Assembly: GCA_040285855.1 (NCBI GenBank)
Contig: JAUFOQ010000016.1
Location: 744,001-808,000 of the forward strand
From: Eukaryota sp. GEM-RC1
Lineage: Eukaryota
Direction of reading: 5' to 3'
Length of the DNA: 64,000 nucleotides
Shown here: piece by piece, positions 1 to 64,000 of the stretch
Numbering within the stretch: position 1 is the stretch's first letter
Layout of the letters: each line of letters starts with the position of its first letter
Made by a program: the position numbers and the translations under genes
The notes under the pieces: generated by a model
Told to the model about the DNA's origin: nothing
Databases searched by the model: none
The model's input: the letters and a program-made list of their open reading frames with translations, nothing else

Positions 1-1874
1 ACTTGACGATCTTTACAGATCATAGGAACTTGGCCTATCTAATATCAGCTCCAGAGAAGAATCGCATTGTAAAAACGATGGATTCCCATTTTATCTGAGT
101 TCGATTTTGAGATAGTGCACGTAGCTGGTAAAAACAATCAATGGGCTGACATGTTATCACGTGTTATTGACCGACGCCCAATTGAAACAATCAAATCTTT
201 GACGATATCAAACCCTTCCATCAAAAATGATATAACCCTTTGTTATGGAGACTTACGCTTTGATGATGCAGATTATTATGAGACGCTTCCACGTAGGACC
301 AACGTGCTAGCAATCAAGTGTCTTCGTGACCTCTCATTCGACAATAAACTTCCTTTATTTGATTCTTGGCTATCAACCATAAGGTTAGAACAAACTAAAG
401 CGATAGAACAAGGAGATGAACTGTTCAATGGCTCAACGTTTTGTACGAAGAGCAACATATACATCAACTCCAAGAACAAGATTTTGATTCCATCTAGCTT
501 GATAAAGAAGGTTCTTTACATGCTGCATGGCTTAGTCCAGTCAGGACATCCAAACAAGAAACAAAGTTTGGACATACTGTGCAATAGTGGGTACTTTTGG
601 CCAAGTATGAAAGCCGACATGAAGAAACATGTCGAGCAATGCCCTGCGTGTCAGAAAACGGCACCTGTCCCCAAAAGGACTATTGAATCGACGGGTTCTC
701 TATGGGCTGATAGACCTTTTGCAAGACTCAATGTCGATACAATTGGTCCACTTCCAAAAGATCAGAGTGGAAACCAATACCTCTTGGTGTTTGTAGATTC
801 GTTCACCAGATACACCATTCTGAGCCCCCTCGAAGAACTCAACAGTAACGCATATCGTCTTGTGTGGGATGTGATTGCCATCTTTGGTATACCGTTGTGT
901 ATACATAGTGACAATGGTACCGAGTTTGCCAATGCTATTTTTGAGGCAGTTTGTAACCTACTGGCGATTGAAGTAAGTCGTTCGATTCCTCATTTCTCCC
1001 AGAGTAATGGGCTGGTGGAACGACGTCACAGAGACGTTCTGCAGAGCCTACGTCGTCTCCTCGTGGACTTCAATGATTATGACAATTGGTTAACGTACAT
1101 TCCGACTGTACAGTTGCAAATCAACGCAACAAAGAGTTCAGTTACTGGACATACTCCCTACGAACTGATGTTCGGTAGCGATATAAGTCCTGGCGCAGAT
1201 CCTAGTAATTTACTAGATGCCGTTGAGAAATCAACAAAGAATGTTCCGTTTATTAACGACATTAAAATGAAACTAGATCGACTAACAAAAAGAGAGAAGA
1301 GGCAGAGGTTCGTCAATCAAATCTCAAGCCTAAGAAGAAACGTGAATCTAGTCAATCATTTAAGATTGGTGATCTTGTGTTAAAAGTCGCCAAAACTAGT
1401 AAACTCCATGGTAATTACACTGGACCATTTCTAGTAGTATCAGTTGATTCGAAATCTTCTGTATCTTTAAAGAATCTGATCACTGGTCATGTTGGCAAGA
1501 CCAGCATCCATCAATGTAAGATCTTTCAATCAGATCTACCAGCTGATCACGATCTCCACAGAGCAATTGCTTCAGGTGATTCTGAAGAACACATCGTTGT
1601 AAGGATCCTTGACAGGTTCAATACTCCTGATGGTGAACACTGTACGGTCCTCTGGTTTGGTGGTGACACTTCATCAGTTCCCACCAAGGACATCAAGAAC
1701 ACCAAGGCCTACAGTGATTTTTGTAAATTAGAAAATGTAGATTTATTTCATAGTAGTAACAAGAAGCCTAAGCTCAAACGCACCTCGAGTAGTAAGAGTA
1801 ATCCTAAGTCACCCTCTAACGTAAAGACACCTGTGGCTAAGAGAACAAGGAGCTCGAAAGAGGAGAAGATGTAG
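1..1874 (+). pseudogene. pol C-terminus (RNase H - integrase - GPY/F-like - chromodomain-like), frameshifted at ~75 and ~1290
   Basis: ORFs 115-1383 and 1377-1874 join; YTGPFLVV (GPY/F-like) and EEHIVVRILDRF...TVLWFGG (chromo-like). Confidence 0.8.
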
Positions 1875-1955
1875 TGTTAGCCAAAGGTAATTGTATAGTA
1901 TCAAGTAGGATTATTTCACTTTATAAACACCTTTATCTTACCTCTTTCACCAACA
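1870..1955 (+). repeat. Candidate 3' LTR (~86 bp)
   Basis: Begins TG directly after the PPT and ends CA with an imperfect terminal inverted repeat; the 5' LTR is outside the window. Confidence 0.5.
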
Positions 1956-3285
1956 GGTATCAGTACGTCCGTACGTACGGTACAATACGGTACGGTACGC
2001 CTAAAATTGCTGCGGTACGGAACATTTGCGTTCCATGCACCTAATACACCCGATTTTGTAACATCTTAACATTAACAGTTTCAGTCATCCAGTTGTAGCT
2101 CATTAAATAGGTAGGTGAGGTAGAGGTTCGCTCTGGTCTATTGCCTAGGTGCCTATACCACAGTCAAGGTTCATATGGTTCGAGTGTGATCAACCGGTTT
2201 TTGAATTATATCCCCAAAACATTTGAAATTACCATTGGATTCAACGAGAATAGTGTCTTGCAGTCATTTTGGTATGTAATAAAAGCATTCGTTCTGTCAA
2301 CCATTCGTTCTGGAGTAAATCATGTTGGAGTTTTCCCTGTTTTAGATTGTAGAGGGCGAGAATATAACATATATAGATTGCTTTTTACTGCATCAAAATA
2401 GATCGGTCTGGGAAGATATTACAACAAACAGTATACTTTCATAAAATATATACATGTAATGGAAGAACCCAATTTGAAATCAAATAGATAAAGTACAGTG
2501 CATTGTACCATTGTAAATTGTATTTATAAATGTTTGAAAATAGATTAAAGTTATCAAAGAGAGAAACTCTTCACTTGAACTCTCAAACAAAAGTTTAGCC
2601 GAAAACTCATACTGTTATAGTCACAGCAAGGAAAGTGATTTTCTCCCTCCCAATTAGTCGCATTAAGTGAGCCGACATCTTCTTAGCAAATGGTGAATAG
2701 TCTCCAAAACTGTAAACATCAATCTGCTAAGTCAATAAGCTTGATTGAAAGTTGTTCGGCAAAGCTGTTTACAATGTGAAATTCTATATATAACATAGGT
2801 CCTTTTAGTCCTTTTTTTCTTTGTCTGTTATATCCTATTCAAAGCAGATCAGAAGTACTGCAGCCAAATGTTCATGAATTTACTGATCCTCAATTGACAA
2901 CAACTGCAGTATGATTCTCTCTAAATGAACATTGAGCACAAGACAGCCATTGTCGACATGCGTTTGACTGTCAAAACAGGAATCCCGACAACCGATCTGA
3001 ATCAGTCATGTAATCAGAAAACTGCAATTTGGGGTCACCATATTATCATCTGACTTTGTTACTGTTTTGGAATGAATGAAGATCATCCAAAAAATGAGTG
3101 ATAGAGAAGTTTAAATGTTATTTCGTGAGTGTATGAATCTAGCAGATACCACTGTTCACAGGTGTCTTTTATCGTAATGTAATCATTTTGGGGAGTACGA
3201 GTTCTATGGAGGGGCCAATCTTAGATGTTTAAACTTTAGTCCAGACCAAGCTCCTGAAACTAATGTGATGTTGTACAAGACACTC

Positions 3286-5809
3286 TTATCGCAATATCGT
3301 GGTACTCAAACTTCTAACAGAATACACTTCATAATCCACTACTTTAAAGAATGTCTCTCCCACGAGTTCACACTTCTTCAATTTAAAAATGACGTGGACT
3401 GCTTCTAGAAAAGAATTGGTATTACAATTATCGCTCAGTCTCAGATCTCTACCATCACCAAACCTAGGGCCACTCTTAGGATGGTAAATGATTGCCTTGG
3501 AAACGTGATTGGGTTTCTGTTTGATAGGAAACACCTTTGGACCTTGGCCATTGAAGGAAAACAAACGAAAGAGAAAACAGGATTTTGAAGTAGTAATTGG
3601 GTTGCCTGGAACTAGAGGTTCAGGTGAATAGGCTCCAGCTACAGAACCTTTTTCAGTTTTGAAAATCAACATGATATTTGGAATATTGTCACACTTTGAA
3701 TGGAAATCAGACGCCCTGAATCCATCACGTGAAGCTCTAAAATGAGTTTGGGATCTGATTCAAAACAAAAGAGATCAACCAAAGAAAAAGAGCATTTGGT
3801 AAGGATTTTTGACTCAGAAAAAGACTTTAGAGATGTATTGTCGAGGTAAGTCTTGTACGAAGAATTATGAGTAAAAGACATCACAATATCTTTCAAATAT
3901 TTGAAATCATTTCGCAAGGTTGAAATTTCCGATTGAAGTCGTTCAACTGTTCTGTTTGATCCTGAGATTAGTCTAGGTATCAATTGCATTGAATTAAACT
4001 TGAAAATCACTTGTTCATAATCAGGGAGTGACATTAAAGGAACCAGGTAAGAGTAAAGTAGCTCTGGATTGAAGTCTGATAAGTTTAAACTATTTAAAAT
4101 TTCAGAAAACAATTCAACTGACCAATCAGATCGATTACAAGATTTGACAACAGTCTTGATAAGCCAGTCATTAAGAGTGAGGTGGGTAACTAAAACTTTA
4201 GATAATTGTGGTGATAGAGATAATGGTATGTCATCTGAAGGAATAGTTTTAAATAATGGAATAAACGGAGAAACATCGACTATTTTAAACTTCTCACATT
4301 GTTCCAGTAACCAAGTAACTAATTCACCAGATCTATTCAGAATAGCAGGATCAGCTTCAGACATGATTGTCCTAAAGTAATCAAATAGAATTCTATCAAA
4401 TGGAGAAACATGAAGAACAGGTCTTAGAATATTAAAATATTCAGAAAGACGTTTACTGTCATTGCATATTAAGTTTAGAAGACTGGAGAAATGTTCCACA
4501 ACTTCTTCCTCAGCACTATCAACTTCGAGAAGAGCTACAAAACACTTCAATAACCAGAACTTATTAACAGATTCTATGAGAATCTTGACAGTAGGAAAAT
4601 GAAGAGGAAAAACTTCAGCTTTGGTAAAATCAAGATCACAGAAGAATTTTGAAATTTGGGGTAAAAGAGGGTGTCATTAAACTTGTCACAAGTTTTGACC
4701 AGTTGGATTAACCAACTTTGATCAGGATGAAAGGAATTAAGAAGAAATTCTGAAACTAAACGCTTTCCCTCTTCAAATTGAAAATATGTTGACAAATGGA
4801 AAATATCATAAACACTCGTAGAATCGATTTCAAATGATTGCAAATAGAAAACATTAAAAAACTGAACAAAATTATCTCCTGAACACCATAACTTCGACGA
4901 AAAATCAAATTCTCTCTCACTAGAATCTTTCCAATCGTGGGACCACAGATTTTTAAAAAAGTCTGAAAACATTGAAAGAACAATCACGTCAGAATCAATC
5001 ACGACATCTTTGTACTTGAGTTTAACAGAATTCAAGTGACTTCTTTTCATAGCTGATGCAACATCATTAACTTCCAGCTGGAAGAGAAACTCATTGGTTC
5101 TAGTTGATTTTAACTGCTTGCATCCAGTCAGAAGCTTTTCATAGTTAAGCTTCTTTGCAAAGGCCATGACATCAAAAAAGTTATCCATTGTTATCACAAG
5201 TGGGGAGAGGTAGAAGGTGTTGATTATTGGAAGGAAAAGGGAAGAATCTATCCCAAAGTCGTCCATGAAGTTACACTCCAGCTCTTCCACTTTAAGAGGG
5301 TCAACAGAGTCAAAAAGAGATGAGGAAGAACTTAAAACTAGATGATGGCAGTCGAAGACGATATCGTTATGTACAACACGCAGATCGCAACAAAACCGAG
5401 ATTCTTTTAGTCTTAGTAGATGTTTCCGGAAAGTTTCAATGTTGATAAGTAGAGTATCTGAAGTATGTGATTGACAAGATGGGACATCGAATGTCTCAGT
5501 GACTTTTTCGGTTGCGGCAACCTCAACCTTGACAGCTTCAAAGTGTGCCAAAAGATCGGTTTTTTGTTCGTCGGAAAGATCGGAGTATCCATAGATGAAC
5601 TCTTCTGGAGTTTCAATGGCAGTAGAGGGGACCTTATCGATACACTCAAGATGATACCATTCGAAGTTTTCCACTGGTTCCTCGCGTTTAGAAACCTTGC
5701 GCCAGACTACCTTGGCCACACGTAATACCCCCTTTTCGATCTTGTCTTTACAGTGACGACATGTTGAGGATGACCGTCTAGCAGGTTCAACTTTGAAGAG
5801 TTTAGGCAT
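3286..5809 (-). CDS. PARP-type zinc finger - BTB - BTB - TLDc protein (three ORFs joined across two frameshifts)
   Basis: VEPARRSSSTCRHCKDKIEKGVLRVAK...WYHLEC (zf-PARP); CDLRVV...CHHLVLSSSS and VLSMFSDFFKNLW (BTB); GSVAGAYS...CFLF...GPRFGDGRDL...VVDYEVY (TLDc). Confidence 0.8.
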
Positions 5810-6094
5810 TGAAGAAAATTATTGAGAATTTCATTTTCTTGCATTAGAAAAGGAAATAGATACACCATAACTTCAATTTTTACACAGCTGATCGTCAACA
5901 ACAGCTGTACTAAGTGTTCCACGGGAAACTTGTCTACAACTGAACATTGTTAAATTGTGTGCTCTGGCTGAAACATTACAAAAGGAAAGAAATTTATTAT
6001 TGTTCTGATAAATACTAATGTGTATTTCGTTAATTTTGATTCATTGCCCATAAATCCTGTCCTTCAGTAAAGAAAGCAAAAGTCAACTAAAATT

Positions 6095-6170
6095 AATTTT
6101 CAGGGTTATCAAGGTTCACCTCTTCAGTGTGCATTCTTAGACTTCTTTTCATTTATCAACCCAATAGTCC
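6095..6170 (-). repeat. Fragment homologous to the interior of the MITE at 44695-45247
   Basis: Reverse complement attgggttgata..aaagaagtctaagaatgc..gaagaggtgaacc.tgataaccctgaa matches ~45030-45097. Confidence 0.7.
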
Positions 6171-6469
6171 ATTCGATTCCAAACTGCACCAACGGTCCAA
6201 ATACTCATTTGGTCCGCCGAAAGAACTGATTGGGCCGTAAACGATGTGACTTTGGACCGGGGCTGTTTAAAAAATTTAAATAAATTATTGCACTCTGAAC
6301 AAAGTAAAACCAATAACTGCCGTATTTTACACTAAAATAAATAGTTGCCGTATTTTCAAAACAAAAATCAATAATTGCAATGATTTAAATACTTTTGTTT
6401 TGTTTCAAACGTCATCACATGAAAAGGATGCACTCAACTGTTTTTCCATCACTCACTATCACTGAAAGC

Positions 6470-6740
6470 CTCAACCTGCTCATCATTGACGTTAACAATA
6501 CGTCGTACTGTTTCCACGTTCCACAAATGTTTGTTGTAATTGAGAAACAACTGTTTCTCTAATGATGCATCGAAAGACTGTGTCTACAAAGACCGCTAGT
6601 GAGTCTAGCTTGACTGAAAAGACGTTCAACTTAATATGAAGTAGATGAGATGAACGAAAGATCCATATAAATATTTTTGAGGATGGTGCTTCTTTTCAAT
6701 AAGAGATGAGATTTAGTTCTTATTATAAGAAGCAGAACAG
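6470..6740 (-). pseudogene. hAT transposase C-terminal (dimerisation) remnant
   Basis: DLSFISSTSY*VERLFSQARL and LEKQLFLNYNKHLWNVETVRR, paralogous to 27707-28165. Confidence 0.75.
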
Positions 6741-6974
6741 TGCAACTTCTTTCATTGATGAAGTGGGTGATTTTACTATTCATTTCACTTTATCCACTAA
6801 TGAATTTACCATGAATCAGTAATTACACTAATGGTTAAACTAACTACACACAGATTAGTACCAATCGTTTAAATGATTTCTAGATCAGCAATAAATGATT
6901 GCCGTATTTCAACTAGCAAAATCAATACACGTAATTGTCGTATTAGTCTAGGTATGTTATCTAAGAAAAATTTA

Positions 6975-7580
6975 CACCGATCGTTTCAATTGGCCTCAAT
7001 GAGACTAATACCGTACGTCATTATCTCAGGTCACATATCGGAATTTGTCTTGCTGAGACTAATTTCTAGTGAGAGCCTAATTTCTAGTGAGAGTAATTAC
7101 AAATTGTCTCACTGAGACTAATTATTTCGCACTTGTATTAGTCTCACTAAATTTTCATTGAAACACTTCCCCTAATTCAAGTTACAAATCTTTTTAACAA
7201 ATAAACTCTGCCCTTGATATATCTGTGTTTCTTCACGATTTCTTGAAGATCAACGGTCAACTTATATTCATACCAAACTCCAGTCCCATCTCCAGTTGGA
7301 TCTTGGAAGAGGCTCGGAGCCTTAAAGCTACGAATGAAGCGACGACAAATGATTTAGAGTGGTGAGAGGGGAATCATATGGTTAAGTCGGTTTTAATTAG
7401 ATCCTATCAGTATAAAAGTTCTTCTAACTGTAAACTCTCATTCAATCATTTGTATTTTTGTTGCATTTTTCTCGTAAAAACAACAAAAGTATTATTTGGG
7501 AGGTCAAAATTGCAACTCTCATATCGGAATTATTCTCACCGAGACTATTTTCTAGTGAGACTAATTGGAAACAATCGGTG
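6975..7580. mobile_element. CACC-ended MITE, copy 1 (CMC/EnSpm-like or Tc1-like)
   Basis: TIRs caccgatcgtttcaatt / aattggaaacaatcggtg; subterminal gagactaat repeats; TA on both sides; collinear with 16866-17473. Confidence 0.85.
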
Positions 7581-7676
7581 TATTTTTTGGCAATAATATA
7601 TTGCCGTTATTTAAATGTATATATTATGGTATTTCACCAAATATTTTTCAGAATATTCCTTAGAATGAACATGAAC

Positions 7677-8287
7677 CATAGTACACTAAAACACGTGTTC
7701 TTCCAGTTACAACACGTTCAGAACACGTTCACACTCAACACCGTGTTGAACACCGCTACGACACCGCCACCCAACCACACAAACTTTTCCTCCGATTCTC
7801 TCTTCAAATATGTCTGACCTTAAGTGTTCGAATACATCCATTGTGCGTGAATTCGTGTAACACAGCCTTTACCATCATATCACTACTGGCCACGATTATT
7901 TCCAGGTACAATGTGAGTGTAAAGAAAAGACATTGATGTACAAGCCATACTGTTAGCCTTTTGTCCAAACCCAAATATCAGTTTAAATGTTCCTGTGAAT
8001 TGAAGCACATTTCATCTTGAATAATTGAAGACTCAGATGTAGTTTCCCACCAATGGAGAAGTATAAGTCAAAAGTCTATCAATTCCAAATCCAGAGAGTT
8101 CCTATTGGTGCTCACGAGCTTTTATGCAGTACACACTTCGTATAATTTAGACCATTTTCATACAATAGCTTGGAAACAATCAACAACGAAAAACATCGCA
8201 TCCACCCTTTCGAAATTTACAACACGTTCAGAACACGTTCACACTCAACACCGTGTTCAAACACGCCCAATTGTTTTGTGTACTATG
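7677..8287. mobile_element. Non-autonomous hAT MITE
   Basis: TIR catagtacac.aaaaca / tgttttgtgtactatg; 8-bp TSD acatgaac (7669-7676, 8288-8295); repeated aacacgttcagaacacgttcacactcaacaccgtgtt. Confidence 0.9.
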
Positions 8288-8995
8288 ACATGAACATTAT
8301 GTAGCGTTTCAAAATTTTTGTAATTTGAATTTGTGATCGACGTTTCATTTTTTAGTCATCTAGGATACGCTGTTGACGTACTCTAATGGAAGCTTTCGAA
8401 CATTCAGCAGATAATTGTACGTTCTGCAAGTTGTTACAATAATTCATGACCCAATTGTACCAAACAATAGTATACTTGATCAGAAAGATCAGCTGTCGAG
8501 TGCTGTTCTCACGTATTTCAGTCTTTTTCATCAATAAAAGGGAATTTAAGACTGATCAAAAAAATACAAACAATCCAAATACAAATACACTTCTACAGAA
8601 AAAAATACAATACATTATACAGAAAACATACATTGTACAAATAAATACTGTATTTTGTATTTTACAACTATTGGACCGAATACAGCAATCCTTAAACACT
8701 TGTACCTTTACTAGAACGCCTTTTGATGCAAAATCGGTGTGTCTTCTACAAAATAATACCTGTCTGAGTGTTTGGATATGATGAGAAGTTGATTGATGAG
8801 CAAGTTTTCATTAATGGTATTTGAGTTGCTATTGTAAATAAAAGGCGTTTCTTTTAACAGCAGATTTGAGTGATTTTAAAAAATTGGTAAAATCGGAAAC
8901 GTCAAAAATTAAATTCAGATGGCTGTATCACTAAAAGTAACTATCACTTACGACTATCTACAGTCTCCCAACATCTTACATTCTTCTTTCAACAC

Positions 8996-9487
8996 ATGTC
9001 AGACTCAGAGAAGAGTAACAAGACCCCCTTACCTTTCCATATCATCAGTATCGCATTGGTACAGAGCTTGACCGTCTTGATTCCGATACTCGACAACTTA
9101 CCATATCTACAAAACACGCTCTATCCTTTAATTGCAGCTGTGGTTAATGTATTTGCCACTCTTTATTATCGTTCCAGGCGTAATATCCCAGTGGACATGA
9201 GGATTTGGCTGTTCGTGTCCTTTAGTGGCACCTATGTATCCTGTATCAACGCCTACATTAGTATGTACCTATACATGATTGTTAGGAATCCAGGATTCAT
9301 CCATTCGTTTGTAGGTATTGTTCATATTATGGTACTGCTTTGCTGGCTGGTATCTGGTGCCTTTTTCGCCATTTGGTTACACTGTATCCTCAGTCCTACC
9401 GAAAAAGTATACAATAGAACAATTTTCTACGTACTGTTGGGGAGCTTGCATATCATTATAGGTTTCGCCTATCTAAACAGCATTTAA
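8996..9487 (+). CDS. Hypothetical small multi-pass membrane protein (163 aa)
   Basis: ATG-TAA ORF with 4-5 hydrophobic segments; no family recognised. Confidence 0.6.
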   Translation: MSDSEKSNKTPLPFHIISIALVQSLTVLIPILDNLPYLQNTLYPLIAAVVNVFATLYYRSRRNIPVDMRIWLFVSFSGTYVSCINAYISMYLYMIVRNPGFIHSFVGIVHIMVLLCWLVSGAFFAIWLHCILSPTEKVYNRTIFYVLLGSLHIIIGFAYLNSI

Positions 9488-10498
9488 TAGAAGTGTTGTC
9501 GTTTCAACGGGGTTATATATAATTAATGAACTTGTAATTTCCTTTCCTCTGTAGTCCTTCTATAATCAAGATTCAAAAATATGAGTCCAAATTCCCTTAC
9601 AGACTACTAATCTGAGATTAGTCACAACAGAGGCGTACTTTTTTAAAAAGAACTAGCCGAGACCATACTGAAGTGAATTCAAACTGTTCTTAGCTCTAAG
9701 TACATGCGTCTATAGTATACCTGACAAATACACCCACTTTGATCTGATACAATACAAAAAATACAATACAGCAAGAAATACAAAGAACTACAGATACTAT
9801 GACGTGGCAATTTCGATTCAAAAGGAAGACAATGCTACTTACAAATTTAGTAGTGTACACACAACATTTTTTCTTTTTCTTTGACACAACATTTGACACC
9901 AACTCTCTCTGCCTCTTGATATTAAAAAACTCCAGGAAGCTCCTGGAAATACAGAAAAGTACGTCTTAAAAGTAAGTAATCAAGGGAGAATATGGAGTTA
10001 CCTGATAGTAGAGAAACTTGAAGGTAAACATTTGCATTCTTTTGTATTTTAGATTTACATTTTAGATAAATTTGTTAAATTACACTTAATTTGCAGCAAT
10101 AGATTAAATTTGTTTATTCGTTTAATGTTTCTTCAATGTAATTTAGGGTTCAAATAGGTGTAGCTTATTGTAAGTTAAAAAAATCAACATTGACACTACA
10201 AGATAGCAGCCTTTCAGTTACAGTACCTAAAATGCAGAACTTATACAACATACAAAAAATACAATACAGGAAACGATTTGATACAATACAGGAAACGATT
10301 TGATACAATACAAGAAATACAATAAGACTGTATTTTTCAGGTATGACTCTATACTAGTATTCAAAGAGAAATTTCGACGTGTACATTTTGTTGTTTAACT
10401 TAACAGTGTGACTACCTTAGCACTGGTATGATGTTGACAAGAGTACAATTAGAATCACTTCAAATTGGACAACTTCTTCATTCTGAAGCCTACTAATA

Positions 10499-10503
10499 CA
10501 CCG

Positions 10504-10602
<99 letters not shown>

Positions 10603-10636
10603 AGTTTCAATCACTCTCAGTGAGACTAATACCGGT
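10499..10636. repeat. (TTG)~32 microsatellite inside a truncated CACC-MITE end
   Basis: caccgattg(ttg)n...gtttcaatcactctcagtgagactaatacc matches the MITE terminus. Confidence 0.85.
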
Positions 10637-11437
10637 TTTTAACCAGTGAAAAGGATGTAAAAGAGGGAATTGAAATATAGAAGCGGATTTATGGGCTGAG
10701 AAAATCACACCGGAAAACAAAACAAAAATATCGACTTCTAAAACCAAGTATTAACCAACTAAAATAGTAGTTTCATGTATCAGATGTTGCAACATAAGTG
10801 AGATCATACGGCAAAACGAATTAACACTACACTATACTGAAGTAGAAGACAATGATCTCAACACAGATGGGACATAGAAGCTTTGGTTAAATGTGTCTAA
10901 TTTACATTTACTATTAGATGATGTCGTAAAATTAAGTTCATCTAAAGTACACTCAAAAGATCAAAGTGTCTTAAGCGGTGGAAAAACACCATAGAAATAG
11001 ATCATCTATTATGTAACAGGGTGACTTAAAAATCGTAAAACAACTGCTCTTATTGCTGACTATTCGTGGTGAAATGTAACAAAAGTAGCAAAAGTAGTAA
11101 ATACATTGAAGCACAGTAGATGGAATTTCCAGCATCCTCGGGTGTTATCCGCCAGCTGAATGGTATGTGTATATGAGGAAGATTATATATTTGGTTGAAA
11201 TATAGAAAATATCCTCCAAGAAGATATTTCAGAAAAGTACATAATTTTATGAACTAAAATGAAACAATGATTTTTTAAAAATGTTCATAACTAAATGAAA
11301 TATTTCACTGTTGTTTGGGAGCTGATTCTTTTTATTGAAACACAGTAGGAAAAGTTGCCATATTTAATTTAGTTAATACCAGTACACTTTTTGAGTGTGC
11401 AATTATAAATTACAAAACGGAGAAACAGTCTAATAAT

Positions 11438-11590
11438 GTACAACAATTCTCTGAAGAGATTTGTTGTCCCAATCCAATTGGATATTCGTAATTGACGTAA
11501 AAGCGACCCAAATAATCGAACAGAAAACAAAAAAAACCTATCGTACTGCTCATTAAACACCACTGTCAATTAAAGTAAGTATGTTGACAA
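11438..11590. repeat. Diverged duplicate of 11891-11921 + 12616-12740 (uninterrupted copy)
   Basis: tgtacaacaattctct...cccaatccaattgga...gacccaaataatc.aacagaaaac...tgtcaatt.aagtaag shared. Confidence 0.8.
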
Positions 11591-11921
11591 ACAGATACAG
11601 ATAATTTTTGCTTCAAAAATGTGATCAAAATTATCAAACGGGAATGTTTGTCCAAGTATCGTAACACAAACGGCAAGCCAAGCAGGACGAGTACGAAAAA
11701 CCGCTTAAACATGTGAAACGTGTAATGTCCTTTTATTGCATCACTGTTGGGAACAAGTGTATTGTATTTGTTTAAATGATATCGGAATAATAGTAACTGG
11801 GAGGAAAACTTCGGACCAGCAATACTCTTGGCAAAACAGGTTCAATTGATCATTCAGAAATACTTAAAATTTGTAAATGAGAGGTTGTGATGTACAACAA
11901 TTCTCTAAAGGGGTTTTTTAT

Positions 11922-12607
11922 CAGTGATGACGGGTACCAATGGTACTCCGGGTACCATAATTTTGGGTACCATCGTGGTACCCTCTTTTCAAAAATCCAA
12001 TGTGGGTACCATGTTTTTTCAAGTTCCTTTATAAAGCCTTATATAGCATCTCAACACTACTACATGTAGTACACATCACAGTATAGAATTAACACTTTAT
12101 CACAATACAAAGTATGACACAGAATAACTAGACAATATTGTTCACGTCATCACCAAATTCGTCTAATGGATCCAGTACACGAACGAAAAATGGATCACCA
12201 TAGTCTTCTTCTTCGTTCAAATCCTCCATGTTGGCTTTTAATTCCCAGTTTGTTTGATCAGATTAATCAGCATCATCAGGTTTAGAATCTTCAAAATCAC
12301 TTTGTTCCACTGCCAGCTCATAATCTGCTTCTTCTACTCCCGTTCACACAAAATCTTGTGGTTGAAATTGTAATCAACGGCATCCATTTTGTTCTTGGCG
12401 GTGGTGGCCATTAACGCGACCTGGGGCCCTGAGGACCTGGAAAAAGAGGTAAGTTCGGTAGAGGAAAGATCCATGATGTAGGATAGGTAACAATACCAAA
12501 TTGAGACACGTGTCAGATGGTACCCTGGTGGTACCCACCATGGGATTTATCGTACCCCCGGGTACCATGGGGTATCATGAATGAAACCGCGGTACCCGTC
12601 ATCACTG
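11922..12607. mobile_element. Non-autonomous hAT element
   Basis: Perfect TIR CAGTGATGACGGGTACC; 8-bp TSD ttttttat; subterminal ggtacc repeats. Confidence 0.93.
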
Positions 12608-12769
12608 TTTTTTATCCCAATCCAATTGGACATCCTGTCGTATTTGACGTGAAATCGACCCAAATAATCTAACAGAAAACCCAAAAAGACACTCATCATA
12701 CTACTCATCATGAACACCAATGTCAATTCAAGTAAGATGAATAACAGATACAACAAAAACACTTTAAAC

Positions 12770-13893
12770 CTACATGAACCCAAAAAATGAACCAAACGTA
12801 TCATCAAAGGGTCTGAAAAAGTTTCCAAACGATCCAAACACTGATGATACTAAATCTCTCTCCACTGGTTGCTCCTCCTCCCTTGGCTTCATCTTCTTCT
12901 CCAAAAACTCCAACATCCTTCTCGACTCTTGGTCACTTTCATCTATATCCAATACTCTCGAATACTCTACCGACGCCTTAGCATATTCCTCAAGATAAAC
13001 GTAACAACTCCCCAGTCTTCTATGTGCCTTTGCTGACGACGGGTCTATCTGAATGGCCTTCTCACAATCCTTAATGCTGTCTCTATAGAGTCCTAATGCT
13101 TGTAATGCAGCAGCTCTATTCAGATATAAAGCTAATAAATTGTAGGGGGTTAAGTCATTGATAGCTTGCGTGTAAAGAGAAATAGCTTGATTATAATCCC
13201 CTTTTCTGAAGAAGTCGTTTGCTTGTTCTTTGACAACTAGAGCGGCATCCAGTTTGATTTGTTTTCTGTCTTCTTCAAGAATCTCATTGACTTCTGCTGG
13301 GGTCAATACATTTGATTGATTAGATATGGTCTGAGTCAACAAATCACGTTGCTCCTGCAGAGTAGTTTTGAGCTGACCACATCTATTTTTGAGATCAGCA
13401 ACGTCATGTTTCATGGACGTTAGTGTAATATAAAGAGAATTTTCTTCTCGTTCACATTCTTTCATTCTTGAATTTAAAATTTGTTTCTCTGAAAAGGAAG
13501 ATCTGAAAGTAGTTGTTCACTAATGAATGTTCTTTCTCGGGCCGCAGCGGTTAGCCTTGATTCTAGTTCAAGTTGTCGCGTTGTTAGTTCTTCTAAGCGT
13601 AGTTGGGAGGCTGCATAGGATTTGTTGTCTTGAGAAAAACGTTCGAAAAGACAACGAGATGAATTAGAGGAAGTGTCAGGTTTGCTTTGACGTTCTAGAG
13701 AAGATATGAATTCACGAAGAGCATAGTTTGGTATGAGTTGAGAAGGAGAAAGAGGTTTTCTTGTGATTGGACACACGTTATTAGTTCTTAACCATTCAAG
13801 GATGGCTTTTTGAGAAAAGGAGTGTCCATAAGGAGTAACAACAGCGTCTGACATGAGTTCTGACGTTATTGGACAACGAAGAGAGTCATGCAT
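12770..13893 (-). CDS. U-box - coiled coil - TPR protein (putative E3 ubiquitin ligase), one frameshift at ~13495
   Basis: LRCPITSELMSDAVVTPYGHSF..AILEWL...CPITRKPL...LIPNYALR (U-box); KEQANDFFRKGDYNQAISLYTQAI...YLNRAAA...KAHRRLG (3 TPR). Confidence 0.88.
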
Positions 13894-14009
13894 GGGGAAT
13901 TGTGAGTCAAAGTAAAGAATGTTTGTTTGACTCAATTGTTTGGCCAAAAGTCGTAGCACAAACAATAAGCCAAACAGGATAAGTCAAAACAGTTTTCGGT
14001 TTTAGAAAA

Positions 14010-14300
14010 CCAGTAGTAGCTCTTAAATTTGTAAAACGTGTTGAATACGAATTATGACCTTCTGCATCACTTTGGAAAAGTGTATTGAATATCTGATAAC
14101 CGCTTTCGGAAAAATAGTAAAAAAGAAAATGTGCAAACGCTTTCACCATACGCTATGGGTGATTTAGTATCGTTTTTACTATTTTTTACACAATTCCCCC
14201 TCATCATCTCCAAATCTTCATTAGTTGTGAGTTCTTATATGAGGACAAAGCTGTTGTAAGATTGTATAGTGATGTGTGTTGTTTTAATGATATCAAATAG
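14010..14300 (-). repeat. Degenerate dispersed repeat, copy A (copy B at 37290-37600)
   Basis: atcgtttttact...catctccaaa...gtgagttc...tgttgttttaatgatatcaaat shared; remnant peptide SYSTRFT vs SYSTCFT. Confidence 0.7.
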
Positions 14301-14690
14301 TAGTATTTATACTTCATTACATTCAATTCATTGTGCTATTTAACAAAAACAAATTTGTCATAAGAAACTCAATTCCCACTTGAATTCATTCTTTGAATTC
14401 ATTTTTTCTGTTATATCAAATCTTGATGATGCTGAGGATTTTTTTTCAAAATTGTGTCGTGATCAATGGAAAATTTTAAATCAAGCTCTTTGGCGTAATA
14501 GCATACGTTTTCATCATATAATAGTTGAAATCACAAGAATAGAACTGTACTTGTATTTCCAACGTACGGTACGTACTTTTGAGCAACTAAACAAATAGGA
14601 TATCATCAAAAGCTATAAAATTAGAGACAAATCTTGTAAATTAATTTCTCGAATAATTTATATACATAAAACAGAAATGTTTAAAAACAC

Positions 14691-15959
14691 TTACTGTTCA
14701 AGCTGTTCTATCCGAGCACTCTTTTCTTCTTCAGAAACATACAAAGGAAAAGCACCTGCTAAATACCCCGACTTAAACAACTCACGATAGTCTCTCCAGC
14801 CATTATCCTCTGTAGTTATCCTACTAGAAAAGTAAAAGATCCTGGACGAATGAATTCCAGTCTCAAGATAAGCTTGTTGGTCAGTATCTCTGTTACCAAA
14901 CCCTCCATAAACAATAAACAATGGAGATGAAACAACATCTAGACCAACTCGGTTGAGTGATTTAGACATTGACTTCAGAGCAAACGCCTTATATTCAGCT
15001 GGACTAACTGCAGAAGAGTCGATAATCCCTCGTGAACAAGTTACCACGGGACCATAGGGCAACCGTTTATGATGTTCTGAGACCACTCGTTGGAGGTACT
15101 TTCGAGTTTTGCCTGCAAGAGCTGATCCTCTCATAGTTAGATAGATAGGTAAATAGCCCTGTTGAACAATGTAATTAGCCACGGCTACTATGCCTTTCCT
15201 TTGAAACTTACCCATACGAAGAATACTTGGGAAAATGAATCCAAAGGTATCGCTGCTAGTAATCGTACCATCAACATCAAACACAACTGCTCTTCTACCA
15301 GCAGGCCATAAGTAAATAAATCCACCCAGAGAAGATCGGGGTTCCCTGCTTTTAGGAAAGTCACGTGACATTGCATAGTATTTAACTCTATTAGGACCTG
15401 GTTGAAGGAACTTACTTAGATATCTCATTATAGAACATGATGGAAGATACTTTCCACTCTTACCCCACACCATTCTGGCTGATTTATTCTTAACAGATTC
15501 TACTGCACATGGATTAACTGAGAAGGGGGTAAGTGTATTCTCGGTAATAAGGAGATCTCCTACAGAAGAAACAGTTTCAGGTGGGGAGAGGCGATCGTGG
15601 GAGACTTGGTTTTGGTAGACATCTTCATCAGATGAAGGTTCGGGTATTACTTGTTCAGTCTGAGTTGTTTCAGGTGGAATGTCAGTATAGAAGGCTGCAA
15701 CACCGTTAGCATCAAGAAGAAGAGGAATTCCTGTTTGGATTCCATTGATTTCTAAGAAGACTGTGCGACCACAGGCTTTGCGGAAGGAGATAGTTCCGAA
15801 TTGTACCCAGAATGGAGAGCATGAAAGGATACTGGAAGGATTAGAAATGTCATGAAGACAAATGACATCGATAGCTCCACCTAGGAAGGGCCTTGAATCA
15901 GAGACATTGTCTGAAGAGAAGTGATAGGAGACGGGAGAAATTGATCTTTCCAAAGACAT
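14691..15959 (-). CDS. PAH1: Lipin/Pah1 phosphatidate phosphatase
   Basis: N-LIP GGAIDVI...SPFWVQFG; LNS2 VVFDVDGTITSSD (DxDxT), YLTMRG, YGGFGNRDTD. Confidence 0.92.
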   Translation of the reverse strand: MSLERSISPVSYHFSSDNVSDSRPFLGGAIDVICLHDISNPSSILSCSPFWVQFGTISFRKACGRTVFLEINGIQTGIPLLLDANGVAAFYTDIPPETTQTEQVIPEPSSDEDVYQNQVSHDRLSPPETVSSVGDLLITENTLTPFSVNPCAVESVKNKSARMVWGKSGKYLPSCSIMRYLSKFLQPGPNRVKYYAMSRDFPKSREPRSSLGGFIYLWPAGRRAVVFDVDGTITSSDTFGFIFPSILRMGKFQRKGIVAVANYIVQQGYLPIYLTMRGSALAGKTRKYLQRVVSEHHKRLPYGPVVTCSRGIIDSSAVSPAEYKAFALKSMSKSLNRVGLDVVSSPLFIVYGGFGNRDTDQQAYLETGIHSSRIFYFSSRITTEDNGWRDYRELFKSGYLAGAFPLYVSEEEKSARIEQLEQ

Positions 15960-16094
15960 TTGAAGGAAGAAAGGGTCGCACTTTTTTTACTGATCACCTT
16001 TCAGTCAGATCGATATTTAACAAAGACCTATTACCCAAAAAGAACCTGTCAGTGTATGTCACTTAGGTACAACAACATACAACCATCCGCGAAT

Positions 16095-16800
16095 GAGTCA
16101 ATTTTGTAGGACTTACATGTAATTGTTCTCTTACACCATCATGCATACACGTTCGATAGTTATGTAGCGATTACAACTTAACCGATGGGAAACGTTATTT
16201 GTGTTCCACAGCTACATTGAAGATCATTTGGCAAATTGAATGGCCATAAATAACAACGAAGTCTCATGGTAATGACCCATTGATGATCATTTAATAATAA
16301 ACCATATACTTGTGGAATATGATTGATCAATGCCACAAACAGAGCTCTCCTTTAAATCAATTAAAAAGTGAGCGAAAGCTGGATTTTTTTCTTTAGTTGA
16401 GCTAAGACGAACTGTGAAATCTAAACTTTCAAAATATTTTAATAAATGATTTTGTATTTTCAGTAAAGCAACTTTTAAAGACAATGTTTCGACATGGAAT
16501 TTCCTTGATATCAACAGGAAAACAAAATGACCATAACTCAGGAGAGAGATTTCCTATTTCACAACGGAGATGATTGAGTTCCAAAACTGATCTACCAGTT
16601 TTTATTCAAGATTTCTGTTTACTTATAGAACAAAAACTAGAGTAGAACTCAATATCATTAAAGCAACATTCGTTGCCATTCATTAAGACTCACATGAGCT
16701 TTTTCTTCATTAAAACTTAAGAGCTCATAGAGCTTTAGAAAACATAACCTGAATTGTTTTAAAAATAGTACAGACATTACGATTCGACCAAAACTGGTAC
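16095..16800 (-). mobile_element. Non-LTR retrotransposon remnant (CRE/R2-like, RLE class)
   Basis: WPFNLPNDLQCSCGTQ..H.LSCNR..RTCMHDGVREQL (CCHC + RHD), paralogous to 55310-55830. Confidence 0.65.
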
Positions 16801-16865
16801 AATAATCAAATTTCTTGTCCATTCTTTTGTGTCAACTCTGTAAAAGTCAGAGAGAAAACAAAGAA

Positions 16866-17473
16866 CACCAATTGTTTCAATTAGTCTCACTGAGACTAAT
16901 ACCGTACGTCATTTTCATTTGTCACATATCGGAATTAGTCTCACAGAGACTAATTGCTAGTGAGAGTAATTCCAAATAGTCTCACTGAGACTAATTATTT
17001 CGCAATTGTATTAGTCTCACTAAATTTTTATAAACATAACATCAGTTTTTTTTGAAACACCTTCCCCTAATTCAAGTTACCTTTTCCCTTGATCCATCTG
17101 TGTTTCTTCGCGATTTCTTGAAGACCAAAGATCAACTTATATTCATGCCAAACTCCAGTTTCATCTCCAATTGGATCTTTGAAGATGCTTGGAGCCTTAA
17201 AGCTACGAATGAAGCCATAAAAAATGATTTAGATTGGTGAGTGGGGAATCATATGGTGAAGTACAGTTTTAAGTTGATCTCATCAGTATAAAAGTTCTTC
17301 TAATTGTAAAAGCTCATTCAATCATTTGTATTTTTGTTACATCTTTCTCATTAAAAACAACAAAAGTGGTATTTGGGAGGTCAAAATTGAAACTGTCATA
17401 GCGGAATTAGTCTCACTGAGACTATTTTCTAGTGAGACTAATTTGTTAGTGAGACTAATTGAAACAATCGGTG
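16866..17473. mobile_element. CACC-ended MITE, copy 2
   Basis: TIRs caccaattgtttcaattagtctcact / gtgagactaattgaaacaatcggtg; AA on both sides; collinear with 6975-7580. Confidence 0.87.
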
Positions 17474-17799
17474 AACATCTTTACCGAATCGACCAGAGAT
17501 CGAAATTGCAAAATGACATAATTTGTACTCAACATGCCTAGTATGTTTGAGAACTGTCAGGGGCCATCATACATATTTTCTCTTAAATTTCTCAGAGGCG
17601 TCAAGATGAGAAACTTCACTTTGAACATCTCTTTTTTAACAAACATCAACTGTAATCACAAATGACCGCAAATTAGTCACTGACGGAAGGAACGATGACA
17701 CTGACATCTGCTCTTCCTTTACCGAAAGTCCTATCATTGTCAAAAGAGGATAAATAAATCAGCTATATTAAATTATAATACAAAGAAAACAACTAACTA

Positions 17800-20700
17800 T
17801 TACATACCAATCTTTCTTCTAAAGGATGATAACATTACATTCCCAAGAATGTTATTACTCAAATCAACCTGAAGTTTGGGATTCGACTTAATCGTGTTTC
17901 TAAACCCATCAATGACGTCATCATTAATACAATTGTTACTCAGATTGAGCACTTTAAGGGAGGTGTTCCCTAAAAGAATCCTACTCAAGGATCTTGCTGT
18001 ATCAGAGGTTAAACGATTAGAGTCCAAGTACAACTCACGTAAATTAAAAAGAAAACGAGCATCGGCATGAAGTGTGGTCATTTGATTATGACCAAGATCA
18101 AGAACTTCAATAGAAGAGGAAGTGTTACACAATGATTGTAAGAGAAAACGTGCTCCATCGTCATTGATTTGATTGTAGCTCAAGTAGAGCTCTTTTAGAG
18201 TGGTACAATCACGAACAATACCGGTAACTTTCTTAATAGAGTCGGAGTCAATCATGGTATTAGCCAAATTTAAAACTTTGAGATGTTGGTTTCCAGCCAA
18301 AGAGTTTGCCAAATTTTCAAAATCAGGTCCAGTGATTCTGTTTCCTTGAAGCTTCAATCTTTGAATGACATGATTATTCTGCATCAAGTAACATAGAGCA
18401 TCTACTGTTTCAGTCTCCAAATGAACTACAGGTGTTAAACATTTAGAAATATCTAATTCCACCACTCTAACGTTGTCAATCAAACCGACACAAAGAGCTC
18501 TAACACCTGCGTCTCCAATGTAACTACTGCTGAGTTCAAGTCTCTTAACAGTACTGTTAGAAGCAAGCGAGTGAACAAGAGGAAGGAAACAACAGAAGGG
18601 GAGCTTTCTCTGAATGGTAAGTTCATTAAACGACTTCTTGGTGTTATTCAATAACTTCTTAACAGACAAATCAACATCAGATCCCCAAATGTTGAAGTTA
18701 ATATGGGGTTTGCTCTTAAGCAAGTCGATCAAATACTTGGCCATAACATTCATTTCATTAATAGGAGGATCAATGGTGACTTCTTCAACAGAAGTATTAT
18801 GCTTAAGTGCAGTAATGATAGCATGGAGACTGGCACTCACCGAACCAGCTCTGAATTTAGTTGTCCAAATGTCAAGAGTCTTGACTGGGCAACTAAGTTG
18901 AAGTAAACGGTGAACAGCAGCATCAGTTGTCTTATTCCAAATAGAGAACTTAAAATCTGGCTTTTGGCGAACTAGCTCCATTAGGGGAGAAGACAACGTC
19001 ACCATGAGCATGACTACAAGTCATGTCAATTTCTTTCAAAGTTGAGTTAAACTTCAGAAAAGATACAATATCTGCAATTCCAACAGCATCAAAATCATTA
19101 TTTCCAATGAGTAACCGCAATAACGTAGTATTGCCTTGAATAAGGCGTTCTCCCAGAACATGGAGAGACTCATTACAAAGATTGTTATGATTCAAATTCA
19201 ACGACACTATACGAGAAGTACGAATTACATCGATAATAGCGTTGACACCTGCTAAAGCAATCTTGTTGTGACTAAGACTAACATGACGAAGAGAATTGCT
19301 GTGAAGAAGAGAATTACAAAGAGACTCTACGGTGGCACAATCAATATTGTTATGGGTAAGTCTCAATTTAACCAGTCGATGATTGAACACTTGACAGTCG
19401 ATTGGGAAACCAGAATTGAGTTGATTATTACTGAGATCAAGTGATGAAATTGAAGAATTTCTTGTCAGCGAAGCAAACAACTCAACAGCACCTTCTCCAC
19501 TGATGTTATTACTATCAAGGACTAGAGTTCTAAGAGCAGAGTTGGTTTCTAAAGCAGTGGCAAACATCACAGCACCTTCATCTCCAATCTTACGACCAGA
19601 GAAGTTAAGCTCTTGGACGCCAGTGTTACCAGCAAGAGCATTGGCAAAAGCTTCCAAGTATGATGAACTAAGTAAAGTCTGATGTCCTGTTGTACCAAAG
19701 TTGAATACAGTAAGGCGAGTGTTGATCTTTAGAAGTTCTGTAGCAGCGGAGAGATCTTCATCGTCAATGGAAATATTACTTAAGTAAAGCTTTCGGACAT
19801 GACGTGACGTTGAGACCGCTGACGCAACAGCACAAACCTCCTTGTTATTGGTTTGATAGTCTTTTGACTTGTACTTAACAACTTGGTCAAAGAGAATTCT
19901 TTTTAAAATACCTCGGATAATTTTGTCGTTTTCTTCCCCCCAAATACAAAAGTTAATTTTACTTTTGCGCTTTAACAGTTTCATTAATTTAGCTGCTCCT
20001 TTTGAATCAATATTGTTACAATCAAGCTTTACACACTTAATAGACTCATTGACCTCCAGAGCTTCTGCTATAACTACTGCACCTTCAGACTGAACATTGT
20101 TGTTACTTAAGATCAGTTCTCTGAGTACTCTGTTTTCACAAAGCATTGAAGCCAAGGCATTAGCACCAACTGGACCACAATGGTTGGAGATGACAAAACC
20201 AGTGTTGTGGGGTGAAAACTCTGCTCCAGACAAATAAAGTTTCAAAAGACAGCAATTCTCAATCAAAGCTTCTGCAATAGCAATCATCCCATTATCAGAG
20301 ATGTTACAGCGACTGAGAGTTAACGAGGTAAGGGTTTTGTTAGAACGTAAAGACTCAGCAATTGCAATAGCTCCTGCATCGTTGATAAAAGAGTCCGTGA
20401 TTGAAAGACTTTCTACTGGGGATTTAGTACTCGCTAGAACTTGTGCTAAAGCGATTGCAGCTTCCTTGGTGATAGACTTGAAGGCAATTTAGGACGGGAG
20501 AAGTTCAAACGATTGGGAAGGAGTGGCTCTTTTGCGAAGAGTAATTGCGCAACAATTCGGTCAACCTTACCCCAATAGGAAAATTTTAAATTTGGTCTAA
20601 CTTTTAAAGTGTTCAGCAAAGACCCTACAGCTTCGGCACCGTACTCAATTCCATTTAAACACAGAGTGTCCAGTGTGGTGTTGATTGTATTGATAACCAT

Positions 20701-22096
20701 ACAAATGCTGATAATTCCTTCAGATCCAATTGGATTATTTGATAGATCCAATGACTTGATTGTTTTGTTAGTTCTTAAGACTTCACAAGCGATGTAATTA
20801 GCTCCAGCTGACGAGATTTGATTGGAACTGAGGTCAACATGTTTCACGGTAGTGTTGTGGCGTAGACTGTTACAAAGAGTCGTCACAAACTGACAATCGA
20901 TTTGTTGATTAGCTAGCTGAATACTAGTGAAAGTTCCTTGTGGAGACCTTAAATACTGTAGGACAGTGGTAAAATTAGACTCCATACTAAGAATCCCACC
21001 ATGTTGAGTTTGAGAGAAGGATTCAAGAGCTTGTTTAGAGGACTCGTGAAGAACGGCATTCTGTAATCCCACAGACTCGAGGTTAAACCTGGGGATTAGA
21101 TCGATCAATGCTGTAACTGCAGGTTCACTGAATCTACACCGTTCAAAGAGAAGAGAGTTAATATTAAAATGCTGAGATAGAAGTATCATCAGTTCAGAAA
21201 CAACTTCTCCAGTGATATCGTTATAGCGGAGGTCTAGAGTAGTGGGTGAGCTAGCGGAAAGAATTGCATGGAGGTTACGGAACTGTTGCGGAATAGTTAT
21301 TCTGTGCATATCAGAGGATGGCTCGAGGAGGAGAGAAACAGTTGTGAGATGGGGGAAGGAGAGATCAACTGGGATTGTCTGTGGCAAAGGAACAATGAAC
21401 TCAATGGAGACAATTTGAGGTAATGTAGCAAAACCAGACAAGTGTGAGAAGAACTGGGAGTCAGCATTGAATACTGCAATCTTAAGGGGGTTGGTAAGGG
21501 AGGGGTCAAAGTTGTCAACTGAGCCTAATACAGTCAAGAGTTGGGGAAGAGAACGGGCATCGACTTCGAGAGGGCTTTCTTCACTAATGGTCCTTATACG
21601 AGTATAGAATTTCAAAGCAAAAGACTCACTGACTATTGAGAACTTGAAGAAGTTGAGCAGAAACTTCGTTGTGAAGATGATCTTGGGAATATATTTGTTA
21701 GATTTTGGGTGGAACAGATCCGTCATGCAACGGTTTAAGACGTGTTTAGATACACACGTGAATTCAACGTCATCAACACCGATCGCTAGAATCCGTCTAG
21801 CAGGAGTACGTTGTTGGATAGAAGGTGAGGATATAGGAATTCCGTCAAGATCATTATCGAAATTATCAATACCCGATCTCGACTGTTTCAAGGGGGGTTC
21901 AAAGCTCTGGCTAGATCGGGACCGCATCATTGGTGACGCAGATAGAGGACTTTCGTTAGGAAACAGATTCGAAGATCCTAAGCTTGGTGTTCCAGGCGTT
22001 CGAGGGCTAATGGACGATCGAGGAAGATTTCTAGTGTTTCTGTGATAAGTAAAGACATAGAGCATACATAGTTGGAGTTGAAAAAGGTGATGCCAT
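17800..22096 (-). CDS. Large RI-like/NLRC3-type leucine-rich repeat protein (~1,420 aa); 28-nt intron and two frameshifts
   Basis: Many LxLxxNxIxxxG repeats over three ORFs; intron 22040-22067 links the upstream MASPFSTPT exon in frame; frameshifts at ~20488 and ~18986. Confidence 0.85.
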
Positions 22097-22675
22097 GAGG
22101 AAGGGTAAGATGTTTTTGAAGAAACAATTAAAAGAGAAATATTCCGTCTAGGTAGTTGGTTTTTAATCTCACCAAATTGAGTCTTTTCTCATTTTTGATT
22201 ACAACTATCTAGTTCAGAGTTGTGCTCAAACAGTTGTACCGTTTCTTTTCAAGGATGAATGATACTGTACAATGAAAAATTGATCTTCAATGATCGGCTG
22301 TCTGTTTTGAATCGCTAACAAACTTTAAGTTATTGACAAGAATGTAAGATGTCTTAACTTTATCAACTGCAAAATCTCACATCTAGAGTGTATGTGTCTT
22401 AGAATTGCGTTTTACATCTTTGTACAGGAAATCTGGTCTTTTTCACTCTATTCTTCTTCTCAATGTTCTAATCACTGGTTACAAATATCGTGTTTCAGTA
22501 GTAGCATTCATTCGCTATTCCAAACTCTTTCTCAACTTCGTTTTAAACGCCTTTCCCCCAATATTGATGGGAACCGGATACATACATGTACGATTCCATT
22601 AAATATCCAATACATGTGTTAAGTGTATAGAAAACAGAGAAATTTATTAAATAAAATACAGAATTCCAAACAGGA

Positions 22676-24274
22676 TTATTTCTCCACCTTTTTCCTTAAT
22701 TCATCTCTAGTCAACGGCCTCGTCACCTCTTCTCCTTCATTCTCCTCATCACTTCCATACTCAAGCGACGGCGGAACCACTCCTAAATGACCAGCTTCTC
22801 CTCTAGCACTATCTCTAGAAGCAGAAACTCTAATCCAAGCTGAATCACGACGGGATCTCAACCCAGCAAGTGCATCAGCAGACACCACCTTAGAATCTGG
22901 GAAGACTGAAAGATAGTGACCAATGATTGCTACAGACCTCTGTTCAACAGCTCCCATTTTTTCAAAACCTCCTCATCGTTATCTGTTACGGCAACGTCAA
23001 GTTGTTCAATAGCTCGCTCCATAACCTTCTTTAAGTTATCCAGAAGATCCAAGCCTTGGTTGATAGCCAAATCTCTTTCGTTTGTTTTAGCAATCATATC
23101 CTTAGTCTGTTGTTCAAGTTGATCAATCATTTGACGTCGTTGATTGTCGACATTGGTCTCTTCTACAGAAACCTTTGTCAGAGCTTCCCGTAGAGAAGCA
23201 ACTTCGATCTGAAGCTTGTCCAGCGCTATTCCAAGTTCATTAGAATAATTAAATAAAGAAAAACACAATACTTCCGCATCAACAAACGTCTTCACCAACA
23301 CAGATATATCATTAATCCCAGTTGCAGACTTCATTTTCGAGAACATCTCTTCATAACTCAAGATCTTATCCTTCTTATCCCCAGAGGATCCATCCTCTCT
23401 CGCCTTCAACAACCTTTCCTTGAATGTAGTTGCTTGGTGCTTAGGAGAAGGACTTTCAACTGGGCTGCTATTCAGGAGCTCTCGTAAGTGTTGGTCCTTC
23501 TCCAATTGACGCGAAAGATCGTTCCATTCAGCATCAAAGGCTTTAGCTTCGTCAAGTTCGATTTTCTCAAGGTTTGAGAGAACTGATTGAAGAGAATCAC
23601 GCTCGTCATACTCTAAGTTACTTTCATCAACCATTTGTCTAAGAGATTCCTTTAGTTTTGATAGTTTTCTATCTAACTTCTGGAATGCACTGTCGTAAAC
23701 TGTTCGTTCTCTTCGTAGTCCATCAATGTGTTCTCGAAGCTGTTTGTTAGTTGCCACAGCTTCGTTATATCGTACAGTGGCTTTGTTAAGACGGTTTTCT
23801 AATAATCGTACTTGTCTTTCAACATCTTCTGGAGTCTTTTTCGATGTGTAGAGTCTGGCTAAACGTCGTCTTTCTTCAGAGACCTTGGTACGAAGAACTT
23901 TGATTTGTTTGTCGAGTTCAGAAGACTGGTTTTCAAGTTGACGAAGATGTTTAGCAGCGCATTGTTCTTCTGAATGTAGAGAGTGCATGAGATTGGTTGT
24001 AGTATTAGCGGCTTTAGTTGCCATTAAGGGAGCAGATTCGTCTGCAACTTGACCTTCAAGTTTGTCACGTTCAGCCTTAAGTCTGGATATTTGAGCACTA
24101 TAATAAGAATGTGTTGAGTGGTGTATACTGTTGTTTTCGTATTTGGTTTGTTACCTTTTCAGCGTAACCTTTTCGATCATTATCAAGAAGACGATAACGG
24201 ATTTGAAGCTCGTTAAATTGATGTAGTTCTGCAGGAGAAAGTTTGGTGTTGGCGGAAGTTGGTTCAGCTGCCAT
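22676..24274 (-). CDS. Outer dynein arm docking complex coiled-coil protein (ODA-DC2/CCDC114/CCDC63-like)
   Basis: RLLENRLNKATVRYNEAVATNKQLREHIDGLRRER; SYEEMFSKMKSATGI; FSLFNYSNEL; 31-nt intron 24098-24128; A-run frameshift at ~22960. Confidence 0.85.
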
Positions 24275-24327
24275 GAAAGATTGTTATGGAAATTCAGTCT
24301 TCAAAATCTTCATCTCCAACTCTTCGC

Positions 24328-24857
24328 ATGACTTCCCTTTCTCGCTCAGGAACTCGTTCGTCTAAACCACGCTTTGAACTTTCAGAAGAAGCCAAACAAG
24401 AAATTCAGGAAGCCTTTTCTCTCTTTGATAGTGATGGCTCTGGTACTATTGACAGCAAAGAACTTAAGGTTGCCATGAGAGCTCTTGGTTTCGAACCCCA
24501 AAAGGATGAAATTCGTAGACTCCTCGCTGAAGTTGACAAAGAAGGCAAAGGAGTTATTGACTTTAATGACTTCCTGACAATCATGACAGAGAAAATCTCC
24601 TCTAGAAACCCTCGAGAAGAAGTTTGTTTTGCTTATTTCTTGACTTACTTTAGATGCTTAAAGCTTTTAGATTGTTTGATGATGACAATACTGGTAAAAT
24701 TTCTTTCAAAAACCTTAAACGAGTAGCTAGGGAACTAGGAGAACAAATGGCTGATGAGGAAATTGAAGAAATGATCCAAGAAGCTGATTTAGATGGTGAT
24801 GGTGAGGTTTCCTTAGAAGAATTCATGAGGATTTGTATGAGAGCATCACTTATTTAA
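24328..24857 (+). CDS. CETN: Centrin (caltractin)
   Basis: [41 protein letters not shown]; 32-nt intron 24622-24653 gives [15 protein letters not shown]; four EF hands. Confidence 0.96.
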
Positions 24858-25175
24858 ATAGCATGATCGTGTACTCTAACTTTCTTTTGTATTTTATAGG
24901 CCTTAATGTTTCATCAGCTTTCTCATCTGATATAAATACTGAAATGGTGAGTATTCTACATTGTAGTTGACTTATCCACCGCCAACAACAAATTGATGTA
25001 GTGGAGTGAAAGACTATTTTCTCTAAAGAGCATTGATAATTGATTTAATAAAATGCACAGCCCCCATAATGTGTCCAGAGTTAGGTTAACTAGATCAGAT
25101 TGTGTGATTGACACGTCAACTATTCGTTGGTGAGGAATTGTACTAGTACCATTTTCTTCATCAAAATTTCACCAA

Positions 25176-26457
25176 ATGAGCACAGTTTATGCTCATATAA
25201 TACAGTCTCTAGAAAATCTATCACATGCTTCTTTTTCTGTACTAGAAAGTGTTTCTGACAGAGTATCCGCAGAGCGTACAGAACTTAACAGTCTTTCCCA
25301 ACGAATATCGACTTGTAGATCTAAGATCAACTCTCTCAAAGGAGCTTCTCAATCCATATCGGTGAAGTCTGAACCTCATTACCCCGTAAAAGTTCTTCCA
25401 CTCCATCGTGTCATAACATCAAAACCAGTAGAAAAGGAGAATCCATTCACACAACCAGCACCCTCTGAACCTCCAGCAATGCCTCTCATAATGTCAAAAA
25501 TCTCATCGTACCCTCTCTCCATCTCGTCGTTATCATCGCTGTTCCTTTTCAACAGCTCCTCCAACCCTTATCGCCAATATGATGACACCATGGATAATCT
25601 GGCTGGTGTTCGTGAGAAGCGGGAGCGTTCTCTTAAACAAGAACTCTTTCAGGCTCCTGACTCTGTGGTTAAAGGAGATAATCTACCTGAGTTCGGTGCT
25701 CACTCTTATGAGTTCAGACCTACCGCTGTTCCCATCCCTGCTTTCAATCTACCTTCTCAACTTCCCGAGTTACGAGCTGTAGCTACTGATCTTGAGTACG
25801 AGGATCAGAATCAGTACTACAATGAGTTTGTTCCATCTTACGCTAAAGAACAAGAAAACAGCAATGCTCCTCCTCCACCTCCTATTGTGAAGACTGCCAA
25901 TGCTCCTGCTTCTGGAGCCCCTCCTCCTCCCCCGCCTCCACCATCTGGTGCACCTCCTCCACCTCCACTACCTCCTGCAGGTGGACCTCCCCCTCCCCCA
26001 TTACCTCCACCATCTGGTGCACCTCCTCCACCTCCACTACCTCCTGCAGGTGGACCTCCCCCTCCACCACCACCACCTCCCTGGTCGTCCACCAGCTATC
26101 GATCCTTCCAAACTTCCTCCCACTGCTCCACCACCTCAGCCTAACAGAGGTAGTCTCCTCGATGATATTCGCAAAGGTTTTAAACTGAAACCTGTCTCTG
26201 AAAGACCAAAGAAAGAAGCTGAAGCCCCCAAACCTCCTCCAAAGGCTGGAGGTGGAGATCTCATGTCTGATCTAGCCAATCGTTTAGCCTTACTGAGGAA
26301 GGGAATGGGTAAGAAGGAAGATGATGAGAAGCCAAAGGAGGAGAAGCCTGAGCCTGTTGTAGTTAAGAAAGAAGCAGAGCCAGAAGCTAACAAAGATGGT
26401 AATGATTCTGAGGATTCTTGGGGAACAGCAAGTGAATCAGACAGCGATTTTGATTAA
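25176..26457 (+). CDS. WASHC1: WASH complex subunit 1 (WAHD, proline-rich, VCA); frameshift at ~26080
   Basis: SISSLSSLFLFNSSSNPYRQY..DNL (WAHD); polyproline; RGSLLDDIRKG (WH2); GGDLMSDLANRLALLRKG; acidic tail with W. Confidence 0.92.
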
Positions 26458-26502
26458 TGTGTTAGTTTTGTGTATAAAATTTATTTATTGTGTAGTTGAA
26501 AT

Positions 26503-27429
26503 CATAGCTGAAAAATACAAATTAGTGTATTTTTGTATTTTCACTGTATTTTTGTATTTTTGTAAAATACAAGCGTGTCTCAACAATGTATTTTTTTGTA
26601 TTTTTGTATTTTTTGACAGAAAGTGGTTGACTATCGTTCTTTGTCACTCTGAATGTGATAGCCAAACATACGAAAGTTCTTTGTAATAGTAAATGAAACA
26701 GTTGTGGGTACTTTGTCCAGACTTTGTTTTTCAAGTGTTTCGTATACTTATAAGAATTACGTCTATTAATCGAGATTTTGTCTTTTGATCTTTTTCAATT
26801 TTGATTTTGTCAAACTCAAACTGTCTTTGTTGGTACTTGGAGTCAGCCAGATAGTAGTATAGGCGTTATTGAGGAGTAGTTTACACTTGTGATTCAGTTG
26901 TTGTGATTATCGTTGAGATTATCAATACATTACCACATGTCATTATAGAACATCATTCACCTGAACTATGCACCTCGTCTACTTGTTCTCCGACCAGAAT
27001 AACAAGTTAGACCAGGTATCCTTGGTTACTGCACTGGTCACAATCAATAGTCTCAGTGGAAAATTCTTTTCACCGGGACTGATTTATGTTTTACTTCATT
27101 TTGGACCGTTTGGAGGCTAATATCGTGAAATGTAAAATAGTTCAAGTGAGACTAAGTGTTATTGTGACTAGTGTACAATGTACAAGATGGAAATGTAGTG
27201 TTCCAAGAAGAGGAAGAATCACTTCCGAAAGTAGTATCAGCATTATTAATTATCCCATGTTTCATCTGTTTGCTTATCGACATATATTCAACTTCATGTG
27301 TTGGTGTTTTTAGTAAAGTGTGTCTTAGTAATTCATTTTTTATTACAGTACTTGTATTTTTGTATTTTCGTGTGTATTTTTGTATTTTTGTATTTTTAGA
27401 ACAGGTGTTGCTTGTATTTGACAGCCATG
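26503..27429. mobile_element. Non-autonomous hAT element
   Basis: Ends catagctgaaaaatac / gtatttgacagccatg; 8-bp TSD gttgaaat; subterminal tgtatttt repeats. Confidence 0.85.
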
Positions 27430-27550
27430 GTTGAAATAGTCGGTCTTACATTGTACAATTGTACATCATAAAGTAGCGTCCAAAGTATATGGGAGATTTT
27501 TGCGAATAAACTAATTTAACACTTGCTTCTTTAAACTTGTCGGTTTAAAG

Positions 27551-28795
27551 CAGGGTCTCCGAAAAAATATTTAAATAAAATATGGCCAACTTTCTCTTGA
27601 AGAAATAAATATGAGTTATTGCAGATGAAGAAAATAAATAATTGCAATTATTTAAATTATTTATACCATTAAGACAAAAATACTACGACACTTGAAAAAT
27701 GTATTCTTACAATATAACGACTACTTCTGCTGACTTTTTGTTTCTTATAACTTTCCTCAAAGTTTCAGTGTTCCAGAAAGAACGGTTAAAGTGTAGGAAA
27801 AGTTGCCTTTCTAATGAGCCAGCATTCATACCAAAACGATGTTCACCAATAGTTCGCCGTACAGCTGAAAACAGTCTTTCACATTCATTGGAAATACCCA
27901 GGATGAATGAAAGGTCTGCATAACGTGACGCATTTTGCCTTCGAAGAGCAGAATTGTTCAAATCAGATTGGATATCTGCTGACTCCAGTGCGATATCAGA
28001 AGGCGCTTTTTCAAATTTAACAAGTGTATTCTTCTCAGCTGTAGTTAACTCCACTTCCTGTCCCTTCAAAACTTTGACGATAGCAGTTTCAAATGTCATC
28101 GAGTGCAGAATATTGGCATTTTCAGCAGTATAAGCAGTACATTGAGGAAAATGCCCATGAAACACTTCAAAAGCATCACTAATTTAGAGCAGATTCAAGT
28201 CAGCTCTTTGAAGATGCTTTGTAACATTTTCAAAACTTTCGTAGGTAGTGAGAAGTCTTCCAAGAACAGCTTGTTGCGTTAAGGAGATAACAAAATCAAG
28301 GAGAGAATCATCAAAAGAGAAAAATACATCGAGTTCTATGTATTGAAAAAATCGTTTCAGCAACTGGATGGTTGATGACCACCTCGTGGCATTTCGCTTC
28401 AAAGGTCTCAGTTGAGTTTTTTTGAAAGCGGTCAATGTGACCCAGATTCATCTCCTCTCTATACTGCGGATGTACTTTGTGGATATGGGGAAGCAGATTT
28501 GAATAGCCAGTTCCAGGTTTGATGAAAACGGGGTCACGTTCCGGACAGAATCTACATTTGTAGCCGACTTTACCATCAGGAACTTCGTCTGCCTGGGGAT
28601 TCATTTTCCGAAAGTAGAAGAGGGCGACCTCTTTGGGAGGCATACGAATCAGGGAAAGAACCAAAAAATATATAAATAATTTTTTATTTTCTGTTTTCAT
28701 AAAATAAATAATGGAGAAACCCAACTTGAAAAAATAAATTAAATATCATTATTTATTTTAAATATTTAAATACAAATATTTTTCCGTAGGCCCTG
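27551..28795 (-). mobile_element. Internally deleted hAT transposon with transposase remnant
   Basis: Imperfect TIR cagggtctccgaaaaaata / tatttttccgtaggccctg; TSD gtttaaag; BED finger YKCRFC...GYSNLLPHIHKVH, RNATRWSST, SNECERLFS. Confidence 0.93.
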
Positions 28796-29103
28796 GTTTA
28801 AAGCCTGCCGCAAAGCAATTGTGGCGTTTAAAAGACATAGAGATCAAGTTTAGAATTACATGAAAGCTTCTGTTAAATTGCTTTTAATCAATTTCTTCTT
28901 TCCTAACCGAACAAAAGAATCGGTATTCAAAATAATGCCACTGATTAAGGAGGTTTAAGAATTTGGTAAATGTAGAAGCATATCGACCAGTGTCAACGGT
29001 CTGTATTTACTTAATTTGCAAATATATTTCAAAATGCATAAAAGAATTTATGATAAAACAGTGACAATCACATTAAAAACTAATCATGTCATAATAAATA
29101 CAA

Positions 29104-32100
29104 CTAAACATTAACCACCTCACCATCAAGAAGCGAAGATCTCTCGTTTAACGATCTTCTAGACCTACGTCTTCTTGGAACAACTACACCAACCGTGATA
29201 ACATCATGTTCAAAATCATAAACATACGGAGTAAATCTCTTGAGGAACAGGGAGTTCAAAGTGACAGAAAGTGAAGAAATGGCCATAAGTAAACCTCCCC
29301 ACATAGGATCTAAACGAATACCAATAAAAGGATAGAGAACACCAGCAGCAACGGGAATGAATATAACATTGTAGACAAAAGCCCAAACGTAATTCTGGTA
29401 GATTTTGGAAACAGTCTTACGACAAATTTTAATTAAGTTCGCGATATTAACCAAATTTTCAGATGTTAAAACACAATCAGCTGCTTCTATGGCCAAGTCA
29501 GTACCAGCCCCAATAGCTACCGAGATATCAGCAACTGAGAGCAATCCAGCATCGTTAAGACCATCACCAACAGCAAGGACTGAATCTCCAGAAGACTGCA
29601 GTTGTTGGACAATTCTAGTCTTATCTTCAGGTAAACAATTAGCAAAAACATTTTCATTTGGAATTTTTAATATTTTCGAAACATGTAGAGCGGCTTCCTT
29701 CGAATCTCCAGTCAATATATATACCTCTATCTCCATTGATCTCAACAGTTGAACCACTTGTTTAGCTTCAGGACGAAGAGTATCAGCTAGAGAAACAAAA
29801 CCTAGGAAGGAAGTGTTTCTGCCAACGAATATAACAGATGATCCCAACAGAGAAGCTTCATTTGATTGGGAAAGAATATCTTTAGGGATTTCGACCCCAT
29901 TCTCAGTCAAAAATGATTGAGTTCCAACGTAAACGTCATCAGAGTCAACTTTACATTGAATACCTTTTCCCGGGACATTCACGATTTCAGTTGCAGTTAA
30001 AGTACAATCACGATGCTTGAAATGTTCACGAATACAAACAGCAAGTGGATGATCACTTTCCTTTTCCGCAGCAATCAAACAATCAACAAACTCACTTTCC
30101 TCCCTCATGTACATAGACTACTGAAAACTTTCCTCTAGTCAACGTGCCAGTCTTATCCAATGCCACGCAATCAACAGCTGAGCTCTTCTCTAAACTCTCT
30201 CCTGATCTGACAATGATCCCGTGAGTAGCTGCAACCCCACTCCCAGCCATTATAGCACAAGGAGAAGCAAGACCAAGAGCACAGGGACAAGCAATGACGA
30301 GGACAGCAAGCCCAAACAGCATAGAGAAGACTAGCTTGTTTTTGTCTCTGTCAATCCATTCCTGTGGGATGTAACCAATGGAGGAGAGAGTGTACCAAGT
30401 AAAGAAGGAAATGATTGCTAAGAGGATCACAATTGGAACAAACCAGGCACTGATTCTGTCACCAATGAGCTGTAATCGAGGTTTTGATTGTTGAGCTGAT
30501 GAGACCATTGATGAAACTCTTGCCAAAAAGGAATCTTGGCCAGTAACAGAAACCTCCATAACAATTGATCGTCCAAAAGATTGATTGATTGAACCACCAG
30601 TGATGTGATCACCTTCTGCTTTCGTAATTGACCTGAACTCACCAGTAATCACGGATTCATCTACTTCTGTTGATCCATACTTAATCAATCCATCTGCAGG
30701 GAAAGAGCGACCGGGAACAACAGACAGCAAATCACCGACTTCAATCAAAGACGATGGGATTTCTTCAGAAGTCAACGTTTTTCCATTGGAATCTACAGTG
30801 ACCAACACTGCATGTTTCGCTTGCTTGTTTAACAACGTAGTAATAACAGAAGAAGTTTGAGAATTAGTTAAGGTCTCCAGACCCTTACCAAGAGAAACAA
30901 AAGCAAATAGAGCGGCAATAGTCTCATAGAATTGAACAACATCATAGTCAGCATGTAACAATCCAAAAGTAAGAGAAGTTGTAGAATAAACAAAAGCAGT
31001 AACAACTGCAATCACAATTAAACAGTCCATGTTAGCTGCACGTGCGTGAATCAAGGCTTTAATGGCTCGTTTGAAGAAGATCATACCAGCTGGGGAGACG
31101 ATGGTGAGGGAGGAGAGGAGAGCAACTATGAGGTGGTAGTAAGATACTTGGTTTTTAAAGGTGTTGTTGATATAGGGTATTCTGTTACCAAACATTGCCA
31201 GGGAAAAGATGATTACAAACATGACACCAGCAAAGTAGAATCGTGACCAAGCTGCCTTGACAGCAGATGATGACGTGGACCTGTTGATGTCAGTGCTGAC
31301 GTGGCAGTGTGGAAGTGATGACTGGACAGCAGAAAAGACATCTCGAACACCTACTGATGTGCGGAAATAGAACGTGTAGCTATTATCTTCTGATTGAAGG
31401 TCAGATACGTGATCGAGGTTACGTAGACGGTCGATTTGAACAGTATTGAGTGGAGGAGAGATTGAGAGTTTAAGAGACTTGCAAGAGGACGGAATGATGT
31501 CAGGAGTGCAGGTAAAACCAAGTTTGGATACTGTGGAAGTTACTGTGGAGACAAAGTCAGAAGATGAGAAAGAATCAGCTGGCACAAGAGAAGCTGTGAG
31601 TTTCTGAGTGGGATAGAGAGAGACATCAAAAGATATAGAAGATGCCGGGGATGAGAGAGATTTTAGAGCTTTAGTAACAGCACCAGCACAGGAAACACAA
31701 GTAAGTCCTCCGAGAGAGAAAGTGAAGGATTGTAGATTATCACTGGCAGTATTGGGAGAAGATGATTGTAATTCAGCAGGCTTTTCAGCGGAAGAGACAT
31801 CTTTGTTAGCAGCAACTTCCGACGATGGACTTACCAATGAGAAGGTCTTTTGTGGTAAACGGGGTTGAATCTGATCAACACGGACAGGTTCCAACGAATA
31901 GAGAGTGATTAGGTCATCATCAATGGAAGCCTCCAAATAAAACGCCAAAGGGGGATCTTCTTCGATGGAGATGCGCTTGCATGAATTAACACAATTGATG
32001 CAGTTCAATTTAACGGAAAACGTGGTTTCAGCTGGGGCGAGCTCAACAACTGTTCGGTTATCCAACAACTGTTGAACAAGATTGAGGACGTCGGGATCTA

Positions 32101-32227
32101 AGCTCTCAACAGAGACCACTTTAAACGGAAGGCTAACCTGAAAGTTATCAAAGGAGTCCGAAAGTCTGCGAGAAATATCAGCAACGCAGTTTCCGCAATT
32201 TATGGGATCAACTTTGAAGAAGTGCAT
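29104..32227 (-). CDS. Copper-transporting P1B-type ATPase (ATP7/CCC2-like); frameshift at ~30103
   Basis: Three HMA CxxC motifs (CGNC, CINC, CVSC); TGE; CPCALGLA; DKTGTLT; SDHPLA; VGDGLND; YN; MAISS. Confidence 0.95.
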
Positions 32228-33641
32228 TTGGCCAAAACTTTGGGAAGTATGAGGAAGACTGAGTTTAAATTGCCGATTACGTTCTGAGCCAATCAATTCC
32301 TGCCTTTTCAGGAAGCGTCTATCTACGAGTTGTTTGTGATGATCTATACAATGTACATGTACCGCCTTTACATTCATTGGTGGGTTTCGGTGTCTTTATC
32401 GAAACAAGTCACGAAAACTTGTTCATCATCAAATTACTCCAAAAAATCCCCAAATGATATTTGAACCTATGGATTGAGGCAATGGGATGATCAATACACC
32501 CCTTTTTCAATCATGAGTGATATTAAATCATGGAAAAAATTCAACATCTGTGTCACTAGTATGTTTTGCACATGATTTTACATTATAGAATCCAAAAGTC
32601 AATTAATGTTCTCGGACCAGATTGAACTTATGTGTCAATAATGAATTCGATGTGAAACATTCTAAAAGCAATCCACTTCAGTAAAATCAATGCAAGTGTC
32701 AGCTCAGATCTCGTACATGACTTGTTTCTGGTTGGCTAGTAATTATAATTGGGTCAATCGAATTTCAAACAAAAACAGACCACTTTATACTGTGCAACAA
32801 AAACCCGTTAATGAGTCTACTTTTACCTTCTACATCGCAATGTCCACAATAAAGTTGCTAAACACTTTGTTAGGTGCAACTTCTATCGTTTGTTTTGTCA
32901 ATACACTGTATTTGAGCTATTTGATCCAGTGATCCTGTAAGGAAAAACACTCGATAACAACACGATCTTGATCCAAAGGAGAACATCAAATTTGTCAATG
33001 AGCACCGGGGTGGGAAAACAATACTACAATAAATATTGCTCCAAATATTTATTTCCGCTCTTTGAGGTGGAGCAATATTGATTGTTACACCGGTTAATTA
33101 ATGCAATATTTGCCAATATACTTTGAGTTGTTCATTTCGCTGTTTTGCATCACCATTGGGACTTCCAAAACCAGGTTTGTTGTCTTAAGTGATTCAATAT
33201 AAAGAGAGTTGTTTTATCGGTAATGATTTCTAGTTGTTTTATTGTCATAATGTCTGTCATTTGAGCTCAGTTCGAGTGTTAACTAGAAGTACAATATAAA
33301 TTCTTTCCCTCACACTTCTGATTCTACATTGAACCAGTACACATCACTAAGCAGTGATATTGTCCATAAACCAGAATTCCAGAGGGAAGTTGTGAAGGTG
33401 TTACAAGAGCGAGAGACTGAATTGACCATTGAAGAAGCAAATTCAATAAGTCTGTTGGTGAAGGTTAGTGGAAACAATGATGCAAATCAGAATCAGAATC
33501 ATGACGATCAGGGACCGTCAAAAATATATTGCAATATATTTCAGGGTCAAAAACAAGAATTGTGGCTTTTTTTTTGTGGCTAAAAAATGTTTATATTTAG
33601 ACTTTAACTTTTGCACCATCTAATGCACTAGGAATGTTAAA

Positions 33642-33757
33642 TAGTTCAGTTTAGTTCAGTTCAGTTCAAAAAAGTGTGAACTGAACTGAACTAGTTCACT
33701 GACTACCATGAACTGAACTGAACTAGTTCATGAACTGAACTGAACTATATGAACTGG
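33642..33757. repeat. (GAACT)n/(AGTTC)n pentamer array in both orientations
   Basis: gttcagttcagttc...gaactgaactgaactagttc; resembles TE subterminal repeats. Confidence 0.8.
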
Positions 33758-34156
33758 AGCAAATATACCTTTCTTTCCACAATAATATACAAATCAACAT
33801 TTTCGTTTGGATTTAATCTTAGTATAATTTGTTTGCTTTTACAATTTCATAGTTTTGTAGGAAGGTTACCTTATTGGGTGCCGAATAAAGTTTCCTACAA
33901 AAAAATCAACAAGTCATCAACAAGTACTACACCGCTGACCTTAATTAATAACACTGACATTAATTCCGAACGTACTTTTTTGGCAGAATAAACCCAAATT
34001 AATGTCACTGACATTAATTAGGAAGTGACTTTGATTATGGTGTCACTAGATTTTGTTGAATCAAATCTGTTTTCGACGAGCAACTGATAAAGAATACATC
34101 AGTCATCAAAGTACTCTCTACAGTTTCCAATCTCATGGCACAATTGAATGTTCTTT

Positions 34157-34636
34157 CTGTTCACTGTAGTTCCATTATCGAACCTTGCTATACAACGTAA
34201 GGCGATACGATTCATTCGAATTGATAAAATCAAAACTGCATGTCAACCGAGCGAAAACCGTGTTATTGTTGTATTAGTAGACTTATAGTTGTTGTAAATC
34301 TTCTCTTTTTGACTTTCAGTGCCTAGCAGCATCAGCTGACAGGAATCTTGACCACCAGTCTCCACCCAACAATTATATTATTACTCATAGCTAAAATTCT
34401 ACAGTCTACAGTGTTTGTCTTTCCCATTCCGAACAATTGTTACTTGTAGTTGAACTGTATTCTGGCTTTAGTATTAAAAAAAAATGGAGACTTAGAGTTG
34501 AAGTAATCATATACTGGAGATGTTCCAAATTGATGTCACTTATTTTCCAGAATTGCGCAAACCTAAATTAATGTCACTGACATTAATTGCGAACTGACAT
34601 TAATTTGGAAGTCGATAATGGAACTACAGTGAACAG
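34157..34636. mobile_element. MITE-like element with 25-bp perfect inverted repeats
   Basis: ctgttcactgtagttccattatcga / tcgataatggaactacagtgaacag; TSD not evident. Confidence 0.7.
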
Positions 34637-34810
34637 TGCATTGAGATGATATATGGTGCATTCAGTTGTGAGGTGCATATGATGAAATAAGTGTAATTTA
34701 TGGTATATTCGATGGTGCATTAAGGTAATATTTATTGCAATATTGTTTTCCCACCCTTCTTCCTTTCAGTTAATGTCTGAATAATTTCTTATTGCATCAC
34801 TTGGATCATC

Positions 34811-37043
34811 ATGGACTTGCTAAAGACACTTCTTCGTGTAAATCATGTCATTAATCCACTAAATCCCACATTGTCTACCTTCAAAATCGATCCTCGACGT
34901 CCTTTTGAAAAACCTTTGTATTTCGTCATCGATCTCACAGAATTCTGTACTGATCTTGTTCATTCCTTAGTACCTGACTTTAACGATGGATTCTGTACTG
35001 CTTCACTCATCTATTGGTTCCAACAATTGATCCAACATATGAATGCTACCAACATCTTCTTCATCTTCTTCTCACACAGCCAGACCTTATCTAGGTTTCC
35101 GGTCGAATCAGAACCGGACGAGTTACTTCTAGCAAATACTGGTTATCTAGAAGTTCTTTTGGTATGGGTTGCAATGGAGAACAACAGAAGATGTATGAGT
35201 TTACTTTCACCAGCGTTTAATCAGCTCCATTTCGTCAAGAACGAATCTCAAATAGCACATTGGCTTGAGTCTTTAGATGTGTATTGTGCTTTTTCGTTTA
35301 ATCCAAATTTTTGTTTCTCCAAGAACTGTAAGCTGGTCTTTCTTCCTAGTCACACCGATTGGAAGAGCTTCTGCTCCCGTATGCATCAGAATAAACGTGT
35401 TTCTTTTACGGTATTTGAGTTGCCTAAGTTGTTGGACCAGCTTTCACTTTCTCATGAGAATTTTTTAATTTTTCTTGAGATTTGTGCAGATCCAACTTGT
35501 AAATTATTAAGTGATTTTGTCTCTGATGGCTCTAAAGATTCAATTAAGCTACAAGAACTGCTCAATCAGTGTCGTGATGACAGGTTCAGAACTCATTGGG
35601 AGTTGTTAATCAACGATCGGTGTTTTGTCGAACTCATCCAAAAGGTATCAAAATCTGTCTTGATTTTTAATAATCTCAACATTATTTCAAGTTCTAATGA
35701 ACCTTTCACTAATCCTGGTCACTTATTGGACTACGTTCAACTCAAACTTCATGCTTTTCATTCGCTGAATAGTATTAGAGATCTGTCGTTGACCACTCAG
35801 AAGGCCAAACATGATTGCTTTTCATTGTTTGATCACACACTTCGAGCTATTCTTCATGTAAAATCTGAAGATTTACTTGATCAAGAAAGCTGTCAATTAA
35901 TTACTGGAATTAAACTGGTCCAACTTCAAGATGTAGTTGTAACAGGGGGTTTACCTTGTCTTGAAGTGTTATTGACCATTGTTGAGATGCTTTCAAAGGA
36001 GATATCAATGATTGTGATTGTGAATCCACCGTAATCAACAAGCATTGGATCTCTTTTTCTCAAAACTGCATAATCAAAGGTCTCTTGGTGATGACACATT
36101 GTTCTTTGTATTTCTCTTGGTACGCTTCCTTAATCAACGAAGACTGTTTTTGGAAGGTGTTGAATCTGAGCACAATTTCATCTCCTTAGTTGATGTTGTA
36201 CTTATAAGCTTTACTTTTGCTTTTCATTTGAGTAACTGTAGCTTTGTCAATTCCAATGTTGCTTCCCGAAGCAGCTATCTCAAATCACAATTTCTTTATC
36301 TTTCAATTCAACGATTTTCCGACCTATTTGCATGCTTGAACTATCATTCATTTTTCAAGATAATTGCTGTTACAAACACCCGGCTCTTCGTTTTTTTACT
36401 CGAGCTGGTTGTGTTGTTTCCTGATGAATTAAATTGCGACACGAACAACCCTGATGACGTTTACAACTTCCTTTCTTCCCAATTTGCTGATTTTCCTGAT
36501 TGTATAGAGCTCTGTAGGCTATTAGTTGAATTTGCTAGTCTAAATACTCTCTCTGAGTTTAGTCTATCATTGAACCGTCAACGATCTATCATCAGCTCCA
36601 ATACCAAGTTCACTTCTAATTGTAAACTTTTCCTTGATGGAAACACTCGCAAAGAGTTCGCCATCGACTCGATATTGTATAAGAACATTCAACAGAGTAT
36701 CGCAACTCGTTGTCATGACATCGTCATATCTTCTACAGCTCTCCAACATGAAGGTTTACGTTGCTTTGAGAAACTTGACACTTGGAACAAGTCAGATGAC
36801 TATTTCCAAGCACAAACAATGAGCTGTGTGTATGATCTTTTAAGTGCACCAGTTGTTCTTAAAATTGCAGATCTATATCTTTGTGGAATTGGCATTCTGA
36901 AGTCTTGGAAGTATAGTAAAAAAAGCCATGAAATTCGTGGGAAACTTGAACAGCACATTCAATATCGAGATGACATTAATACTGATATGGGCGGAATTAT
37001 TTTAGACCCAGACAATCGTTTTGTTGAACGCTATACCTACTAA
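34811..37043 (+). CDS. Hypothetical protein (two ORFs 11 bp apart, probably one gene)
   Basis: 407-aa and 332-aa ORFs on the same strand; family not recognised. Confidence 0.6.
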
Positions 37044-37289
37044 ACATTGTTTAAATTCTGTTTATTTTATTATTGTTGAATAAAGTTTATCGATGAAGCA
37101 CACAAAAATGCATATAATAATAAATCCTACGAAACACTAGACACAGAAAATACCTGGTCAACTGTTCCACGGTTTCGATACAACTTTGTGAAAATTGAAT
37201 TAAAAAACTTAGGCATCAAACGGAACAAAGAAAAAATCAAACGGTTATTCCAAACTGATAAGTTAAATCTCTCTTTGCGGCATAAGTTC

Positions 37290-37600
37290 AAGAAACCATT
37301 GATGGCTTTAACACATGTAAAACATGTTGAATACGAACTATGTTTTTTTGATGTTTCAATTTAGGGACGTTTAGGAAAAAGTGCATTGAATTTTTGAATG
37401 ATTTCGGAAATATCGTTAACAATAGGATGAACAAACGTTTTGATCATATGTTATGGTTGAATAGGATCGTTTTTACTGTTTTTAAAACAAATCCCCTAAT
37501 CATCTCCAAAGCTTTATTAGCAGTGAGTTCATTTTAAGACGACAAAACTGTTGTAAGGTTCGATAGCAACGGATGTTGTTTTAATGATATCAAATTTTAG
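37290..37600 (-). repeat. Degenerate dispersed repeat, copy B
   Basis: Aligns by eye to 14010-14300. Confidence 0.7.
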
Positions 37601-37679
37601 TTGGTTGATCTAATACATTTATAATAAAATAAAATTAAGTAGAAAAATCTCTTATTCTGACACTGACACATAGATCCAA

Positions 37680-38520
37680 AATCAGTTTAAAACTGAGAAG
37701 CCATTTCACCAATACAACCAAAAGTAGAAATAACAAGTGGAACAAACACAAATTTTGAATACAAATTTTGATTGAGTTTATCAACTTCTTTGGAATACAA
37801 ATAAATTTTGCGTTTTTAAGCTGTTTCTAGGTGATATAAACCATTTGAATTTAAGCCATTAACATAAGTCTGAGCACATGGATCAACTGTTATAACCTCA
37901 AGGATAATTTGACCAGAATCAAATAAAGGACCATGTAAGTCACCTCGACGAGACTTATTAATTAAATCAAAACCCAACTTCCTAAATAAAGGTTCAACTT
38001 CGGCATGAAATCCATGAGCGTTAAACTTTTCAAATGTAACATCTCTGAAAGCATTATGAAGAACTGAACGAAATTGAATAAATGTGGCCCAATTAGATAC
38101 ATGTCTAAAAGTGAAACTGTGACGATGACTACACACCCATTCAGAATTGTTGAGTCTTTCAGCAGAAAAAAACCTAATCGCAATTGCATATTTAATTTGT
38201 AATGCTCATCAAATGTAAACCAAAAGTACGTGGATGTTGAGTGATCAAACAAGTTGAAATCTTAGCTTCAAGAAAATCGCAAAAACGGAATTATTAAATT
38301 TAGCAACACTGAAAAATTTTCGTAATCCAGGTTTTCAAATGCCTTCACAAACTTATTTTAAGGTTTAACCACATACAAAGGAAGAGACATTGTAGATTTT
38401 TTAGGAATACTTGGGAAACGAGAAGGAAAACAGTTGTCACAAATATTCAAATCCAAATTGTCAATAACTGAGACTAACGAACTTAGCCAAGGAGTAGAGT
38501 CAAACCTCTACAATATCTTG
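37680..38520 (-). mobile_element. Non-LTR retrotransposon remnant (CRE/SLACS-like restriction-like endonuclease)
   Basis: FRSVLHNAFRD...EVEP...SRRGDL...EVITVDPC (RHD / E / RxD / D pattern). Confidence 0.7.
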
Positions 38521-38951
38521 GTCCCAAAGGTGAGAAATTATAGAGGTGTGTTTGTAATGCGAATATGTATTTATATATTTTACCAAATTATTGTAGCAGG
38601 CGACACTGGGTGACATTGGGTGAGCAAAAGTCTGGGTGACCCCAGGTGAAATTCAGAAAAGTTGGGTGATGAGAGGTCACCGAGTGAAACGGGAGCTATA
38701 ATTCACAGTGTTCTCAAAACTTACCTAAAAGTCTCAAGGGTAATTTACTGGATATGTTGGAGAAGAGCATGAAGATGTGGAGGACCCCTGTGTGCAAGAG
38801 GAACACGGAGAAAGCCATCTGCATTTGACCTACCGCAGATCCTACGTTCTCGTGGAAGGCCTCGTCAGCTTACATGACCTCAATGAATCGGATGTCATCT
38901 GTATCTTATTATTTAGTTGTTTTACCAATAAATCAGTGTCAAGAAATATGT

Positions 38952-39548
38952 TCAGAAACTGGACTGGACAAAACGGAAAAAGGAATCAACAATCGACCTC
39001 CGCTGAGCAGTTACAATTGTTTGGGTAAAGGTCGCATATTGGTCAGCAGACACATTTTCGACACTGACACGAACAAGAAAAGCAACTTGTTGTTGTTCAT
39101 TGTTGCGATATTGCTGGATTTTGCCTTGAATCCAACTAGCGGTCATTTTCTTGAACTGATTCCCATACTCCACGGATACCTGCGGTATGGAATCAGGGTG
39201 CAGTCTTTTCCCCTGTTGTTCGACCACTTCGAGGAAATGTTGTCTGAAGATGGGCTCCAAGTTCTCCTCCGTCATCACAGCAAGGTCACTGAAATAGACA
39301 GTCACTGGTGCAACGTCATCAAGTTTGTTGCTCTTTCTTCTGGACAATGCATAGAGAACATCGATTACAACCGCTTGACTTCCCTCGAAATATTGAAGAG
39401 AAGGGTCGGAGACTTCCAAAGGAGAGAGTGGGTCATCTTGAGAAAGCAGTTGTTCTTCTGAATATCGGAAGTCATCGATTGGGGGAAGAGCATCGGATTC
39501 ATCCTCGGAGAGGGGATCTGCGTAAGAAAGTAATGGTTGATTGAACAT
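38952..39548 (-). CDS. Hypothetical protein, possibly truncated or TE-derived
   Basis: 198-aa ATG ORF with acidic N-terminus, lying between TE remnants. Confidence 0.4.
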   Translation of the reverse strand: MFNQPLLSYADPLSEDESDALPPIDDFRYSEEQLLSQDDPLSPLEVSDPSLQYFEGSQAVVIDVLYALSRRKSNKLDDVAPVTVYFSDLAVMTEENLEPIFRQHFLEVVEQQGKRLHPDSIPQVSVEYGNQFKKMTASWIQGKIQQYRNNEQQQVAFLVRVSVENVSADQYATFTQTIVTAQRRSIVDSFFRFVQSSF

Positions 39549-39624
39549 GAAAAGGTGTTTGGGGAATAGGAAATAAAGTGTGTGGGAAATCCGCTTGAAC
39601 TGAAAAACACTGAAGTCTTTAAGA

Positions 39625-40339
39625 CAGTGTTATTCCATAACCGAATTTTCAAATGTCATGCGCCGATGGCCTATGGGTCATGGCTTTCGGACGCATGGCG
39701 CGAAAACAGGCATGGCGCATTAGCAATATTTTCAATATCCAACCAAGTTAGTAGATATTACGTAAATGAACACATATCGATATGTCCCACTATGTATTAT
39801 TGGTTTGTATTTGCAAACCTGTTCTCATACAATTCATTTCACAATCAATTTGAATCGAGTTCTGATTTTGATAGTTCTCTTACTCCTGTTACATGGTGGA
39901 AACCAAATGGTCCAACAGCCTGTGTAGTCAAGAAGCTTGCCATTAAGTTAATCTCACAAGTATGTTGAGCAGGAGCATGTGAAAGGGTTTGGAGTTCCTA
40001 TTATTTTATTCACTCAAACAGAACGAACCGGCTCACCACCGAAAGAGCTAAGAAGTTAGTGTATGTGCACTTTAATTCCAAATTCCAGAAACAAGCTGGT
40101 CTTATGAAACAAAGATGGACAGAACACAGCATGGAAAGCGATTCTTACTATTAGAGCTCTTTGTATAGGTTTCATAAATAACATTCTTTAAGTATACGTA
40201 TCATAGAACTACTGTACATGCTCATGTAGTACAGTGTCATTGTTGGAATAACAACACGTGTTAACACGCCATAACAACACGGCCATAATCAGAAAATGCC
40301 ATGCGCCAATGGACGCTTGGCACGCTTGGCACAACGCTG
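39625..40339 (+). mobile_element. Deleted hAT element carrying a dimerisation-domain remnant
   Basis: Ends cagtgttattcca / tggcacaacgctg; TSD ctttaaga/cttcaaga; PVTWWK...LAIKLISQ..AGACERVWSS...NRLTTERAKKLVYVHFN. Confidence 0.85.
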
Positions 40340-40458
40340 CTTCAAGAAGATTTTAATGGGTCCCTCTGTCCTGTCCTCAAATCTCGTCTAGTTCTCTTTT
40401 GTTTGTGTTATAATACTCCATATTGTCGTGATTCTTGCTGTTCTTGTTGTATTATATT

Positions 40459-41118
40459 CAGGGGTACTCAAAATTGAATTGCCAATTCAGTTGTTGCCAA
40501 TCAATTAATTGCAATATAAATTGGTCGATCGTTAGACCCCACCAATTAATTGGCAATTAATTGTCCAATTATCTAGTTATTGGTCTAATCAGTTTATTAT
40601 GAATAAGCAGCAGATCATTGATGGAAATCGGAAAAGTAGCTTTACAAAAATTTGTGAACAAAAAGTTTTTTATCGAAATGTCATACAGTGTGCTCTACAT
40701 TAGTCGATTCATAAATGAAATCTTTTTAGTAGTGTTACGAGAAACGCACCAAAATTAATCTGGAATCGCTGAAACGCTGAAACGTAGAAACGTTTCTCAT
40801 AACACTACTATTTTCCATGGCTAAATTTATGGTTACCCAGATAGACTTTGACTGACGGAACTCTCAATATGGAACTGTTAATGAAGCGTAGCAAACCTCC
40901 GTGGGAATGAAAAGTCTAAACGAAGATTTGTGAAGCAAATTGGTTTGAGGAAGTTGATTGTATTTGGAATTTAGTATGATAATATACGATTTTGTTTTCA
41001 TAAAACAATAACTGATTAATTGGTCAATTAATTGCCAATTAATTGCACTAATTGCAATATTAATTGTTTACATAAATTGAGAACCAATTAATTGCCAATT
41101 CAATTTTGAGTACCCCTG
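40459..41118. mobile_element. hAT MITE
   Basis: TIR CAGGGGTACTCAAAATTGAATTG; TSD attatatt; caattaattg subterminal repeats; nested 84-bp IR at 40727-40810. Confidence 0.93.
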
Positions 41119-41229
41119 ATTATATTTTTGTTAGATACAAAAACCTAAATTAATCTCAAGTCATCACAATTTCTCCGAGTTTTGACTGCTGATGGGGACA
41201 TAGAGTCTAATCATTGACCCAATCTAATT

Positions 41230-41590
41230 AAAGATCATTTCTTTATTGATTCTTTGCTACCTCATAGTTGGTTATGGCACACTATTGTAGACTATTTTGG
41301 ACAGTACATCACTGAACATAGTGTTTAATGCTCATACGTGTGAAGCAATGTCACTTGCAACAACAGAGGACAACTTGGCTGAAGATGAAAGAGATCATTG
41401 GCATCTTCTACAAACTATTTCAAGAAACGTTAGATTTGAAGAATTCTTCCAGACCACCAACCAAACAACATTTGTTTATTCCATTAAACGATGGTATCTT
41501 TAATAATGAAGCTACTCACTGGACTCTGTTGATTTGTGATATTAAGAGAAAATGATACTATTCCTTTGATCCATTGTTTACTCAAAATCA
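41230..41590 (+). pseudogene. Ulp1/C48 (SENP8/NEDP1-like) cysteine protease remnant
   Basis: SLLPHSWLWHTIVDYF; LFIPLNDGIFNNEATHWTLLICD...YYSFDPL; catalytic Cys region not seen. Confidence 0.7.
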
Positions 41591-41705
41591 ACATCAAAAG
41601 TTGGGAAAATTGCATTTATACCAGGGAAATGAAAAAAAAACTTATCATTTCTACCATACCCCTGCCAAATCTACCATACATGCTAATAAACAGAGAAGAT
41701 CGTAA

Positions 41706-42330
41706 ATGAATGGTTTTGAGAAAGAAGCTCACGACCTTGATTTTCTCGCAGATCAACAAATCATGATCTCTGTCATTATTGCAAAACTACAACCCAATGG
41801 TGAGTTACAATTTGACAACTCAATTGTCCTTTACACTGTCTACAACTATAAAATCAAATTCAGTGAATCAGAAACACCAGCTTTTAAATTAGCTCTTTTG
41901 GACTTCCCAAATAAAAACGAATTATTGGTTAAGTACGCCAATATTGTTAGTCAATTTAAACCACATGCTTTTATTGGACATAGCATTTTCAATTTTGACT
42001 TGCCCATAATTGACAATAACCTTCCACATTAAACAAATCCAAATCCAATTCAGTTACCTTTACATAGTAGATGGCTGGATATCATAAAAGATCACTATGG
42101 TTTTACAGTTTTGGATACCTTCTTATTTGCAAAGAAGTATATTGGTCTCAAGTATGGTTGTAGTCTAGCCAATTTATCTTGGAATTTACTTTCTGAACCT
42201 AAATTGAAATTGGATAAAGACTTGGATCACTTACTCCCAGTTGATTGTTTAAGAAATGATAAAAGAATGAAAACGCTAATCAACTACTGGTTCATGATTC
42301 AATTTTGGCGTTTAAATTGTGTATTTTATT
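41706..42330 (+). pseudogene. Family-B DNA polymerase 3'-5' exonuclease domain
   Basis: FPNKNELL...KPHAFIGHSIFNFDLPII (ExoII); DTFLFAKK...CSLANLSWNLL...K; NY[C]VHDSILAFKL (ExoIII after restoring 1 nt). Confidence 0.8.
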
Positions 42331-42349
42331 TCAAAAAGACAAAATTGTT

Positions 42350-44625
42350 TTTCAATCATGGGCTTCTATTAAAACTTCAGTTGTTAGTGTGGTAAAACAT
42401 CAAGAAGTTCAAGATCCTATGCTTTTGGGATCTCAGTTCTACAATGCGTCAAGACAACACACTACAATGACAATGTGTGTTAAAGAATATGTGTTGTCTC
42501 GCTATCGTCTTGGACAAGATTTGTCAAAGTTTGATTACAAGTTGTTTTATCATACAATGCTTTCAATTAGAAATCTTTCATCTGAAGTTCATAACTTTAA
42601 AATTCCAAATAATCGTCCTATATCAACAATTGATACAGATCTTCGTGATTTTGTTGCTGGAGAAGGAATTTCTACCGCCAATTCAAACTACCCTGGATTT
42701 AAGCACTGTGTTACTGGAAACATTTGGCACATGTCATTTACCAGAACTTGATTTTGATCATATCAGTAGAGCTTTTGAATACACTACTCAGTATGAAGTG
42801 TGGCCTGCGTTTGAATTAAATATTCGTCGCAATTATGAGTTGTACATTTACAGATTTATCAATACAGTAATGGGTAAGAAAGAGTTTGAAAAGGGAATGA
42901 AAGAGAGCCGTAATTTAGTTTTAGGTCCAGAACTTACAGGCCTGACAGGACATGAAGCTCAAAAGTTCACTAGTTACTTCAGATTTCGTTTAAAGATGTT
43001 GAAAGACCAGACTTTGTATCGACCCAGACATGAAGCCTTACAGCATATTAATTCTTTTAATTCTCTGCCACTCACCCTGAAAATGTTAAGTTTATTGATG
43101 AAGTTTCCAAAGTTTTTGATGATGATTTCAGTATGTTAATATTTGAACAGATTAATTCCCTAATGACTGATAAAATTCCAGAATTACTTCAAAGATTAAA
43201 CATCATATTTCCTGCTTCAATCACTACAAACGAGAATGAAACTGTAGACGTCCACAATTGACTTTACACAGTTCAGGACCATTCTCTTCATTTTCTAGGA
43301 AACTCTCTTCAAATCTCAGATTACTTGGAATCCAAGGGTGATAAGTTGTATAAAGTAATTCCTCTAAGTTTGAAGACTATTCCCTGTTTATTCCCAATAG
43401 ATACTAGAACTCTTTGGGGACTGGCTAAGCACTGTATTGGATATGAGAATAATGATAAGAACATTGGTCCTTTACATTCAAAAGTGACTAATTACATGTC
43501 TGCTGATCAGATTAATGACTTGACCCATCCTCAACAACAAGATTACTGGAAAAGATGGTTTAACTGTGATGACAGAAGTTTTCACAAAGCCAATTTTGAA
43601 TTCAACAACTATGCTGTAACTGATGGAATTTCGATTTGTTTTCAATTTGTGAGAAAAGATTTGAAAGGAATGAAATGTAAACCTGATTCAAGTAAAGCTT
43701 CAGTAAAAGTACAATATTTCAATGAATGTGATAGGTCTGATTGTATCTCTAAACAAATGGTTTATGTGGACATTGGAAAGAGAGATATGCTACAACTTGC
43801 ATCAAAATCAAATAGGGAAACTCAAAAGCCTCTAAAGAAATACAACTTCTTACGATTGACATATGCTGAGTGGTCTAGAGTTTCAAGAAAGCATAAAAGA
43901 ATCCACCAGTACCTTGTCAGAAAGAGATCTGGTACTAATCCCTCAGGTCAGACAAAGACTATTGAGGAATGGAACACTTGGTTAGGTGAAGATCAGGATT
44001 CTAAGACAGTCATCTACAATAAATTTAGAGAATTTATGCTGAATAAATGTATTCACTACAATGCAACTAAAGACTTCTATGCTTTGCATATATGGAGGAT
44101 TCACAAAATCCAAATCATGTCCATAAGCAAAAGACAGAGTCTAAATTGGTTAACAGCATTGTGAGAACTTTTGGTAAGTGTGACAAAATTGTACTATGTA
44201 TTGGTGATTTAGGTCAGAAGCCAATGACCAACTTAAAACACAGTCCACCATCGAGAACTAAAACTTGGACTTCATTCTTTCAGAGAAACGGTTTTCTAAT
44301 AGTAATGAATGATGAGAGAAACACTTCGTCCAAGTGTCCAGAATGTCATGAATATGTTTTTGAAACTTCTAATGAGGTTGTCAACCCAAAGCCCAAATCA
44401 AGAGAGAAGAGAGAATGGATTCATCCACATGGCTTACTAGAGTGTAAGAGCAAACATTGTCTGGGAGAAGTCAAGAAGCTATTGAAAGGATAAAAGATAG
44501 GGCACACATTGCCCATTCAAATGTATTGGAATCGTAACAAGATGGCTTGTTTGAACATGATGAACATGTTCGAACACTGGATGAGTGGAGGTGATGAGAA
44601 AGTTGAGTATTTGTGTAGAAATTAG
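42350..44625 (+). pseudogene. Fanzor (eukaryotic TnpB-derived RNA-guided RuvC nuclease), full length but disrupted
   Basis: IKTSVVSVVK; ELNIRRNY...RFIN; KVIPL...IP..FPIDT; VTDGISIC; YVDIGKRD (RuvC-I); IGDLGQK; DERNTSSKCPEC (RuvC-II + Zn); HGLLECKSKHC; WNRNKMACLNM (RuvC-III); EYLCRN*. Confidence 0.88.
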
Positions 44626-44694
44626 CTTTATTTTTGTTAAAACCCGGCCATATTTGGTTAAGTCCATACAATTGTACAGATAGGTACTTTGTAG

Positions 44695-45247
44695 CATAGT
44701 TGCAAAATATAAAATACAGTATTTGCATGTATTCTGTATTTTTTTCCGGAAAAGTGTACAATGTATTTGTATTTTTATTTGTTTTTCTTGTATTTTCTGC
44801 ACATCACTGAGTTTCATCCTGTTTTGATGATGTACGTGTAGTCTTTGGGGACTATGAGAACAAGTGTAAATTTTGTTACCTACAAGCGGTACAATAAGAC
44901 GATTTACAACTAATGTACGAGACAAAAAGTGTCCAAAGTCACATTGTACAACTGTATAACTGCACATCAGTACTTTCCGTGGACGTAATGAACTTTTGAA
45001 CCTTTTAGCATTTTAGAATCGAAAGAACAATTGGGTTGATATATATAAAGAAGTCTAAGAATGCGTAACGAAGAGGTGAACCCTGATAACCCTGAAGATC
45101 AATCACGTAGGACTCAATACAGTTAGTTTAATACTTGCCATTACATTAAAAAGATACACTTAAGACAGTATTCTGTATTGTATTTGTATTCTGTATTGTA
45201 TTATTCTGTATTGTATTATTTTTTTGTCCGTGTATTTTGCAACTATG
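44695..45247. mobile_element. hAT MITE inserted 69 bp downstream of the Fanzor stop codon
   Basis: TIR CATAGTTGCAAAATA; TSD ctttgtag (44687-44694, 45248-45255). Confidence 0.93.
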
Positions 45248-45601
45248 CTTTGTAGCTATATTTGCAATGAAGAGGTGTTTCGTGTTGATTGTTCAACAGT
45301 GTCATAAAAGTCACTGAAATTGAGATTGAGTTCAGACCAAGGGCCTGTCTATTCAATACCACTTTTTTATTGTAACATTAACAATGAGAAAAAAGATTCT
45401 TAAGCAAACAGTGTACAGTGTATTTAGTATACGTACACATTATAAAACTACATTTACTAAAAATATTATTCAACTTTTTGCATTGAACTCAGATCGCCTC
45501 ATACTCAGTGTGTAGAGACCAAGTGCGAACAAAAACACGTCAGACTTGGTATCTTAGTAGAACAGCCAGAGGAAAATCAATATTTCACACGTTTGCACTA
45601 A

Positions 45602-46177
45602 ATGCCAATCACCGTAATGATATATCACCTTCTCTTTGGATTACTCCTTTTCGGATGTCTAGCATGTGAACATTCTTGTTACGATTCAACTTGCACAATA
45701 TCTGGAGGCTCAAAGGAACGTTGTACTTGTGGTTCAAGAAACTATGGAGAAGTTACAAAGTATTATGCTTATTGTTTTGCAAAAGACGCAACTGCATGTG
45801 AACAGTCTGTTGGAAGAACAAGCTGTTCGATTGAAGGCCAACATGCAGCATGTGGTCTTGACTCACGTTCATACTACACCACAACTTGGTTCGTTGCTTT
45901 TTGTCAGGCCCGAAACGCTCCCCGATGTTCTATTTCTGCATATGATTCAAAATGTGAAATTGTGGGAGAAAAGGCGAGTTGTGGTACTACTCTTACTCAT
46001 GGGGGAAGAAATACGTATCTTGTGCCTCGCTGCAATGCTGCAAATGCTGTACAGTGTTCTATCAAGTGTGGTGGAGATTATTGTGAAAAACTATGTCCTC
46101 AACATGGGAAAAGAGCAGACTGTCATTGTAAGGCATCTACTTCTGGGGTTTTATTAGCACGTTGCAATTGTCTCTAA
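45602..46177 (+). CDS. Secreted cysteine-rich repeat protein
   Basis: Hydrophobic N-terminus; three ~40-aa C-x6-C-x6/8-CG...C-A..A..C modules plus a Cys-rich tail. Confidence 0.75.
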   Translation: MPITVMIYHLLFGLLLFGCLACEHSCYDSTCTISGGSKERCTCGSRNYGEVTKYYAYCFAKDATACEQSVGRTSCSIEGQHAACGLDSRSYYTTTWFVAFCQARNAPRCSISAYDSKCEIVGEKASCGTTLTHGGRNTYLVPRCNAANAVQCSIKCGGDYCEKLCPQHGKRADCHCKASTSGVLLARCNCL

Positions 46178-46282
46178 TAAAATCAACTCTCATCTGTTTC
46201 AATCTCGCATCTTCAAACTGTCTAATAATGGCGATACCAAGTAACACATTTTTTGAAAGAGAAAACGAACTTGTTGAAATTC

Positions 46283-47428
46283 CATTCATGCGCCATTGTG
46301 TGCCATACACGTATGGACTCCCATACGTCCATACGCTTATGGCAATTTCTGTTTTTGCCATACGCATTTTGACGAAATGTATCTGTATTTGAACTTTTCG
46401 CAGAGAGACTCTATGACATGTTTGTAATTATGTAGATAAATATACTTTAGTGAAAACCAAACCTTCACATCATCCATCTCATTGGAAAAATTTTGACCAT
46501 CAGGATACCATCTCTGCTTCCATTGTTGGATGTCTTTGATCTGAGTTCCAATTAATGTGTATAGATACCAGTTTTTTGTGCGTTCATTATAAATTTGTTC
46601 TTGTTCGTATCTCACTTTTTTTAAAATAGTTCTACAAAGTGAAAAAACTACAAAAGATCTTTTTCATCGTTTATTGTGAATGAATGAGTACGTACCAGTG
46701 TTCGAAATTTCCCACGTGTTTTTCAAAAGACACCGTGTCGGTGTTAACACGCGTGTCCACACGGTGTCTTTGATGTGTCTTTTGGGTGTTTTTGCGTGTT
46801 TTTTTGGAAAATAATTTCTCATCAACTATATAGAGTTTGACCATCAACACATACTTTTGGGCCAATTCTTGCCTTTATCTGACATCCCATCACTGAATCT
46901 TGGATACTGTGGTTCTGTTGAGTTGAATTGTGTTCTAGGTCTGTTTGACAACGCATCATGTCAGTATTTTGGCCACTTTCTGTTGGCATTGCAGTCTATT
47001 GTGGTATAACATATAGAAAAACATTCAAGTCGAACAGTGTTGAGGGAAATAAAAGGGTACTTTCGAAGTTTTCTAGGTTTTTTGCAGAAAAACACGTACA
47101 CACGCGGTGTCTTTTTGCGTGTTTTTCTGCGTGTTTTTCAAAAGACACCGTGTCCGTGTCCAAACGTGTCTGCATGTCCAAACGTGTCCACGCGTGTCTT
47201 CGAACACTGGTACGTACTCAACCTGTTTCAAACAATTCTACAGACCGTACTTCTGATACTAATTTGATGACAAATTGAAGTGTATGAGTTGGTATTTAGA
47301 CATAATGAAGTTAAACGTTGGAAAGATTCTGCTAGACATGGTTTGATGCCCATTGTCAGCCATTCTGCCATACGTCCATACGCCCATAAGCATATGACAA
47401 ATTTATTTTTGGTTATGGCGCAAGACTG
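46283..47428. mobile_element. Probable MITE with ccatacg subterminal repeats, hosting a nested MITE
   Basis: Ends cattcatgcgccat / atggcgcaagactg; ccatacgtccatacg at both ends; no TSD found. Confidence 0.55.
46696..47209. mobile_element. Nested hAT MITE
   Basis: TIR cagtgttcgaa; TSD gtacgtac; aaagacaccgtgtc repeats. Confidence 0.9.
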
Positions 47429-48186
47429 CAATTGTAACGCAAACATCTAAATGTTTTTCGGAGTAACCTCAACACCGTTTCGGATATACAGAGGGAAGAC
47501 TGTATCATTCTTCTATCACACTTCAACGAATTAGAGTAAATAACTACTGTTCTTGTGAAACTACATTAGATATACTGGTAGGTACCATACTGAAATATTA
47601 CTCTTTGGATATGTACTGATGGATCTCCACCAACTACTGCATAAATTTGACTACATAAATAACACTAACAAAATAGTGCATACGAACTATATCGGTGAGT
47701 AAATCAGATACTGTATAAAAGTAAAAGATAACATTATCAGCTGAAGATTTATAAAGGCCGACAGTTGTAAAATTAACAATATAAAACGAAATTGTATTTC
47801 TAGTCCAGTTACAAACTAGAAGTTGAAGGACCAAAATAGAACAAAATATAGGACCCCTTGTACTCAAAACGGTTTATTACTGCTGAAGCTAATTGACTGT
47901 CAGCACTTGGGTTGACCTCGAGAATAAATAATCCATCATGGTTATAAACTCTGAGCTGCATAGTACAATTGTCATCAATTTCTAATTTCTAATTTCAGTA
48001 TATCATATTTACGTTGTTTTGATGACTTTTTCTATCATTAACGTCATTTTATATATCTTTCTCTTAGGCTACAAGCAATTAATACTACATGTAGTAGTTT
48101 TGGAAACGTGTCAGTGATTGGTTTGCCACCGTCAATTTTGTCTAAAAACCGAAAATAATTTATAGATACATCTAAATACAAACCTC

Positions 48187-48948
48187 TTAAGGTCTTGCAG
48201 AACCTAGTCCTAAGGAATTATGGAAGAGGGACATGACACTACCCTTCACGAACATCTGGATATTGGTGTTACTAATAAATACATCAGGGGAAAAGTCAGA
48301 GTTGGTGGATTGAGCAAGTGCATGTCTAGCAACTGTTAGTGTCAACGCAATTTCAGCAGCAACATCCTCCATAGAATAAACAACGTTAGTTCCCAAAATT
48401 GGAACAAAAGTACGGAAACGGTCGTCGTCCCGAAGTACCGGTATGTCTTCGCCAGGTTTAGGAAGAGGAACACGCTTGGTGTAGCGTAACCCAAATTGTT
48501 CTGGTTGTTTCTTAACCATGAAAGAGGCCGGATCAAACTTAGAAGTGTTCATGACAATCTTTCCGTGATGAACGTACTCTATTTCTTCTAGAGGTGTCTT
48601 CTCGAATCTTAATATGGCCTTCTTAGTAAAGTCAATCTTAACACGGATGAAGTTCTTAGTGGTGATCATAATGAGACGCTCCTGGTATTTTCCAACGGAA
48701 TTGACTGAGTTGATTGCCCACCATTTAATAACATCCTCTGAAGGATCGAGTAATTCCTCACACTCATCACAAACAGCGCGAGCATCACTATAGACCTGGT
48801 CAGGTTGCCAAAAATAAGTAGGATCCGACAATAGCGCCTTTGCTTCCATAACATCACCAGCAAAGCAAGCATTGCGGAGTAAAGCCTGGCGCTTTGCTAT
48901 TGTGACAGAATGAGTCATTTCAGGATTAGAGGAGTCTGAGTCAGACAT
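48187..48948 (-). CDS. hSac2-domain (TPRG1L-like) protein
   Basis: WAINSVNSVGKYQERLIMITTKNFIRVKIDF...IPL-like segment. Confidence 0.6.
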   Translation of the reverse strand: MSDSDSSNPEMTHSVTIAKRQALLRNACFAGDVMEAKALLSDPTYFWQPDQVYSDARAVCDECEELLDPSEDVIKWWAINSVNSVGKYQERLIMITTKNFIRVKIDFTKKAILRFEKTPLEEIEYVHHGKIVMNTSKFDPASFMVKKQPEQFGLRYTKRVPLPKPGEDIPVLRDDDRFRTFVPILGTNVVYSMEDVAAEIALTLTVARHALAQSTNSDFSPDVFISNTNIQMFVKGSVMSLFHNSLGLGSARP

Positions 48949-48976
48949 TTAGTGCAGTAAAACAGATTTGCAACAA

Positions 48977-50536
48977 ATGTTCAACGTTGTCCTTCTATCC
49001 CTCTTTATCACACTTGTCCTGTCTGACTCTTCAAGGCTTTGGCCTAGCCCACAGGAAGTAACTTTTGGTGATTACACTGTTCGTCTTGATAGCAACTTCC
49101 AGTTCGATTCGTCTTCTTACAATGACATTTTAGCTGGTGCATTGGAACGCTATCATAACTTCATCAAGTTTTATTCAGTTGATACTGTTGACGATAAGGC
49201 TCCCATGGCCACAGTCTCCACAGTCCATGTTAAACCAGGAGATCTCAATGCTCCTCTGGAATACGGAATGGACGAGTCTTACACCATCAAAGTCTACACG
49301 TCATCAGTCTTTATCACTTCCAACACCATCTGGGGATGTCTTCGTGCTCTCGAAACCTTCTCTCAACTTGTTGAATCCTCTCCTTCTCACGGCCTCCTCA
49401 TCCGTTCATGTCCCATCACAGTCACTGACTCTCCTCGATGGTCATGGAGAGGACTCTTGATCGACACCGCCAGACACTACCTACCAGTAAGATCTATCAA
49501 GAAAGTCATTGATTCCATGTCTTACGTTAAGATGTCCGTACTTCACTGGCACTTAGTCGATGCTCAGAGCTTCCCCCTAGTACTTCCTTCTCAGCCTGAC
49601 CTTGCTGGCAAGGGGGCCTTTAGAAAGGATTTAGTGTATGATCCTGCTACTGTTAAAGAGATCATTGCTTACGCCAAGACACGTGGCATTATGGTCATTC
49701 CTGAGATTGATGTCCCGGGTCATGCTTATTCTTGGGGTTTTAGTGATCCTGATTTGATTGCCAAGTGTCCTTCACGTTTCCAATCAAATGTGAACAACTA
49801 CCCTCTAAATCCCTCCAATCCAAAGACTTTTTCTGTTTTAAAGAACATCGCCAAGGATATGAAATCTCTTTTCAACGTCACTTGGCTTCATTTGGGTGCT
49901 GATGAACCTAACTTCAAATGCTGGGAGGAGGATCCTGATGTTGCTAAATGGATGAAGGAAGAAGGTTTAAAGGGAGGAGCTGACGTTTACAGATTCTTTT
50001 GGGAACAAGCTCTTCCAATATTCTCTGAGTATCGTACGATTCTATGGCAAGAAGCAGTGTTACTAGGAGCTAATCCCCCTAAAACCTCTTTAATTCACGT
50101 TTGGGAAGGTTTAGCTAATGTTAAGAAGATCGTCTCCCAAGGATATGACATTTTAACTTCTGCAGGGTTTTACCTGGATAGACAACAACCTACTGATAAG
50201 GAAAGATATGGTTTTATTGATACTTGGAGAGATATGTTTGAAGTTGAACCATTAACTGGATTAACTGAGACGGAACAAAAGAGATTAAAGGGAGGAGAAG
50301 CAGCAATGTGGGGAGAGTCTGTCGATGCTTTTAGTATTGAGTCTAGGATTTGGCCGAGAGCTTTGGCTGTTGCAGAGAGACTTTGGTTTGAATTGAAGGG
50401 TGATATTGACTGGAAGTATGAAGCGAATAGATTGGAGAGACATCGTTGTAGAATGGTTGGTCGGGGTGTGATTGCTGGTCCGATTGTACCTGGACCTCCC
50501 ATTTGTAAATTTAGTGTCAAACCTTATGTTGTCTAG
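48977..50536 (+). CDS. Beta-N-acetylhexosaminidase (GH20)
   Basis: Signal peptide; LWPSP; WRGLLIDTARHY; HWHLVDAQSFP; PEIDVPGH; HLGADE; GGEAAMWGE; WPRALAVAERLW. Confidence 0.97.
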   Translation: MFNVVLLSLFITLVLSDSSRLWPSPQEVTFGDYTVRLDSNFQFDSSSYNDILAGALERYHNFIKFYSVDTVDDKAPMATVSTVHVKPGDLNAPLEYGMDESYTIKVYTSSVFITSNTIWGCLRALETFSQLVESSPSHGLLIRSCPITVTDSPRWSWRGLLIDTARHYLPVRSIKKVIDSMSYVKMSVLHWHLVDAQSFPLVLPSQPDLAGKGAFRKDLVYDPATVKEIIAYAKTRGIMVIPEIDVPGHAYSWGFSDPDLIAKCPSRFQSNVNNYPLNPSNPKTFSVLKNIAKDMKSLFNVTWLHLGADEPNFKCWEEDPDVAKWMKEEGLKGGADVYRFFWEQALPIFSEYRTILWQEAVLLGANPPKTSLIHVWEGLANVKKIVSQGYDILTSAGFYLDRQQPTDKERYGFIDTWRDMFEVEPLTGLTETEQKRLKGGEAAMWGESVDAFSIESRIWPRALAVAERLWFELKGDIDWKYEANRLERHRCRMVGRGVIAGPIVPGPPICKFSVKPYVV

Positions 50537-50694
50537 TCTTTTTGTTTATTGTTAAAGAAGATTCTGTCTATGTTTTTTTGTTGAAGTCATGATGTATTGT
50601 CGAAGAAAACAATGCAAAATCAAAATAGTAACATGGCATTACAAAGCAATCATACAGAAACAAACCGAATTCTGAATTTATTAGATAAATCATC

Positions 50695-51897
50695 TTAATC
50701 CAATTCCAAACCTCTTTCTTCTTTATCTTTTAAATGTGTTAATCTACCAGCATATTGACAGTGTATCACAAAAGCTTGTGATAAAATCTCCTCAAACAAG
50801 GTCAAAGGCCAATGACTAGAGACTGACTTTAAGTCTTGGAGATACATTATAGCAGTAGGGAAGTCCATAGCTAATAGATCTGTCTTAAGATGCTGAATCA
50901 CAGCCACACAAACACAAATATGAAAAGTCAAAAAGTTATCTTCACTCAGATACGTGTCCACTAGTCTCAAAATGAACTCATAAGGAAGTTCTCGAAACAA
51001 TAAACAACTCATCCACCTAAAACCAAAGTACTGGTAATCTAAACCAATGGCTTTAAAGTGGGCATGAATCTCTGTTGAATTGCTTTTTAGAATATAATCC
51101 ATACACTTTACCATAAACTGAAACTCCCTATTACCGTCAATGTAACAAGACTGTAGCTTATCCATGAACTTCTCAAACATCGAATAAAGGTCAGCCTCCA
51201 CATTGTCAAGAGTGTCATCACTAAGATTATCAACTGAGTAATGAGGGAAAGACTCTGGCGAAGTCTGATGTGGATATAGGAGAGTTAAGAGAAAAGGTAG
51301 GACAAGGTCGTTCATTCCTTGAACATAGCCAGCAGCAGGATGACGGATGGCCCATAGAAGGAGAATGTTACTGAGCATTAGATATACACGTGGGTGCTGT
51401 ATGAATTGAAGATCTGTTGCTGTCCTGGGTAAATCCACAGCTATTTGGTGAATTGTTTTAGGATCTTGAGAGGCTAGAGAGTGTTTGAGGGATGACGCGT
51501 AGTACTTCCTCCGTTTCCCAGTAAAAGTTGTGTGTCTTTTGGAACTGTCAAGGTGTGAGCAGCCTAGTAGAAGTGGCCAGACATCACAGCGAAGTTCTAT
51601 GGGCACACCACTCCACGATAGTTGCCTCAGACGATCCAGAGAGCACAATGGTGCAGTTAGTAGGGACCTAAAGGATGCTTTGCGATTTTCTAGATATGAT
51701 ATGATAGTGGCTTTATTTACGGCTAATGGAGGCTGAGATTCAACATGATGGGTGTCAGCAGAGGATGTATCTGTTAGAGGAGGTTTGGGTTCTCTCTTTG
51801 TAGAAGAAACACCATTTGAAGAAAGAAGAGATGGTGAATTGCTCAAAACAGATGAAGTAAGCTTTACTTTGGTGGGTCCCCAGCGTAAGTTAAACAT
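50695..51897 (-). CDS. TBC1D22/Gyp1-like Rab GAP
   Basis: LRQLSWSGVP..LR..VW; QIAVDLPRT; WAIRHPAAGYVQGMNDL; FGFRWMSCLLFRE. Confidence 0.93.
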   Translation of the reverse strand: MFNLRWGPTKVKLTSSVLSNSPSLLSSNGVSSTKREPKPPLTDTSSADTHHVESQPPLAVNKATIISYLENRKASFRSLLTAPLCSLDRLRQLSWSGVPIELRCDVWPLLLGCSHLDSSKRHTTFTGKRRKYYASSLKHSLASQDPKTIHQIAVDLPRTATDLQFIQHPRVYLMLSNILLLWAIRHPAAGYVQGMNDLVLPFLLTLLYPHQTSPESFPHYSVDNLSDDTLDNVEADLYSMFEKFMDKLQSCYIDGNREFQFMVKCMDYILKSNSTEIHAHFKAIGLDYQYFGFRWMSCLLFRELPYEFILRLVDTYLSEDNFLTFHICVCVAVIQHLKTDLLAMDFPTAIMYLQDLKSVSSHWPLTLFEEILSQAFVIHCQYAGRLTHLKDKEERGLELD

Positions 51898-52403
51898 AGG
51901 TCATAGAAATGATACGGAATGTCTTTATTCAGACAAAATTGACTATGTCCATTCATTTTGTCTGACATTCGGTTTTAGAATCTGGGAAATACTGAGTCCA
52001 GTTGTCAAAAGATGCCAAGGATAGTATTTTCAAGGCTTGATTTATATTTAATCTGCAACTTTCCGAATTCCATTTGTAAATCATTGCTGGTTTATAAGTA
52101 AAATTCGCAAACGAGAAATATTAACAACATCGGAGGCAAAAACCGAGTACGCATCATAATATTTCTCTTAAAACAATGGGTTTGAAAGTCAACTCATTCT
52201 CGTTGAGCGGGCCTTTATAGTTGAAGAGAAATAATCCCAAGTGAGTGTGTATGAAGCGTAAACGGATGGATGATTGCACAAATGGAACAAAAGTCACAAC
52301 GATAAACAAAAATCTTGATACATTCACAATCACAACAGAGTCACAACTATTTACTAACAAATCAAAAATACAAATATAACAAGAAACAATCACGTGTAAC
52401 ACC

Positions 52404-55261
52404 TTAAGAACACACTCTCCAAAACACTAATACTACACCCCTTTCTTTTGCTCCTCGGTGACCACCTGGGAAGGGCTGACGAACATGAGGTGCATGGGAC
52501 AAAAGCTGATTGAGCAGCAACTCTAGACTAGAAACCTTGGCTTCATACCCAGAAATAATACTTGATTGAGTTTCAACAATGGATTTTAAATCATTGATTT
52601 GGTTTTGTTGGAAAAATGCTACAGAAGCAAAGTTATCAACATGTAAATTTTTAATAAAATCCACCAACCGCTCATCATTTTTCAAAACTTTCAAAATATT
52701 CAAAACTTCAACAGGATCAGTTCTTGATAAATCAATCGAAAGTACACATAACTTAAGTTCATCAATTGTCCATAATTGATTGTTCTCCAACCCACCAAAT
52801 ATTTCAATTAATTTCTGAGACAACCAAATACTGTGTGACTCAGAAAACTGCTTTGCTAACAATTTAAAACACATGGGAGACAAATGGTCAATCACAACGT
52901 CATTCAAAGCAGACGAAGGAATAACTGAAGTAAATATATCTACACAATGATTAAGTTCTCGAGGAAATCTGCCTTGATGTTTATCGAAAGCTTGAAGACA
53001 CCAAAGGTAGGATTCTTTTGGAATATTTGAAATATGAATAATGTCTGAAAATATGGAAAAACACCACTTCATTAAAATTTCCTCAAAATTTTGAATTTTA
53101 AAAACAGGAGATAATTCATCAAACAGTCGGGGATAATCTTTTCGGTAATGTTAACAAGTTTTAAAACCGCACCAAGCTTCTCTGCTTCAATCGCAGAGGC
53201 AATACTAGTTTGAACAAGACAACGGAGGAGCCACCAATTATCTATGACAGGAAACAATAGATCTAACAATTCAGGAATTAAACGAATTGGTGGAAATGAA
53301 ATGGATGAAGGCAAACCTCTGAACAAATTAATATGAGTATTAATAAAGTTAATAAGTCTTCGCTCGTTTGCAGTAGTTAGCAGGAAGTTCAAATCAGAAG
53401 CAGTAAATCTGTACTCACTCAAGAACTTGTCACACGCAGAATTGAGCTCAGGAACGTCGAAATACGTGGCTAATTGATGGAAGCTCAAAAGGTTGGAAAC
53501 TGTTAACGTGATTGATTCACAGATAAAGAGACCAATAAATTCAACAAAGATTTCTTCTTCCACTCCATAAAACTCATCGTTATACTCAAAACGCCGCACT
53601 GAAGCATCAGAAAATCCAGAATTAAATGAGTTTTGAAAGAATTTAGAAAGACAACTCAACAACAAGGAATTGATAGGAATTTCAGCTCCTTTATACTTTA
53701 AAACAACGTCCCTGGGAGCTTTACTGAAGAACTCTTGGCAAATGACAGTCGAATCAAACTGGAACTCAGTATCTGTCAAACCCCGTCTAAGTTGTGATTG
53801 AATAAAGCTCTGCAACTGAGTGATTTTGAGCTTATCAGCAATAGTTGTAACATTATGAAAGTTATCCGGACTGCAAGAAATAGGAGATCCGTAAAAAGCA
53901 TTCATAACAGAGAAGAAGAGAGATGAATCTTCAAGAAGTTGTTCGAGAAAATTAAAGTTTTTTAAATTAAGAGAACGATTTGTCTCAGTCTTTAAAACTT
54001 CACTAAACAGCGAAATCATGTACGAATGATAGTGATTCGTTTGATCACAGAAGGTAATTGTAGTATCAACTAACTGTCTTGCTTCTCTGGCATCTCTAAA
54101 GCAAGAACATAGATGAGAAGTAGAAAAGAAGAAAGAATGAGATCTGGTAAAATCAACAACTGATGCAGAGGGATGAGGTGGTGGTGATGACGTGACAGGA
54201 AGTTCGAGGGGAGAAACAGGGTCAAAAAGAGATGCAGGCAAAGGACAATTCCAAAGAACAAACCCAGGTTTCTTGTCAGATGTTTCACTGTACGAGGCAT
54301 AGAAATAAGCCAAAGTATTCCCCAAAACAATTGGATTAGAAGGATGTATATCCGAAGGGTTTTTGAAGAGCATAGCTCTGGGATTGTGTACGCCATCCAT
54401 TCTTCCAATAACTAACTGTGAGCCACTGTGGAGAGTGAAGAAGGAGTCATGCGAAGAATGGAAGATCCATGGAGATGCAGTGGAGGGAAGATTGATACGA
54501 TAGAGTATCTGTAGAGAAGTAGTGAGAAAGATCAACTCAGAGGAGGTTGTGACACCAAGAAGTTCGTCAACAACATAAGAGACAGATACAATGTCTGAGC
54601 GAGATAAACTTCTTAGTTGTTGTAGGTTGTGATCAAATATACGGAGACCATCATCTGTTAAAACAGTGAGAGTGGTGGGAGAGGCAGAGATGCTTCGGAT
54701 ACGGACACAACTCAAATTTGAAACGTTATTAGACAAGAAAGGTTCATTTGATGGGATAAGGGGCAAGATAACATCCTGGGAAGCAAGTATCTGGCCAGAT
54801 CCAAGGAAAACTCGGCAACGGGAAGAAGAAGACGCAATGCAACCAACTGGCTGAACTACCGGTGATCTATAGGTGGACTTATGACAAGCATGAACTACAG
54901 GTTGAGGTGTTGAAGTTGAAGTTCCGATCTCGTACAGGATAAAACTGTCTGGATAGAAGAGTGCAAAAATGGAACTATCATAACTAGTAGAACCAAGAGC
55001 AAGACTCTCAGGAGAAACGAGATCGTGAGACAAGAAAACTTTGCTGTACGGGGGAGTTTCGACGTCGATGCGACACAAACGGTAGATAGTTTGGTTCTTC
55101 TTGACTGTAGGGTAAACTACTAGTCCACGAGCAGCACGACAAACCCACGGAGTTTGGAAGTCTTTGAGGGATCGTCCGCTTTTAGATTCAAAACTGTTTT
55201 CGATACTGAAGGAATCTGTCAGATCACAAGCGCTGAATCTGAGGGATTGAGAACTGGTCAT
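52404..55261 (-). CDS. Beta-rich N-terminus + tandem BTB protein (frameshift at ~53110)
   Basis: DTTITF...ISLFSEVL; DVVLKYKG...LLSCLSKFFQNSF...LATYFDVPEL...C; WWLLRCL motif shared with the 3286-5809 protein. Confidence 0.75.
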
Positions 55262-55309
55262 TCGAATTCAAGAGAAGGAGGGGAAAATTTGAAATTTAGG
55301 ATCAACCTA

Positions 55310-55830
55310 GACTAGTACAAACTTCCTCATTATTTGAAATGCAAATGTGGGCAATCTGTAACACCTACACATTTATTAAAGTGTAACCGTTTTATTTCTT
55401 TTAGAAGTAAGGTTCATGATTCAGTAAGGGATCAATTATATTGTCTGTAAATCTTATGGAATAGTTTCCTTTTAGAAACAGTTCTGGCTGGTGTGCTTGA
55501 AGATACGGATGTTTACAAATGATTGGAAATAGCCGTGGTGATGGAAAATATGGTGACCAGTGATGGATCTTTCATTATTGTATTAATGATTCCAACAAGA
55601 AACTTGCTAAATCTAATGCTAAAAACCCTCTGTTGAATGCTGAAGAATTCAAAATGGAAAAATATTGTGCTAAATTGAAACTATTGAATTCGGTTTCACA
55701 CTCTGTTGGACCCATTTGTATTTTCACTGCACGGTTCTTTAGGTGAATCTGCAACATCATTACTTGAAATCTTTGTGAAGATTGAAAACATTTAGGACTC
55801 TTGATCTTAGATTTTGGAAAAAATCTAAAT
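55310..55830 (+). mobile_element. Non-LTR retrotransposon remnant (CRE/R2-like)
   Basis: LPHYLKCKCGQSVTPTHLLKCNRFISFRSKVHDSVRDQL; RGD; NAEEFKMEKY. Confidence 0.7.
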
Positions 55831-56031
55831 CTATTAGATGTGTGTACACTCTAGTGGTGTTGTTAATAAATAAATAGAAAGTCAAAAAAACAGCTTAAAT
55901 GATGAAACGATATCGACCTTGTGCTAATAGACTACGTGTACCCATAGTTGGCGCCCAAAACCTAAGTTGGAGATAACCAATAGTTTACGTTGATGCTTCT
56001 GTACAATTGTATTCAATTCTCGAATCTAATG

Positions 56032-56096
56032 CACCGATTGTTTTCAATTAGTCTCACTGAGGCAAAAAATTCTAGTGAGAGTAATTACAAATAGTC
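56032..56096. repeat. Truncated end of the CACC-MITE family
   Basis: caccgattgttttcaattagtctcactgag...tctagtgagagtaattacaaatagtc. Confidence 0.75.
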
Positions 56097-56153
56097 AGTA
56101 GTATTGGTATTGTAAATCCAACATAGATTTATTAACAAAAAAATTTACAAAAC

Positions 56154-57343
56154 TCATTCCAATTGACCCCAAACTCCGAAATCACGATCAGGAAACAAGC
56201 TAGGAGCAATCGACGAATACACGTGTAATAGAAAACACGCAACAAACGACAGAATCTTCACTATAAAAGCAGTATTCCCAAACCCAAACCTCATACTAGG
56301 ATCCCCACCATCAAACTGCCAATTCGACAACAACATTGCAGCATACGAAGCCGACACAATCATCGTCATATTAAAAAGCCCATAACTATACGGTGGATTC
56401 TCACTCTCAGCTTCTTTTCCCTCTCCCTCACTGACATCACTCTGAGCTTCAACATCAGCCATGGTTCCTTTGCCTACAGGTTTAAGGGAAGTGGCTTCAC
56501 TGATTTTAGCAGAGTTGTAGGAGGTGTTAACGCAAGAGTAAGCAATGGTGATGACAGCAATGACAACGGAGGTATAAAACGCAGCCTTGTTACCAGTTTC
56601 GTCGTTATACCACGGGTTACAATCGGTATCGTCAAGGGCAGCCATTGCAGAGAAGTTGAGGAAGGAGAGGTAGACGACGGAGACTCCGGCAGCGAATATA
56701 GAACTGGTGGGAGAGAATATCGAACAGAGAACACAAACGACGGAGCAAATGATTGAGATGATGTAGAGAGACGTCAACTTGGGGCAGGACTCATAGACGT
56801 TCATAAGGAAGACTGTGAAGACTAGGGAGCCCATGATCATCAATATGGAGACGATAGCGTTGAAGGCAAAGTGTTTAGAAGACCCAAACTCAGATTCCTC
56901 TTCTTCAGCTTTTTGAACCCATGCGGAATTGATAGTGTAGCCGAAATCAATGAGGTAAATGATGGAACAAAAAGGAAGAATCCACCCAGGAACTGCGAAA
57001 TACGGCCGTAGAACAGAAACAACGAATCGGGGAGCATAAAGGTAATTAGGAAGAGAACAAGAACGAGAAAGGACTTTAAGCACCAATGACCAGATTGAAG
57101 GGATGGAGTGGCAGCAACAAAGCCAGCTAAAAGGGAATAGAACAAGGCTATGGCGAAGAAAACACGAAAAACGACAAGAGGAGAGAACAGATCTTCATCA
57201 ATGATGGGAATCTTTTGAGAACGTAGAACTAGAGCAGCAAGCAAAGCGACTATAAGTATGACGCAATAACCAATACGTTCTGTACCCTTGGGTCCTTGAA
57301 TGGTGGGCGTTTTGCAGCAGCAGCATAGTAGTGACAAACACAT
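56154..57343 (-). CDS. SERINC/TMS1 serine incorporator family membrane protein; frameshift at ~56970
   Basis: Cys-rich N-terminus; LQSGHWCLK; LIDF...W; PYSYGLF...ASYAAMLLSNW; IAPSLFPDRDF. Confidence 0.92.
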
Positions 57344-57366
57344 AAGAAAAAAAGTTCACTCTTTTG

Positions 57367-60300
57367 ATGGTAATTCCTGGACTTGATCAACTAGGTTCAT
57401 CAGATCAAGAGATATCTCATCTACGGAAAACTAATGAAGCTCTCCGAAAGGAAATCGATGAGCTTGTGGAACATTCCAGTCTTCGTGACCAGCAACAAGA
57501 GTCTCTTATATCATCTCTTCAATCTGAACTTATCAAGTTTAAATCTGATATCGCCAATTCTCATTCTCAAACAGAGGCATTTAATGAAGCTGTGGCAGAG
57601 TTACATTCTGAAGTCAGTAATTATAAGAAACAGTTATCTGATATGAAGGAAAGTTATTCTCTTGAACAGGAAAAATCTAATCAATTATTGGCTGAATTGA
57701 ATCAATTAAAAGAACAATTGGAGTTTGTTAATCACAATTATAGTTCTGAATCTACGCAACTGTCAACAGAGTTGTCCAATTTGAAGGAAAGTTACTCTCT
57801 TGAACAAGAAAAATCTAATCAATTATTGACTGAATCTAATCAATTAAAAGAACAATTGGAGTTGGTTAATCAAAATTATAGTTCTGAATCTACGCAACTG
57901 TCAACAGAGTTGTCCAATTTGAAGGAAAGTTATTCTCTTGAACAGGAAAAATCTAATCAATTAAAAGAACAATTGGAGTTGGTTAATCAAAATTATAGTT
58001 CTGAATCCACGCAACTGTCAACAGAGTTGTCCAATTTGAAGGAAAGTTATTCTCTTGAACAGGAAAAATCTAATCAATTATTGACTGAATTGAATCAATT
58101 AAGAGAACAATTGGAGTTGGTTAATCACAATTATAGTTCTGAATCTACGCAACTTTCAACAGAGTTGTCCAATTTGAAGGAAAGTTATTCTCTTGAACAA
58201 GAAAAATCTAATCAGTTAAAAGAACAATTGGAGTTGGTTAATCAAAATTATAGTTCTGAATCCACGCAACTGTCAACAGAGTTGTCCAATTTGAAGGAAA
58301 GTTATTCTCTTGAACAGGAAAAATCTAATCAATTAAAAGAACAATTGGAGTTGGTTAATCAAAATTATAGTTCTGAATCCACGCAACTGTCAACAGAGTT
58401 GTCCAATTTGAAGGAAAGTTATTCTCTTGAACATGAAAAATCTAATCAATTAAAAGAACAATTGGAGTTGGTTAATCAAAATTGTAGTTCTGAATCCACG
58501 CAACTGTCAACAGAGTTGTCCAATTTGAAGGAAAGTTATTCTCTTGAACAGGAAAAATCTAATCAATTATTGACTGAAATGAATCAATTAAAAGAACAAT
58601 TGGAGTTGGTTAATCAAAATTATAGTTCTGAATCCACGCAACTGTCAACAGAGTTGTCCAATTTGAAGGAAAGTTATTCTCTTGAACAGGAAAAATCTAA
58701 TCAATTAAAAGAACAATTGGAGTTGGTTAATCAAAATTATAGTTCTGAATCCACGCAACTGTCAACAGAGTTGTCCAATTTGAAGGAAAGTTATTCTCTT
58801 GAACAGGAAAAATCTAATCAATTAAAAGAACAATTGGAGTTGGTTAATCAAAATTATAGTTCTGAATCCACGCAACTGTCAACAGAGTTGTCCAATTTGA
58901 AGGAAAGTTATTCTCTTGAACAGGAAAAATCTAATCAATTATTGACTGAATTGAATCAATTAAAAGAACAATTGGAGTTTGTTAATCAAAATTATAGTTC
59001 TGAATCCACGCAACTGTCAACAGAGTTGTCCAATTTGAAGGAAAGTTATTCTCTTGAACAGGAAAAATCTAATCAATTATTGACTGAATTGAATCAATTA
59101 AGAGAACAATTGGAGTTGGTTAATCACAATTATAGTTCTGAATCTACGCAACTGTCAACAGAGTTGTCCAATTTGAAGGAAAGTTATTCTCTTGAACAGG
59201 AAAAATCTAATCAATTAAAAGAACAATTGGAGTTGGTTAATCAAAATTATAGTTCTGAATCCACACAACTGTCAACAGAGTTGTCCAATTTGAAGGAAAG
59301 TTATTCTCTTGAACAGGAAAAATCCAATCAATTAAAAGAACAATTGGAATTGGTTAATCAAAATTATAGTTCTGAATCCACGCAACTGTCAACAGAGTTG
59401 TCCAATTTGAAGGAAAGTTATTCTCTTGAACAGGAAAAATCTAATCAATTTTTGACTGAATTGAATCAATTAAAAGAACAATTGGAGTTGGTTAATCACA
59501 ATTATAGTTCTGAATCTACCCAACTGTCATCGGAATTATCCGATTTGAAGGAAAGTTATTCTCTTGAACAGGAAAAATCTAATCAATTATTGACTGAGTT
59601 GAATCAATTAAGAGAACAATTGGAGTTGGTTAATCACAATTATAGTTCTGAATCTACGCAACTGTCAACAGAGTTGTCCAATTTGAAGGAAAGTTATTCT
59701 CTTGAACAGGAAAAACCTAATCAATTAAAAAGAACAATTGGAGTTGGTTAATCAAAATTATAGTTCTGCATCCACGCAACTGTCAACAGAGTTGTCCAAT
59801 TTGAAGGAAAGTTATTGTCTCGAACAAGAAAAATCTAATCAATTAAAAGAACAATTGGAGTTGATTAATCAAAATTATAGTTCTGAATCCACGCAACTGT
59901 CAACAGAGTTGTCCAATTTGAAGGAAAGTTATTCTCTTGAACAGGAAAAATCTAATCAATTAAAAGAACAATTGGAGTTGGTTAATCAAAATTATAGTTC
60001 TGAATCCACGCAACTGTCAACAGAGTTGTCCAATTTGAAGGAAAGTTATTCTCTTGAACAGGAAAAATCTAATCAATTATTGACTGAATTGAATCAATTA
60101 AAAGAACAATTGGAGTTTGTTAATCAAAATTATAGTTCTGAATCCACGCAACTGTCAACAGAGTTGTCCAATTTGAAGGAAAGTTATTCTCTTGAACAGG
60201 AAAAATCTAATCAATTATTGACTGAAATGAATCAATTAAAAGAACAATTGGAGTTGGTTAATCACAATTATAGTTCTGAATCTACCCAACTGTCATCGGA

Positions 60301-62860
60301 ATTATCCGATTTGAAGGAAAGTTATTCTCTTGAACAGGAAAAATCTAATCAATTATTGACTGAGTTGAATCAATTAAGAGAACAATTGGAGTTGGTTAAT
60401 CACAATTATAGTTCTGAATCTACGCAACTGTCAACAGAGTTGTCCAATTTGAAGGAAAGTTATTCTCTTGAACAGGAAAAATCTAATCAATTAAAAGAAC
60501 AATTGGAGTTGGTTAATCAAAATTATAGTTCTGCATCCACGCAACTGTCAACAGAGTTGTCCAATTTGAAGGAAAGTTATTGTCTCGAACAAGAAAAATC
60601 TAATCAATTAAAAGAACAATTGGAGTTGATTAATCAAAATTATAGTTCTGAATCCACGCAACTGTCAACAGAGTTGTCCAATTTGAAGGAAAGTTATTCT
60701 CTTGAACAGGAAAAATCTAATCAATTAAAAGAACAATTGGAGTTTGTTAATCAAAATTATAGTTCTGAATCCACGCAACTGTCAACAGAGTTGTCCAATT
60801 TGAAGGAAAGTTATTCTCTTGAACAGGAAAAATCTAATCAATTATTGACTGAAATGAATCAATTAAAAGAACAATTGGAGTTGGTTAATCAAAATTATAG
60901 TTCTGAATCCACGCAACTGTCAACAGAGTTGTCCAATTTGAAGGAAAGTTATTCTCTTGAACAGGAAAAATCTAATCAATTATTGACTGAAATGAATCAA
61001 TTAAAAGAACAATTGGAGTTGGTTAATCAAAATTATAGTTCTGAATCCACGCAACTGTCAACAGAGTTGTCCAATTTGAAGAAAAGTTATTCTCTTGAAC
61101 AGGAAAAATCTAATCAATTTTTGACTGAATTGAATCAATTAAAAGAACAATTGGAGTTGGTTAATCAAAATTGTAGTTCTGAATCCACGCAACTGTCAAC
61201 AGAGTTGTCCAATTTGAAGGAAAGTTATTCTCTTGAACAGGAAAAATCTAATCAATTATTGACTGAAATGAATCAATTAAAAGAACAATTGGAGTTGGTT
61301 AATCAAAATTATAGTTCTGAATCCACGCAACTGTCAACAGAGTTGTCCAATTTGAAGGAAAGTTATTCTCTTGAACAGGAAAAATCTAATCAATTAAAAG
61401 AACAATTGGAGTTGATTAATCAAAATTATAGTTCTGAATCCACGCAACTGTCAACAGAGTTGTCCAATTTGAAGGAAAGTTATTCTCTTGAACAGGAAAA
61501 ATCTAATCAATTAAAAGAACAATTGGAGTTGGTTAATCAAAATTATAGTTCTGAATCCACGCAACTGTCAACAGAGTTGTCCAATTTGAAGGAAAGTTAT
61601 TCTCTTGAACAGGAAAAATCTAATCAATTATTGACTGAATTGAATCAATTAAAAGAACAATTGGAGTTTGTTAATCAAAATTATAGTTCTGAATCCACGC
61701 AACTGTCAACAGAGTTGTCCAATTTGAAGGAAAGTTATTCTCTTGAACAGGAAAAATCTAATCAATTATTGACTGAATTGAATCAATTAAAAGAACAATT
61801 GGAGTTTGTTAATCAAAATTATAGTTCTGAATCCACGCAACTGTCAACAGAGTTGTCCAATTTGAAGGAAAGTTATTCTCTTGAACAGGAAAAATCTAAT
61901 CAATTAAAAGAACAATTGGAGTTGGTTAATCAAAATTATAGTTCTGAATCCACGCAACTGTCAACAGAGTTGTCCAATTTGAAGGAAAGTTATTGTCTCG
62001 AACAAGAAAAATCTAATCAATTAAAAGAACAATTGGAGTTGATTAATCAAAATTATAGTTCTGAATCCACGCAACTGTCAACAGAGTTGTCCAATTTGAA
62101 GGAAAGTTATTCTCTTGAACAGGAAAAATCTAATCAATTAAAAGAAAAATTGGAGTTGGTTAATCAAAATTATAGTTCTGAATCCACGCAACTGTCAACA
62201 GAGTTGTCCAATTTGAAGGAAAGTTATTCTCTTGAACAGGAAAAATCTAATCAATTAAAAGAACAATTGGAGTTGGTTAATCAAAATTATAGTTCTGAAT
62301 CCACGCAACTGTCAACAGAGTTGTCCAATTTGAAGGAAAGTTATTCTCTTGAACAGGAAAAATCTAATCAATTAAAAGAACAATTGGAGTTGGTTAGTCA
62401 AAATTATAGTTCTGAATCCACGCAACTGTCAACAGAGTTGTCCAATTTGAAGGAAAGTTATTCTCTTGAACAGGAAAAATCTAATCAATTATTGACTGAA
62501 TTGAATCAATTAAAAGAACAATTGGAGTTGGTTAATCAAAATTATAGTTCTGAATCCACGCAACTGTCATCAGAGTTGTCCAATTTGAAGGAAAGGTACT
62601 CTCTTGAACAGGAAAAATCTAATCAATTATTGACTGATGACGTTTTGCCACTATTTGGAGAAAAGCTCACTTTAATGACTGAGCTCAATAACCTCCAATC
62701 AATTAACGAATCAGTGTTATCAAAATATTCTTCTCTTCTTGTCAAGTATAAGGAACTTGGTGTATCTTCAAAAGCCGAAAAGGATCGTAATGGACTTCTC
62801 AGAAGAAGACTTGCCAAGAATAGCAGGGAACCTCCAATCAAAATTAAAAAGGTGTCATAG
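57367..62860 (+). CDS. Giant tandem-repeat coiled-coil protein (~1,830 aa); frameshift at ~59727-59731
   Basis: Unique N- and C-termini flanking ~40 units of LKESYSLEQEKSNQ[LLTELNQ]LKEQLELVNQNYSSESTQLSTELSN. Confidence 0.85.
57643..62636 (+). repeat. Coding minisatellite with 117-bp and 138-bp units
   Basis: ttgaaggaaagtt recurs at 57781, 57919 (+138), 58036 (+117) and onward. Confidence 0.97.
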
Positions 62861-64000
62861 TGTTTTGAAAAGTGGGATGTCACTACATGTAGATGTACTT
62901 TTGAATTCTTCATGGTTGTTTCTATCATCTATAAGTGTTTTTGTATTGATTTTGTCTCTTTTGTTAATTAACCGTTCGCATTGTTGAGGCTGAAGCACCC
63001 TGAGCCCACCAACATTATTTGTTTTTTTTGTTCTGTTTTAATTTAAAGTTTTGTTTGCTCGACCATTGAACTTATTGTTCGCTCCAGTGTTGTATTGTTG
63101 GTGTACTGTGGAAAATCACAATAAATAGTGTGTATTATTGTGGCTTTGTTGTTGATGATCTGTAGTCCAAACAGCTGCATCAAATGGTTTCAATTTGCAG
63201 GTCTACTGGCTTCTTCAATTATGTCTTACATTGTTGTACTACTCTAGCCTAGTTTTCTACTAGTACTACAGTAGTTTGGTGGAGCAACGACCTTAGCATA
63301 CTCTGAACACGGTATTTGTTTTTTAAGAAATTGCTGTCGATTAAGATAGTAGATTTTGTTTTACTGAAGAAGTCGTAGGGTTGTAACGTGTGTACTATCT
63401 AGTAACAGTTAGAGCACTACAGTATTTGTGTTCTTCTTCATAAATGCAATCTACAGTCCGTGATATTGTTTAAGGATCTAAATATTAGTATTCTGCTCAC
63501 TCCTCTAGTACTGTAGTGAACAGGAATGACTTTGTGTTAGGGTTCGCAAATACACAGTGTGGCAAATTCACTGTCAGTGTGACACACATCTGATCACACA
63601 GATTGTGTGTTATTTTTTGTAATTAAATGTTTTTCCTTAATAAAAGTCATAAGATTGAAGATAGCAGAGACATCAATAGTTGCAGTATGTATTCAACATA
63701 ATTTGAAAGCTTGTACAAGGTATCATGCAATTTGGAGATAAACTTTTGACTATTTCAGTTAAAAGGCATGGATCTTAACACACACAACATAAACGACTAA
63801 CTTAAAAACATGGTGTGGCAAAACAGTCACTCTACTTTTCGTGATACCTAGCACAACTATCCTCCCAATGATCCAACATGTTCAGAAATGCTCTATGGTC
63901 ATTTGGTCCATCCAAGTTTTTCTACAATTAATCTTAGACTACTGTATATGCCACTAATGATTTCTAAAGCGTCCTAAAATGTTCCTATGATTTCTAATTC

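Follow-up and report, generated by a model that had tools for sequence, protein, structure and literature searches.

A predicted proofreading-type exonuclease in one chain with Fanzor1 in a multicopy protist mobile element

Organization of the locus

The window, a 64,000-nucleotide stretch of Eukaryota sp. GEM-RC1 DNA, contains one degraded copy of a mobile element that is multicopy in protists and whose intact relatives have an exonuclease and Fanzor1 in one chain. The features assigned at the locus are listed in Table 1.

Table 1. Features assigned at the locus, with positions in the window.
Feature	Position	Strand	Observations
hAT-type remnant	39625..40339	+	Imperfect TIRs beginning CAG; 8-bp flanks CTTTAAGA / CTTCAAGA, 7/8 identical
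5′-leader of the polyprotein ORF, decayed	40340..40458	+	tblastn matches of P0030, P0032 and P0034 to 40373-40453, E 1e-4 to 4e-6
MITE with hAT-like ends, nested in the leader and dividing it	40459..41118		Perfect inverted match of the outermost 18 bp; flanked on each side by the 8-bp duplication ATTATATT
Degenerate StopGo/2A motif (predicted)	41191..41220	+	Reads DGDIESNH*P, versus DGDIESNPGP in relatives
Ulp1/C48 protease, N-terminal half	41221..41606	+	HWTLL His motif at 41517; two frameshifts; catalytic-Cys half deleted
Unassigned DNA (~80 bp) at the deletion point	41607..41687		No match to P0031 past aa 141 or to P0011 ahead of aa 126
PolB-type DEDDy 3′-5′ exonuclease (predicted)	41688..42319	+	Pfam PF03104; 89% identity to P0011
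Exonuclease-Fanzor junction	42320..42385	+	Contiguous DNA, without Met and without 2A
Fanzor1 (assigned on homology and fold)	42368..44625	+	WED/REC; RuvC-I DIG at 43769; RuvC-II E in NDERNTSSKCPEC at 44308; zinc finger; RuvC-III WNRN at 44527
Guide (omega) RNA, candidate, predicted position	44626..44694	+	Expected 3′ of Fanzor
Nested MITE with hAT-like ends	44695..45247		TIR CATAGTTGCAAAATA; 8-bp duplication CTTTGTAG; begins 70 bp past the Fanzor stop

The element reaches upstream to at least 40340. The hAT-type remnant immediately before this position has a weak match to the hAT dimerisation domain (Pfam, E=0.08) and was probably inserted within the 5′-leader of the element. Each of the three hAT-like insertions has its own TIR pair and 8-bp duplication and none encloses the Fanzor gene; with every such insertion self-contained, a hAT element is probably not the carrier of this gene. 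No repeats enclosing the Fanzor gene were found in the window, and neither element ends nor a transposase were found in the window copy. Pieces related to the MITE downstream of the Fanzor gene are present at 6092-6257 and 8595-8671.

One deletion, near 41607-41687, took the C-terminal half of the protease, the second 2A, the linker and ExoI from the window copy. What remains of the exonuclease has ExoII at 41976, in-frame stops at 41703 and 42030, and an ExoIII, at ~42285-42300, that is split by a one-base frameshift. The Fanzor1 sequence has frameshifts near 42716, 43062 and 44113 and stops at 43259 and 44491. For the guide RNA, looked for in this single decayed copy of the element, Rfam gave 0 matches, and the folding of the region was not clearly better than that of shuffled sequences (z 0.14, -0.33 and -1.77).

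Several other sequences in the window were recorded. A 225-codon ORF (38952-39629, minus strand), which may be a gene of the host or of the element, is directed away from the element and has no informative Pfam match, and a cysteine-rich ORF of 191 aa (45602-46177, plus strand) has a signal-peptide-like start and no Pfam match. Another inverted-repeat element, with perfect 22-bp arms and no evident duplication, is located at 46685-47220. By eye, ORFs at 73-1874 (plus strand) resemble integrase, which we take to be of the Ty3/Gypsy type, and 27707-28745 (minus strand) resembles a hAT-like transposase remnant with BED-finger-like and dimerisation-like motifs. Two successive ORFs at 57346-62860 (minus strand), of 801 and 1043 aa, contain near-identical coiled-coil repeats of 32-39 aa.

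The exonuclease domain

The domain N-terminal to Fanzor1 is predicted from its motifs and profile matches to be a PolB-type DEDDy 3′-5′ exonuclease. The sequence-only reading of this DNA had noted an ExoII-like motif and DTFLFAKK and assigned them to a PolB exonuclease. Both are present, as GHSIFNFD at 41976-41999 and DTFLFAKK at 42114-42137, and 41706-42029 matches Pfam DNA_pol_B_exo1 above the gathering score (E=1.1e-6). The ATG at 41706 lies inside the domain and is not its true start; in relatives, the domain begins earlier with ExoI (DIET), the part deleted from the window copy. Intact relatives have all three motifs, ExoI (DxE), ExoII (NxxxFD) and ExoIII (YxxxD), and the profile match of the exonuclease to Pol delta has an E of 4.6e-11. 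Stand-alone PF03104 proteins of 207-284 aa likewise resemble the fused exonuclease.

When the exonuclease was modelled by itself (pLDDT 73), the top 17 VIA-align rows were all family-B polymerases (Z 12.8-16.2), with ExoI, DnaQ, TREX1 and RNases ranking below them (RNases at Z <= 11.4). In the AlphaFold model of full-length P0191 (pLDDT 78, pTM 0.67), the front domain matches family-B polymerases and is attached at the WED (TAM-side) terminus of Fanzor1 by a linker with pLDDT < 50. As the sequence-only reading had it, no polymerase palm follows; fingers and thumb are also absent, polymerase matches stop at ExoIII and Fanzor1 begins at once. An origin as a polymerase remnant, from a Polinton or a viral polB, was rejected given the absence of a palm and best matches to the exonuclease domains of RNA-primed family-B polymerases. 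In all of the family exonucleases, ExoI is also followed directly by an inserted basic, helical segment of ~40 aa (alignment A3, columns ~680-740), a candidate contact for nucleic acid or Fanzor.

It is very unlikely that the domain serves to shorten the 3′-end of a guide RNA read through into flanking DNA. DEDD folds do include RNases (3′hExo, Z 11.4; RNase T, Z 10.9) and the domain adjoins the WED domain, but in both sequence and fold it is nearest to polymerase proofreading DNases, and other Fanzors mature their guides without such a domain.

Exonuclease and Fanzor1 are fused in the relatives

In the window, LINYW (42276-42290) is continued in the next frame by HDSILAFKL...IKTSVV (42293-42385) with no stop and no in-frame Met, and the frame into Fanzor is open, as first read. 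The one-base repair of ExoIII proposed at this point was correct in that a single base has been lost, but the restored motif is NYCLHD in relatives rather than NYCVHD. The pieces on either side of the frameshift are both 89% identical to P0011, to aa 126-331 and aa 333-472, respectively. They are consecutive parts of this protein and the junction is therefore one coding stretch from which, here, one base has been lost.

A search for longer proteins with the Fanzor half identified 2 of 910 candidates: P0004, from Eukaryota sp. GEM-RC1, which is 84% identical and has PF03104, and P0005, from TZLM1-RC. The P0004 cluster has 18 members, of which 15 are listed, and the P0005 cluster has 11, all listed. 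When 1.84 billion representatives were searched with a profile, 1066 matches were obtained at E<=1e-3, in which the best rows from outside the family are of the Fanzor1 type; ten of the top matches, when looked up, were all from GEM-RC1, TZLM1-RC and TZLM3-RCL. From the strain names, we take these to be the free-living metamonads of PMC11316075, the main text of which does not contain the word "Fanzor".

ExoIII is present in 24 of the 52 named proteins, and 23 of these run in frame into Fanzor1 (22 on a pattern match to the first helix of Fanzor, and P0199 on inspection). The lone exception, P0039, ends 19 aa after ExoIII. Another of the 52, the gene model P0010, has its initial Met within the first helix of Fanzor, past the first strand of the WED domain, and so looks truncated. 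Four proteins of 1096-2027 aa (P0025, P0041, P0190 and P0191) are full-length single models with ExoI to ExoIII and the whole of Fanzor. In P0191, the Pol delta match covers aa 206-372 and the N-terminus of SpuFz1 aligns from ~aa 380, with the alignment continuing to the end. Nine family representatives have pairwise identities of 23-55%, and in their alignment the ExoI D/E, ExoII D, ExoIII Y..D and the junction are all kept, the junction being conserved across subfamilies as KLFxLF...T. The exonuclease was found in none of the 126 other Fanzor1 proteins among the 149 matches listed (best E 0.55); of these 126, 98 are at least 550 aa long. In a midpoint-rooted FastTree phylogeny of the 120 of 170 proteins that cover the RuvC half, all 19 rows of the fused Fanzors, 16 of them named and 3 unnamed, fall on a single branch with an SH-like support of 100 and a length of 0.93.

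The fusion is almost certainly real. The sequence-only reading had allowed for paralogues with their own start and no exonuclease upstream, and for a TE or recombination boundary at ~42330. The relatives instead carry the exonuclease in frame, in single ORFs from three genomes, the junction is retained across subfamilies at 23-55% identity, and the profile search does assign the region to the PolB exonuclease. It could still be argued that there is no real fusion, and that a Fanzor element was inserted into a pseudogene of a polymerase or gene prediction joined neighbours, since the junction is disrupted in the window copy and the relatives come from an automated gene-model pipeline (PMC11316075). 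With the relatives known as protein gene models only, predicted introns could hide breaks elsewhere in them. In the window, however, the junction is contiguous DNA with a gapless, residue-for-residue match to P0011, and in three genomes it has been retained between lineages with ~25-30% identity. This alternative is thus most improbable and is largely refuted.

Scans of DNA with family-specific patterns gave 39 matches in viral contigs and 223 and 52 in metagenomes, none of which was confirmed, and leads from the ESM Atlas with the whole protein were all under 0.9. P0190 (RCL1_001071) also has a DEAH-box helicase (aa 144-556) ahead of the exonuclease-Fanzor, either a captured module or a merged neighbour.

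Upstream 2A motifs and a Ulp1 protease

Short motifs upstream of the fusion are predicted to be StopGo/2A peptides and, together with an upstream Ulp1/C48 protease, suggest that the element encodes a polyprotein. Neither feature was part of the sequence-only reading, nor was the loss of ExoI from the window copy or the D-E-N RuvC triad described below. In each of the 15 proteins with 2A motifs, these precede the protease or the exonuclease, and none separates the exonuclease from Fanzor. The core is the canonical D(V/I)ExNPGP in 11 proteins and DVHxNPGP in 4; as individual cases, P0052, P0080, P0195 and P0196 have the 2A-like DVHKNPGP or DIHPNPGP, with His for the canonical Glu. The first motif reads RDLTMDG-DIESNPGP and fits the DLTxDG class of StopGo upstream motifs (PMC12846837).

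Eight GEM-RC1 proteins (P0030-P0037) have the order leader-2A-Ulp1, with an intact 2A core in seven. P0028 continues from the end of Ulp1 through a 2A into exonuclease-Fanzor, and P0011, P0052 and P0196 have 2A-exonuclease-Fanzor. In P0080 and P0199, the order is 2A-Ulp1-exonuclease-Fanzor and the second 2A, between protease and exonuclease, is absent; P0041 and P0191 have no 2A in their annotated parts. The protease was identified with Pfam PF02902 (P0031, E=8.6e-11), and P0031 and P0034, both at ~1e-10, have the His-Asp-Cys motifs HWTLL, YSLD and QGDCG. The window remnant, which keeps the His motif and is without the Cys half, matches Peptidase_C48 on read-through (E=0.001) and relatives by tblastn at 74-88%. 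The N-termini of P0032, P0034, P0041, P0189, P0080 and P0196 contain tandem repeats of ~28-35 aa that are possibly subterminal DNA repeats of the element.

The Fanzor1 part and its active site

By whole-length homology and predicted fold, the Fanzor part is assigned to Fanzor1. It matches SpuFz1 from the first strand to the C-terminus, and the P0191 model compared with SpuFz1 has a TM(target) of 0.82 (E 2.8e-28). The RuvC-II Glu is located six residues ahead of the zinc finger (DERNTSSKCPEC in the window, with the same pattern in relatives), and this relocation is a Fanzor1 trait (PMC10711439). RuvC-I is DPG in the TZLM3-RCL lineages and DIG or DLG in the window and in the GEM-RC1 and TZLM1-RC lineage, with the Asp present in both.

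RuvC-III has RN, with Asn for Asp, in 20 of 21 scorable family proteins but in only 6 of 104 others among the matches listed; 44 family proteins and 22 others were not scorable. An RD motif is expected for Fanzor1 (PMC3627910). GtFz1, with a D-E-N triad, is nevertheless active with Asn at the third RuvC position, and SpuFz1 D606N cuts better than the wild type (PMC11423790), from which it follows that the family nuclease is likely active, by analogy, and that RN at this position does not exclude membership of Fanzor1. The clade-wide RN also prompted a dead-RuvC reading, in which an RNA-guided binder carries the exonuclease; this was rejected on the activity of GtFz1 and SpuFz1 D606N described in the same paper. 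Among the matches listed, six Fanzor1 proteins that lack the exonuclease (P0059, P0075, P0126, P0140, P0152 and P0168) have a RuvC-III Asn, and as they are on several branches, the D-E-N triad likely arose repeatedly.

Possible functions of the fusion

To our knowledge, Fanzors have been described as single-nuclease proteins, and we know of no account of the fate of their cut ends in hosts. A literature search, mostly at abstract level and with subscription papers, Repbase entries and preprint supplements outside its scope, turned up no natural exonuclease-Fanzor fusion, as the sequence-only reading had supposed, and no 2A Fanzor polyprotein. The word "exonuclease" is absent from the main text of PMC3627910, PMC10711439, PMC10530073, PMC10432273 and PMC13565253, and from the supplements of PMC10432273 (9 files, save one picture PDF) and PMC10530073 (2 files). 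The fusion is thus apparently an undescribed Fanzor1 variant, represented here by a dead copy.

In intact relatives, Fanzor1 may cut under RNA guidance and the exonuclease may then trim the cut 3′-end to aid homing, a proposal that we consider as apt to prove wrong as right; trimming of cut ends had been put forward in the sequence-only reading. Ribosomal skipping at the putative 2A sites would free the leader and protease, leaving exonuclease and Fanzor as one chain. Fanzor would then cut the non-target strand of an element-free target ~14-17 bases past the insertion point, as this strand is cut after base 16-17 by SpuFz1 and after base 14-17 in the case of GtFz1 (PMC10432273). Such a cut would leave a displaced, single-stranded 3′-tail out of register with the element-bearing template; with the cut beyond the insertion point, the TAM-side end would have a short 3′-stretch whose removal is required for the element to be copied in. 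The tethered single-strand 3′-5′ exonuclease would shorten this tail in the direction of the insertion point, and the trimmed end could then prime copying of the element into the break, in homing or restorative homing. In phage intron homing, the exonuclease of T4 gp43 removes such 3′-stretches. Gene conversion at empty sites is promoted by TnpB, an effect also proposed for OMEGA systems in general (PMC13565253). In the weakest step of the proposal, the Ulp1 protease would strip SUMO- or NEDD8-type marks from host silencing or repair factors.

Several observations stand against trimming in aid of homing. Restorative homing needs an excising element, and no guide RNA, ends or transposase have been found; ordinary Fanzors persist without an exonuclease; and fusion of TREX1, TREX2 or T5 exonuclease to MmeFz2 in every case lowered editing (PMC12923547). 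The exonuclease is predicted to be attached on the WED side, in a model with a pTM of 0.67 and a linker at pLDDT < 50, and P0080 and P0199 are without a 2A between protease and exonuclease.

The same anatomy, in an element in which no transposase was found, would also suit an exonuclease that makes the cut irreversible by degrading the ends and blocking religation, with the targets (empty alleles, rival elements or viruses) destroyed or deleted. Engineered TREX2-nuclease fusions follow this logic. We regard this explanation as unlikely, though credible, given that exonuclease fusions impaired MmeFz2 editing and that the element gains no copy simply from the destruction of an empty chromosomal site. 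Guides, from viruses or otherwise, were not recovered.

It seems improbable that the exonuclease serves transposition, for example by trimming element or donor ends for a transposase acting in trans, or that it is carried as accessory cargo with some other benefit. P and piggyBac elements are known to carry DEDDh nucleases as cargo (PMC3627910), LTR elements carry DnaQ-like domains (PMC6338049), and the polyprotein does gather modules, with Ulp1 in some lineages and the helicase in P0190. However, these other modules are variable and mostly separated by 2A motifs; the exonuclease, in contrast, is in every case joined straight to Fanzor, and the junction is conserved.

Returning to cutting followed by trimming, a still broader proposal can be put forward tentatively, as one that we doubt more than we believe. 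The family may be a lineage-wide eukaryotic OMEGA class in which a virus-style 2A polyprotein yields an RNA-guided D-E-N Fanzor1 joined to a proofreading exonuclease, a cut-and-trim enzyme that would prepare the break for copying of the element, with a SUMO-type protease co-delivered against host silencing. If true, such an enzyme would amount to a programmable editor of natural origin that processes DNA ends. In three genomes, and despite deep divergence, a second nuclease has stayed fused with its catalytic residues intact, while the neighbouring modules are mostly 2A-separated; this makes it possible to test concretely how breaks made by Fanzor are repaired. KAL0226007.1, KAL0210696.1 and KAL0221781.1 are examples of intact natural exonuclease-Fanzor proteins, where engineered fusions failed. 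Fanzor would also be added to the proteins predicted to be expressed through StopGo polyproteins.

Comparison with known systems

The family resembles SpuFz1 from Spizellomyces punctatus (PDB 8GKH/9CEU; PMC10432273) over its whole length in the WED-REC-RuvC-zinc-finger layout (phmmer E 4.3e-31), and shares with SpuFz1 and PpFz1 (9CF0) the relocated RuvC-II Glu and occurrence in a multicopy element without its own transposase. Unlike both, it carries a PolB exonuclease of ~250 aa at the N-terminus of the same chain, is preceded by 2A and Ulp1 modules, and has Asn at RuvC-III and, in the window's lineage, DIG or DLG for DPG; no TIRs or guide RNA were identified for the window element. The non-canonical D-E-N triad is shared with GtFz1 from Guillardia theta (PDB 9CER), which is more distant in sequence (E 0.024) and for which no exonuclease is reported in the part of PMC11423790 cited here.

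The exonuclease has the DEDDy motifs and fold (Z up to 16.2) of the PF03104 proofreading domain of family-B polymerases, namely Pol delta, Pol epsilon, E. coli Pol II and T4/RB69 gp43, but here there is no palm, fingers or thumb and ExoI is followed by the ~40-aa basic insertion. In placing 2A motifs ahead of a nuclease, sometimes with a ubiquitin-like protease, the element is like the 2A-bearing non-LTR ORF2 proteins with deubiquitinases described in bioRxiv 10.64898/2026.06.17.732966; in contrast, the present element has Fanzor1 as its nuclease and a protease of the Ulp1/C48 type, and no reverse transcriptase or APE endonuclease was seen in it. An exonuclease tethered to an RNA-guided nuclease is also the design of the engineered fusions TREX2-Cas9 and TREX1/TREX2/T5-MmeFz2. 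Those are artificial, with reduced activity on MmeFz2 (PMC12923547), whereas the pairing in this family is natural and has been kept by evolution.

Follow-up and report, generated by a model that had tools for sequence, protein, structure and literature searches.

A decayed protist Fanzor1 gene and its relatives suggest a natural fusion of Fanzor with a polymerase-type exonuclease

The window analysed here, a stretch of 64,000 nucleotides from Eukaryota sp. GEM-RC1, contains a decayed member of a multi-copy Fanzor1 gene family. Judging from the sequences of its relatives, the fusion of this Fanzor with an upstream 3'-5' exonuclease is very probably real, and a metamonad clade of such exonuclease–Fanzor fusions, set within a 2A-punctuated polyprotein, appears to be the new part of the finding. 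The window copy retains the following parts of the fusion:

41679..42349, + strand: remnant of a family-B polymerase-type 3'-5' exonuclease (PF03104, E 1.1e-6; 82% to P0008 over 228 columns)
42350..44625, + strand: Fanzor1 moiety of ~758 codons that continues the frame of the last exonuclease helix; three frameshifts and two in-frame stops
43769..43771, + strand: RuvC-I Asp, in a DIG context instead of DPG
44314..44316, + strand: relocated RuvC-II Glu, just ahead of the CxxC zinc finger
44536..44538, + strand: RuvC-III Asn, found clade-wide

A direct reading of the window gives the codons GAC at 43769-71, GAG at 44314-16, TAA at 44491-93, AAC at 44536-38 (within WNRNK) and TAG at 44623-25. The motifs TDGIS, VDIGK, IGDLG, DERNTSSKCPEC, CKSKHC and EYLCRN start at 43619, 43766, 44200, 44311, 44443 and 44605, respectively. 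All of the codon and motif positions given in a preliminary description of this DNA were found in place. That description counted four ORFs plus a tail; the tail is present, and the Fanzor part consists of five stop-to-stop ORFs. It also called the Fanzor full-length, which the gene structure contradicts, as the gene is a fusion starting well upstream of 42350. Position 42350 is not the gene start, because no ATG precedes 42419 and the frame is open upstream into the exonuclease domain. The proposed length of about 750 residues is therefore right for the Fanzor moiety and too short for the whole protein.

The same description took the locus for a decayed copy, and the lesions bear this out. 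Frameshifts lie near 42716, 43063 and 44113 and in-frame stops at 43259-61 and 44491-93, with more lesions upstream of the Fanzor part, and the window pieces are 77-90% identical, by HSP, to the relative P0012. The in-frame stops, the 10-15% divergence, the internal deletion and the nested insertions of the window copy argue for real decay. The skoliomonad assemblies are reported to be long-read assemblies polished with short reads (bioRxiv 10.1101/2023.05.03.539051), and five of the six GEM-RC1 proteins that reach a purine-rich C-terminal site (P0007, P0009, P0011, P0014 and P0015) lose the frame there, where the window has a TAA; for these two reasons, some of the frameshifts may be assembly errors. 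The shared frame loss may reflect a shared defective master, assembly error or recoding.

With the 300-aa middle ORF as the query, two proteins were matched among 505 candidates, one from Eukaryota sp. GEM-RC1 (83%) and one from TZLM1-RC (46%), and the clusters of these two proteins contain 18 members (15 listed) and 11 members, respectively. At least nine members of the 18-member cluster lie on one 3.72-Mb contig (9 of the 15 listed), a pattern that local hopping or a clustering bias may explain. The C-terminal query retrieved 267 proteins at E ≤0.001, of which the best 150 were listed, and nine of the ten top matches originate from GEM-RC1, TZLM1-RC or TZLM3-RCL, hereafter called the isolates. 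GEM-RC and TZLM3-RCL are reported to be Skoliomonas isolates, soda-lake metamonads (bioRxiv 10.1101/2023.05.03.539051); we infer that TZLM1-RC is S. litria and that the window host belongs in the skoliomonad group. The relatives' genes are dispersed, multi-copy and mostly broken, and five subfamilies across the three isolates are 30-56% identical in Fanzor and 30-49% in the exonuclease. Related loci were not found in metagenome contigs, nor relatives in viral contigs; the exonuclease part had no match in phage records, and an atlas search with the whole of P0178 gave no usable match. With the P0022 exonuclease region as the query, a search of limited sensitivity, P0001 was the sole match among proteins of 678-2158 aa. 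A helicase at the front of P0177, present in one of four cluster members, was taken as a merged gene model outside the element.

We regard it as virtually certain, from its sequence and from the fold of an intact relative, that the window gene is a Fanzor1. The C-terminal 163 aa of the window (with the stop read as X) match PpFz1 with E 1.5e-13 and SpuFz1 with E 3.6e-8, and WNRNK is placed opposite their WNRD; the Pfam match of the Fanzor part is weak (PF07282, E 0.01, under the cut-off). The fold evidence comes from a model of P0178, an intact relative that is 32% to P0012 (pLDDT 69.6, mostly 70-95 past residue 380). Fanzor1 chains take the first seven places among its structure matches (E between 1.5e-27 and 9.4e-17), SpuFz1 with E 1.5e-27 and a TMt of 0.81-0.83; Cas12f (3.6e-4) and Fanzor2 (1.5e-2) come after them, and the model matches the Fanzor1 fold with its enlarged REC and WED. 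These sequence and structure matches uphold the earlier proposal of a Fanzor1 in a protist host.

The TDG and RuvC-II motifs agree with this assignment. The TDG motif in the WED, reported to mark Fanzor1 (PMC10711439), is present as TDGIS at 43619, and the isolate proteins carry 25 TDG and 5 TNG. The RuvC-II Glu, relocated to about six residues ahead of the zinc finger, lies in DERNTSSKCPEC, which aligns with PpFz1 and SpuFz1. At RuvC-I, where DPG is reported to be near exclusive in Fanzors (PMC10711439), the 28 isolate proteins with the motif have DPG (13), DIG (10) or DLG (5); the window has DIG and keeps the Asp, and the departure from DPG is nested inside a DPG clade. A TZLM1-RC subfamily that is sister to the window's (P0002, P0017, P0019, P0022 and P0023) has TNG for TDG and DLG at RuvC-I. 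Like the window gene, SpuFz1 (Spizellomyces punctatus; PDB 8GKH, 9CEU-9CEZ) and PpFz1 (Parasitella parasitica; 9CF0-9CF3) are both Fanzor1s, and all share the fold (by the TMt to SpuFz1), TDG, the relocated RuvC-II Glu, the CxxC zinc finger and the WNR motif. In contrast, the window family has the RuvC-III Asn, an N-terminal exonuclease and an upstream 2A/protease region; moreover, the window's subfamily has DIG at RuvC-I, and terminal inverted repeats of the element were not found.

How closely is the exonuclease joined to Fanzor? In the window DNA itself, the last helix of the exonuclease and the first strand of Fanzor are encoded in a single frame by the ORF 42263-42751, and among the intact relatives P0022 (1233 aa), P0032 (1281) and P0178 (1096), as well as P0192 and P0188, both parts occupy one ORF. 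Sixteen isolate proteins reach beyond the first Fanzor strand on its upstream side; an exonuclease profile made from six of them matched all 16 and none of the 140 other matches listed, 38 of which have at least 600 aa. In five subfamilies, which come from three isolates, a linker of about ten residues, constant in length and devoid of a 2A motif, lies between the exonuclease and the first strand of Fanzor. The D-x-E, N-x3-F-D and Y-x3-D motifs are all present in seven proteins of three subfamilies, and two further subfamilies keep the ExoII and ExoIII motifs where the sequence reaches. The DEDDy residues (ExoI D-x-E, ExoII D and ExoIII Y-x3-D) are thus complete in relatives and not intact in the window, in which ExoI is deleted, ExoII lies at 41976-41999 and ExoIII (42279-42298) is broken by a frameshift.

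Sequence, Foldseek and VIA-align all favour the proofreading domains of family-B polymerases as the nearest kin of this exonuclease. A separate model of the domain (pLDDT 60) gave a modest best match (Z 8.7, rmsd 3.8 over 113 residues); family-B DNA polymerases fill the first 15 places among its fold matches, and REXO2 and 3'hExo appear among the weaker ones. Language-model features score 0.93 to stand-alone PF03104 clusters of ~205-214 aa. The domain thus resembles PF03104 proofreading domains (T4/RB69 gp43, HSV UL30, Pol epsilon/delta) in the ExoI/II/III motifs and the fold; unlike in family-B polymerases, it comes without a polymerase domain and is attached to an RNA-guided nuclease. In the full P0178 model, the exonuclease part has low confidence, and its placement relative to the DNA is therefore not defined.

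Two further remnants precede the exonuclease in the window:

41191..41220, + strand: decayed 2A-like (StopGo) motif, reading DGDIESNH*P, the sole match to a loose 2A pattern in the six frames of the window
41322..41645, + strand: Ulp1/C48 cysteine-protease remnant (PF02902, E 1.5e-4, 22.1 bits against a cut-off of 20.7, with the stop read as X)

The window protease has its His motif at 41517 and its Asp motif at 41562, and the Cys part is deleted; in P0192, the H, the D and QxxxxxDCG are all present. Presumably, as in Ulp1-bearing transposons, such a protease may strip SUMO or a like tag, evading silencing or steering repair. Intact GD[VI]ExNPGP occurs in P0008, P0022, P0025 and P0192, that is, in 4 of 57 isolate proteins as compared to 0 of 142 others (expected 1.4e-6). 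P0192 and the window have the 2A motif ahead of the protease, and P0025 has it behind; in P0008 and P0022 it precedes the linker and is followed by PKKRK. The composite order, pieced together from these four proteins and the window and complete in no single record, is 2A, protease, 2A, basic linker, exonuclease and Fanzor; within the predicted ORFs of the P0032 subfamily, neither 2A nor protease was found. A 2A motif alone is reported to be insufficient for ribosome skipping (PMC3708506), and most descriptions of 2A peptides concern RNA viruses and retroelements (bioRxiv 10.64898/2026.09.24.754024). As in published accounts of APE-type non-LTR retrotransposons (L1Tc, Ingi, CR1, L2) and RNA viruses, GD[V/I]ExNPGP here belongs to a mobile-element polyprotein; unlike those retrotransposons, this one has no reverse transcriptase or APE domain, and apparently two 2A motifs surround the protease.

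The surroundings of the gene are shaped by later insertions and deletion derivatives of hAT type:

39625..40339, + strand: separate hAT deletion derivative with a dimerisation-domain remnant (PF05699, E 5.8e-8), 10/14 inverted repeat, 7/8 target duplication
40459..41118, no strand assigned: later miniature insertion, hAT-like, immediately 5' of the 2A-like motif; 14/14 terminal inverted repeat, 8/8 target duplication
44695..45247, no strand assigned: later miniature insertion, hAT-like, within the 3' flank and outside the element; 14/14 terminal inverted repeat, 8/8 target duplication

A further miniature element of hAT type (11/14 terminal repeat, 8/8 duplication) lies at 46696-47209. Decayed pieces of a hAT-like transposase at 26526-28745 (- strand; weak PF05699, E 0.049; a BED-finger-like motif by eye) carry a 40-nt repeat at 26526 and 27353 and are a possible source of the hAT insertions. 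Elsewhere in the window, an LTR retrotransposon integrase with a C-terminal extension (PF00665, PF17921) lies at 73-1874 (+), and a very long coiled-coil gene with 39- and 46-residue tandem units and one frame change near 59740 at 57346-62860 (+). A short frame at 37816-38205 (-) with RRGDL and EVITVDP has no Pfam match; we take it to resemble the restriction-like endonuclease of non-LTR elements.

With the first two insertions skipped, 254 nt remain between the 2A-like motif and the start of a divergent single-copy gene, so a transposase or polymerase has no room upstream. The divergent ORF 38955-39548 was considered as a transposase; its only match was itself, and it was treated as a host gene. 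Between the flanks, with insertions skipped, no terminal inverted or direct repeat exceeded 12/14 in this AT-rich sequence, and neither the element's own terminal repeats nor a target duplication or transposase was found at the window locus. Likewise, no Polinton or endogenous large DNA virus genes (polymerase, capsid, integrase) stand beside the gene in the window.

These features bear on the possibility that the three coding parts, protease, exonuclease and Fanzor, were left behind by a larger endogenous virus or transposon and that their fusion serves no joint function, which we consider highly improbable. The 2A motifs, the cysteine protease and the polymerase-type exonuclease are indeed all virus-like, and LTR retrotransposon polyproteins are reported to carry DnaQ-like exonucleases as accessory domains (PMC6338049). 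However, the missing polymerase, capsid or transposase cannot fit into the space upstream, and none lies downstream; furthermore, the linker keeps its length throughout the five subfamilies, and the 2A motifs set apart the protease rather than the exonuclease.

Next, we consider the catalytic triad. Among the isolate relatives that reach the RuvC-III site (from GEM-RC1, TZLM1-RC and TZLM3-RCL), 34 of 35 carry Asn, as against 10 N, 109 D and 1 E in the 120 other rows. The initial tally from a one-profile alignment was 33 N, 1 D and 14 gaps for the isolates and 109 D, 11 N, 1 E and 34 gaps for the others; P0043 (N), at first counted among the 11 other-row Asn, is also from TZLM3-RCL, which gives the present 34/35 and 10/120. 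In a quick IQ-TREE tree of 141 rows that include the site and have 135 or more aligned residues (no bootstrap, midpoint root, TnpB and named Fanzor rows absent), the window and isolate proteins form a single group of 32 rows, 31 with N and one with D, with SH-aLRT 99. The phylogeny suggested in the preliminary description, here of relatives only, thus places the window inside the Asn clade, and P0018, the sole Asp copy of the isolate clade, is nested among Asn copies. Because 34 of the 35 isolate relatives share it, the Asn is, by sequence comparison, not a lesion of the window copy. A RuvC-III Asn also occurs outside the clade, for example in four Coemansia Fanzor1s (P0052, P0064, P0096 and P0112), which have it without the exonuclease, in an apparently separate D-to-N change.

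The preliminary description had reasoned that an Asn shared by other copies would make the family a nuclease-dead RNA-guided binder. The Asn is indeed shared; the conclusion does not follow, since the D-E-N triad is already in print as a cleavage-competent Fanzor1 triad (PMC11423790), and the change taken by itself gives no reason to regard the enzyme as dead. GtFz1 is reported to cleave with its natural D-E-N triad, SpuFz1 D606N to cleave better than the wild type, and GtFz1 N658D to cleave less than native GtFz1 (PMC11423790). By analogy with the first two of these, a shared Asn does not imply a dead nuclease, and the skoliomonad Asn is in all likelihood compatible with cutting. GtFz1 is also reported to cut in vitro, yet to give no detectable indels in human cells (PMC10432273). 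An inactivating loss of a RuvC residue, as in TldR-like proteins, is not seen here: the Asp and the Glu are kept, and a third-position Asn is not inactivating in Fanzor1. GtFz1 (Guillardia theta; PDB 9CER) resembles the present family in its Asn as the third catalytic residue, in the fold match (E 9.4e-17) and in having no clear transposase association in the published account (PMC10432273). It differs in being only 14% identical to the P0178 model in the structural alignment and in that no exonuclease is reported for it in the literature consulted.

Could the RuvC domain nevertheless have ceased to cut, with Fanzor only delivering the exonuclease or repressing a locus? The fixation of Asn in the clade, the departure of the RuvC-I context from DPG in two subfamilies and the second nuclease on board would fit such a protein. 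We judge it quite improbable, because two Fanzor1s are reported to cleave with D-E-N (PMC11423790), the RuvC-I Asp and RuvC-II Glu are kept across subfamilies only 30-56% identical, and DPG is intact in 13 of the 28 isolate proteins with the motif. Moreover, the Coemansia Fanzors have the Asn without an exonuclease, and a 3'-5' exonuclease needs a free end, which RuvC would supply.

The 3' region contains a possible guide RNA:

45262..45375, + strand: candidate omega-RNA scaffold with a 16-bp closing stem, four G-U pairs and no mismatch

This sequence lies 75 nt past the stop with the third insertion skipped. Its fold has a z of -3.1 on the + strand and -0.4 on the - strand, in a segment picked after looking; the stem is weaker in a sliding scan (-1.6, where the scan window cuts the stem) and in a 145-nt window (-1.7), and Rfam gave no match. 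In a sliding 110-nt fold scan, 4 of 44 windows in the 3' region and 0 of 24 in the coding body fall below z -2.5, and 44545-44660 is a second fold candidate (z -2.8). We therefore treat 45262-45375 as a guide-RNA candidate only. Just downstream, a 191-aa cysteine-rich ORF at 45602-46177 (+), with a hydrophobic N terminus and no Pfam match, was taken as a host secreted protein.

An active Fanzor might instead use the exonuclease to mature its guide RNA, trimming a read-through 3' end to guide length. Fanzor RNAs are reported to run 14-15 nt into the unconserved flank (PMC13565253), which means that the 3' end must be set, and the DEDD fold includes RNases, such as the REXO2 and 3'hExo found among the weaker fold matches. 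This reading is nonetheless rather unlikely: the 15 top-ranking fold matches belong without exception to family-B DNA polymerases, and other Fanzor1 RNAs are reported to mature without a fused nuclease, even in yeast (PMC10432273).

What, then, would the fusion do? In our preferred reading, to which we give about an even chance, it is an active RNA-guided nuclease predicted to trim the DNA end that it has just cut. In its boldest form, this reading is that the skoliomonad Fanzor1 clade combines a D-E-N endonuclease with a built-in exonuclease resecting its own cut to the TAM, accompanied by a SUMO-type protease in the same virus-like 2A polyprotein, and would constitute a natural cut-and-trim homing enzyme, possibly spreading without a transposase; this we hold tentatively, at slightly less than even likelihood.

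According to this proposal, ribosome skipping at the 2A motifs would release the protease and a nuclear exonuclease–Fanzor. Fanzor, guided by an RNA from the right end of the element, would then cut the empty site left after excision, which would need a transposase acting in trans, because the element has none. Restorative homing, in which the element is restored by gene conversion once a nuclease has cut the empty site, has been described (PMC13565253); a demonstration by Fanzor itself was not found in the literature consulted. As the cut of Fanzor1s in the non-target strand is reported to lie 14-17 nt beyond the TAM (PMC10432273), the TAM-side end would keep a 3' tail of right-flank sequence that mismatches the donor at the left junction. 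The tethered 3'-5' exonuclease, on the WED side of Fanzor, would remove this tail in cis, whereupon gene conversion would restore the element. In yeast gene conversion, Pol delta proofreading and Rad1-Rad10 are reported to remove 3' non-homologous tails (PMC9477423); tail trimming has roughly one chance in two of being the job of the exonuclease. Counting against cut-and-trim homing, engineered exonuclease fusions (TREX1, TREX2, T5) are all reported to have impaired MmeFz2 editing (PMC12923547), and further points against it are DIG or DLG for DPG at RuvC-I and TNG for TDG in the sister subfamily.

A destructive role is also conceivable, in which the exonuclease widens the Fanzor break into deletions, blocks religation or destroys rival elements or viral DNA, with no part in homing. 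Exonuclease fusions reportedly serve to raise editing by RNA-guided nucleases (PMC12923547), and the element yielded no transposase. We consider this role unlikely, since dispersed, multi-copy and mostly broken genes are the pattern of a selfish element, not of a domesticated defence gene, and the MmeFz2 results speak against it as well.

In the literature, we found no natural exonuclease–Fanzor fusion (supplementary survey tables, subscription papers and Repbase lay outside the search) and no paper treating Fanzor together with Skoliomonas. The word "exonuclease" is absent from the main texts of PMC3627910, PMC10432273, PMC10711439 and PMC13565253, and also from the searched text of PMC10530073, which reports that Fanzors often bear further domains.

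That three isolates have all kept the exonuclease fused to Fanzor suggests that ends are processed once the cut is made. The homing model needs such processing, and no Fanzor protein that supplies it was found in the literature searched. Given the failed engineered MmeFz2 fusions, a natural nuclease–exonuclease pair would be of interest for editing. Furthermore, natural intact copies from cultured protists (P0022, P0032 and P0178) make cleavage, trimming, 2A skipping and homing directly testable.
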